Assembly: GCA_000320545.1 (NCBI GenBank)
Contig: ADNK01002292.1
Location: forward strand, 1-48,442
Source of the DNA: Bigelowiella natans CCMP2755
Taxonomy: Eukaryota > Protista > Cercozoa
DNA length: 48,442 bases
Direction: 5' to 3'
In this document: piece by piece, positions 1-48,442 of the stretch
How the letters are laid out: the number at the start of each line of letters is the position of its first letter
How positions within the stretch are numbered: position 1 is the first letter of the stretch
Position numbers and translations under genes: made by a program
Notes under the pieces: model-generated
What the model was told of the DNA's origin: nothing
What the model saw: the letters and a program-made list of their open reading frames with translations, nothing else
Databases searched by the model: none

Positions 1-25
1 CTATTGCTACATGGCATGGAATTCA

Positions 26-73
<48 letters not shown>
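26..73. repeat. (GA)n microsatellite
   Basis: Direct reading of the sequence; lies in a probable intron. Confidence 0.95.
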
Positions 74-74
<1 letters not shown>

Positions 75-164
75 AAAGGAAATCGGATGAAGAAACTGCT
101 TGCTATTACTACTACTACTACTACAACTACTCCTACTACTCCTCGTGTGGAAGAGTGGTACACA

Positions 165-829
165 CTACCTGTCAGCATCAACAAGGGCGCCGTTGTTACC
201 CGCTCCTGCAGCAGTAGCTTTGCTGTCTTCCTCGTCGTCCTTCTTCTGGTTGCTGTTGTTGTTGTTGTTGTTGTTGTTGTCTTTTTCCTTGACATCAAGC
301 TGGGAGGAGGACGACGAGGCCGAGGCCGAGGGCGAAGAGGTCCTGCAGATCGCAGCATCCACGGCTCGGCAAACAACCCGAGGCGGAACAAACGGGTAGG
401 CTTGCGCTAGGATATCAATGGCGTCCTCTCCAAGCGCTCGCACAAGCTCAGTAGCATTCGCTCCTGCGACTAGGTAGTAAGGGTCCAGCTTCCTTTGCAG
501 CGTATGCTTTCTAACCCGCATCTTGAGCGACTCACGACGCTGCTTCTTGGAGACCAGCCCCCCCCCGAACCCCTTCTCCGCCGCTGCGAGTTCGCCCTTG
601 AGCGCGTTGTTGAGGTGTCTAGTGGGGGGCAGTAGTTGCAGCAGCTTAGCTAGGACGAGGTCCAGGTGATGAACCTAATCGTCGATGTATATATAGGAGG
701 CGTGGGTTGTTGCTCAGATGATGGGTGGTGGTGGAAGGGGGGGGAGAGGTTGACTGATGATCGATTGGTTGATGACACACCAAATCACCATTCGCGTCCA
801 TATATGCGCAAGACAACATATATTATATC

Positions 830-872
<43 letters not shown>

Positions 873-3800
873 CGAGTGGTGTTCTTGGGCTCAACAACCC
901 CGCATAGAAGAACGAGACGGTCCAGAGGCAGGAAGCTGTGCAGCTGCGTCACCAGCTTAAGAAATTCAGTTTGATTCGAGCAGCTTGCTATTCGTCTCCC
1001 TCCTTCCTCTCCTAGAATTTTCTCCTTATTCGAAACCTTCCCCCCCCCCCTCCCGTCGATAATATTGTACATCGGCAATCTATGTGAAGGAGAACGAGTT
1101 CTCCAGCTTCCTCAAAGGCTCGGGGGCTGATACGCCTCAGGATTTCACCCATCCTGCCGTTCTTATCGTCTCCAAGCCCCTCGCTGCTCTCTCCCCCTCC
1201 CAACTCCCCAAGAGCAAAGAGCTTAAATTCCATGAGCCAGCTCTGCAGAAGGGGGGCTGCTTGCGCTATAAAAACCTGCCGACGTTGTCACCATCACCAA
1301 CATTGTTTCGCAGGGATTAGGGCAGAGTTCGGGAGGCGAGGTGGGGGGGGGGGATGAAATATAGATAGACGGCATGGTAGAGGTAGAGAGAACGGGAGGG
1401 GGGATGGAGGAGGAGGAGGAGGAGGAGGAGGAGGAATAAGAAATGTGAAATGACAATGAGGGGGAAAGATATAGTTATTAGCTGCTGCTCCTGCTATTAC
1501 TACTATATACTCCTGTACTACTTCCAGAACTACTACTACTACTACTACTACTACTAATTATTCTTCTTCTTCTACGTGTTCTGTGTGCTGCTAACAACAT
1601 ACATAAAACGCATCGCTCCTGCCGTTTGCATATCTGCCACCAAAGAGCGACGATTTCCCGGTCATAATGCCGCTCGAGAGTTGGGCTGCGGATGAGGATG
1701 AGGAGGAGGAGGAGGAGGAGGAGGACGACTGTTGGTTTGGCTGAATACGATCACGCTGCCAACGCACTAGTTTCTGGTGGGTCGCGTGTATCTTCGAGAC
1801 CATTTCGAGCCACGATTCGTACGCTGATGATGATAGTAGCTCCTGCGTTGTAATCGTGGTAGTAGTAGTAGTTGTAGTAGTAGTAGTAGTAGTAGTAGTG
1901 ATAGCAGCGGTAGTGGGTGTGGAAGGAGTCGTAGCTATGCCTGTGCTATGACGGTTGTTTTTGACAGCAGTATCAGCCGTAGCAGTGGTCTTATTATTAT
2001 TATTATAATTGTTGTTGTTGTTGTGATTGCTATCTTGAGCATTATCTCCAACGATAGTCTCTGATTCCTTCTTATTCAATGACGATGATGGTGATGATGA
2101 CGATGATGACAACGTCGAAGGACCTGGAGATACTAAACCGTCTGCGTCATGGAAGCAATGGGGGAGGGGGAGGAGGAAAGAGGAAGAGTTAATAGCACCA
2201 CGGCGATGAAGATGATGAAGATGATGAAGATGATGATTATGATGACGATGATATCGATTCTACTGAGATGTTGTTGATGATGTATAGTGTATGTAACAAT
2301 TGCAGCCTTGTGTGTATGAAACTCACCTCCGGCTGTGGTTCTTGTTGTTGTTGTTGTTGCGACGACATGGTGGCCATCGGCATCCTCTTCCATACTACTT
2401 TGGCCTGCTTTCCGTGGTAGTTCTCTTCCTCCTCCCCCTCCCTCCCGTAGCGAAGTCATTGGTGTTGTTGATAATGATGATGATGAGAGGACCCCTTCCT
2501 TCGCTTGTTGTCGATGCAAAGACCGTCTGGTCGCCTTATTGCTGCGGCCATTTCTGCTATTGCTGCCATTCCTGCCTCCTCTCCTCCTCCTTCACCTCCT
2601 CCTCCTCCTCCTCCTTCTACTCCTCTGCCATCCTGTAGATCTTTTGGACCCTGGCGACGTGTTTTGGGTATTATCCGCATCATCTTCTCCGATATCTGGC
2701 GCAGTGGCGTTGTCCGCTGCTGCTGTTGACGCTGCAGGTGTTGTGCCGAGAAGGTTAAGCTTCTCCCATTTCATAATACGTTTCCTCCTTGCTGTGCTGA
2801 TGTAGTAGTAATAGGAGGACGAGGAAGAAGAAGAAGAAGGGTGGGAGATCTTCTTCATACGACGCTTTGGGCCCTGAGCATAAACAACAGTATTTCGATA
2901 TGACCAGAAATTTCTTCGTGAGTGTAAGCCGTCGTTCAACTACTTTTTGCTAAGACACACACACTACCACCACCATCACCATCACAATCATCATCATTAT
3001 CATCCCCTCCACATCCAGTCAGTGACGATCTTACTACTACTACTACTACTACTACTACCGCTACTTGGTGATTGCTGGCAAAGAACAAAGAAAAAAGAAC
3101 AAAGAAGAGAGGAGAGAACAGTAGCACGTATGTACCCTGTGCAAGCCATTCTTTGCAAGCTCTACGACTTCTGCGGGTGGAAACGATATCGACGGAGTCA
3201 TCATCACTCCGAACGACGCAATATCAGAGCCGGAGGCGGCGGCAGCACGGGAAAATTTCTCAAACGTGGAAGAGGAGGATGGGATGGGTTGTGATGAAGA
3301 TGAGACGCTGCCCCCACGATTATTTGTGGAAGTACCACTGTGCCCTCCTCCTCCGCGCTTACTTGTATCGTCTCGGAATGATGATGACGATGATGATGAC
3401 CCTGCAAGAGCAGCAGCACTTCTAGCACCAGTATTACCAACGGAATCTGTGGAGGCCAATCCCCTTTGTTTCAGCAGCAGTCGTGAATATGATTCAGAAG
3501 ACGAGAATGCCGATCCTGCATCCCCCCCCCCTCCTGTAGCTTGTCCCCGAACATGGCGATGATGCTGATGCTGCTGCAGCCTCCCCTGAGCTACAGCTGT
3601 TGTTGAAAACGACGAGGGCGCCGATGATGACGATGATGATGATGATGATGATTTCGGGGCTACGACAGAGGAAGACTCAGAGCTCGCAACAAAGTCCCTC
3701 AGTATAGGAAGAGGCATGTCCTCTGCTACATGCTGTACGAGCTCCTTGAACTTATCCATGAGAGGGGGGGGCAGCTTTACCTTGTCGTCGGCGCCTGTGG

Positions 3801-4954
3801 CAGTCTTGAGCTCCTTTCTAAGAGCGGCGAGGATTGGCTTATCCTCTCGAAGATTGTGGTATACTGCGAGCGCCACGCAGCTCAGTAACGTGTTGTTATT
3901 GTTGTAATTGTTTGCAAAAGAAGAAGATGATGAGATCGAAGATGTCCTCAGCTGTGCTGCGTCTCTTCCAGTCTTTGTCGTCATCCCGTGCATGTGGCGC
4001 TGGTAGAGAAGCGTGCTGATGGCAGCACCTTGAAAGGGGGGGGGGAAGCACATAATCGAAAGAAGATTAATAATATGCGTCAAAATGGGGGAGAACAAGT
4101 AAGCCAGGTTCCCTTTCACAAAGTTAACGACTTCTCAACTCTGCTCTCTTCCATTCTTACCCTCCTCCATTACCTATAGCAAAGGTTTTGATCCTCATCA
4201 CTTGCGGCGGCAAAACACGTGGCTGCCTCGAGTGGACGATGAAGAATTCGTCGTCGCCGTGTAGCAGAGCAGACGAAGGTGGAGGAGGGGGGGGTATGGC
4301 TAGATCGAGGATTTGCCCACAGTCGAGGTGCCAAGCAGAAATTGCCGCAGCGTTAGCGGAGGGGTCAAGAATCATAAGGCTAGTGCCATAACCCCATGAA
4401 ATCACCTTTATGCGAGGAGGAGGAGAAGAAGAAGAAGAAGAAGAAGAAAAATGCAGATGATGATGGAGAATAACACGCAATATCACGGACGGGGATTGAA
4501 GCATCATCGCTACGGGGAAATGCATGCAATCGATGCTGTTCTTAAGGCGACCTACCTTATCTCCAAACGGAGTCAGTAGGTGCAGCTGGACGTTTTCCTG
4601 AGGGGAGGAGGAGGAGGAGGGGGAGGAGGAGGATATTATCACACTGTATCTAGGTTGAAGCTGGTACATATGTAATATATACATACGCATTCTATTATAT
4701 GATCCAATCATATAAAAAGTAAATGCAAAAAGTGAACAACCTTGAGCCATTCAGACGTGTGTTTTTCCTTATCTATGGGCACGGGCGTCGAGAACGGTTG
4801 AAACGCGAATGTCGTGTCCGTATCCAATTTGAATTTGAAGGTTTTCAGCACCTGTCAATGCATGCGTGTGCGCGTGTGTGCTTATGTGCCACACGATAAC
4901 TTAAACAATGTGCATACGTACAATTGTACTCAGAGAGGTAGAGAGACAGAAAGA

Positions 4955-5013
<59 letters not shown>

Positions 5014-6604
5014 CATGCATGTTCCAAACATAGGATGGGCATTTTCGCGCATTTGCGGATTTGTTCCCTTCTTCTTTAAACAGCACCTGTCCTTTCTCAA
5101 TCTCAGCTTCCCACAGCCTCTTCCCCTTCCTAGCCGCCAGCACGTGGAGGTCTTTCGTCGGGTGCAAACATGCTCCATAAGACCCCTCCTTCTTATGTGG
5201 CTTGCTGCCTATCTGAACCACAGAGTCCTAAGAAGGAAGGGGGGAAGGGGCGAGAAGGAATAAGAAGATGAAAATGAGTGAGGAGGGAATATATCGAAAC
5301 AAACGGTACAGCAGTAGAGAAGAGAGGAGAGAAAGGTTTTAAGGAGACAGCTTAAGGGCAATAACAAGATAGGAAGTAGACAACGACTTTATGAGTAGGA
5401 AGTATACCGGGGTCTTGTTAGGATCGGAGACATCGATGAGAACGCTTCTCTTGCGAGTTGACACCAGCAACAGAGCAGACCACGCCCTTTGCCCCCCTCC
5501 CTTGTGATTCCTCGCCTCCTCACCCGCCGTGCTATTGGCCTTGTTCTCGTGTTCTGCAGCACTTCTGCTCTTCACATCCGCAGAGGCTTGTGTAGTATTT
5601 GTTGCGGGCCCTGTCGTCGACGATGAAGATGGGTCTTGGGCCGGGGGGCGTCTTTTGCGGATGTACGAGTGCATCTGAACAACGGAAGACTCCGCTTCCA
5701 TGATAGTCCACGTCTCAATGTCCTCGTAAGCAACACCGGTCGCCATCTCGGGCCATATGTACGTTCGAGCTACCCGCTGATACATTCATCCAGACAATAA
5801 TTGCAATAATTAAGGCACAGCATGCACCAGCATCCCCATTTAATACTGTACGTAAGGAGGGGCACAGATGTATCATGCGTACATATAAAATGCGTGTAGT
5901 GTTTCGCATACACATGAAAAAGTAGCCTTTTATCGAAGGTTTATCTCAATTTTACCCCTTTGTCGTCGGCAGAGTATAGCCATCTACCATTTGGACTCCA
6001 GACGAGATTCGTGACTTGAGTCCCAGCGGCCTTTTTCTCGGCAGCGGCCCCATTACTTCTTCGCCCTTCACTATGGTTCTGAATGGTGCCTACATTGAAA
6101 GACAGCATAAATACTATCTTAGTTTACATCACTCATTTCCTCTATTTTCTATCCTATTGGAGGGGGTGCGTCGTCGTTTCTCATCTTAATAATCACGGGT
6201 AGGCAACACTCACATAGCCAAATCGCTTTCTTAGTCAACTTCTGAAAGTTCCCATGGAAAAGCATAACTAGTCCATCCAGTCTTGCTACAGCGAATAGAT
6301 CAGGTTCCACCGGCGAGAAAGTGACTTTCATGATCGGGCTAACACCAAGGCCTTTGGCACTGCACATGCTCATCTGCAGGAATGACAATGTGTCTCGAGT
6401 GTAGAAGTAAACAGATCCAGTAGAAGCTCCCACAGCTAACAACTCCCGCGAACATGTTACACATAGGGGTTGGACACGCTTGCCTAGACCAAGGTTGAGC
6501 GGTGCCATGTGCATCACTCGTTTCGGCGAGGGTAGAGATGACGCAAGCGTAGGGTCCCTTTGCCTTCCATTCTGTGAAGCCCCGTCCGCTCCTCCGGCGT
6601 CCAT
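165..6604 (-). CDS. HPS5/TECPR2-family N-terminal WD40 beta-propeller protein (BLOC-2 subunit-like); multi-exon, 3' end probably continues beyond the window start
   Basis: ATG at 6604. Exon peptides match the HPS5/TECPR2 N-terminal pattern in order: VQPLCVTCSRELLAVGASTGSVYFY..SPIMKVTFSP, VTNLVWSPNGRWLYSADDKG, LLVSTRKRSVL, VQIGSKPHKKEGSYGACLH..AARKGKRLWEAE, MILDPSAN..AWH. Later exons lie at about 4120-3060, 2800-2590, 2110-1600, 1277-1090, 980-940 and 674-169. A GT donor overlaps the apparent stop at 165-168, and bases 1-165 look intronic. Confidence 0.8.
830..872. repeat. (TA)n(GT)n compound microsatellite, intronic
   Basis: Direct reading of the sequence. Confidence 0.95.
4954..5006. repeat. 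(CA)n(GA)n compound microsatellite, intronic
   Basis: Direct reading of the sequence. Confidence 0.95.
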
Positions 6605-6877
6605 ATTTTAAAATAAGCTTACGTCTACTTCCTCAACAGGCCCCCTTCCAATTTGACGTGTGTTCTAAAATTGGAACAGGGAAAGTAGGGACTTTGCTCC
6701 CGAGTCCTAGTTCCCTTTACCAAAGACGTGTGATTATGAGGGGGTTGGGTTGTACACGGAGAAAACAAAGCCAGGCGTCACTTGGTGTCACACAATAGGA
6801 AAAATATTACAACAGATATAATCCTATCATGATGTCAATAAAATTCATATTTGAAATTTTCTCTCTCTCTTTCCGAG
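6605..6877. promoter_or_regulatory. Putative short bidirectional promoter between the HPS5-like gene (-) and the PX gene (+)
   Basis: Divergent gene orientation with at most about 270 bp between coding sequences. The start of the + gene is unresolved (candidate ATG at 6736). Confidence 0.4.
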
Positions 6878-9273
6878 AAGACGGCAGCTAGTTCGGGAAC
6901 GAAGAGATGGGGATGTTTTCCCATTGGCAACTGTGCCAAGAAAGGAGTTCGCAGACGGCCTGGAATCCCATGCCAAAAAGAGGGAAATCAGGAATTCGAG
7001 GCACAGAATAGCAAAAAATGAGCTTTTAACGTCGGGAAGTTGAGGCGATTTCTTGGGAATTAAGATAGAAATTCTGCATAATTTCATGGGGAATTCGTAT
7101 TGACGACAACGATGGGAGCATGCTGTAAAGTAAGATCATAATTGCCTGGACGACTATCTCCTTTCCCCCCCCAAAGAGACCAACACACGTTTGTGTTGGA
7201 AGGAGATTCTCCAGCAGATTGCAAGGTGGTCTTGGGGCGATAAGAATCATCATTTGCGTCACCCAATTGAAATTTCGTAAAAAGTAGCTACACTAGTGAA
7301 TGGGGTATGATGATAATTCTCTTGCAGGAGTTCGGAAATCTCAAAGGGGGGTTTTCTTTCGGAGGTGGAGAGTGTGGATCAACATCCACACAATAGAACC
7401 ATCGTAGCATATCAGGGATCATAACAACACCATGGAGAAAATTAAAAAGCATCCGCAGTTTATACTCCCAGCAGGAGTCAAGGTGAAAAGAGAGAGGGGG
7501 AGAGCACATGTTGAGAGTTTCACTTTTACTGCTAAGAAGGAATACTTTGTTGGAGCTAACAAGGCATTTTCAGGTTGCGATAAACCATGCATCTACTCGG
7601 AAGGAAAGAGGCAAGAGCCACACAGTGTTCCACATCACAGTAATGGTAATAAGGCGATTCTGCATGCGGCATTCGATGGATTAATCCTGATTATCTACAA
7701 TTTACTTAATACAGGGAGACCGAATCAATTGGGTGACGTTTCGAAGATTCTCACAATTCGATCGTTGTCATAAACAACTTGTTCAGAGGTTATTACGTAG
7801 AATCTGGTTTCATATATTTGCTTCATACCACAATTTTTCACTGTCAGATTCCCGGACATTGCTTTACCAAGCCTACCACCAAAGAAGTGGATAGGATCTC
7901 TTGTGACCGAATTCGTAGACAAACGGAGATCGGACTTGCAAAAGGTATGAGTCATTAAGCACGTATTAGTGTCTTCGTCATTATTCATCGCGCCCTCCCA
8001 TGTATCATAGTACCTGCAAGACTTAATCGAAATCCCGGATGTTCGGAGAACTGCAGAATTTAGTGCTTTCCTAGGAAAATCAGAGGTAATTATATAGACC
8101 ATAGAAATTCCTACCATCGTGCCAATACCCTAATTCGGTTTGAATAACTATGGCGAGGATGATAGTTTGTGTGTGTGTGTGTGTGTGTGAATGGTACGTT
8201 GTTTCTCAGTATGCGCAGTGTCCCAGAACACCGGACCTCCCTCCCCGTGTTGAGCAAACTATTCCGCCTAAACTGAGTACGTATATATTTGCTACTATTT
8301 CGGCTGTTGTGATCTATCCCATCATGTCACGCAGAACATCAACATTCTCATCGACATTCTCCTCCACAGACGGAATGGACGCTGTCAACCTCCGGGCTCA
8401 ATTTCGCTCATTCACATTACAGGTGCTATCATAGAGGGATTACAAGTATTTTGATAAGCAGTATCTTGATGGGGGGGGGAGGGGGCTGTTTGTATAATTC
8501 TCCCGAGATGAGATACCTTCCCAATTAGTTCATTACGCACCTACACCTTGTATTATTTCCTGTTAGATGCAAGCCAAAATCAAGCAGCTGGAGCAGCGTT
8601 GTGCCGTTGCGGAGCACACGGCGAACACCGCACTTCGTATAGCCAACTTAGCAGCAAGCTCCTTAACGCAAGAATCAAAACGAAGGTCCGTAGTCAACAG
8701 TGTGAGTGAAGAGAGGGGAGGGGGTGGTGACAGGCATTTCATGAAGATAGTAAACATACGATATTCGCATTGGTGGAAAGGACTCCAGGAACGTGAATAC
8801 AAGTTGTTTCGAGAGGCGGCCATTCTCCCTTTCGAATGCCCTAGTCTCATTACATATTTGGTCAATTACTGTTCGTGTTGAGACCCTCATGAACATATAC
8901 GCTTCACTCTAAAATTGGCGCTATTTACTAAACAATCAGACTGCAGAGAAAGGTTCGTGACGAAATGAAGAATCTTGTCCACAAAAAGGACTCAAGCAGC
9001 TTAGGCCATAGGCAGCAAAGGGAAAAGCTTGTTCATCGGAAGGTAGTAGCAGTAATAGTAGTGGTAGTGGTCGCGGTACCTTGCTCCCTCTGTTACGATG
9101 TGATTGTGAGGGTTATTCAAATTTTGGTGTTGCGCAGCCATTCGCCGAATCTCCTTCTTCTTCTTCTTCTTCATCTTCTTCTTCTTCTTCTGTTTCTGTG
9201 ATTAACCGCTACCCCGTTGTTCATTTGGACAGTTCTCAGCTGACAACATCCGGGAGCGGGGAAAAACAGAAGT
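6878..9273 (+). CDS. PX (Phox homology) domain module, possibly preceded by a PH-like segment and followed by coiled coil; probably the 5' part of the nucleotidyltransferase gene
   Basis: Spliced exons 7715-7788, 7848-7944 and 8011-8085 give GDRINWVTFRRFSQFDRCHKQLVQR/FPDIALPSLPPKKWIGSLVTEFVDKRRSDLQK/YLQDLIEIPDVRRTAEFSAFLG, carrying the PX motifs RR(Y/F)SxF, LPxLPPK and RRxxLQxYL. Upstream HTFVLEGDSPADCK resembles a PH C-terminal strand-helix (weak). MQAKIKQLEQRCAVAE is coiled-coil-like. Confidence 0.78.
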
Positions 9274-9725
9274 GAGAAGCGAAGGGCATAGGCTGCTATT
9301 TATTGTTTTGAGAGCAGCATCGACCTGCATGATGATGACACAAGCTGCTGTGCTCTAGCTAGTACTTCCTCTTGAGACGACGATTGTGTTGTGGTTGGCA
9401 CGAGTTGAGTGCTGAAGGAAAGCTTGATAAAAAATACCTGGTGTTGCTTCTGCTGCTGTTGTTGTCGTTGTTTCTGCTGCTGCTGCTACAGAAATCATAT
9501 GAAGGGAGTAGTAGCTTCCGGAGGCCGGACAAATGGCTCACAGGGTCGTGGGAAGTTGACTCTTCTGATGATATGGTACGGAGTCGTCCTTTCGTATATG
9601 CACAACGAAACCACGCTACGTCTAAAGATAGATCTCATTTTCCGCATCCATGTTACCCGTCTTATCTTTGTCATGTCCTCCCGCACCCCCCCTTTCTTCC
9701 TAGTTCACCTCCGCCACTTCGCTAG

Positions 9726-10457
9726 ACCGCAAGCGTCTCAGCAAGCGTCGCTCTGCTGATTTCACGGATAGCGCCGGTTCCCGATCGTTCCAGGGTTTGT
9801 GGGGGCACAATCGCGGCACGCGCTCGATGAGAAGCATGCCCAACCGGGAGCTTGAGCGGGACAACTCGGACACCTTCGAGCGCTACATGCGGTTTGATAA
9901 GCTCGCCAAGAGCGCGGCGAACACGCCGAATACGAACGAGCAGAAGAAGAAAAGGCAATCGCCGTCTCCGCAAACCAGCAAGAGCTACAGCAAGGGTGGT
10001 GGGAGGTTGCTCGATCGCTCCATGCTGTTCCAACAAACAAGAGGGTCCAAGACACCCCCACCGAACGACTATTCAACCTCCTTCCTCACTGCAACGGGAT
10101 ATACATCGGAAGGAGGAGGAGGAGGCGGCGGCAGCGTATGGGGGCCGGTTGGGAACAGTAGTGGCAGCATCATCGGCTCTGCTGTGCGGGGGAGGGCAGG
10201 CAGTGGGGGACGCCTGAACACCCCCTCATCTTTCCCCAAGTCGGACAACGAAGGCGAGGGCTTCGGCAGCAGGGGGGGGGACAACTTGTCCTTATCGGAA
10301 GTGCGTAATCGCCGCGCTCGGAGTGAAGGATTCTTGGACGGTTCCAAGCCTCTAAGCCTGTTTAGCGGTGTGTCTCTCGGCTTTCTAGGTGCCCCTACTC
10401 CTTCTTCCACTCCTGCTGCTACAATGGCAACATCAAATGCTACGAACACCACTACTA

Positions 10458-10488
<31 letters not shown>

Positions 10489-13198
10489 ATCAAGTTCAAT
10501 CAATGCTCCTGCTGCTGCTGCTGCTGCTGCATCGACGTCCTCCACGAATGTATCCCTGAAGAATGGCAACGAGCTTTCTAGAGCATCTGTCACAACGTTA
10601 GAGCAGCAGATAGCCCCACGCCCTTCACCCTCCACCTCCTCCACTCCATCGCAGAAGCAGCATCATCAGGCAGCACGTGCGGCGCAACAACAAGCTGTTG
10701 GTGGTAATAGGAACCTCGAGATCGCACTCATTCCGCCAACCGGCATTAGTTCTTCTTGTTCTTCCTCGGAGAAGACCGGTAGCAGCAACCCCCCTTCTCG
10801 AAGTGGAGATGGCAATGCTATTGCTACCCCCCTCCCCCTGGAGAGGATACTACCGCCTTCCAATCTTAGCGTTGTGACGGAGCGTACAGAGAAAACCATG
10901 TCCTCCCCCATGACTCCGATGGTAAATCCGGCGATTGATCTCAAAGAAGATGAAGAAAAGGGCGACCGAGAAATTAGCGGCGGTAACGAGAACCACCACC
11001 AGCAGCGCCCTAATCGTAACCAGTCTCATCAAAGCCACAATCAGCAGCCAGCCATGCCGCCGCTCTCCATTTCGCAGCAACAGTTGACCCGCGATGAGAA
11101 AGGGGAGGAGATTGGGCAGAGCTATGCGCAGAAGATGAAAACCAACGGGGAAGGCAAAACTACTTCATCATCATCATCATCACAATCATCATCATTTCTG
11201 CGACCACAGCCACTGTTGTCACAAGGACAAGGGATATTCACGAGCAGCAGCGGCGCTAAGACGGGTTCGACAGCAGCACCACCAGCAGCCATTCGCTCGT
11301 GGGCGATCGTGGCCAAGGGGCGTCGTAGTACTGCTGTGGGAGCCAATGCTGCTGCATTTGAGAACCAAACAAAAGGAATAGAAGACCAAACAGCAGCTTC
11401 TACTACTACCACTACTACTACTACTACTACTAACAATACTAATAATAATAATATAGGGGCTGCTACCGCGCCATCAAGTAAAGCAGCACCTGTTCTAAAG
11501 CTAATTCGCACTACCACTGCAGCAGTCGTTCCTGACATACCCGCGAGCGTCAACAAGAGGCTCCCCCCCCCCCCCCTCTCTTCCCTCTCACACTCCTCAT
11601 CGTCCTCGATTGTAGTTGCTGGTGCTGCTGGTGCTGGTGCTGCCGCCGAGGGTTGCACTACCGACAGCGGCAGTGCATGGAGGGACGGGAACGTGATGGG
11701 AGAGGTTGACATGGTGCTTAAGCACATCCTTCCGCCCCCGCACACCCATCTCCGTAGGAAGCAGGCTCTCGAGTACATAACAGAGCTCATCCGACGTACG
11801 CTGGGGGCGCAGGTCTACTGCCACGGCTCCTTCGCGCTGGGCACGGACATCCCCGACAGCGACGTGGACGTGAGCGCCTACTTCAGCAAGGGGCAGAGCT
11901 CGACGTGGGTCCAGCGCGTGGTCACGGCGCTCTGCCAGGCTGCCAACAACCACCAAGGCCCGCGGCACCTGAGCGTGCGGACGGTGACCTTTGTGAATGC
12001 GGAAGTGCCCATCGTGAAGACCATGATTGGGCGGATCCCGGTGGATATCTCCGGGAACCAGGTCGGGGCGCTGGAGGCCCTCACGCTGTTCGAGGCGTGC
12101 GACCGCGTGGTGGGCAAGCAGCACCTGCTGAAGCGCACCATCATCCTCTTGAAGGCGTGGGCGCAGAACGAGGCGGGCATTCTAGGCTCGAAGGTGTGCG
12201 AATTGCACCGAACGATGATGTGATGTGGTGTGATGTGATGTGATGTGATGTGATGGTGGTGGTGCACCGAACGATGATGTGATGGTGGTGGCTGGGTAGG
12301 AGTGGTAGTAGCGGAAATCATGGTTGTGTTTATGGCTAATGAATCTATTGAGTCGTCGTCGTCGTTGCCCGGTTAATTCTTCGGCGCCATCGTATTTAGC
12401 TGCCTTAACCACCTGTTGTGCTCCTCAGGACGGGATGATGAGCTCTTACTGCCTCAGCGTGCTGGTGCTGTACACTTTTAACGCATACAACGACCGCATC
12501 AGCAACCCGATCGAAGGGCTATACGAGGTGTTCAAATACCTCGAAGACTTCCCATGGGCAGAGATGGCGTTGGTACTATGCGCAGCAGTAGTAGTAGTAG
12601 TAGTAGTACACTCTCTCATGATTTTTAGACGATGGGGTGCGACGGCAGTGTCAGATGATGTGCGGCATTTCCGTTAAAAATTGACCAAAAAGATCCTGCA
12701 TATGTCCCCTACCGATGTCCCGTAACATCTTGTACTTTTTCCTTTTTTTGGGTTCCACAGGGCATCCACGGGCCGATTTACTTGTCTGGACTCCCAGACT
12801 ACGTCCTGGTGAGAGAGGGAAAGTATGCGTGGCCAACGAGCAGAGTCGCAGCTTTCCTGCCGTCGTTACTTCAACGTTACTCGATTCTCAGCCGGCCACA
12901 TTCTGCCACGGCCAACATCAAGAATCGTCATCTTTTTACGGATAATAATCCCTACACCAAAGGCCTTGCATCCTCCTCCTCCAACGCTCATGATAGGAAG
13001 GCGAACAAAGGTCCCTGGAGGGTGTAAAAGCAGCCACAAATATACTACTATTTATTAATTGTTGCTATATTGTAAATCCATAACGTATGTATTCAATAGT
13101 AGCCAAAGAAGATCACACATCTAGGGATGTGAAACAATTGCGTACGGCTTTCAGTCACTACCGCTGTGTTTATGCTTGCAACTCCTCCTTGCTTGAAT

Positions 13199-13237
<39 letters not shown>

Positions 13238-14541
13238 TAAAGCGATCGGTGTCTTCTCGTAACTTTCTTCGCCTCCTCTTCTTTTCTCTCTCCTCGGTTA
13301 TCTGTATGTTTCCTCCTTTGTCATCCCTCCTCCTCCTCCTCCTCCTCCTCCTCCTCCTCTATAATCATCGTCCTCACCACCATCACCACCACCACCATGA
13401 TCCAGGAAAGAATTCAAGGGCTTCCCACCCTTCCAAGTCGCCGCGAGGGGTATTCGGGGGGGCAGCTGCATCGAAGCAAGAGGCCCCACCAAAGAAGGAG
13501 CTCCTGCCTCGGCTGGTGACAGTGATTGACCCGACGAACCCCTTCAATAATGTCGGTCGCTCCGTCTCCAGCTACAAGTACGCTCGCATGATCCAGAAGC
13601 AGTTCAACTCGGCGGCCATGGGCATGCGGACGGCTGCGATGCGATATGAAACGGATAAGGCACTCTCCACCTCCACGCTGATCTCCAGGTCGGTCCAAGT
13701 TGTAGTAGTAGTACTAGTACTAGTAGTAGTAGTAGTTGTTGTTGTTGTTGTAGCAGTAGCGGCGACTGATTGTGTTTGTGTGTGTGTGGGTGGGTGGGTA
13801 AATGCTCCTGCATCTGCTGCTGCTTGTGTAGTACTATGGTCGTCACCGTTCTTCTGGATTCAGCGTGATTTGTTCTTATTCATCGATCGATCCCTCCCAC
13901 CCATCAGCGTACTGTTCCTGAATACAATGAACCGATATCGGTTCCGAGGGGGGGGGCGGCACTGGTCGGCCACACACAGTAACAGAAGTAGCGGCTCTTC
14001 GTCCGGGAAGCTGCCCGGTGAAAGCGATGAGGGCGTCGAGAAGAAGCTCCGCCGCTCGAGCACCAAGACAGTGAGAGCGGGTGGGGGGCAGCCCAGCCCT
14101 CTGCAGACGGCCAATAGCGACCCCGATCTCTTCACGGAGACAGAACTCTCCAACCTGAGCGGTGCGTGTAATGCGATCTCGTCTGTTAGCGCCATAAACC
14201 GATCTTTCTTATGCAAGGAAGACTGTAGATGCTTCGTCGCACGTCGTTATTTTGCATTAACTCATCTATCTCTCTCCCTCTCCTTCTCTCTCGTTCTCTT
14301 CCTGCTTTGCATTATCATCATCATCATCATCATCATCATCATCGTTGCCATCAGATGCATCGGGCTGGGTTGCCGCGCCCTACTCTGCGGACATCTCGGC
14401 CATGGAAGAGCGACTCGCGCATGCACGACAGTTCGAAGCTCCCTCCATCGGGTAGTAAGCAGCAGCCAGCCGCTAACAATGTGGTGACCGTTGTCGTTGG
14501 TATGATGCAGTGTTTCATAAAAATAGTAGCAGTTGTGAATG

Positions 14542-14586
<45 letters not shown>

Positions 14587-16142
14587 GAGAGGACAGAAGC
14601 AGAGCAGGTGTTCCAAATAGCGTTTAATTGAAAACGTTACTCTGTATACCTCCCCTTGCTACTCCTTCGCCCTCCCCCTCCCTTCTCTACCACGGTTTTT
14701 CTCCTTTCTTCTGTTCCCAACTGCTGCCGTGACAAACCTCGCCTTTCTCAGGGATGAGCAGCTTGTGGCGCTAGTAATGGTGTTGCTGGACATTAACGGT
14801 GCGGTCCCCATTGGCAAAATGGGTAGCATGCTGCACAATGCTACCAACAACCACTCGCTACCAGCGATGATCAAGGTACTGCCACTACTACTGCTACCAC
14901 CTTACTTCGTCGTCACACAATCATTATCATCATTACCATTATCACCATCACCGCCATCATCATCATCACCATCATCATGAATCAGTCAAAATACGGCGGG
15001 CTGAAACGCTTCCTCCTCTCCCACTCCGATCTCTTCCGCGTTGGGGTACATATGCGGCAACTTAATGTCGTCGTCGTCGTCGTCCGTCGATGAAGCTTTG
15101 TTTGTGCCATCTCATCCCGTTTACCACCTCTGCCTCTCTTTGCATGCTGGGTCTATTCATTCAGCTGGGAGAGAGCCACACCTCGTGCATACTCAAAGTC
15201 TTTTAACAATTACTGCTACGCCCTCATATTCAGGTTGAGCATCCTTTCAATCCCCCTGTTACGCTGCTGCAGCCTCCCAGTGCCATCCAGCGCCATCTCG
15301 TCCAGGTAATACATAACACGAAGAAATCAAGAAACAACATGCGTGCACGACTTTGCTTCGACGAGTGTAGGACGAGGCCAAAACAAAAAATGTATTGCCG
15401 ATTCTTCCTTCCACCCCCCCACTATTCCACTACTGCCACTGGCATGCCATGCTAAAATGTCTTTAACGCCATCTCGAAGGAGATTATCAAAACCTCAGGA
15501 GGGTCTCTGGCCACGGGCGGTGGCAGTGCCTCCAAAACGCAATCATCGAAGCCTGCGGGTGGGGGAACCCGTCGCGACCGCAATAACAACAACAACAACA
15601 ACTCTAATAACAGCAATACGGGGCGGAAGAATGGGGGGGGGTCCTCGTCATCAAACACACACAGCGCGGCCAACAATAGCGGTAGCAGCTACGGCGGGAA
15701 AAGAGGCCATCACCATCACCACCATCATCATCATAATCACCATCGCGCGCACTCCCCTTCGGCATCAACATCGTCAACTTCCAACCGATACGCAAGAGGT
15801 GGGGGAGGGGGGGGCACAGCAGCAGCTGCAGGAGCCCCAACCAGCTCCTCATCCTCGTCTACTTCAAGGCACAATCACCATCACCACTACACTAACAGCA
15901 GCGGCAGTACAATGGGCAAGATGCAGCATAAGCAGCAGCAGCAGCAGCAGCAGCAGCATCATAGCAGCCGTCGGCAGTACCAGACAAGACCACAGTCGCA
16001 TTCTATGCAACAACATAATAGAGGTGGAGGAGGAGTATCTGTGTGGGGGAACGTGCCAGCGGGGATAGCAGATTCATCAAAGAATCCAGGGGCTTCATCA
16101 TACAAGTCGCGCCGCATGAATACATTCGTACAGAAACAGTGA
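9726..16142 (+). CDS. Non-canonical poly(A) polymerase / terminal nucleotidyltransferase (TRF4/PAP2-like, plant NTP 'PAP/OAS1 substrate-binding' type) with a C-terminal OST-HTH/LOTUS-like domain and low-complexity tail
   Basis: Catalytic HGSFALGTDIPDSDVDV (about 11822-11872) and third Asp in PVDIS. Also AEVPIVK, HLLKRTIILLKAWAQNEAGILG, MSSYCLSVLVLY, FPWAEMAL/GIHGPIYLSGLPD and VIDPTNPFNNVGRSVS. LOTUS-like exons 14751-14875, 14986-15045 and 15234-15305 read VPIGKMGSMLH..SKYGGLKRFLLSHSDLFRVG/VEHPFNP. Last exon 15480-16142 ends at TGA. Confidence 0.9.
13204..13239. repeat. (TA)n microsatellite, intronic
   Basis: Direct reading of the sequence. Confidence 0.95.
14544..14580. repeat. (GA)n microsatellite, intronic
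   Basis: Direct reading of the sequence. Confidence 0.95.
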
Positions 16143-16379
16143 TCGACATTATAGGGCCCACGTGGTCAATTCACAGTTGCATATATGGCGGATGGATCCA
16201 ACGTCTTACGTTCCTCGATCGTATAACCTCCCAAAACATTCACGTTGTAAATAATCTTTACCCGAGTAGCTTCCTAAAGCCAACAATGGCGCTCGACATG
16301 GTGTACGTACGCTCGCTATTGGCCATCAATCTAGCAATATTGTGGCGCATCGATCGCTTATCCATTATAAATTAAGAAG

Positions 16380-16745
16380 CGGTGTAATATATTACTAGAC
16401 TAGGGCATTAAGTGAGCATCTATAGCCTAGATCATTAGCAATGAGTGGTGATACCGCAATGCGTACACAACAAACAAAGCACAACACACATGCACATCTA
16501 GACACGCACATGCATGAAGAATACACTATATCTAGAGAGCTAGAGATTATTCTATTACTGTGTCTATTATAGAGCTAGCAAAAACAAATAGTTGCGACTG
16601 TCTGTGCACAGCTAGACAGTTAATTGCAGCAGCCTAGTAGCATTGTAACACCTTCTTCGCTTCGAGCCCCTACATGAACGCATAGCATATGTACCTAGAT
16701 GCGTACATATGCGCTTGTATTGCATGCACACACGCTCGTGCCAGC

Positions 16746-16760
<15 letters not shown>
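16380..16760. mobile_element. CTAG/CATG-rich intergenic block; probable hypermutated repeat relic
   Basis: Dense CTAG, CATG and TGCA words with no credible ORF, lying between convergent genes. Transposon origin is inferred; no transposase was recognised. Confidence 0.35.

Positions 16761-16788
<28 letters not shown>
16749..16788. repeat. (TA)n microsatellite
   Basis: Direct reading of the sequence. Confidence 0.95.
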
Positions 16789-16792
<4 letters not shown>

Positions 16793-16808
16793 AAACATTT
16801 CATTACAT

Positions 16809-16876
16809 CCGTCTCATATGTGAGATTTTGTCATTTCAGCTTCCGTCTCATATGTGAGATTTTGTCATTTCAGCTT
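16809..16876. repeat. Perfect 34-bp tandem duplication with an internal hairpin (TCTCA-TATG-TGAGA)
   Basis: ccgtctcatatgtgagattttgtcatttcagctt occurs at 16809-16842 and 16843-16876. Confidence 0.9.
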
Positions 16877-17006
16877 CCATGTTTACTAGCTAATATACCT
16901 AGATACATTGTAAATGCATCATCTAGGTGTTTGATGAAGTGCACGTACCTTTCGTCATTTTATTGTTTAATGTCTATTTCAAGTGGCTTGTGGCGCGATG
17001 TATTTC

Positions 17007-18812
17007 TTATCTATTTGTCGTTATGAGTCTTCGTTTTTCATCCACTTCGGAACGCAATTGAGCAGCTTCGTCCACTCTTTCTCCTAGGCACTCGCCAAAG
17101 CAACCAGGGCACCCACATGCAACAACGGATATTTCGTCCAGAATATCACTCAAGCCCCACTCGTGCGGTGAAAAGTCTTTTGGAAACCTTCCCTCAATGA
17201 GAAGGCCATGCAGGTCGCTCACTGAGAGGTAGGGACGCCCAGTAGTGCGATCAAGACGTTGAAAGGCCTCGAAGAGAGCCGCGAAGGACATCGTAGCCTT
17301 CTTCTCTACCACTGCAGTACAACATACAGCCTGGTCTTCGTCCCGGCTTGTGTATGTGGCAATGTCGTGGATATCAGCCAAGTAAATTACCTTCTTTGTC
17401 TCCTGCGACTGCTTATATTCACCGACTTCGTTCTGGCCCTCGGAGACCCCTACCACAGACACTGCGTGTTTTTGCATGATTTCATCGAAAAGCTTAGAGT
17501 CAATCTGGTTCGGGGTGGAACGGCAACCCGTCGAGTATCCATGGTGGACATGGCCGTGGAGCTCGAAGATCTTGCACCCAGCTGCCTTGAAGTCGTCACT
17601 CGTGTCCGCAAATGCCGCCTTCAAGATGGTCTCCAGAACATCTCCGCGACAGCCTGTGAAGCTCGATACTGCTTCGGTGAGCTCCAGCCAGTCTACCACC
17701 CCCTAGCAGATGATATATGTTGTTTTTAAAATTGGGAAAAGTTGGACAGGGCCAGGTAATTACTTAATGGTGGGAGCAAGTATTAAAACCTTCTGAATAG
17801 CGACCGTTTTTTCCTTCATGGCTAATACATGAATGGACGAATGGAGTGCGGCATGTCAACTCATATTTACATATCATCGGGCAACCTTGTCATCTGGAAC
17901 GATGGCCTTATGACGGTAGAGGGCAGCAAGCACGGGGCATGATATACGCCCTTGACGTGCCTTGGTACTTTCATCTAACTTGCCTGCCTTTTTCACGGGT
18001 GCGTTGGCAGCCGATCTCCAGGAGGACAAGGAGATCAACTTGCCATTTGGCAGCTCGAACGTTCTATTGGTAAGACTGTGCGTTTCCCGCAGCCGCGGGC
18101 TGTCGGGGAGCATCTTCGTGGTTATAGCCAGGCAGAAGAACCATAGGTAGTCTATAGTGCAGGTAATCCCCCATGGAATGAAAGGATCTTCTCCTGATCT
18201 CTCTTGCACGTCATACACCGCAAAATTCACGAGGTACAACACCGGCAGCAATAAACTGGTGATAGTGTAGGTGAACATGAACACTACAGAGGCGTTCTTG
18301 ATGGGCCTCCGCATGGTGTAGCCCTCGTAGAAGTTGGTGGCGATGATGGCCCATCTGAAGAAGATGAATTGGATGAAGATGCAGGTGTGCCCCAACGGTG
18401 AAGACGTTGGAGGCACGAGGAACACAAGTATAAAAACGCACATGGAAACTGCGTAAGCGTAGTGGGAAACAGTCGCAACCGTCAGAAAGAATGGAGAAAT
18501 TGCATCTTTCTCAAGCCTCAGTCGACGAAGATCCAACCGAACGTACATGCAGACGAGGTACACCACAAAAGCAATGGAGCATGCTCCAACGTAACTCGCG
18601 GGAGGTAAATCAAACATGACACATAGATTGTTATAGCCCAAGCGATCCTTCAGCGGGTTTGACTCAAAAGAGGTCGGGTGGAAGATTGCAGTGAGGATTC
18701 CGGTTACGACGAACGTTAGAGCGAGTACCTCTCCCGCAGCCTTCAGGTAATGCTCAACACTTAACACATTTTCGTCTGCCGCCTGGAACAGAATGCTGCC
18801 GAGGGCGGACAT
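17007..18812 (-). CDS. 6-TM (Frag1/DRAM-like) membrane domain fused to a heme-thiolate peroxidase/peroxygenase-like domain; two exons (18812-17886, 17702-17007)
   Basis: A phase-0 GT-AG intron of 183 nt (17885-17703) joins two ORFs in frame: RISCPVLAALYRHKAIVPDDK/GVVDWLELTEAV. This resembles the heme-thiolate peroxidase PCP-ALNALANHG-LP-DG motif. IFELHGHVHHGYS and LHGLLIEGRFPKDF parallel the HTP L-H-(EHD)-S and ERLP-GW segments. Six hydrophobic helices lie in the N-terminal 235 aa. Confidence 0.7.
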
Positions 18813-19603
18813 GGCGTGGAAAGCTCGATGGGAATGAGCTGCTTAAAGATCTGGCGGCACTACAGAGCTGTCGGGATGGGCATGCTCATTGACTCATTGA
18901 GAGAGGAAATCTTATTTCATGCAGCAATTTCCGACAAACACATGCCATTTTATACTCTGCGACAACATCAACGAGTGATATATTGCAATCGGCGCTCCTA
19001 ACATCTAATGTCAGGAGCGTTGACTACAAGGGATGAAAATGCGTAATGTTCCTTGAGAATTCCCATCTGCGACAAAGCGATCCTGGGAATATCTCACGGT
19101 TTTATCAAGAGAGATCATCATGCGTGTGCTGCCTGTCACATAACTAGATCCATTGTGCTGCTCGAAAGCCCACGATGGTTCCGTGGATATTGGAGGTCTA
19201 ATGGATGAAAATGGATGTCGCAGGCGTAAAATCGACTTGAAAACTACGGAACAGAATGAATACTTGTTACGATTTATCTCCAGAACAGAACCAATGAACA
19301 CCACACCGGAATAAGAAGGCGAATGGCATCTTTCGGTGTTCGTTCGACCGCCACCACTTGCCCCTTTCTTCCATTGTTACGAATTCGAATAGTTTGGAGA
19401 AACTATTGGATGATACAAACCTTCTAGATCGTTCAAAAGAAGGCATTGGCGAGCACACCAAATACTCTAAGGTGTACACAAGAGGATAGCACGTAAGGAA
19501 GAGGAAAGAGAGAGGCTCAACCTATTCTCACGTACACGCGCCTCAATTTTCTCTGTAAACCCGTCTTCTAGTTGGTGGTCACTCTTTCCTGCAGAACAGA
19601 ACA

Positions 19604-21324
19604 ATGGTTCCGAAGGAGGGCTCCGAGAAGCCAAAGTTGCTAAACCTCGTTAATGATCCACAAAGATCTGAAGCAGAATACAAGACATCAAAGCGACTCA
19701 CCTTCGCTACTCGCCGCAGTATCCGAAAGTTGGAAATAGGCGGCAATAGTAGTAGCAGCACTACTATTGAAACAACAAGCACGATAAAAATGAAGGGATA
19801 TCATCTTGAGACTCCTGAGATATCCTTTGATGAATCCGTCACGGGTACGTGGTCACCATCGTTTGTTGTGCTCTTCGTTGACGAAGGATCTAAAGGAGAC
19901 ACAGAGATGATCGATGGATTTTGATTATTTATTCAAAGGCAAAATTAAGTTCTGGAAAGACGCACCCCACATGCTTTTGTACGTCGACGACTACACAGTC
20001 ATGGTCAGTTGAAAGCAGCAGCAGCAGTACTAGTAGTAGCAGCAGTGGAAGTAGAAGAAGTGGTAGCAGTAGTGATAAAAACGGTATTAACAGCAAATGT
20101 AGGAGCACTATCATTAGTATAATTTATTGAATGCAAGAAGCATTGAATCTGCATTAGTTATGACATGGTCTGTTTAATGTGGCGCGGAATAACAGGAGGA
20201 GGTGACAGACCTGACTCAACTTCGGAAGGTGATCTCTGCCTAGATGATTTTGGTTGTCATGTACGTTTCTCATTGAAGTTGCTGCTAGAGTATAGACGCA
20301 AGCATCACCATTTCTGTCTTGGCCCTCGTTACTACTTTTTCTCAGGGAGATCATTGCATTGTTGGGCTTAATCCTGTTCGGAAGGTTGGGAAAAGAAGCT
20401 TTTGCTACCTTTTCTACCTTTCCTGCTTATATTTGTTCGTCCTCTCGGGAAAACTGATGGATACTCTCGTGTTAGCTGTGCGGATGTTGCGACGCCCTTG
20501 TATTCAGATTGGCAAGTTGGGAGGTATGATGATGAATTGGAGACGGCTTAAGTATATTACGAGAGAGAGTAGTAGGAAAAGATTCGGTACCCCCGTTTCT
20601 TGGACTTGTTACCTGAGTTCTATAAATACGAAATTATTTTCTTGCATGTGTTATATGAAATGAAATCAATCTTTCTTTTCCACCAGATTCTCCGCCTCTA
20701 TCACCACTTCATTATGTTCGACAATGTTATCTCCATAAGCGAAGATGTGAGTACGAATATAATATATACTTTAACTAATGTAACCGGGAGGATCATGATG
20801 ACTTCATCGTGATTTGCTGGATGATGACACTTTGTATTACTGTACGACTGCACTCCCTTTATCATTCAGGGCGTTCCCATGAATAGCAAGAACGAGCCTG
20901 CTAGAATCTGCGAGTGAGTAGACACTTACTTCACCCCTCGCAAAACGTGGTAGACGTAGAAGGTAGATATCTTACCTTTTTTGGACCACCTATAGGTACT
21001 CCAACACACCTGTGGGTGCGATTAAGCTGTTGCTTCAAGTGGGATGGCGAAAGTTTTTCAGGAAGTGAGCACACTCAGAGATGATACATGGCCGTGATGA
21101 TTATCGTCGGTGATGGATGATGCTGACGATGATGCAAGTGAAATTGATGATATTGGTTGGCCAATTTGTCTCTATCTATAGCTTTCCTGTTTGTTTTGTT
21201 TTGCCTATACTGCTGCCTTTTCCGTTGTGTGGCAGCCCTGCCCCTTTTCAACAGCTAAGTTTGCATGATTACCAGGTAGTCTTCTTTTCTTCCTACGATC
21301 TCTTCGCCCTCTGACTAATTCTAG

Positions 21325-21358
<34 letters not shown>

Positions 21359-22691
21359 AAGAGAGAGGGGGGGGGGGGGGGGGGGGGAGGGATGAGAGGG
21401 ATCAAACGTATGTAGTTGTCTAAATATTCGTTCTTACTTTGCCTGAGAGGTGGCCACATGTGTTACCGACAGGATGGGCGCGCGGCCTTTGGTATCTACA
21501 GGGTCATGGGGGACATTTCAAATGCTGAAAGGAGGGAAATCGTGAGTGAAGCGAAGAGTCTGATGACATCCTATAAGCCATACGGTAGTAGTAGATCTCA
21601 CATACTCATACATTGTTCAATCGTTCAGCAGTTAACATTTAGTAAAACTATACGTACTCCCCCCCACCACTGTAGACATCTTCTTCCGCAACTGTGAGCA
21701 TGCAGCCTGGGGCTTAAATCCAAAACGGAGACTTTGGATCTCACCCCAAGTGCCGTGGTTCCTGTACAATCTCGCCAGATTCCTCATGAACATTATCGGC
21801 TGCTTCTTCCTCTACCAAATCGACCTCTGCGTACGGCGAGATCGTCAACATGATGAAGAAATAATGATCGAAGGCGGGTTAGAAAATGCAGTATCCGCAG
21901 ATAACAGCAGCATAGAACCGCAGCAGTGTCACCACTTCACGGTTACCATATACTTTCTGATGTACCACGTCTCCTCGACGCTCTCAGTTGCTCTTCAGGT
22001 GCTGGTGTCTCTAGTCAGATCCGCGGTGCTCCTTACAGAACAGAAGGCAAAGCTGGGTGAACTGACGTACTTTTTCCTTCTTACGAAGGAAGTTGCTCGG
22101 GCTGCCATATCAGGTGGGCTTGCTATTGCGATATACGCCCTTCTTCCGGCCATGCTGTGGAACCGTCGCTTTAGTTTGTACCTGGCAATGTATCTCGTGG
22201 TGACGGCATATTTTGCCTGCGACGTGCTCTTCAACGTATCCTTTGTACTCGTGACGAAGAGCATGAACCAACTCGGTGTCGGAGTTCCAGTTGCAGTGTT
22301 TGCTTCTAAGCGAAAGATGGAGATCAGCGGCAAGGTCTTCGGAGATAATGAAGACGGCACACATCCGCTATACGCCGTTTCGAGATTCAAGAATAGTGAC
22401 AGCAATAGGAAGAATAACGCCCGTGGCGACGCCTGTGCTCGGAGACAAAGAAGTTCATCGTTACCGTTGATCCCTTCATCTTGGCTTAACAACGTGTCCG
22501 AATGTAGTGGCGAGAGAAATAAAGACGCCGCTTCATCGTCATCGCACCATTCTAAGGAATTGTGTGAAAATAAGGATGATAAACAGATACAAAAGGCGCA
22601 AGAAAATTGTAAATACTTGGAAGACGATGAAAAACGTAATGGAAAAGTGCATCAGCAGCACATAGGTGTGAGGAGACGGACGAGAGGATAA
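19604..22691 (+). CDS. Multi-exon multipass membrane protein of unknown function
   Basis: ATG at 19604. Phase-compatible GT-AG exons give GKIKFWKDAPHML, EEVTDLTQLRK, SIDASITISVLALVTTFSQGDHCIVGLNPVRK, LCGCCDALVFRLASWE, EKIRYPRFLDLLPEF and others. The long last exon (about 21700-22691) has several TM helices and a hydrophilic tail. No family recognised. Confidence 0.7.
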
Positions 22692-22849
22692 TAATACCCT
22701 CGCCTAAAGCACATGTAGAGATAGCCGCAACCGATAAAATAAATAGCCCGATTGTACCTATAGGACAGTAGTAAATCAAAGAATGAATGAAAATTGTGGA
22801 GTAACTTGTCGTCAAACGTCCATAAGTATCGGGTGTAGTCACCTAGTCA

Positions 22850-23570
22850 CGCATGACATTACATGTGAAATGATGGTCAGCACCTCATGGTTTCATAGCG
22901 CGCACACATTGCACTAGCACTGCTTGACTGGTGTAGTTGACTTGTGGCACTTGAATGTCATGTTTAGATGTCCATGCGTGCGTGCAAACATTGAGCATAG
23001 AAGTTGGCATTGAATGCGAGTGTGTGCACGCAAGCTAGCAAGTCGCACGTGCACTCCAACACATCTAGACAAGCTAGCAAGATGCTAGGATGGCTGGCTT
23101 GTCTAGATGTGCTAGCTAGCTAGTGCTGGCATGCCAATATCTAGACATCATGAGCTCGTCTTGCTAGATTGCTAGCTTGGGTGACCTAGCTAGCTAGCGA
23201 TCTCTGACATGCACAGCTGTCTAGCTAGCTAGCTGGACAGTTTCATGGTCTAGCAGTCTAGCAGTTGCGTGGTGTCCATCATTCTGGCTAGCTTGGCCGT
23301 TTTCTAGTTCTTGTCGCTTTTGCTGACTCCTCGATCTAGCTAGCTCTAGCGGTCACATCTAGACATCTGGTTCCAGTTCTGCTCCAGTGCTGGCTGACTG
23401 GTCAGCTAGTGACATGCTGGAGTGGTCTGCATGAAGCTCCACTAGCTAGCTAGCTCCAGTGCTCTGGTCACAGCAGTCTGCACCACACCATGACACAGTG
23501 CAGTGCAGTCTAGCTAGCTAGCAGGCTTCCCGGAAATTCATTGAAAAACTCGTTTGACCAGCACAGCTAG
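22850..23570. mobile_element. CTAG-hyper-rich, CpG-poor intergenic block; probable hypermutated repeat relic
   Basis: By hand count there are about 30 CTAG in 23041-23521 (about 2 expected at uniform composition) and about 9 CpG. No ORF. Confidence 0.4.
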
Positions 23571-23876
23571 ACAGCCTCTGGCTGCACACGCCAGCTGTGC
23601 GTGCCAGACGTGCCAGCGTGTGGACCGCATTTTCCACTGGAACTTTCTAAATTGTCACGTCGCATGATGTGATGGGTTCCCATTCCCATGGATGAAGAAG
23701 GCGCGGAAGTGGGGATTTTTCCGAGCCGAAAACATCTTGAGATCATGTCGATGTGGTGCAGCACTAACCTGTGACGAACAAAAAGAAGAAGCCGACAAAT
23801 TGAAGAATTTCATCTTTCAATCCTTCCTCTCTGGGTCACTCCTTCCTTGCCCCATCCCTGTCGCCGTCGTCTAACC

Positions 23877-26800
23877 ATGGGATCCTTGAAGGCATGGTTA
23901 TTTCTAGCTTTTACGCTCACTCTTCCTATCACAGCCGAATACGTTGGAAGGAAGGATGCGGTTAATCATCATGACAGATCTCATGACATTCGCGGTGACA
24001 TTGAGCTTGATGATGATGACGCGTTGGTGGACAATTTCGACACGTCTTTGCAAGGGAAGGGCCATGGCCACAATCCACACAACCACACGCCTCACTTTCA
24101 TGCCCCTCCTAGGCCTACAAGTCGCCCAACAGGTGGTGTTTTGATAAACGTGTAGAACTCATACTTTGTTATAAAATCTGTGACAAATTCTAAAGCGATA
24201 TAATGATAGTGACTAGCTATCGTCACATGACGGGCAAAGCCATTACAAATACTAAAAACATTTATCTAAAGAAAAATAGATTCTGCAAGCTAACTATAAA
24301 CATGATTAATTGAATGTTAACATATTCAGATCCACCGACACCAGCTCCCACACAATATCCATCAACGTCGCCGACACGGGTTCCTACAGCCTACCCGACA
24401 CCGGGAACGATTCCTTCTGATCAAATTCTAGGGGAAAACGAAGAACTAGTTGTCCAACGGGGCCTAAATCGAGGATCTATCAAGTACCGTAATCTTTAAG
24501 TTCAATTTGTACACTCTCTCTGTTCGATTTGGTGGGAAATTTGCGATTAACATTTGATATTTTAGTTACATCCCAGAATTTCGACTTTCGTTTGAGTTAA
24601 AGCTAACTGGATTGCGAGGACCGGGTAGTAAAAAAAGTTTATATTCTGCTAGGACAGTTTTGAGAAGAGTCCTGCACAGATTACACTAATATCATGCACA
24701 TGACTGCCCGAGATTCTCAGCTCGAATCAAGACCTGCGGTAAAAATTTTGATGGAACTTATACTTTATAATTTTATTTCAAAGCATTTTCATAGGTGTGG
24801 ACATATCCAAATTCAACGCAGCTGCATATTCGAATGAGTACTGAACAAGACCCAGGGTCACTGTTTCTACTTGAACATCGTAAACTGCATTCCACTTTAA
24901 AAGTTTTGCTTATAGGGGGGGATGTGATCCTCCGCAGGAAATTCCTTTGAACCAATGGACAAATGTATCTATTTTACTCATTGGAAGGGTATATCTCTTC
25001 AATGATTTCCAAATTCAAGTATTTTGAGATGTTGCTGCGCGCACGCTATTATTAGGGGGCTGTCCTTGTGGTCCGATATGACGACAAGATTGTCTGCACA
25101 AATGACCTTGTAATGCAATATTATAATCATGTGCTATATTGATACAAACATCATATAACTCCATCAAAGATAGGGGATGCAATTCCGTCTGAGGAAACTG
25201 TGAGGGTATATTTTAGTGACCCTTGGTTTGATCCCGCATCCGCGGAGGTCCGCTCCTTTGAGTATCAGGTTGTTGAGTACAATAATTTATCATCAACGCT
25301 GTTCTTACGTTGAGTTTTTCTACACAGGAATATGTTCCAACCCCTGATCCGACTGTAACTCCTACCACTTCGGAACCTTCTATTTCACCTATGACACGAG
25401 CTCCATTACTTGGAACCCACTCACCAGAAACATGTATGGCCATGATTTCCTTGAAACCATTTAGTTCTATGAAAGATTCCGAATATCGATCTGCTTTTTA
25501 TTTTACGCAGCGATACCATCAAGAACTCCTGCAACCTGCAGCCCGTCGAGTGTGTACCAGTTTATGCAGATCTTCATTATTTGTGCTCTTTTTACTAGTT
25601 CATGACGTATGTATTCTTAGTGAATCCTACCGTACGTACAAACAGTCCTTTCTTCACAGCAAGGACAATTTCTCCAACAACGGTGCATCATAGGAGAGAA
25701 ATCTTGACTTTTGGAGGTGATGAAATCGAGCTTTCCCGTAGGTGACACCATCGAATACGCCATCATTAATGATTCCAACTGTATGCCCGAACACAGATAC
25801 AGGTACAAACTTCAATTTCATGATTATGTTTTGAAAATTCCTTCGAACGTTTTGTCTTATTCGTCACGATTTTCGTAACGACTAAATAGTCTCACCGGTT
25901 TCATCCCCGACAGTGAGACCTAACGCACTATTGAAGGTTGTGAGCTGATAACTCCTACATTGTTTTTTGTTTTATGGACGCTACTATATGCAAACGCCTA
26001 TTTCTCATATATTTCTTGCGCATGTACTTTTAGCAACCATGTGAAGTTCAATGGTAAATGTTCGGTGTTTAGAAGGAGTATAGTCAAGCTTTCAGAGAAG
26101 AAAATCTCCCATGTATAATCTTACCTTCAGGTGGTCATGCTTATCTCTTTCCCTCAAGCTGGATGCATATCCAGTTCAGAGTATTCGCAACAAGTAGAGG
26201 GGACGATCAGAAGAACCTTCAGAGTCGGTAAAACTCAAATGGTATCACCATTTTAGTCTTGGTATTAAAATCAAGTGGCTTTTAGAGCTTGGTAGTACTG
26301 GTGTTGTAATCTCACAACCTGGATTGTGCGGTAATGATGACACTGGTGTCTTTCTGGATGTAGTCATATATCGGTACTTAACATTTAACGATAAAGTTCA
26401 TAACTTTCGCTGACTCTATTTTCCCCTCTTCAATTGAAGCCTTCCCAGTACGAATGCGGAAATGGTTATAACAAAAATCGAAGATTTTGAACATGGTACG
26501 TGCTAGTTGTGCTAGTTTAAATTTCCGATTACCGATAAAATCAGACTACCAGACCTATTAATCTCAGGTGATGGGGTTCAAGGGGGAAGGAACATCACTA
26601 CTTTGTTTACTGGAGAGAGTTGGTTTGAGGGACAGGCTGAGATTTTGACGTTAGGCACAGAAGATGACCTAGACGTAGATGACCCTGTTTCTGGATCTGC
26701 AACCACCTCAGTTGCAGTGGTTGGTATACAAGAAATCATAAACTTGTTACACGAAATAGCATTGCAAATCTTCAATATTTCGGTAATAATTATATCTTTT

Positions 26801-27078
26801 AGATTGTCGTGTCAGTAGTCTGCGGCTTGGTCGCAATTGCAGGATTTGCAGTTGCAGGGCTTTATATTTGGAGGAAGCGACAGCTTGCGCTTCTGAATAG
26901 TGCGGCCGAAGACATCGGGGAAGGAGATATAAACCTGGATCACAATCAGCCATATCATGATAGAAACTTGAAAGATCTCTTGGAGCTAGATGATGCCAGC
27001 TCTATAGCCACAGGGATGACGATGCCCTCTGATATTGGATCGGCTGTTGAAGGACGTCGTTCTCAAGAAATTGGGTAA
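23877..27078 (+). CDS. Type I membrane glycoprotein: signal peptide, His-rich segment, P/T mucin-like stalks, LamG/concanavalin A-like domain, single TM, short cytoplasmic tail
   Basis: Signal peptide MGSLKAWLFLAFTLTLPITA. PT repeats DPPTPAPTQYPSTSPT and VPTPDPTVTPTTSEP. Spliced YIPEFRLSFELKL..DYTNIMHMT..SRPA/VWTYPNSTQLHIRMS..GCDPPQEIPLNQWTNVSI..VRVYFSDPWFDPASAEV is a ConA-like beta-sandwich pattern. TM IVVSVVCGLVAIAGFAVAGLYIW is followed by RKR; stop at 27076-27078. Confidence 0.8.
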
Positions 27079-27099
27079 GTAACGACACCGAATGTGTGC

Positions 27100-28030
27100 A
27101 TATTAGCGAAATTAACTAGGAGAGATAATAGTGATTACATCGCGATAGATAAGCATGTAATGTGTAGCTAAATCTTTGAGCTTCCATATGTGATATGTAG
27201 AAATCTGTTAATTGTTTTAACATGGATATATTCCCACATCTGGACATGTACTGGTGTAGTAATTTACACGCGCAGGCTGCGAATCTAGCTTAGCTGGCTA
27301 GCTAGGGGTGAAGGCTTTATACCCAAGCGTGCAGCTATGCATTAGAGATTTCATCACATCTAGACAGACGTGTGATGGCAGCACAACTAGACAATCAGAC
27401 AGTAAACAATTCTAGAATTTCAACTTCTAGAGCTTTGATAGCTAGATAGCTAGTCTAGAGTGTCTAGGTGCGCTAGTCTAGTAGTGTGCCTGTGTGATGC
27501 ACTAGCTAGCTAGCTAGGTAGTGCATGCGAACCTCTACTAGAGTAGCTAGCTAGCTAGCTAGCCCAGCAGGCTAGCAGGATCTCTTGCACACTTGAGATC
27601 TGAAGATGCCTTCTTGCCTTCTGTGGCCTTTTAGCCTTGCTAGCTTGTCAAGATGTCTTGTTGATTTAGTGATTGCTAGTAGATTGCTTTGTGATACAAT
27701 GAACCGATCTAGCAATGTCTGCGATGGACAGGCTAGCAAGTGTCGCACTCTAGCTAGCTAGTGCTAGCATTTGATGATCTAGATGGTGCTTTCTAGCTTT
27801 CTAGCTTTTCAGCAAGTTAGCAAGCCATTCTAGCATGCTAATGAGCTATCTACTCTAGTTTGGAAACTTGAACAACACATTGACTTAGCACTGAGCACTA
27901 CTAGACTAGCTAGTGGAGCAGACTAGCAGAGTAGGGAGGCAAGAGCGTCTTTTCTATTTGTTCGCTCCATCCAATAAACAGCATCTCATTTCAGGACAAA
28001 TTATGCATGTGCTGTAGCTGCATGCTTAGC
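27100..28030. mobile_element. CTAG-rich intergenic block; probable hypermutated repeat relic
   Basis: Runs such as gctagatagctagtctag and ctagctagctagctag; no ORF; lies between convergent genes. Confidence 0.4.
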
Positions 28031-28193
28031 TAGACTTTATCAATCAATAAGGAACAACAGTAGCAATATAAATGGTGGTATCAAAATATGAGCCGCCTTT
28101 ACATTGTAAAGATAAGAAAACAAGTAACAATTCCATTCACTCGGCGCAATATAGGTTGCAGGTACGGAAATTGTACCGCGTCCTCGTAACGAA

Positions 28194-31100
28194 TTATATA
28201 TGAAATGAATTTTTCTTTTCGTGGCTTGCAGCTCTAGTGAAAATCTGTTTCTTTTCAAAAGATGGGTAGACCCAACGCAAAGTTGTGAAACCGTGGACAA
28301 AATCTTCTAGGTTTTCATAAACATCAACAACATCCTTTAGATGTAATTGAAAACCTTCAGGTTGGGCTTCGAGGAGTAGATGAACCACTTCTCCACCTTC
28401 TGAAACGTACGCCAAGCTTAGATCTCCTGCATAGTTTGCGCTAAGTCGCAATGCAAATGTTCCAGGTGCTGTTGTTCGAAGATAAGCGTGGAAGATTTGT
28501 TTGTTGTGCGAAATTCCGTAGATCTTGGTTACAGGATCTACGGCATCCCATAGATGTAAAATTTTTTTTACTGTTCCGTGGAAAGGAAGGTACCACATGC
28601 TCCACCAACTTTGTATTTTGCAAAGTTCGATTTCGCCTTTCAAAATTAAGGAACAAAAATTAAGGAACATATTAACAAAACACCAAAAAGGATCAGTGTA
28701 GCTGCACCTGCGGAAGAAGTTGTAATTCTTCTGATTATTTCTTCTAGATCATGTGAGGAGAGACCTCTGGAAGCATGTGTCGTCGATGTGAAATGTTGAT
28801 TAAGATGGAGACAAAAATCACTCGCAGTTGTTACACCTTCATATATAACATGGGCAAGGTTTCAATTTAGAGCATATACAATATCAGTTTTGTGAATACG
28901 TTAAAACTAAAGGGTACCTGTAGAAGATAACCCTTTCCAGAAAGACTCAAAACTCATCTCGCTTGGGCTCAGGTTTTGCGGTAGAATCTGAGTCGTTCAA
29001 AAAGACAGAAATTCACTCGCTAATTGCATTGAAATGGTTTATTTTGAATATTTGTAACACCTTTTCACAAGGCCTGTTAAGGCTCAAAAGTTTGACAGCA
29101 CCATCCAAAAGATGATACTGAAGGAGTTTCGCGACTCGACACACAATGCCTGGATAGCCTCGGCAGACATCTTTAATTATCGGATGATGACGAAGTAGAT
29201 GCAGTAGCTGGGCAGAAGTTAAAGTGCCTACATGTACGAGTTGCTAATCAGAAGTCATATTTTGTTAAGTCAAAGCTCTTACCATTGTCCGTGAGTTCCA
29301 TAGCCTGTATTGGGCGTGAAAGTTTCAGTAGTAATGAGACGGTGTCTTTGTCGTCCAGGGGCTTCAGCTCGATAGTTCGCTCTAGAATCTGGCTAGGCAA
29401 CGCTAGCAAATTACATACCTAATTCGTAACATTATTTCGCAGATTCTGGGAATACAGCCTTGCAAGCTTGCAAGTTTTATCTCTTCATAATGATTAGTTA
29501 TGCACCGGTATACAACTCGTAGTAAGGAGCTTTATGTGCGGGCATGTCTGTAGGAGCGATACGATATTGCGAACTAAACCCTTCTTCCATTCTGGATGGC
29601 GACTTTGAGCTAAAGCCTAAAATAAGATGTACTATAATCTGAACACAAGTCTCTTCATTTCATTTTTACATTACCTCATCAATCCTTGTGAAAATAACCA
29701 GAATATTCATTTTCTCAAGAGATTTCAAGAGCTTTTTGTTGTCTTTTGTGCTAGTTTTTACTTCGGCGTTGAGACCTACGACCTGAGCGATTTGAGAAAA
29801 TATCGTCCCATCCGAAGTTGGGTTAGCCATATCCAGCATGACCATCCCATCAGAAAAGTGGTTTCTCTGCAGCATATATCGACAAACAGCTGTCGCAGTT
29901 TCTGCCTTCCCGATTCCTATTATTTATGTCTCTATGTGCAACACGAAAAGGAGTCATAATTTATTTTGGTGACCTAACTTCCCAGTAATCGTTACGATAC
30001 GCGTTCTGGCGTCTCTAATAAACTTTATAGTTGACTGCATCTCCTGATTTCTAACGAACATGAAAATGTATAAAAATGATGGTAAGAATCAGATAGAATT
30101 CCAAGACCTTCCAACAAACTGCGGGGATAGAGATGGAAGATTGTGTGGTGGAAGCAACAATGTGTGATCAACAAGATCCCCCTTCGTAACCTAAGTAAGC
30201 CAAGAGGTCATTATGCCAAAGCATCATTTTTCCTCTATTTCTTCAATACCGAGCTGAATATCTTCACATCATGTTTCTCATCCTTTGGTAAAAGAAGAAA
30301 TTTCTCTGATTCCTTCCTGCCCATCTTTGAAGTTTCTTTCACAACCTGCGAATGTAAATATAGTTGATGGTCAACCAAAAATTGTTTGCGAATCACTTAC
30401 CACTTTTGCTATGTCAAACGCTTCCTTGATAGTGTGGTCATTCGTGACAGCTAAGTAAAACTAGCAACAACACAACGCCAAACTTATTTTTTTTTCAGAA
30501 ATAAATATATATGAGTCACCTGTTTGGTAAACGTAACAGCTGCGTGATCTTCCAAAGTCTCGTCGACTTGTACCGCGATTACGTGTTTCACCCCCGCTCG
30601 GACAAATGCATTTCCTGATACTTCAGAGTGGCATGCAGCTACAAAAACAAGGTCTACAGTCCTACAAGAGTTTCCAACGGCAAATAAATCGCGCAAAGCC
30701 TTCACTTTAAGTAAACGAGCAACCCCTGTGCCTAATTAAAAATTTTGTAAAGCACGGCGCATATATTTACACTTAATTATGATAAGTTTGGTATCTAAAT
30801 ATGAGAATATGAGCACATCATTACTGTCTTCAAAAACGAGATTCGATTTTTGTCCGTGTCCAGCGTAGTGTAAAACCTACAATCATGCTATAAGTATATA
30901 TTTCAAGGTAAACTTGAAAGTTCAGGAATGACCTTGCATCCCTCTGTGATAGCTTCTCTAAAGTTTACTACTCAATTATGGCGCTCAGTCAAGCATCAAA
31001 CTTTTTTTAGGTTTTCAAAACAAATAACAGTGTTTTTAGTCTCACTTGTTGTTGCGTGCATAGTGGCCACATGCAATGCCTTCTCGCTTCGGGAGAGTGC

Positions 31101-34100
31101 ATCTTTGACCACATTCCATTCTCTGCCAACGTTCAGCCTCTGTACAGCTTCATAGTAATATTATAAAATAGATAGAAAGTATAAATTGATATCAAATGAG
31201 AAGGCATAGGGGATAGCAGTAAAAATTGTAATTGGCGAAAGTTCTATGTATCTTACCCTGTCCTTGCTCGTCTATCAGTGGGTTTGAAGTCATGTGTAGA
31301 AAGTGATATCGCACTTTGGGCTTGTATATACGTTCCCCAACTGCCTCAGCTTCTTTGAGCATTAGATCTGTTAACTCATCATCTAATAGTTTTTTACATC
31401 TACTATCCTGAGTTCTGTATTGTTTCGAATCTGGATCATTAGAAGATCTAGGCATTGTCCCTGTTTTTTCTTTTTTTGCCGCACCGACCAGGCGGCCCTC
31501 CACTTCTTTCTCCTCAGCTCGGATGGGAAGGAATTTGTCCTGTGAATCCCCTTTAAAGGACTTATCCTTAAACGCTGGCATCGATCTTACAACACTAGGC
31601 TGAGTAAGTAGCAGAGATTCAGGCACCAATAACTACTGATATAGAACAAGGAACCTCCAGAATATACGAAGTTAATGACTGTCTGCTGCTGTTCGAGGAG
31701 TTATAGGCGTCCTGATTACCTTGACATATCAATTTATAATTTCAGCAATAACCCACACGAAAAGAAATTCAATATCATTAAGACTATCTCACTGTTGGAG
31801 CTGCTTGCATTGCCACCATTTTCAATGTTCTAGGGGGTCAGAGAGAGAGTTAGCACGCCGATCACATATTCAAATTATCATCGACCAGCGAAGCGTTCAC
31901 ATGCAAAAAACCGCCATATCGACCCAATGCTGCGTCAAATGCTTTAATTATTCGTTTCCTAATCATTAAGGTGTCCTTAAGAATGTATTCGATGAACGTC
32001 CTACAGAGTGAACTTACAAAGAAAACTTAAATACCTGTGCTTACGATCATCTGGTGAGCAGTACTGAAATTTGATATATCTGGAAACCACATCGAGTTGC
32101 TCGTGCAACTCTGATACAGATTCACCGCTGCTCGAATATGGTTTCTCACTCTTGCCATCGTAAAACTCTGATTTTAGTGCTACTCTTTTCTTTTCCAGCT
32201 TTCCGTTCAGACAGTCACAAACTTTAGAAGATGCCTTTAAATGAAAAACGTGCTGGGTTTTTTTTCCGATCGGGGTAGTATCGGACAGTCTAATTGGCAA
32301 AGAGATGGTTTGAGATTATTGTAAAGACAATTTGATATTATTACATAGATTTATTGCATATAATTGACCTGAGGACTCGAGAGAAGAACGGCTTGGCTAA
32401 TGGGTGCTTCACACACCGCGTAGGTTTGAAGTATCGAGTCCGATTGTAGTTGTAGTAGCAATCATAGTAAAACCTATTTGAAGAAGTAATTGTTTATTAC
32501 GAATCCTAGAAACAATTTTCTCCTGCACACCCATCTTCTAAACTTGTCATGTCCATGTCCTTCTTCCGGAATCCATGGAAATCACATTCTAAATTACAAC
32601 ATAAACCTTAGATGTGAACGTGGAGTGGTAAGAGAATCTATTACCTTCGATAACAACACAGTGATTCTTCACTGAAAGTAAAGGAATATCATCATTAATG
32701 AAGCAACTTTAATCATTATTGATCCTACCAGGGTAAATGCCTTTCTCAGGAAAGTGGAGTGATTGCTTAGCACTATATTCCATATTGCCCCATGCATGAC
32801 TGAACGCCTGGTTTATAAAGCATCCCTTTGAAACCAGTTAACACTCAGCATCTTTACAAATATTCAGGAACCTTGCAAATCAAGCAGAGAAGTGAATTTT
32901 TATTCGGAGTGCACTTGGTACAGTCACATATGCGCATGTGCCCTTTCGAGCACATAAATCCAGGATCCTTGTGTACAAAGAATAGTCAGGAGTACTTTTT
33001 ATGGTTATGGTAGAACTTACGTTTGTGAGCTTTCTGATATTATTACGTATAATCTCCGGCTTTACTTCGTCACCTTTCGAAGGAATAGATTTCTTGGCAC
33101 TATCGGGAAATAAAAATTGGAATTTTTGAATTACCATTCATGTTTAAAGTTGGTATGCCGTTGCTGTGCACAGGTTTTTTCAAATTTAACATAAAATCAA
33201 TGAATTCTTTTAATCTATGAGCGACTGCAGGCCATTCTCTTCTATTTTCACGCTTGTAGATAGACTCGCATTGCCCCATCAGGATACCAAGCACCTTCGC
33301 AGCGTCTGTTCATGAACATAATTACGGGACGATACTGCACATCTGACCCAGTCGTTGTTCGCACCATGGAAGAATCTCCAAACTTTTACTCTATTTAAAT
33401 CCCATTCTCTCATCAAATCCTAAATAAAACACCGGGTTTAATAAAATCACTTCAGTGTGATTAGTATTTCGTCACCTGAGCAAAATCACTCCATGGAATT
33501 TCAGCAGCGTCACTTCCTGCGATGCATTCCTACATTCCAATTGATCTCAGTTGTCCGTACATTTTCAATCGGTGTCTCTCCACCTTTATATTTGTGGCTT
33601 TCTTCTTCTTCCTTTTGCCTTTTCCTGCTCCATTAGATGGAGTCAAAGGCTTACCATTTTTACTGATTTGATACTGGCTACTGGGAGAAATATGTTTCCG
33701 TTTGGCAGAATATTTATCAGTCCGTGGTTGACATTGACTTGCACGAGGAGTGACTAAACAAGTTGCCATTTGAGGGTTTGATTGTTAATCTTATTATTGT
33801 AAGACAACCTGCAAATGACTGTTGTATTCTTTGCAAATACTTTCGTTGTCCCGTTGTAATTCCAGCCTAATTTAGGCAATTCTCATTCTCGTTTATGGTT
33901 GACAATACTAAACTTCGTTCCACAAACCTTAATCATCTCATCATCACTCCACCGTAGAAAAGTGTCACCGGTTTTACTCTCTCTCAGAATGATCTCAATA
34001 GTCTTTGACTTCAGGTTCCATCTGGCATAGTTTTGCTTCAACCATTCTATAAAATCTTCTTGAGAGAGAGCCTTAAACTCTTCAGCGGTCCTAATTTTAC

Positions 34101-34373
34101 ATCGCAAATAGAGCTTGGTGGCAAAAGTTGAATGATAATAAATCTAATACCACATCTTTGGTGCTAAAGTGTTGAGAGAGGTAGGCTCGGTGAACAAAGC
34201 AGCTGTGGGAGATGAAACCGCCCCCATTGCTGCAAACGCAAGTAACTTAATTTTGGGATCGAAAATCATTGCATCAACATCTTCTACCTTCAAACGACAA
34301 CGGTGGCGCATTCCTCAACCTCCCTGGCAAGTGACTAACAAGAAGATAATACCCATGAGCATTAAAATGTCTC

Positions 34374-34424
<51 letters not shown>

Positions 34425-34863
34425 CATATCTCCCTCCCTTGGGGTCATTCAAATGGTTCTAACTTCAACGTTGCTGGCAATGATATATTCGCGAAGCCTT
34501 CATTTGTGAGAATATCCATGGGTAGAGGAATAGATGGAAAGCCTTGCTGATCTAGCGGTAGATTTCCCGTCGAGTTCTTATAGTGCCTTAGAAGCGTAAT
34601 AAAATGTTGGAAACCAATGCTCAAAGTTTTGATGAAATCGTACATCAATCTAGTTTTCATATCTCCATCAATTAATGAAGCCATATCGCCAACAGCTGCT
34701 GCTTGGACACTTCTTCCGGCTGAACTTGAATCATCTAACCCACGATGAATCTCATTGCCATTTTCTGTGGCATTCCCGGTGTAGAATCCATCCTTGTGCA
34801 TCTGGCGGGACGGACTTCTCTTCTGTTTTTCAGCCACTCTTTCCAAACGTGATAACTGGAAAC
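28194..34863 (-). CDS. Multidomain NLR-like protein: SAM - Zn-finger-like - CHAT (caspase HetF-like) protease - NB-ARC/STAND NTPase - STAT-type linker + SH2; about 35 introns; 5' end unresolved (may extend to about 35310 or 35798)
   Basis: From hand-spliced, phase-consistent exons. SAM: FKALSQEDFIEWLKQ..GDTFLRWSDDEMIK/AGITTGQRKYLQRI (34090-33809). CHAT: FLHMTSNPL..LNVGREW..VLHYAGHG (His 30856-30858)..VFVAACHS (Cys 30631-30633)..AGVKHVIAV..DHAAVTFTKQ/FYLAV. NB-ARC: HNLPSLSPQFVGR..VTITGKL/GIGKAETA..ILVIFTRIDE..IKLLTTSC..IELKPL..CRGYPGIV. STAT linker/SH2: RGLSSHDLEEI..WWSMWYLPF..ILHLWD..IYGISHNK..PGTFALRLS..GDLSLAYV (last exon 28636-28194). Confidence 0.85.
34377..34424. repeat. (CT)n microsatellite, intronic
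   Basis: Direct reading of the sequence. Confidence 0.95.
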
Positions 34864-35813
34864 CTGTGTATTAAATACGACGAGACCACTAAAACGACAT
34901 CAATGCTAAGAAATGCGATGGGTTTTGCTGTGTTAGATCAACATGATTGTCAAGACTCTGGCTGAGGAAACTCGCAACAACAAAGCCTCGATTATCGAGC
35001 GTGGATTGTCTTTGGTTTCAAGATGATTGTGTCAGTCTTGGCTGTCGCAGAGATGAACGAGGTCCTCTCACCGCAACGTTTATAAATCGCAAGGAAACGC
35101 AGAAGCTTTTTGGTAGGTAATTTTTCTGGGAAACATTGTGAATTTGTACTGCATCTCACCTAAAGAGCTTTATTTTGACATTTACGACATCTCTCATAAG
35201 CTGTCGCATTGAGAAAGCATGCGATAAACGCTGCACCAGCAATTCACAAACAAAATCTAGCACGAGGCGGTTTCTTGTCCGCATGCGCATCTGGGAAAGA
35301 AGAAACAAAGAGAGACATCCGCAAAAAATGATGTGAATCAAAAAAGTGCCATTTTTCATTTTAGTTTGGGTTTTGAGGAAAGCAACGAAAACTACGCCCC
35401 ATCAGGTGATTTTACCCAATATCTGAAAGCCATATGTTTTAGTCATTTTCGCCTGTGTTTTATACAAAAGCGCGCTCAAAACCGAATAATTAATCCGAAA
35501 CGCTATGGCTTTCCCCCTAATTTCCATGCTTATTTGGTTGTCACATGAGGTTGATTTGAGAGCGTTTCTCTCTCCTCTTACTTATGTGTAATAGTCTGTC
35601 GAGATATGCCGGGGGATTCTCAACAAAAAATGAATTTATAATTGTCGTTATGTAAGGATTATCAGGTATTTTCAAGATTCAGCTTCAATTTCGGATGCAT
35701 TGAACTGAATATAGATTGAATCAATATTTGTCGCCCATGGAACCTGGATAAGAAGAATTAGCGCTGCACCCTGCCCCTGATTCGTTCTCCGTGGGCATTC
35801 CCTATTTTAAAAA

Positions 35814-38632
35814 ATGTGGAAACGGGAGAAAGGGGTGATGATAACCCTGGTTATCATTGGGGTGCTACTCGTTTGTGGGATTGTTCCAAGAAAGCGACAA
35901 GAAAGGCTCCGGAGGTCGTTTGCCACCCCATTCAGGTTGTGTTTGACAGATAGTGGGGGGCTTCCAATTTAATTCCATGGAATATCTAATTTTAAAGTCG
36001 AGAGTAGATAATAGACGAACAAGTTATTGTTACATCCACGTGATATTTGGTGTGAAGTCTCCGTGAAAGCCTGTGTACCGAAATTGTTCGGAAACTATAA
36101 GAAGTGGATGGGCAGAGATAAATAAACGGAAATAAAACATTCGTTTCTTATTTTTACATCGTATTTGGCGAAGGTCGATTCGTATTTCGAGTGGGCGAAG
36201 AACCGCAATCTGGAGCTCCAAAGACCCCCAGAAAAGGGATGGCAAAAGTACGAGGAGTTGGCGGGGATGGTGTATTTTTTTGCCGAGATTGAACCCAAAC
36301 CTTGTCTTTATTCATTCAGGGAATCGTCCAATACAACCATCAGGGTCTGATAGGAATCCAAAAGGGTACAATATATGAATACACACGGTGATTTATTCTA
36401 CGTGACACTGACAATTACGCACGTCACTTATTAGAACACCGTCTCCGCGCCGCCCCTCGTCTATGCGTCCGTCTTCTCTCAGTTCCAGCACGAATCGATC
36501 GGCCGGAAACATTCCAGCAGCTTCACTATCTACGTTTATTCCATCCCCCCCTCCCTCGTCCTCATCAACTCGAAAAAGCGCTCGTGATTCTTGGGATAAG
36601 CCACAGGCTCCTGACTTAGGGAAGCCACACCCAAAGTTCTCGAAGAATCTAGATACGCCGAGAAGGCCACGAAGACAACAGCAGCAGCAAAGAGGCAATC
36701 ACGTAGGAGGGGGATATCACAATTACCCCTTGAACAACAAAAATAGCAATCTCGGCAGGAACTTCCGGTGGGGTATAATTTGCATTTGTTTTTCCGGACG
36801 GTGTATTGACTCAGATAAAGAGGAGTTTAAGAGGGAGGGGGGCTCCTATGTACATTTCATACTGCTATATGAATATAATTTTCACGAAATCTGATGCAAT
36901 GAATTAGGCACCAGAAGGAAGCTAGATTGTCTCCATCCTTTCCTGCAAACAGCGGCGCTTCAGGGGCGTGGAAGGCCCCGGGAGAGTCCCCCCCTCCTCC
37001 CCCTCACTCCTCAGCTCTCTTATTTCGAAGCAAGATGCATATGCGCGTACGAGCAGATCGCAGATTTCAGCGTACTATTCTTATCGGGGATGTCCACGGC
37101 TGCTTCGTGGAGCTCAAGGCGTTGCTGAAAAAGGCACGCTTCAACGTCCAGTCGGATCGCCTCGTTCTCGCCGGTGATTTGGTGGGGAAAGGCCCCTACT
37201 CCAGGCAGGTCGTTGAGTTTGTGAGAAAGATGGGCGGTATTGCGGTGAGGGGAAACCATGACCATCGCGCGGTGAAAGCGCACGCAGGCATGCTGCGGAC
37301 GCTCAAGACCGAGGTGAAGAAGCTGGTCGATGAGCTGGGTGCCGAAAGCCTCGATTGGCTTGCAACCCTTCCCCTCTCCATTTTTCTCGAAGAGTAAGTC
37401 TTTTTTAATCGTCTGTGCGTGCGTATGTGTGAGTGCGTGCGTGCGTGGGGGCGTGGGAGCGTCACCTCCGGCGATGAGTTTCTGGGATTTCTCAGAATAT
37501 GTTAAGATGTAATCTTTCCAGAGGAGCCACCAGTACTGAAGGACCGATGAATCTTGCCTTGTGACATGGCCATTCCTTTTTTATCATCGGGGCTTCGTTT
37601 TGATTGAAAATCGTTGTGTTTATATTTCTATCATCATACAGTAAATATATACACATATGTAATTACTCATTTAATTTATTATATATATGCTCAGATATAA
37701 GGCCTATGTCGTTCACGCAGGCGTCATGCCTCACACGCGCGTTGAGCAGAACACGCCGGAGCTACTTATGAACTTGCGAGGGCTCGGAAACAACCGCCGC
37801 CCCACCATGAAGCATGGGTACGTTCTAAACGGGAGAAATCCACCACCACCACCACCACTGCCCTAGTCTGAGAGCTAATCGTCGTCGTTAAATGACAGAG
37901 AGGGCGAGCCGTGGGCACAAAGTTGGGAGGGTCCAGAGTTGGTTATCTTCGGCCACGATGCGACACGGCGGTTGCAGGTTCTGTTGCCTTGCTCTTGCAC
38001 CCATAGATATGCATAGTAGTATCGAAAGGGTATTTGCTTTCCGATCATCACTGACGCGCTCACGAACACACGCGCGCGCGCGCACACACACACACACACA
38101 CATATAACAGATTTTCTCCTCGTGAATTGAATTGCTGATTTTAGGTACACAAGTATGCTTTGGGCTTGGATACGGGTTGTGTTCATGGCGGCAACCTCAC
38201 GGCGCTCATCCTCCCTGAGTTTCGGCTCATCAGCGTCCGGGCACAGCATATGTACAAACCGCCCAAAATCCCGTGGGAGGATGATATAACTGCTGCAGCA
38301 GCGAGCGTAGTCACCCCAGTGGATCCAGTATCATCTCCACCACCATCATTATCATCATCATCATCATCATCATCACCACCGTCGTCGACGTCGTCAACAA
38401 AACCTTTACCATCAACAAGCGTGAGAGGGGAGACACCCACAGGCAAGGGGGGCACTAGAAGCAGAAGGAAGAAGGGTGGTGGTGGAAGGGAGGAAGTAGA
38501 CTCATCATCCAAAGAGCAGCAGAAGCCGCAGCACCGGCAAATGCAGCAACAACGCGCTAGAAACGGTGGGGGAGGCAGAAACAGCACTATAGATAGCAGT
38601 AGTAACATTAGCAGTGGCATTAGAAGCGACAT

Positions 38633-38671
<39 letters not shown>

Positions 38672-38729
38672 GAGTAGCATGAGGAACAAGGCAATCAATA
38701 GCCATAGTGGTGATAGTCGTAGGAGAAGC

Positions 38730-38764
<35 letters not shown>

Positions 38765-38945
38765 TAGTATAAATCGAAGTGGTAGTAACGATAGTAGCAG
38801 CGGTAGCAGTAGACTCAGGAACACGCGGTCTTCCTCAAAAGAAAATTCAACGAATCAATTCGGCAATGATGAAGGAAAACCGATGATTTCCGATGATGTA
38901 GAGTCGATGATAGGTAGTCCGAGGAGGAAGAGTAAAGGTTTGTAA
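35814..38945 (+). CDS. ApaH-like / Ppn2-like PPP-family metallophosphoesterase (bis(5'-nucleosyl)-tetraphosphatase or endopolyphosphatase-like) with an N-terminal signal anchor and long low-complexity linker and tail
   Basis: Core motifs GDVHG, GDLVGKGP, RGNHD (exon about 36908-37395), VVHAG, PW..W.GPELVIFGHDA and ALGLDTGCVHGGNLTAL. Candidate first exon from ATG 35814: MWKREKGVMITLVIIGVLLVCGIVPRKR (TM anchor). 5' exon joins are less certain than the core. Stop at 38943-38945. Confidence 0.85.
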
Positions 38946-39049
38946 CGATAGAACTGGTATTTGTTGTGGTTCTGCTGCACAAAAAATGATATTGTACATA
39001 ATGAAGAGGTTATCACAACACGGAATAATTCATGTAACCCAAAATTGTC

Positions 39050-40330
39050 ATGATGTTGCGAGACTGGACATCGATCGTGTGTCTAGCTTGCCATATTCGT
39101 GCGCACGACCAATCTGTACGTGATGCGCGTCGCAACGTGAACTTTCACGTTCTCACGATGCGTAATGCAATCATGATCTCTACAGATAATATAGAAATAA
39201 CTATTTGTGCAAATCAACACAATGCGACAGATGCAACTATGAGTGCAGTCTCTGCATTTGATGCCATGCCAGAATGTGGAGTCATGATCGACGGGCAACA
39301 CACAAGCTAGCAAGATCGCTGGCTGCACTCGTCATCATCGTAGTCCGTCGTTTGCGTGCAGACGCTCCATGGCGCTGTGCGATCACAGCTAGACAGCATG
39401 TGACATCATTTTGGCATGCATGGCTTGTGCTGTCCCTGCTGGCTAGCTCTAGAATTCTCAGGACTGTCGCTAGATTGGCTGCCCACACTGCTGCACTGGA
39501 CCATGTCCAGACGATGGCACAGCCTACGTCAAAACGACTGCGCACGCACAATCATACAATTCTGGAATTTTGCAATGCAACAAGCCGCTTGCGAGTCACG
39601 ACACCGCACGTGCAGCCAAATGACGTTTCTGAGGATGGCGTTCTGTGCAATCCATCCCACCAATGAGCTGGCGCGCGCCGCCGTCTAGTCGTGCTTCTTT
39701 TTCACATTTTTCTGAACTCTCACTTCGTTGCCACTGAGCATCGCTAGATCTCATGCCTTGACTTGCTTCTTCGTTCTTCGTGGACCATAGCAAAGCCGGG
39801 CTGTCCGGCCTGCGCGTGGAACAACTCTAGCTAGTGTGACTGTCTAGCTAGAACTGCAATGAGACCTCCTTTCGGATCAAACACAGCTCTAGCTACATGC
39901 AGACAATCAAGGATGTGGGTGGAGCTGATCTGTCGTTATTGCGAGGGGGCTAAGGGGATCCTTTGCTAGTTTGCACGCTTGACATGTGCAGTGATGATGA
40001 TGGCAAAATGCGAGCACCAGAGAATGCCCAAGAACAAGACGAGCACAACAGCTCACGCTAGGACGTTTGAATGACAATTGTGAGAGGACAGCAGCTAGCA
40101 GAAACTAGGAAACAATGAAACTCAAAATTCTAACATGGTGTTCACACCAGATATCATTGCCTACACATGCGCCATCTAGCCATCTCGTACCGCACTCATG
40201 ACAGACACAGGTCTATCATAGTCGCATCGCATGTGTAGATCTAGAGATGTACATGCGCATGTTCTAGCGCAGGGCTGCAGCATGTCCATCTAGTCTAGAT
40301 GCAAGTGCATCTTTGTGCGTGAGCATGTGA
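39050..40330. mobile_element. CTAG/CATG/TGCA-rich intergenic block; probable degenerate repeat
   Basis: Same compositional signature as the other blocks; overlapping short ORFs have no motif. Confidence 0.35.
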
Positions 40331-40378
40331 CACGTGCGTACTATAAATCAAGTAAAAAACGGAGGTTCTACATACTTT

Positions 40379-40932
40379 TCAAAGAATCATGGCAATGGTG
40401 CACTTTGACTTCTTCTGCATCATTATTATGTTAATCTTTGCAGTTGGCTTTCTGCTAGGATTGGAATTTATTTTGATCGTTTCTGCAACTAAGCATACTG
40501 AAGGGACTGAATGCAGTACAGGATTCTCTACTTCCAGTACTGGGCTTGTCTCTCTTATCGTGGTCGATAGGTATTTCAAAAAATCCTTCCTACTGTACAA
40601 CTGCTGCCAATCATTTGCCAGAATATTTATTTTTACTAAGTTGCTTGAGATGAGGTGAGATGAACAGGAGCTCGAAGATTTAATTCACTACGAATTTCCC
40701 CTGATCGAGCAATTCAACGATGTCTCCGTACAGCGAGGAAGCCAGATCACGAGACTTTCGTGGCGTCAAGTCGGACGGACTGAGGCACCGGAGCTTGGTA
40801 GTCAGAGCCTTCCGCACCAACAAAAGCGAATCCAGTTTTTGGAGAGTCATTCGTTTTGGCAGCTAAACACCCAGCAAGGCCGAGGTATGGAACAGAAAAG
40901 GTGAGGAAACCCCCAATCAGTTTAGTCGCCAT
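40379..40932 (-). CDS. Possible small or degenerate gene; ATG in CCACCATGG context encoding a hydrophobic-start peptide
   Basis: MATKLIGGFLTFSVPYLGLAGCLAAK (61-aa ORF 40932-40747) plus downstream open frames that I could not splice consistently. Confidence 0.25.
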
Positions 40933-41639
40933 GGTGGAGCTTCTCGTGTGTTTGATTTGTATGGGGGAGAACGCTCTTCAAGTTAAGAATGTTTGAAACA
41001 GGTTCTCCGAAGAACATTCGGCGGAATTTATGACTGTAACAACATACGACAAGGACCAAATGCTTAATTTCTAAAAAATGTATTTGCTTCGAAACTTACG
41101 GAAAAATAAAATAGTCTGAGAAGCTATCTTTAAGAAAGTTCCAGCTTGAGCTTTCATCTCTACATCCTTGCATGGAAAGCAAAAGGGAACCCTTTTTTCC
41201 AATTTTTCTCTTGGAACCGGCCAATGATCTATAAATTTAATTTGCCCAAAAATTCCAAACAATCTGAATTTTGTTGGAAGGTTGTCGAATGGATGACTGT
41301 CGGGGTACCCAAAAGTACCTAGAATACCCCATGTCTCATCATGTCTTATCTCTCTAAAATTCGAGCACCAAGAGCGCTTTTTCTACTAAGATCACAGATC
41401 ATGCTACGACTGATCCCACATTTTAAAAAATGATGTAATTTTTGCACTGCGTCAAAATTATTTGTTGGAATTTGTGACATTCCGGAGCCCTCCTGTACGT
41501 TGGAAAGAAAATTCATGATCTTTTGACATTGGTATTCAAAATGCGATTCAATTTTCCGGATTTGGAAACTCAATCCGGGCGGGGGGAAAAAGCATGCGAC
41601 ACATTCCATGCAGACAATTCGTGTGGTTTTGGGGTGATC

Positions 41640-42760
41640 GGTTCAGACTGGGGAAAATGGTCGCTGTTGAGTCCTCGCAATGATTTTTGTTGAGGCGCTG
41701 CTTGTTGCGTGTCTGCAATTGCGTGTTTGTGCATGTGTGTCTCCCTGTTGGTTCTTGCTCATGTAGTTTTTGCATCAAAGCTTTGTTCATTGTTCATTTT
41801 TCATTGTTCATTGCTAGATTGGTGACTGCATCCGCAATTGGCATCCGTGTGCCGGTCCCTCACACACACAACGTGTGAGCAACGTTTCTTCTGCACAGCA
41901 GAAACAGTTCTGATGATCCTCTGTTCGGCTGAACCAATGCAGTTGTGTTGTCCATTCACTCGTTCAGGGTTCAGCACCAGGTTGCCAGAGCAAGCGCAAA
42001 AAGCACACACAACGCAGGACTTCCTGCACGTGAAAAAACGGTGCAAAATTCCCGCAACCTGGCTCTCATTTGTGCTGGGCGGTCACATGGTCACGTGCCA
42101 TGCACACTCCACCAATCGCTTGTTCTTCGAGATGCAGTCCAGCTTGTCAGCAGCTCCAGAGCTTGCTAGCTTCAACTGCAGCACCCACTTTCCACAGAAA
42201 GGCAATCAACAAGCTTGCGTGTCACACAAGCGCAAGAAAACGTGTCTAGTTTCCACGAGTGCATCTGTGAGACGAAAATGATTGCATTGCTAGCACGAGG
42301 CTTCGTGCTTGACAAACTTGCGCACACACTCTAGCTAGCTAGACATTCCCTAGATGTTCGAACATCGCATCTTTGTGATGGCCATGATTGCACTGCTAGA
42401 CTGTGATTAGACAACACTTCTAGCTCTGACGTTGACACATTTGATTTGCATGCATTCATTGAAACCAAAACAAAATGAACACAAACCTGTCGCGCCACCA
42501 CTAGACCAGCCTAGCAAGCGCACAAAAAAGCACAACGAAGTACGAACAACTAATCTTTGGGATCGACGCATGCCTGTGCGCAGCACATTCAGGCCTGGAA
42601 CGGCTGATCGGCTGGATTTTACTGCATCATTCTGTTGTTTATCATTGAATCATTGTTTTGCATCTGTCCACAATTGAGCCCAACATTACGTTTCTTGTCA
42701 AAATCATGTGCATGCGTTTCGCATGTCTTAGATGTGTCAATCTAGATTCATGAAAACTCT
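41640..42760. mobile_element. TG/CA- and CTAG-rich intergenic block; probable degenerate repeat
   Basis: Compositional signature only. Confidence 0.3.
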
Positions 42761-42781
42761 GAGTTTTCATTTCCTATTGGT

Positions 42782-44370
42782 CTATATGTGAATGATATTT
42801 CGGCGACTAGACGGCGATTCAGGTTCACATTTTTTATCGTCTCCAGAAAATTCATCTACAGCTTTAATGTGTTGTATTGTGGTGGACTTCGTTATCAATT
42901 TAGCTGCGCTGCTAGACTTTGTCAAGGGAATAGATGTTTGCTCTGATTTGAAATTTCTTGCTCTTGGACTTCTGCTCTTTCCGACAGAGTTCATGCTAGT
43001 GTTGTTTTGACTAGATTTCAAAGAGTTTTTTGTTGTTCGATTCGAATTTTCCCATGAACTTGAATATAAACTCGGCAGGTAGTTTAAGAAAAAGAACAAC
43101 TTCGCCACCCTTGGGATGAAAGGAACATGAGCGTAATATTGGGAGAAAAGCAATAACAGCATGAGCCCAACGTAAAAAATTTCATTCTCAGGGTTGTATG
43201 CGTCGTCCGTAAAACCATCAGAAAAACTCATATCACTTTGAAAAAATGTAACCGCTAAGACGAAACTTATGAACGACAGCATAGATCCCAGGATCCAGAG
43301 CTTTGTTATAAGTATGTCTAACTTACGACGGGTCTTGTCTAACTTCGAAACATGTGATTTTTCTAATTCTGTCATTTGACTTTCGTGCTGACTTTGTTGG
43401 GCTTGATGTTGCCTAAGTTTCGCTCTAAGTTTCCGAAGGTAGTATATAAGAAAAAGGAGTGAGCTTGGGACCACAACACTTGCAACTATCCAGACACCAC
43501 TAAATGCTCGTTGGGAGTCCGTAATTCCAGTCAGAAGAATCTGTTTTATCAATTGGTACTGATTTTTAAAAGAGATATTTACAAATTTCTGACAAAGAGG
43601 AGCACTCACCGCTAATGATGTCAGAAGTATCACTGTTCCGGTAAATATATTAAATACGATCTTCACCCATTTTGGAACCTCAGCTCGGAGATTGGCGGAA
43701 GTGTACGAGGCGACTAGTACATTGTACCTGTGAGCAAAATTATTTAGGAGGAGGAAATACGTCGTACCCAATACCTTACATGATGCGAAAAGATACATAG
43801 TAGGCCAGATTCTAAATTTAAACGCATTTTGTGAGACTCGGAACGTTTGAAATTAAGGATTTTGTGGGATAACCCCTGTGATTGCATAGATAACAAGAAC
43901 CACTCGCCAGTCTGCAATACATTTCGAATGTCATTAATGAAGTGTAAAATTGGGTGATGATCTAGATACCGAGGTAGACTTCTCCCTGAGATATTGATAA
44001 ATGGATTCAGAATAATAAAGATAAAATAGATTTTGCATTCATTACCAAGATTACGAAAGTTATTCCAACTGAGAGCATCGCATTAGCCCTAGGTAATTTA
44101 TAAATATGTGTGTCGGATAGAGTTAACAAGCTGACTAAATAAAATCCACCAGTGCAATGGTCGTGCCACTCTGCGATTAGTAGCTTTCTCTGTGCAGAGA
44201 AGCTGCAGAAAGGAATATACCTAGAACGTTGCATCTCAACATGTATCGGTTGACAGAAATGACGTAATGCACACACGTCCTGCAAAGCTATGAATCCAAG
44301 TTTTACAAACACTGCAATCAACATAGCAAAAGTCAGCGGAGGACAAACCAACATGAATCTACCAACCAAC
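42782..44370 (-). CDS. GPCR-like seven-TM protein (THH1/TOM1/GPR137-like pattern, tentative)
   Basis: The last exon (about 43810-42782) encodes about five TM helices, a basic coiled loop (YLRKLRAKLRQHQ..KTRRKLDILITKL) and a Ser/Thr-rich tail. Upstream exons at 43.85-44.37 kb add hydrophobic helices (MLVCPPLTFAMLIAVFVKLGFIAL). The start is uncertain. Confidence 0.6.
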
Positions 44371-44387
44371 CAGATATAGCTCTTTCA

Positions 44388-45034
44388 GTGGACAGCATCG
44401 TGTTCGTAGACGTGCCTGAAGAGGTCGCACCCTGCGTGATGGACCTACTGAATCAGATGCGTCGGCAAGCAATTGTCAACTTGATGTCAGAAGCGCGTGC
44501 CCAATTTTGTGGAATTCCGAGAAAAGTTCTTCCGGGCTCGAAATGCAGTAGTATTCGATGCATATTATCTTGTCGTTTAACAAAAATAGCCTGGGATGAA
44601 CATCATAGCTCAATGGGTACTGACGGTTCCATGTACTGCACAAAAACTGTGCCACACGAGCTCTTCTTGCTTCTTATCCATTGCAATTTTCCGGGGGGTA
44701 CATCCATGCCATCAGTGTTGCCCAGACAACCCCCAGACATCTTGACGGGGTTTTGCACGCATTCCCTTCAACCAAGCGTCGCATCGATGAGATCCCCATC
44801 AAGTGTACCGCCAATTCATCGAACGCGACGGCAGCACAGTTTTCTGAGCGTCCGCGCGTCCGCACACTTGCACTGCTGTCGTTACGACCGATGGCATCGA
44901 ATTCCGGCTCTGCGACAACTACGCAATTTCCTGTTTCGAATCGGCATTCGGAGTGTCAAAATCTAGAAAATCCCCCAGCATTTGCAAGGCCGTATGTTTA
45001 CACTTTTTGCACCGCGCCTTTAATTAGTTCTTAA
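44388..45034 (+). pseudogene. Possible frameshifted PD-(D/E)xK restriction-endonuclease-like (Crinkler-associated type) relic
   Basis: Fragments in three frames: VNLMSEARAQF; LDGVLHAF..IDEIPIKCT..ATAAQF; then after a TGA, TAVVTTDGIEFRL. Their order resembles the sEA-R..F / D..E-K..A-AQ / G-TDG-W-F pattern, but the similarity is weak. Confidence 0.25.
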
Positions 45035-45235
45035 AGCTGTCGCGAAGTGAGAACCGCATTCGTTTCGGCGTAATATTGCTCGCTGCAGCACCAGCCCCAA
45101 CAAAACCCTGCGCAGACAGCCGATGTAGGGAGAGTAGTGATATTCACTAAGTCAGGGAGCTGAGCTCACAGCCCCGCTTCGATATTGCCTTCGGATTGTC
45201 TTCGACAAGGAACTCCCTTGTTAGTGATATTAGTG

Positions 45236-46981
45236 ATGATGTTCCTGTCCAGGGCAACTTGGCTGCTTGTTCTGATCAACTGCAGTGTTGTAGCACAGCA
45301 GGCACCATCCCAGTGCTATCTCGAGGATGCAAATGCTGACTGTGCAATGTGCTGGATTACTGACCCCCAGGGTGTCCAAGTGTCGCTTGTACAGTGTCCA
45401 ACAAATGAAATTGACGCATTTTGGATGCCGAATTTCCCTGAGACGCTCTATGCAGGAGAAACGTTCTCTGTGGATTATGCATTGCAAGTAGGGAGCGGTG
45501 TTGAGGTTATTCCTGCGATCAATAGTGAAGACGATGAATATGGTCTTGGTGGGAATCTTGCGTTCGAAATTCCTCATGCAAATATCCACTCCTGCATCTC
45601 ATCACGCGGGGCATGTACTCCATTCGTTACAAATACCCCAGGACTATCTACACATACAGAGGAAAAACAAGGGAACTTGACTGTAGATGAAACTGGGGTC
45701 AGCACGATTAGATTCACTTCTGAAATTAGCTTACCGGAGGAAGAATATGTCATAATTGCACATTTTCGTTTCTTACGACCTCTGCTCATAAATGGTAATA
45801 AAGTCAAATCAATAGGCATGGAAGATGGCTTTGTATTCAACTGCACCGAATCTTCGGGTGGGTTCTGCCTCAACCAATATGATGTGGCAATAGGTGTAAC
45901 ACGAACAGTAGCAACAAGGATGCCAACTGTTGCCCTAAACGCATATGTCTATGCTAGCGCAGTAGCAATGGTCATGGCAATAATTATCGTTTCCTTTTGT
46001 TACGCTTATAAACGCGGTAAAATTGACATCGATAAGATCGTCGCCGTCGTATTCAACGAGGTTGTAGTCACATCGTTAAACTTTCTTTCTGATCTGGTGA
46101 GTGTAATTTGTTATACAATTACGTATGTAACTGTAGTCCTTCAAGACGAAGCTTTGGTTAGTATTATTCCTATTGGTCTACTATTTACGGTCTCAGGTTG
46201 GATATCTCTACTGGTTTTTTTCTATGTCGCGGTGAAACACTTAGAGACTCACAAAAGGAAAAAATTAAATGCAGACTTATATCATAAAGAAGTTGTTCAA
46301 AAAATCACAACAGCATCTCCCCGAGTATCTATCGTAGAAGAAAGAAAATCGACTGGAAATGATTTCAGTGTAGGCGAACCTTATCCAATACAGACAATTG
46401 CTGAGCATAAACCTGCCTGCGTCGAGAATACAGCTCAAACCTTAGAAGGGCGTACCCTTGTAAACTCTTACATTAAATCTACTCGAAGATTTGAAATTCT
46501 GGTAGCAAATGGGCTTGGAATCCTCTTGCGCGACGGGCCGATAGCTGGCAGTACTTTCTACATTTTAATTTTACAAAGCAATGCATCTAAAGATGTCATG
46601 ACACTTATGTTAACTTCTCTTCTGCTGTCCGGTATTGGCATTGGGTACATGGGAGCAAGGGTGTCCGAAATTGTGTCACATAGAAAACAATTGCGACAAA
46701 TTGCTGATCAACTTCGGGGCTTTACTCGCAGGAATGCCGGAACAAAAGCAGCAGCGTTGAGTAGGCTGGACGACTCCCAGATGGCCAGCGGTATTAACTC
46801 CAAAGGAACACCAGAGATTATTGGAAGAAAAATTCGATATATTCCTCGTGCGAAAGTAGATCTCATTTCTCCACGAAGATCAGCGAGACGAACAAGTACC
46901 GAGATGACATACTCGACACCAAGACAATCACCCGCTGTTCCGCTTCGTCCGTGCCCCAGCACTCTTACTTTTGCAGATTAA
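45236..46981 (+). CDS. Intronless receptor-like membrane protein: signal peptide, Cys-containing ectodomain, about 5-6 TM helices, basic Ser/Thr-rich tail
   Basis: Uninterrupted ORF. Signal peptide MMFLSRATWLLVLINCSVVA. Ectodomain motif EIPHANIHSC...GACTPFVTNTPGLSTHT..YVIIAHFRF. TM segments from YVYASAVAMVMAIIIVSF to LMLTSLLLSGIGIGYMG. Confidence 0.85.
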   Translation: MMFLSRATWLLVLINCSVVAQQAPSQCYLEDANADCAMCWITDPQGVQVSLVQCPTNEIDAFWMPNFPETLYAGETFSVDYALQVGSGVEVIPAINSEDDEYGLGGNLAFEIPHANIHSCISSRGACTPFVTNTPGLSTHTEEKQGNLTVDETGVSTIRFTSEISLPEEEYVIIAHFRFLRPLLINGNKVKSIGMEDGFVFNCTESSGGFCLNQYDVAIGVTRTVATRMPTVALNAYVYASAVAMVMAIIIVSFCYAYKRGKIDIDKIVAVVFNEVVVTSLNFLSDLVSVICYTITYVTVVLQDEALVSIIPIGLLFTVSGWISLLVFFYVAVKHLETHKRKKLNADLYHKEVVQKITTASPRVSIVEERKSTGNDFSVGEPYPIQTIAEHKPACVENTAQTLEGRTLVNSYIKSTRRFEILVANGLGILLRDGPIAGSTFYILILQSNASKDVMTLMLTSLLLSGIGIGYMGARVSEIVSHRKQLRQIADQLRGFTRRNAGTKAAALSRLDDSQMASGINSKGTPEIIGRKIRYIPRAKVDLISPRRSARRTSTEMTYSTPRQSPAVPLRPCPSTLTFAD

Positions 46982-46999
46982 TCTTTCTAGCTTTAGTTG

Positions 47000-47900
47000 A
47001 GAAACAACATAGAAAGGAAAGCGCACACAAATAATGCATGTGGCGTGAGATACCGCTTACATAATCCATAATCTACTCGTTCTTGACGCAAATGAAACGA
47101 AGGGCTACACATAGCTAAAAATGTGGTGCATGAACGCATGTACTGATTGTAGCAAATGAGCACAGATGTAACTGTATTTGCATATTTGCAATGTGTACTT
47201 GTGCATTTGCACATGTCATTGGTACTGAAATTTAAACTTGATAAAAGCTGATTAACAACTAGGCAAGCAAGATCGGTCAAGTGGAAGAAGTTGTATGTTC
47301 GATTCTGACATTTGTAAGCTCAACTGCTCTAGCTAGCTAGCTAGCTAGCTATAGCTAGGGCTCTAACGCTGTGAGCCAGCACGTGTTCGTCATCCTTGCT
47401 GGCGCGTGCTAGCGTGCGCGTGCGCGATGACTATACTAGTATAGTGTGTGCCCATTCTAGCATGAAAAAGTGCATCGCGTGAGCACATCTAGGTTGCACA
47501 CGCTAGCACGTTCGTGTGCATGCGAGCATGCTAGCATGTCTAGCTAGCTAGGTGTCTAAATCTTGAGATCTAGAGATGTGTGCATGTCAAGATGTGTGTT
47601 TGTTTGTGTGTGTGTAGCTGCCACAGGCGCATCGAAATGACAAGCAAACGTCTAGGTCACACGATGTGTTAGACATGCACATGCAACTAGCTAGCGTAAG
47701 ACAAGAATGCTTCGACACACAGGCGTACATCTAGACATGCACATCTAGATGTGGATTCATGCGTGTGCGCGATGTACAAATGTGCTCGATTCAACAAGCG
47801 CACATCATCTAGATCATCAACACATTGCACATGTTAGGTATCATTTTTGATACACTACAACGATCGTGTCATGCGCCATTCCAAAGTATGACTGATTCTA
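47000..47900. mobile_element. CTAG/CATG-rich intergenic block including a (CTAG)n run at about 47330-47357; probable degenerate repeat
   Basis: Direct reading shows ctagctagctagctagctagctatagctag and many CATG/TGCA words; no ORF. Confidence 0.4.
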
Positions 47901-48038
47901 CATTATTAAATAAGGAAATAAGTATTCCTGCCGTGTTACGACTTTTTCCGAGTCTCATCTCCCTGACACTTTCTTTCATGCAATTCCTTCAAAGGAACCA
48001 TGTGAAACAAATGACGCATTGTTGGCCGTCCTGCGAAA

Positions 48039-48039
<1 letters not shown>

Positions 48040-48069
<30 letters not shown>
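48040..48069. repeat. (TA)n microsatellite
   Basis: Direct reading of the sequence. Confidence 0.95.
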
Positions 48070-48074
<5 letters not shown>

Positions 48075-48391
48075 CATATTTATCCAAGCGAAGGCGGAGT
48101 AGCGTCAGGAACAATGCACACAAAAATACACGCACATGTTCACATAAACGTGCCTTCCCTGGAATTACAATCATACTAGCACTAGCGAAAGGGCGAAATC
48201 ATAGCCAACATATTTTACCGATAATGCTACCACTATGTATAAATTCGCACAACTACTACTACTGCTGCTACTGCTGCTACTACTAGTAGTAATAGTAGTA
48301 GTACCGTGAGGGCAATTCCAAGGCTGATCCATCGTGCCTAGAACCGTATAGCGTATCAGATGTTTGTTGTTCCCTCAAGGGCATGCAGCAC

Positions 48392-48442
48392 CACACACAC
48401 ACACACACACACACACGAGAGAGAGAGAGAGAGAGAGAGAGA
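48392..48442. repeat. (CA)n(GA)n compound microsatellite at the window end
   Basis: Direct reading of the sequence. Confidence 0.95.

What the first reader, a model, noticed from the sequence alone, without database searches (positions are those of the whole stretch)
28194..34863. NLR-like caspase switch with an SH2 sensor: SAM - CHAT protease - NB-ARC - STAT-linker/SH2 in one polypeptide
Seen (after manual splicing, phases consistent from SAM to stop apart from a few ambiguous junctions at 31.7-33.3 kb): an intact CHAT dyad (HYAGHG, AACHS) directly followed by an NB-ARC-type STAND module (LP…FVGR, Walker A, Walker B region, LLTTS, GxP) and, where NLRs have LRR/TPR/WD40 repeats, a STAT-type linker plus SH2. 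Established: effector-STAND-sensor is the layout of NLRs, Apaf-1 and bacterial Avs proteins; CHAT proteases are caspase/separase relatives coupled to STAND/TPR proteins and gasdermin or CRISPR effectors in prokaryotes; SH2 reads phosphotyrosine. Inference: a protease activated by oligomerisation in response to tyrosine phosphorylation, i.e. a candidate innate-immunity or regulated-cell-death system in a unicellular eukaryote. I know of no characterised protein with this combination. It is invisible to ORF-level annotation.
Basis: partly seen in the sequence, partly recalled or inferred. Interest (0 to 1): 0.92.

Follow-up and report, generated by a model that had tools for sequence, protein, structure and literature searches.

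The report
Caspase-like STAND protein with SH2 tail
A spliced, expressed gene of the alga Bigelowiella natans fuses a caspase-like CHAT protease, an NLR-type switch ATPase and a STAT-type phosphotyrosine-reading SH2 domain in one protein, and belongs to an undescribed family found in several protist lineages.

Summary
The core observation holds. RNA contigs give a 27-exon minus-strand gene (ATG 33279, stop 28194-28196, 1116 aa). It encodes an N-terminal extension starting MGQCES, a CHAT domain with an intact His/Cys dyad, a STAND NTPase, a STAT-type linker and an SH2 domain.

The SAM part does not hold. It lies in a separate upstream 201-aa ORF that ends at 33530-33532, and three in-frame stops precede the CHAT gene's ATG.

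The genome is Bigelowiella natans. It carries two further paralogs with the same domain order (C3470, C1779) and a sister group of CHAT-NB-ARC-TPR genes.

The same architecture occurs in other chlorarachniophytes, in Mataza, in Saprolegnia diclina (a "hypothetical protein") and in marine metatranscriptomes. I found no paper describing it.

A structure model of a family member matches SAVED-CHAT (Z 25), CED-4/Apaf-1 (Z 16) and Dictyostelium STATa linker+SH2 (Z 16.6). The window's own last exon folds as a STAT-like SH2.

The window copy is divergent:
- Both Mg-coordinating Walker residues are lost (GKA, T-R-I-D-E).
- It lacks the Tyr motif and the acidic tail seen in relatives.
- It is nevertheless under purifying selection (dN/dS 0.16).

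A phosphotyrosine-gated, NLR-like protease switch is plausible but untested.

The parts
28194..33279 (-). Coding sequence of the CHAT-STAND-linker-SH2 gene: 27 exons, 26 GT-AG introns of 47-123 nt, 1116 aa. Exons (+ coordinates): 33135-33279, 33021-33073, 32872-32967, 32729-32807, 32645-32671, 32531-32588, 32369-32473, 32035-32289, 31886-31958, 31793-31829, 31655-31719, 31257-31599, 31046-31147, 30933-30967, 30825-30876, 30520-30731, 30401-30460, 30250-30345, 30108-30190, 29974-30050, 29675-29916, 29506-29616, 29283-29418, 29061-29227, 28918-28987, 28708-28836, 28194-28636.
   Evidence: 15 introns are listed directly. The other 11 were inferred from contig record lengths, depth-bin fractions and frame. 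Total exonic length equals the X3 contig span. P0161 and P0001 confirm aa 400-1116.
31324..33279 (-). N-terminal extension (aa 1-423) that relatives lack. It starts MGQCES (an N-myristoylation-type motif, inferred) and continues with a Cys/His-rich stretch (aa 67-190) and low-complexity Ser/Asn/Lys-rich stretches.
   Evidence: No Pfam match for any exon. No similarity to the paralog. Splicing here rests on RNA contig lengths and depth only.
30259..31323 (-). CHAT (caspase-fold, clan CD) protease domain, aa 424-628. Catalytic His498 is codon 30856-30858 and Cys542 is codon 30631-30633.
   Evidence: P0161 (identical over this part) scores Pfam CHAT E 7.1e-10, 39.2 bits against a cut-off of 24. 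The dyad is conserved across the family alignment. Homolog model against SAVED-CHAT 8tl0: Z 25.3, rmsd 2.2.
29061..30151 (-). STAND NTPase (NBD plus helical lid with the GxP motif), aa 645-903. Walker A is GKLGIGKA (Lys688 codon 29906-29908; Ala689 replaces Ser/Thr). Walker B is VIFTRIDE (Thr761 codon 29687-29689 replaces Asp).
   Evidence: Pfam NB-ARC scores 23.5 bits (equal to the cut-off) in ortholog P0001 and 19.4 bits in P0161. NACHT scores above cut-off in paralogs and homologs. Homolog model against CED-4 Z 16.0 and Apaf-1 Z 15.2. The degenerate motifs are shared with P0001. NBD dN/dS is 0.11.
28533..28987 (-). STAT-type helical linker region, aa 904-1004. It is preceded by LSPSEMSFESFW, where relatives carry a Y-x-P motif.
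   Evidence: Homolog model 544-753 aligns to Dictyostelium STATa 490-707 (linker+SH2), Z 16.6. Pfam STAT_linker is only weak (E 0.023 and 0.008). Motif comparison.
28242..28532 (-). SH2 domain, aa 1005-1101. The betaB5 Arg1033 is codon 28446-28448. The STAT-like VYPSFEKKQIF end motif is present.
   Evidence: Pfam SH2 E 0.0027, 18.2 bits, below the cut-off of 21. Profile against PDB: STATa 1.1e-6 with 2 sequences and 7e-16 with the family. AF2 model of this exon has pLDDT 90.4. It matches STAT6 at Z 12.6 and CRK SH2 at Z 12.3, rmsd 1.6.
33530..34311 (-). Separate upstream ORF of 201 aa with a SAM-like middle part. Exons are 34151-34311, 33928-34090, 33809-33866 and 33476-33753, with the stop at 33530-33532. 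It is not part of the CHAT protein.
   Evidence: One RNA contig (X3) joins it to the CHAT gene. In X1 and X2 the contigs break at about 33188 and 33306, and the depths differ.

Best explanation
What is shown. The window encodes one 1116-aa protein. It belongs to a previously undescribed eukaryotic family of NLR-like proteins with the order CHAT caspase-like protease, STAND NTPase, STAT-type linker, SH2. The protease has an intact dyad. The SH2 keeps its phosphate-binding Arg/Ser. The gene is spliced, expressed and under purifying selection.

What is inferred for the family. The SH2 module sits where sister paralogs carry TPR sensor repeats. I propose that it couples tyrosine phosphorylation to assembly. 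Binding of a phosphotyrosine ligand would promote STAND-type oligomerisation and bring the CHAT domains together. In many relatives that ligand could be a Y-x-P motif in the disordered segment just upstream of the linker, which would allow STAT-like reciprocal binding. Proximity would switch the CHAT domains on, as in apoptosomes and SAVED-CHAT filaments.

What is inferred for this copy. It is a specialised derivative that:
- has lost both Mg-coordinating Walker residues;
- has Leu in place of the Tyr of the Y-x-P motif;
- lacks the acidic C-terminal tail;
- has gained a 420-aa N-terminal extension with a myristoylation-type start.

It most likely acts as a phosphotyrosine-reading, hydrolysis-deficient, possibly membrane-anchored partner or regulator of the canonical paralogs, while still carrying a competent protease.
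For: - Gene model and expression: spliced RNA contigs. 20 of the 24 listed runs, from 8 studies, hold part of the stretch, 11 of them at least half of its words (shares 0.36-0.54), about the exonic fraction. The frame is continuous, and P0161 and P0001 agree with the model.
- Domains: CHAT 39.2 bits. NB-ARC/NACHT. SH2/STAT at sequence level and at fold level.
- Conservation: paralogs on C3470 and C1779 are collinear. At least 13 cluster representatives show the same order, from Partenskyella, Norrisiella, Amorphochlora, Mataza, Saprolegnia and metatranscriptomes.
- Sensor position: the SH2-type genes form a clade (100/100) apart from the CHAT-NB-ARC-TPR genes of the same genome.
- Module behaviour: the same linker-SH2 module is fused to RING-B-box and to a kinase.
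- Y-x-P motif: its density is 0.80 per 100 aa in the 80 aa taken before the linker domain (the stretch that holds its FW start) and 0.14 elsewhere.
- Kinases: at least 148 PK_Tyr_Ser-Thr-type matches in the genome.
- Selection: dN/dS is 0.16 overall and 0.11 over the degenerate NBD.
Against: - No biochemical evidence exists for phosphotyrosine binding, oligomerisation or proteolysis.
- Pfam SH2 and NB-ARC scores for this copy are at or below their cut-offs.
- Only one weak classical PTP match was found, and no dedicated tyrosine kinase was shown.
- The Y-x-P motif appears in only part of the family, and the count is small and redundant (7 of 14).
- The N-terminal 400 aa rest on inferred splice sites and have no recognised fold.
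- The start codon and myristoylation are inferred.
- The window protein is a long branch, so its placement in the tree is unsure.
Confidence: 0.45

Rival explanations
1. The SH2 is a target-recruitment module rather than the activating sensor. As in SOCS or Cbl, it would bring phosphotyrosine-marked proteins to the attached effector. Here the CHAT protease would cleave them to terminate or rewire signalling. The STAND part would respond to a different cue or merely scaffold.
For: The same linker-SH2 module is attached to an E3-type RING-B-box (P0019) and to a kinase (P0012/P0159). That is typical of a portable targeting module. The window copy keeps the protease dyad and SH2 but not the NTPase Mg ligands.
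Against: In sister genes the same position holds TPR repeats, which are the usual STAND sensor. The canonical paralogs keep intact Walker motifs, which suggests that regulated assembly matters.
Confidence: 0.25
2. The SH2 does not read phosphotyrosine. It would bind phospho-Ser/Thr (as in SPT6), an acidic peptide such as the family's own [DE]3-x-P-[HST] tail, or an unmodified partner. The system would then be unrelated to tyrosine phosphorylation.
For: The genome shows few SH2 loci, one weak PTP match and no demonstrated dedicated tyrosine kinase. Many relatives end in a conserved acidic tail without Tyr.
Against: The closest matches are STAT SH2 domains, which are true phosphotyrosine readers, including Dictyostelium STATa from an organism without classical tyrosine kinases. 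Arg betaB5 and the following Ser are invariant in 17 sequences. TKL-type kinases are abundant.
Confidence: 0.15
3. An alternative splice would join the SAM-like exon in frame to the CHAT-STAND-SH2 body.
For: One RNA contig (X3, 5460 nt) runs from the SAM-like ORF into the CHAT gene. One search counted 31 joints, of which my models explain 29, so two unseen joints could be alternative.
Against: Exon 33476-33753 has stops in all three frames, and exon 33133-33419 has three stops in the CHAT frame before ATG 33279. X1 and X2 contigs break between the two ORFs, and their depths differ. Neither the paralogs nor the homologs have a SAM domain.
Confidence: 0.05

Closest known systems
Apaf-1 / CED-4 apoptosomes (NB-ARC STAND proteins that activate caspases)
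   Same: The STAND NTPase fold is shared (CED-4 Z 16.0, Apaf-1 Z 15.2). The logic is the same: a caspase-fold protease is controlled by an oligomerising NTPase.
   Different: Here the protease is fused in cis and is a CHAT domain, not a CARD-recruited caspase. The C-terminal module is linker-SH2 instead of WD40. This copy lacks the Walker A Ser/Thr and the Walker B Asp.
CHAT/caspase-STAND-TPR or -WD40 proteins of bacteria, and the CHAT-NB-ARC-TPR genes of this same genome (C180, C771, C590, C1213)
   Same: The N-to-C order protease, 'LLLP' segment, 'FVGR' and P-loop NTPase is the same, and the CHAT domains are homologous at 38-39% identity.
   Different: The TPR repeats are replaced by a STAT-type linker-SH2. 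The two groups are separated by a long branch.
SAVED-CHAT (PDB 8TL0) and TPR-CHAT/Csx29 of type III CRISPR systems
   Same: This is the best structural match of the protease domain (Z 25.3, rmsd 2.2, 196 residues). From the entry title and my own knowledge, that CHAT protease is switched on by ligand-induced filament formation.
   Different: The sensor there is a SAVED domain that binds cyclic oligoadenylate. There is no STAND NTPase and no SH2, and the system is prokaryotic.
STAT transcription factors (Dictyostelium STATa 1UUR, STAT1/3/5/6) and plant STAT-type linker-SH2 proteins
   Same: The linker plus SH2 unit matches at sequence level (E 7e-16) and at fold level (Z 16.6). The GTFxLRxS motif and the LYPxxxK..F end motif are present.
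   Different: There is no coiled-coil or DNA-binding domain and no C-terminal phosphotyrosine tail. In relatives a candidate Tyr motif lies upstream of the linker instead. The module is attached to a protease-NTPase.

Membership tests
CHAT domain (Pfam PF12770; clan CD caspase-fold proteases) | Match to the family profile above the curated cut-off | tested here: met
   P0161, identical to window aa 400-765, scores 39.2 bits against a cut-off of 24 (E 7.1e-10). A single window exon alone scores only E 0.055.
CHAT domain (Pfam PF12770; clan CD caspase-fold proteases) | Catalytic His (in GHG) followed by catalytic Cys (in AC-x-S) | tested here: met
   His498 in HYAGHG and Cys542 in AACHS. Both are conserved in all aligned family members.
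CHAT domain (Pfam PF12770; clan CD caspase-fold proteases) | Caspase/CHAT fold | tested here: met
   Tested on homolog P0005, not on the window protein itself: 8tl0_A Z 25.3, rmsd 2.2, 196 aligned.
STAND NTPases (NB-ARC PF00931 / NACHT PF05729) | Profile match above cut-off | tested here: inconclusive
   Window lineage: NB-ARC scores 23.5 bits in P0001 (equal to the cut-off) and 19.4 bits in P0161. Paralogs and homologs: NACHT scores 29-48 bits and NB-ARC up to 29.6 bits. The fold matches CED-4/Apaf-1/plant NLRs at Z 15-16. It is a STAND NTPase, but the subfamily is ambiguous.
STAND NTPases (NB-ARC PF00931 / NACHT PF05729) | Canonical Walker A (GxxxxGK[ST]) and Walker B (hhhhD) | tested here: not met
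   The window has GKLGIGKA-E and VIF-T-RIDE, and so does ortholog P0001. The C3470 paralog and the other family members have GIGKT and LLVMDGLD.
NLR-type tripartite architecture (effector - NOD - sensor) | N-terminal effector, central STAND, C-terminal ligand-binding domain in one polypeptide | tested here: met
   One ORF across RNA-supported exons. The C-terminal domain is SH2, not LRR/TPR/WD40, so it is NLR-like by layout only.
SH2 domain (PF00017), STAT subtype | Profile match above cut-off | tested here: inconclusive
   The window exon scores 18.2 bits against a cut-off of 21. Homologs score up to 38 bits. The family profile hits PDB STATs at E 7e-16.
SH2 domain (PF00017), STAT subtype | SH2 fold with the betaB5 Arg of the phosphate pocket | tested here: met
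   The AF2 model of the window exon has pLDDT 90.4. It matches CRK SH2 at Z 12.3, rmsd 1.6, and STAT6 at Z 12.6 including the preceding helix. Arg1033 and Ser1035 are invariant in 17 sequences.
SH2 domain (PF00017), STAT subtype | Phosphotyrosine-dependent ligand binding | not testable with these tools
   Needs peptide-binding assays.
STAT transcription factors | Coiled-coil and DNA-binding domains upstream of the linker-SH2, and a C-terminal Tyr phosphorylation site | tested here: not met
   The region upstream of the linker is CHAT plus NTPase. The protein ends 15 residues after the SH2 with no Tyr in the tail. It is not a STAT.
   It is a separate ORF with its own stop at 33530-33532, and three in-frame stops precede ATG 33279. 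SAM_KSR1 scores only E 0.06.

The most novel reading that the evidence does not exclude
Rhizarian and stramenopile protists possess a STAT-like phosphotyrosine pathway that ends in a caspase-like protease held on an NLR-type scaffold ('SH2-NLRs') rather than in transcription. Reciprocal pTyr(Y-x-P)-SH2 binding would nucleate the assembly. The window gene would be a lipid-anchored, NTPase-dead member that docks onto phosphorylated paralogs to place or restrain the death/immune protease at membranes.
Probability: 0.2. Interest if true: 0.85.

Novelty: new variant of a known kind. Interest (0 to 1): 0.72.

Why it matters
NLR-like STAND proteins are known to read ligands through LRR, TPR or WD40 repeats. 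An SH2 domain in that position would link phosphotyrosine signalling directly to a caspase-fold protease.

It would do so in lineages (Rhizaria, oomycetes) where neither phosphotyrosine signalling nor regulated cell death is understood.

The finding also widens the known uses of the ancient STAT-type linker-SH2 module. The family offers natural contrasts for experiments: canonical versus Walker-degenerate copies, and copies with and without the Tyr motif.

The family already sits in public databases as hypothetical or mis-modelled genes, so it is easy to overlook.

Tried and rejected
- **Single exons against Pfam.** Only sub-threshold hits came back, and nothing for the N-terminal exons. The B-box-like Cys/His pattern was not supported.
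- **The spliced protein could not be submitted.** Pfam, AF2 and the homology tools take no typed long sequence. I therefore used exons by reference and the database proteins P0161 (identical over aa 400-765) and P0001 (85% ortholog) as proxies. The N-terminal 400 aa remain unfolded and unsearched.
- **First DFS with strict depth bins and open frame.** It found no solution. This exposed that the SAM exons are in another ORF and that junction shifts had to be tolerated.
- **SAM-like exon against PDB sequences.** No SAM match.
- **Gasdermin Pfam search in the genome.** No match, and the control did not ring either, so this is uninformative.
- **Classical PTP search.** One weak hit, which is not evidence of absence in an intron-rich genome.
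- **Word-indexed homolog searches.** They were capped at 8000 candidates and returned few members. They did not list the window's own annotated protein.
- **Literature searches.** No description of the architecture was found. The eLife 2021 paper (PMC8195603) mentions SH2 only among the C-terminal domains of animal TRADD-N proteins.
Full report
**Observation**

The region holds a minus-strand, intron-rich gene. I laid three assembled public runs and one raw RNA run on 28150-34149. This gave 31 joints, and all 15 listed ones read CT..AC on the + strand, which is GT..AG for a minus-strand gene. One 5460-nt contig (X3) covers the whole stretch. Of the 24 listed runs, 20 (from 8 studies) hold part of the stretch, with shares of 0.36-0.54, and 11 hold at least half of its sampled words, which is roughly the exonic fraction. 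The gene is therefore transcribed and spliced.

Joining the 15 listed introns gives one open frame of 660 codons that contains HYAGHG, AACHS, LP..FVGR, a P-loop and LLTTS. I solved the remaining introns from three constraints: the record coordinates of the contigs, the depth fraction of each 200-nt bin, and the reading frame. The resulting 27 exons add up exactly to the contig span (3813 nt between 28150 and 33753).

Two database proteins check the model independently. P0161, an MMETSP transcript product, is identical to model residues 400-765. P0001, a metatranscriptome fragment, is 85% identical over residues 521-1116 without gaps at the exon junctions.

**The SAM part fails**

In the CHAT frame, the contiguous RNA exon 33133-33419 carries three stops upstream of the first ATG (33279, MGQCES). 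Exon 33476-33753 has stops in all three frames.

The SAM-like exon (33928-34090) belongs to a separate 201-aa ORF running from ATG 34311 to the stop at 33530-33532. Its SAM assignment is weak (SAM_KSR1 E 0.06, no PDB match).

X3 joins both ORFs on one contig. In X1 and X2 the contigs break at about 33188 and 33306, and the mean depths differ (161.9 against 85.9, and 39.1 against 26.3). This fits two overlapping or read-through transcription units. Two of the 31 joints are not accounted for by my models, so a minor isoform cannot be excluded.

**Domains of the window protein**

| Part | Residues | Main evidence |
|---|---|---|
| CHAT protease | 424-628 | P0161 scores CHAT 39.2 bits against a cut-off of 24; His498 and Cys542 conserved across the family |
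| STAND NTPase | 645-903 | NB-ARC 23.5 bits in P0001, equal to the cut-off; 19.4 bits in the truncated P0161 |
| STAT-type linker | 904-1004 | Homolog model aligns to the STATa linker+SH2 |
| SH2 | 1005-1101 | Pfam 18.2 bits, below the cut-off of 21; profile and fold matches below |

- **SH2, sequence level.** A two-sequence profile hits Dictyostelium STATa at E 1.1e-6. The 17-sequence family profile hits STATa at 7e-16 and STAT6, STAT5, STAT1 and STAT3 at about 1e-14 to 1e-12. These alignments start in the linker.
- **SH2, fold level.** An AF2 model of the window's own last exon (pLDDT 90.4) matches STAT6 (Z 12.6, 126 residues, including the leading helix) and plain SH2 domains (CRK, Z 12.3, rmsd 1.6). 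Arg1033 and Ser1035 of the phosphate pocket are invariant in the family.
- **N-terminal extension.** Residues 1-423 match no family and are absent from relatives. The MGQCES start fits the N-myristoylation consensus. That is my inference.

**The family**

The genome is Bigelowiella natans. The JGI Bigna1 protein 139177 (P0163) matches contig C1779 exon by exon at 100% identity.

Two further paralogs have the same order:
- **C3470:** CHAT E 3e-11, NACHT E 4.7e-12, weak STAT_linker and SH2 hits. It is collinear with the window protein at 42%, 26% and 28% identity in the CHAT, NTPase and SH2 parts.
- **C1779:** it carries two linker-SH2 units, like Norrisiella P0151. The JGI model of this paralog is chimeric and truncated.

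A full-database HMM search with the SH2 profile found 170 proteins. At least 13 cluster representatives have CHAT, a P-loop NTPase and SH2 in this order. They come from:
- Partenskyella;
- Norrisiella (strain BC52);
- Amorphochlora;
- Mataza;
- Saprolegnia diclina (SDRG_08366, a "hypothetical protein");
- an unnamed NCBI assembly, where the gene is intronless;
- marine metatranscriptomes.

The same linker-SH2 module is also fused to RING-B-box (P0019) and to a protein kinase (P0012/P0159).

An AF2 model of P0005 (pLDDT 84.5) matches three known folds:

| Match | Z | Model range |
|---|---|---|
| SAVED-CHAT (8tl0) | 25.3 | 10-226 |
| CED-4 / Apaf-1 | 16.0 / 15.2 | 234-539 / 234-487 |
| STATa linker+SH2 (1uur) | 16.6 | 544-753 |

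The genome also holds at least six CHAT-NB-ARC-TPR genes. In these the TPR repeats sit where the SH2 sits here. In a tree of the CHAT-NTPase core, the SH2-type genes form a 100/100 clade apart from them, and the window protein is a long branch.

**What is special about this copy**

- Ser/Thr of Walker A is Ala689 and Asp of Walker B is Thr761. Both are Mg ligands. The ortholog P0001 shares both changes, while every other member is canonical.
- Several relatives, including the C3470 paralog and the SH2-kinase, carry a Y-x-P motif in the disordered segment before the linker domain. Its density is 0.80 per 100 aa in the 80 aa taken before the linker domain (the stretch that holds its FW start) against 0.14 elsewhere. 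The window lineage has LSPS there.
- Many relatives end in an acidic [DE]3-x-P-[HST] tail. The window protein does not.
- Despite this, dN/dS against P0001 is 0.16 overall and 0.11 over the NTPase. The copy is therefore functional, not decaying.

**Mechanism**

Shown: the architecture, the catalytic dyad, an SH2 with an intact phosphate pocket, expression, and conservation.

Inferred for the family: phosphotyrosine binding by the SH2 promotes STAND-type assembly and proximity activation of the CHAT protease. The ligand may be the family's own Y-x-P segment, bound reciprocally as in STAT dimers. The analogies are apoptosomes and SAVED-CHAT filaments.

Inferred for the window copy: it is a hydrolysis-deficient, possibly myristoylated reader or adaptor that still carries a competent protease.

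The genome has many TKL-type kinases (at least 148 PK_Tyr_Ser-Thr matches) but only one weak PTP match. As in Dictyostelium, tyrosine phosphorylation would have to come from dual-specificity kinases.

The rivals are:
- the SH2 serves as a substrate-recruiting module;
- the SH2 binds a ligand other than phosphotyrosine;
- a SAM-fused isoform exists.

**Novelty**

Seven full-text searches found no description of a CHAT-STAND-SH2 protein. The only paper that mentions both SH2 domains and STAND NTPases concerns animal TRADD-N proteins. The parts are all known and the layout is NLR-like, so I class this as a new variant of a known kind.

Another (s1-417717) describes the linker-SH2 of this same gene. 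Both agree with what I found.

**Limits**

- The spliced protein could not be given to Pfam, AF2 or the homology tools, so the N-terminal 400 residues are unclassified.
- Eleven of the 26 coding introns are inferred, not read directly from the output.
- All functional statements are untested.

Noticed in passing
window 33530-34311 (-) and intron 33420-33475: A 201-aa SAM-like ORF lies directly upstream on the same strand. One RNA contig joins it to the CHAT gene, with a spliced intron between its stop codon and the next gene's ATG. This suggests read-through, overlapping UTRs or a bicistronic mRNA.
   Followed up: partly
window 34318-34870 (-): A (GA)n microsatellite lies at about 34318-34440. 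Upstream of it is a further 141-codon open frame (34448-34870) that ends in a stop at 34445-34447. Its relation to the SAM-like ORF's transcript is unresolved, because only about 647 nt of contig lie beyond 34091.
   Followed up: no
G000:C1779 (L006:1-9900) and protein P0163: This is the third CHAT-NTPase paralog, with two linker-SH2 units. The public JGI model (Bigna1 139177) fuses a glycosyltransferase-8-like N-terminus to the CHAT domain and stops after the P-loop, so it is probably a chimeric, truncated gene model.
   Followed up: partly
L002 (C180), L003 (C771), L004 (C590); also C1213: A family of CHAT-NB-ARC genes with long runs of near-identical kinesin-light-chain-type TPR units. The C180 and C590 copies are almost identical, which points to recent duplication. 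In C590 one 1876-codon open frame runs from NB-ARC-TPR into a second CHAT domain.
   Followed up: partly
proteins P0003-P0040: Many linker-SH2 proteins of different architectures end in a conserved acidic tail, [DE][DE][DE]-x-P-[H/S/T], at the very C-terminus. Its function is unknown, and it is absent from the window protein.
   Followed up: no
proteins P0019, P0012/P0159: The same STAT-type linker-SH2 module is fused to RING plus two B-boxes (TRIM-like) and to a Ser/Thr/Tyr-type protein kinase in unidentified marine eukaryotes.
   Followed up: partly
window 27372-28193: The RNA contigs continue about 780 nt past the stop codon. A + strand ORF with a transmembrane segment ends at 27078. This indicates either a long 3' UTR or overlap with a convergent gene. 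Raw 60-nt RNA reads (X21) pile up at 28150-28349, as expected for a 3'-biased library.
   Followed up: no
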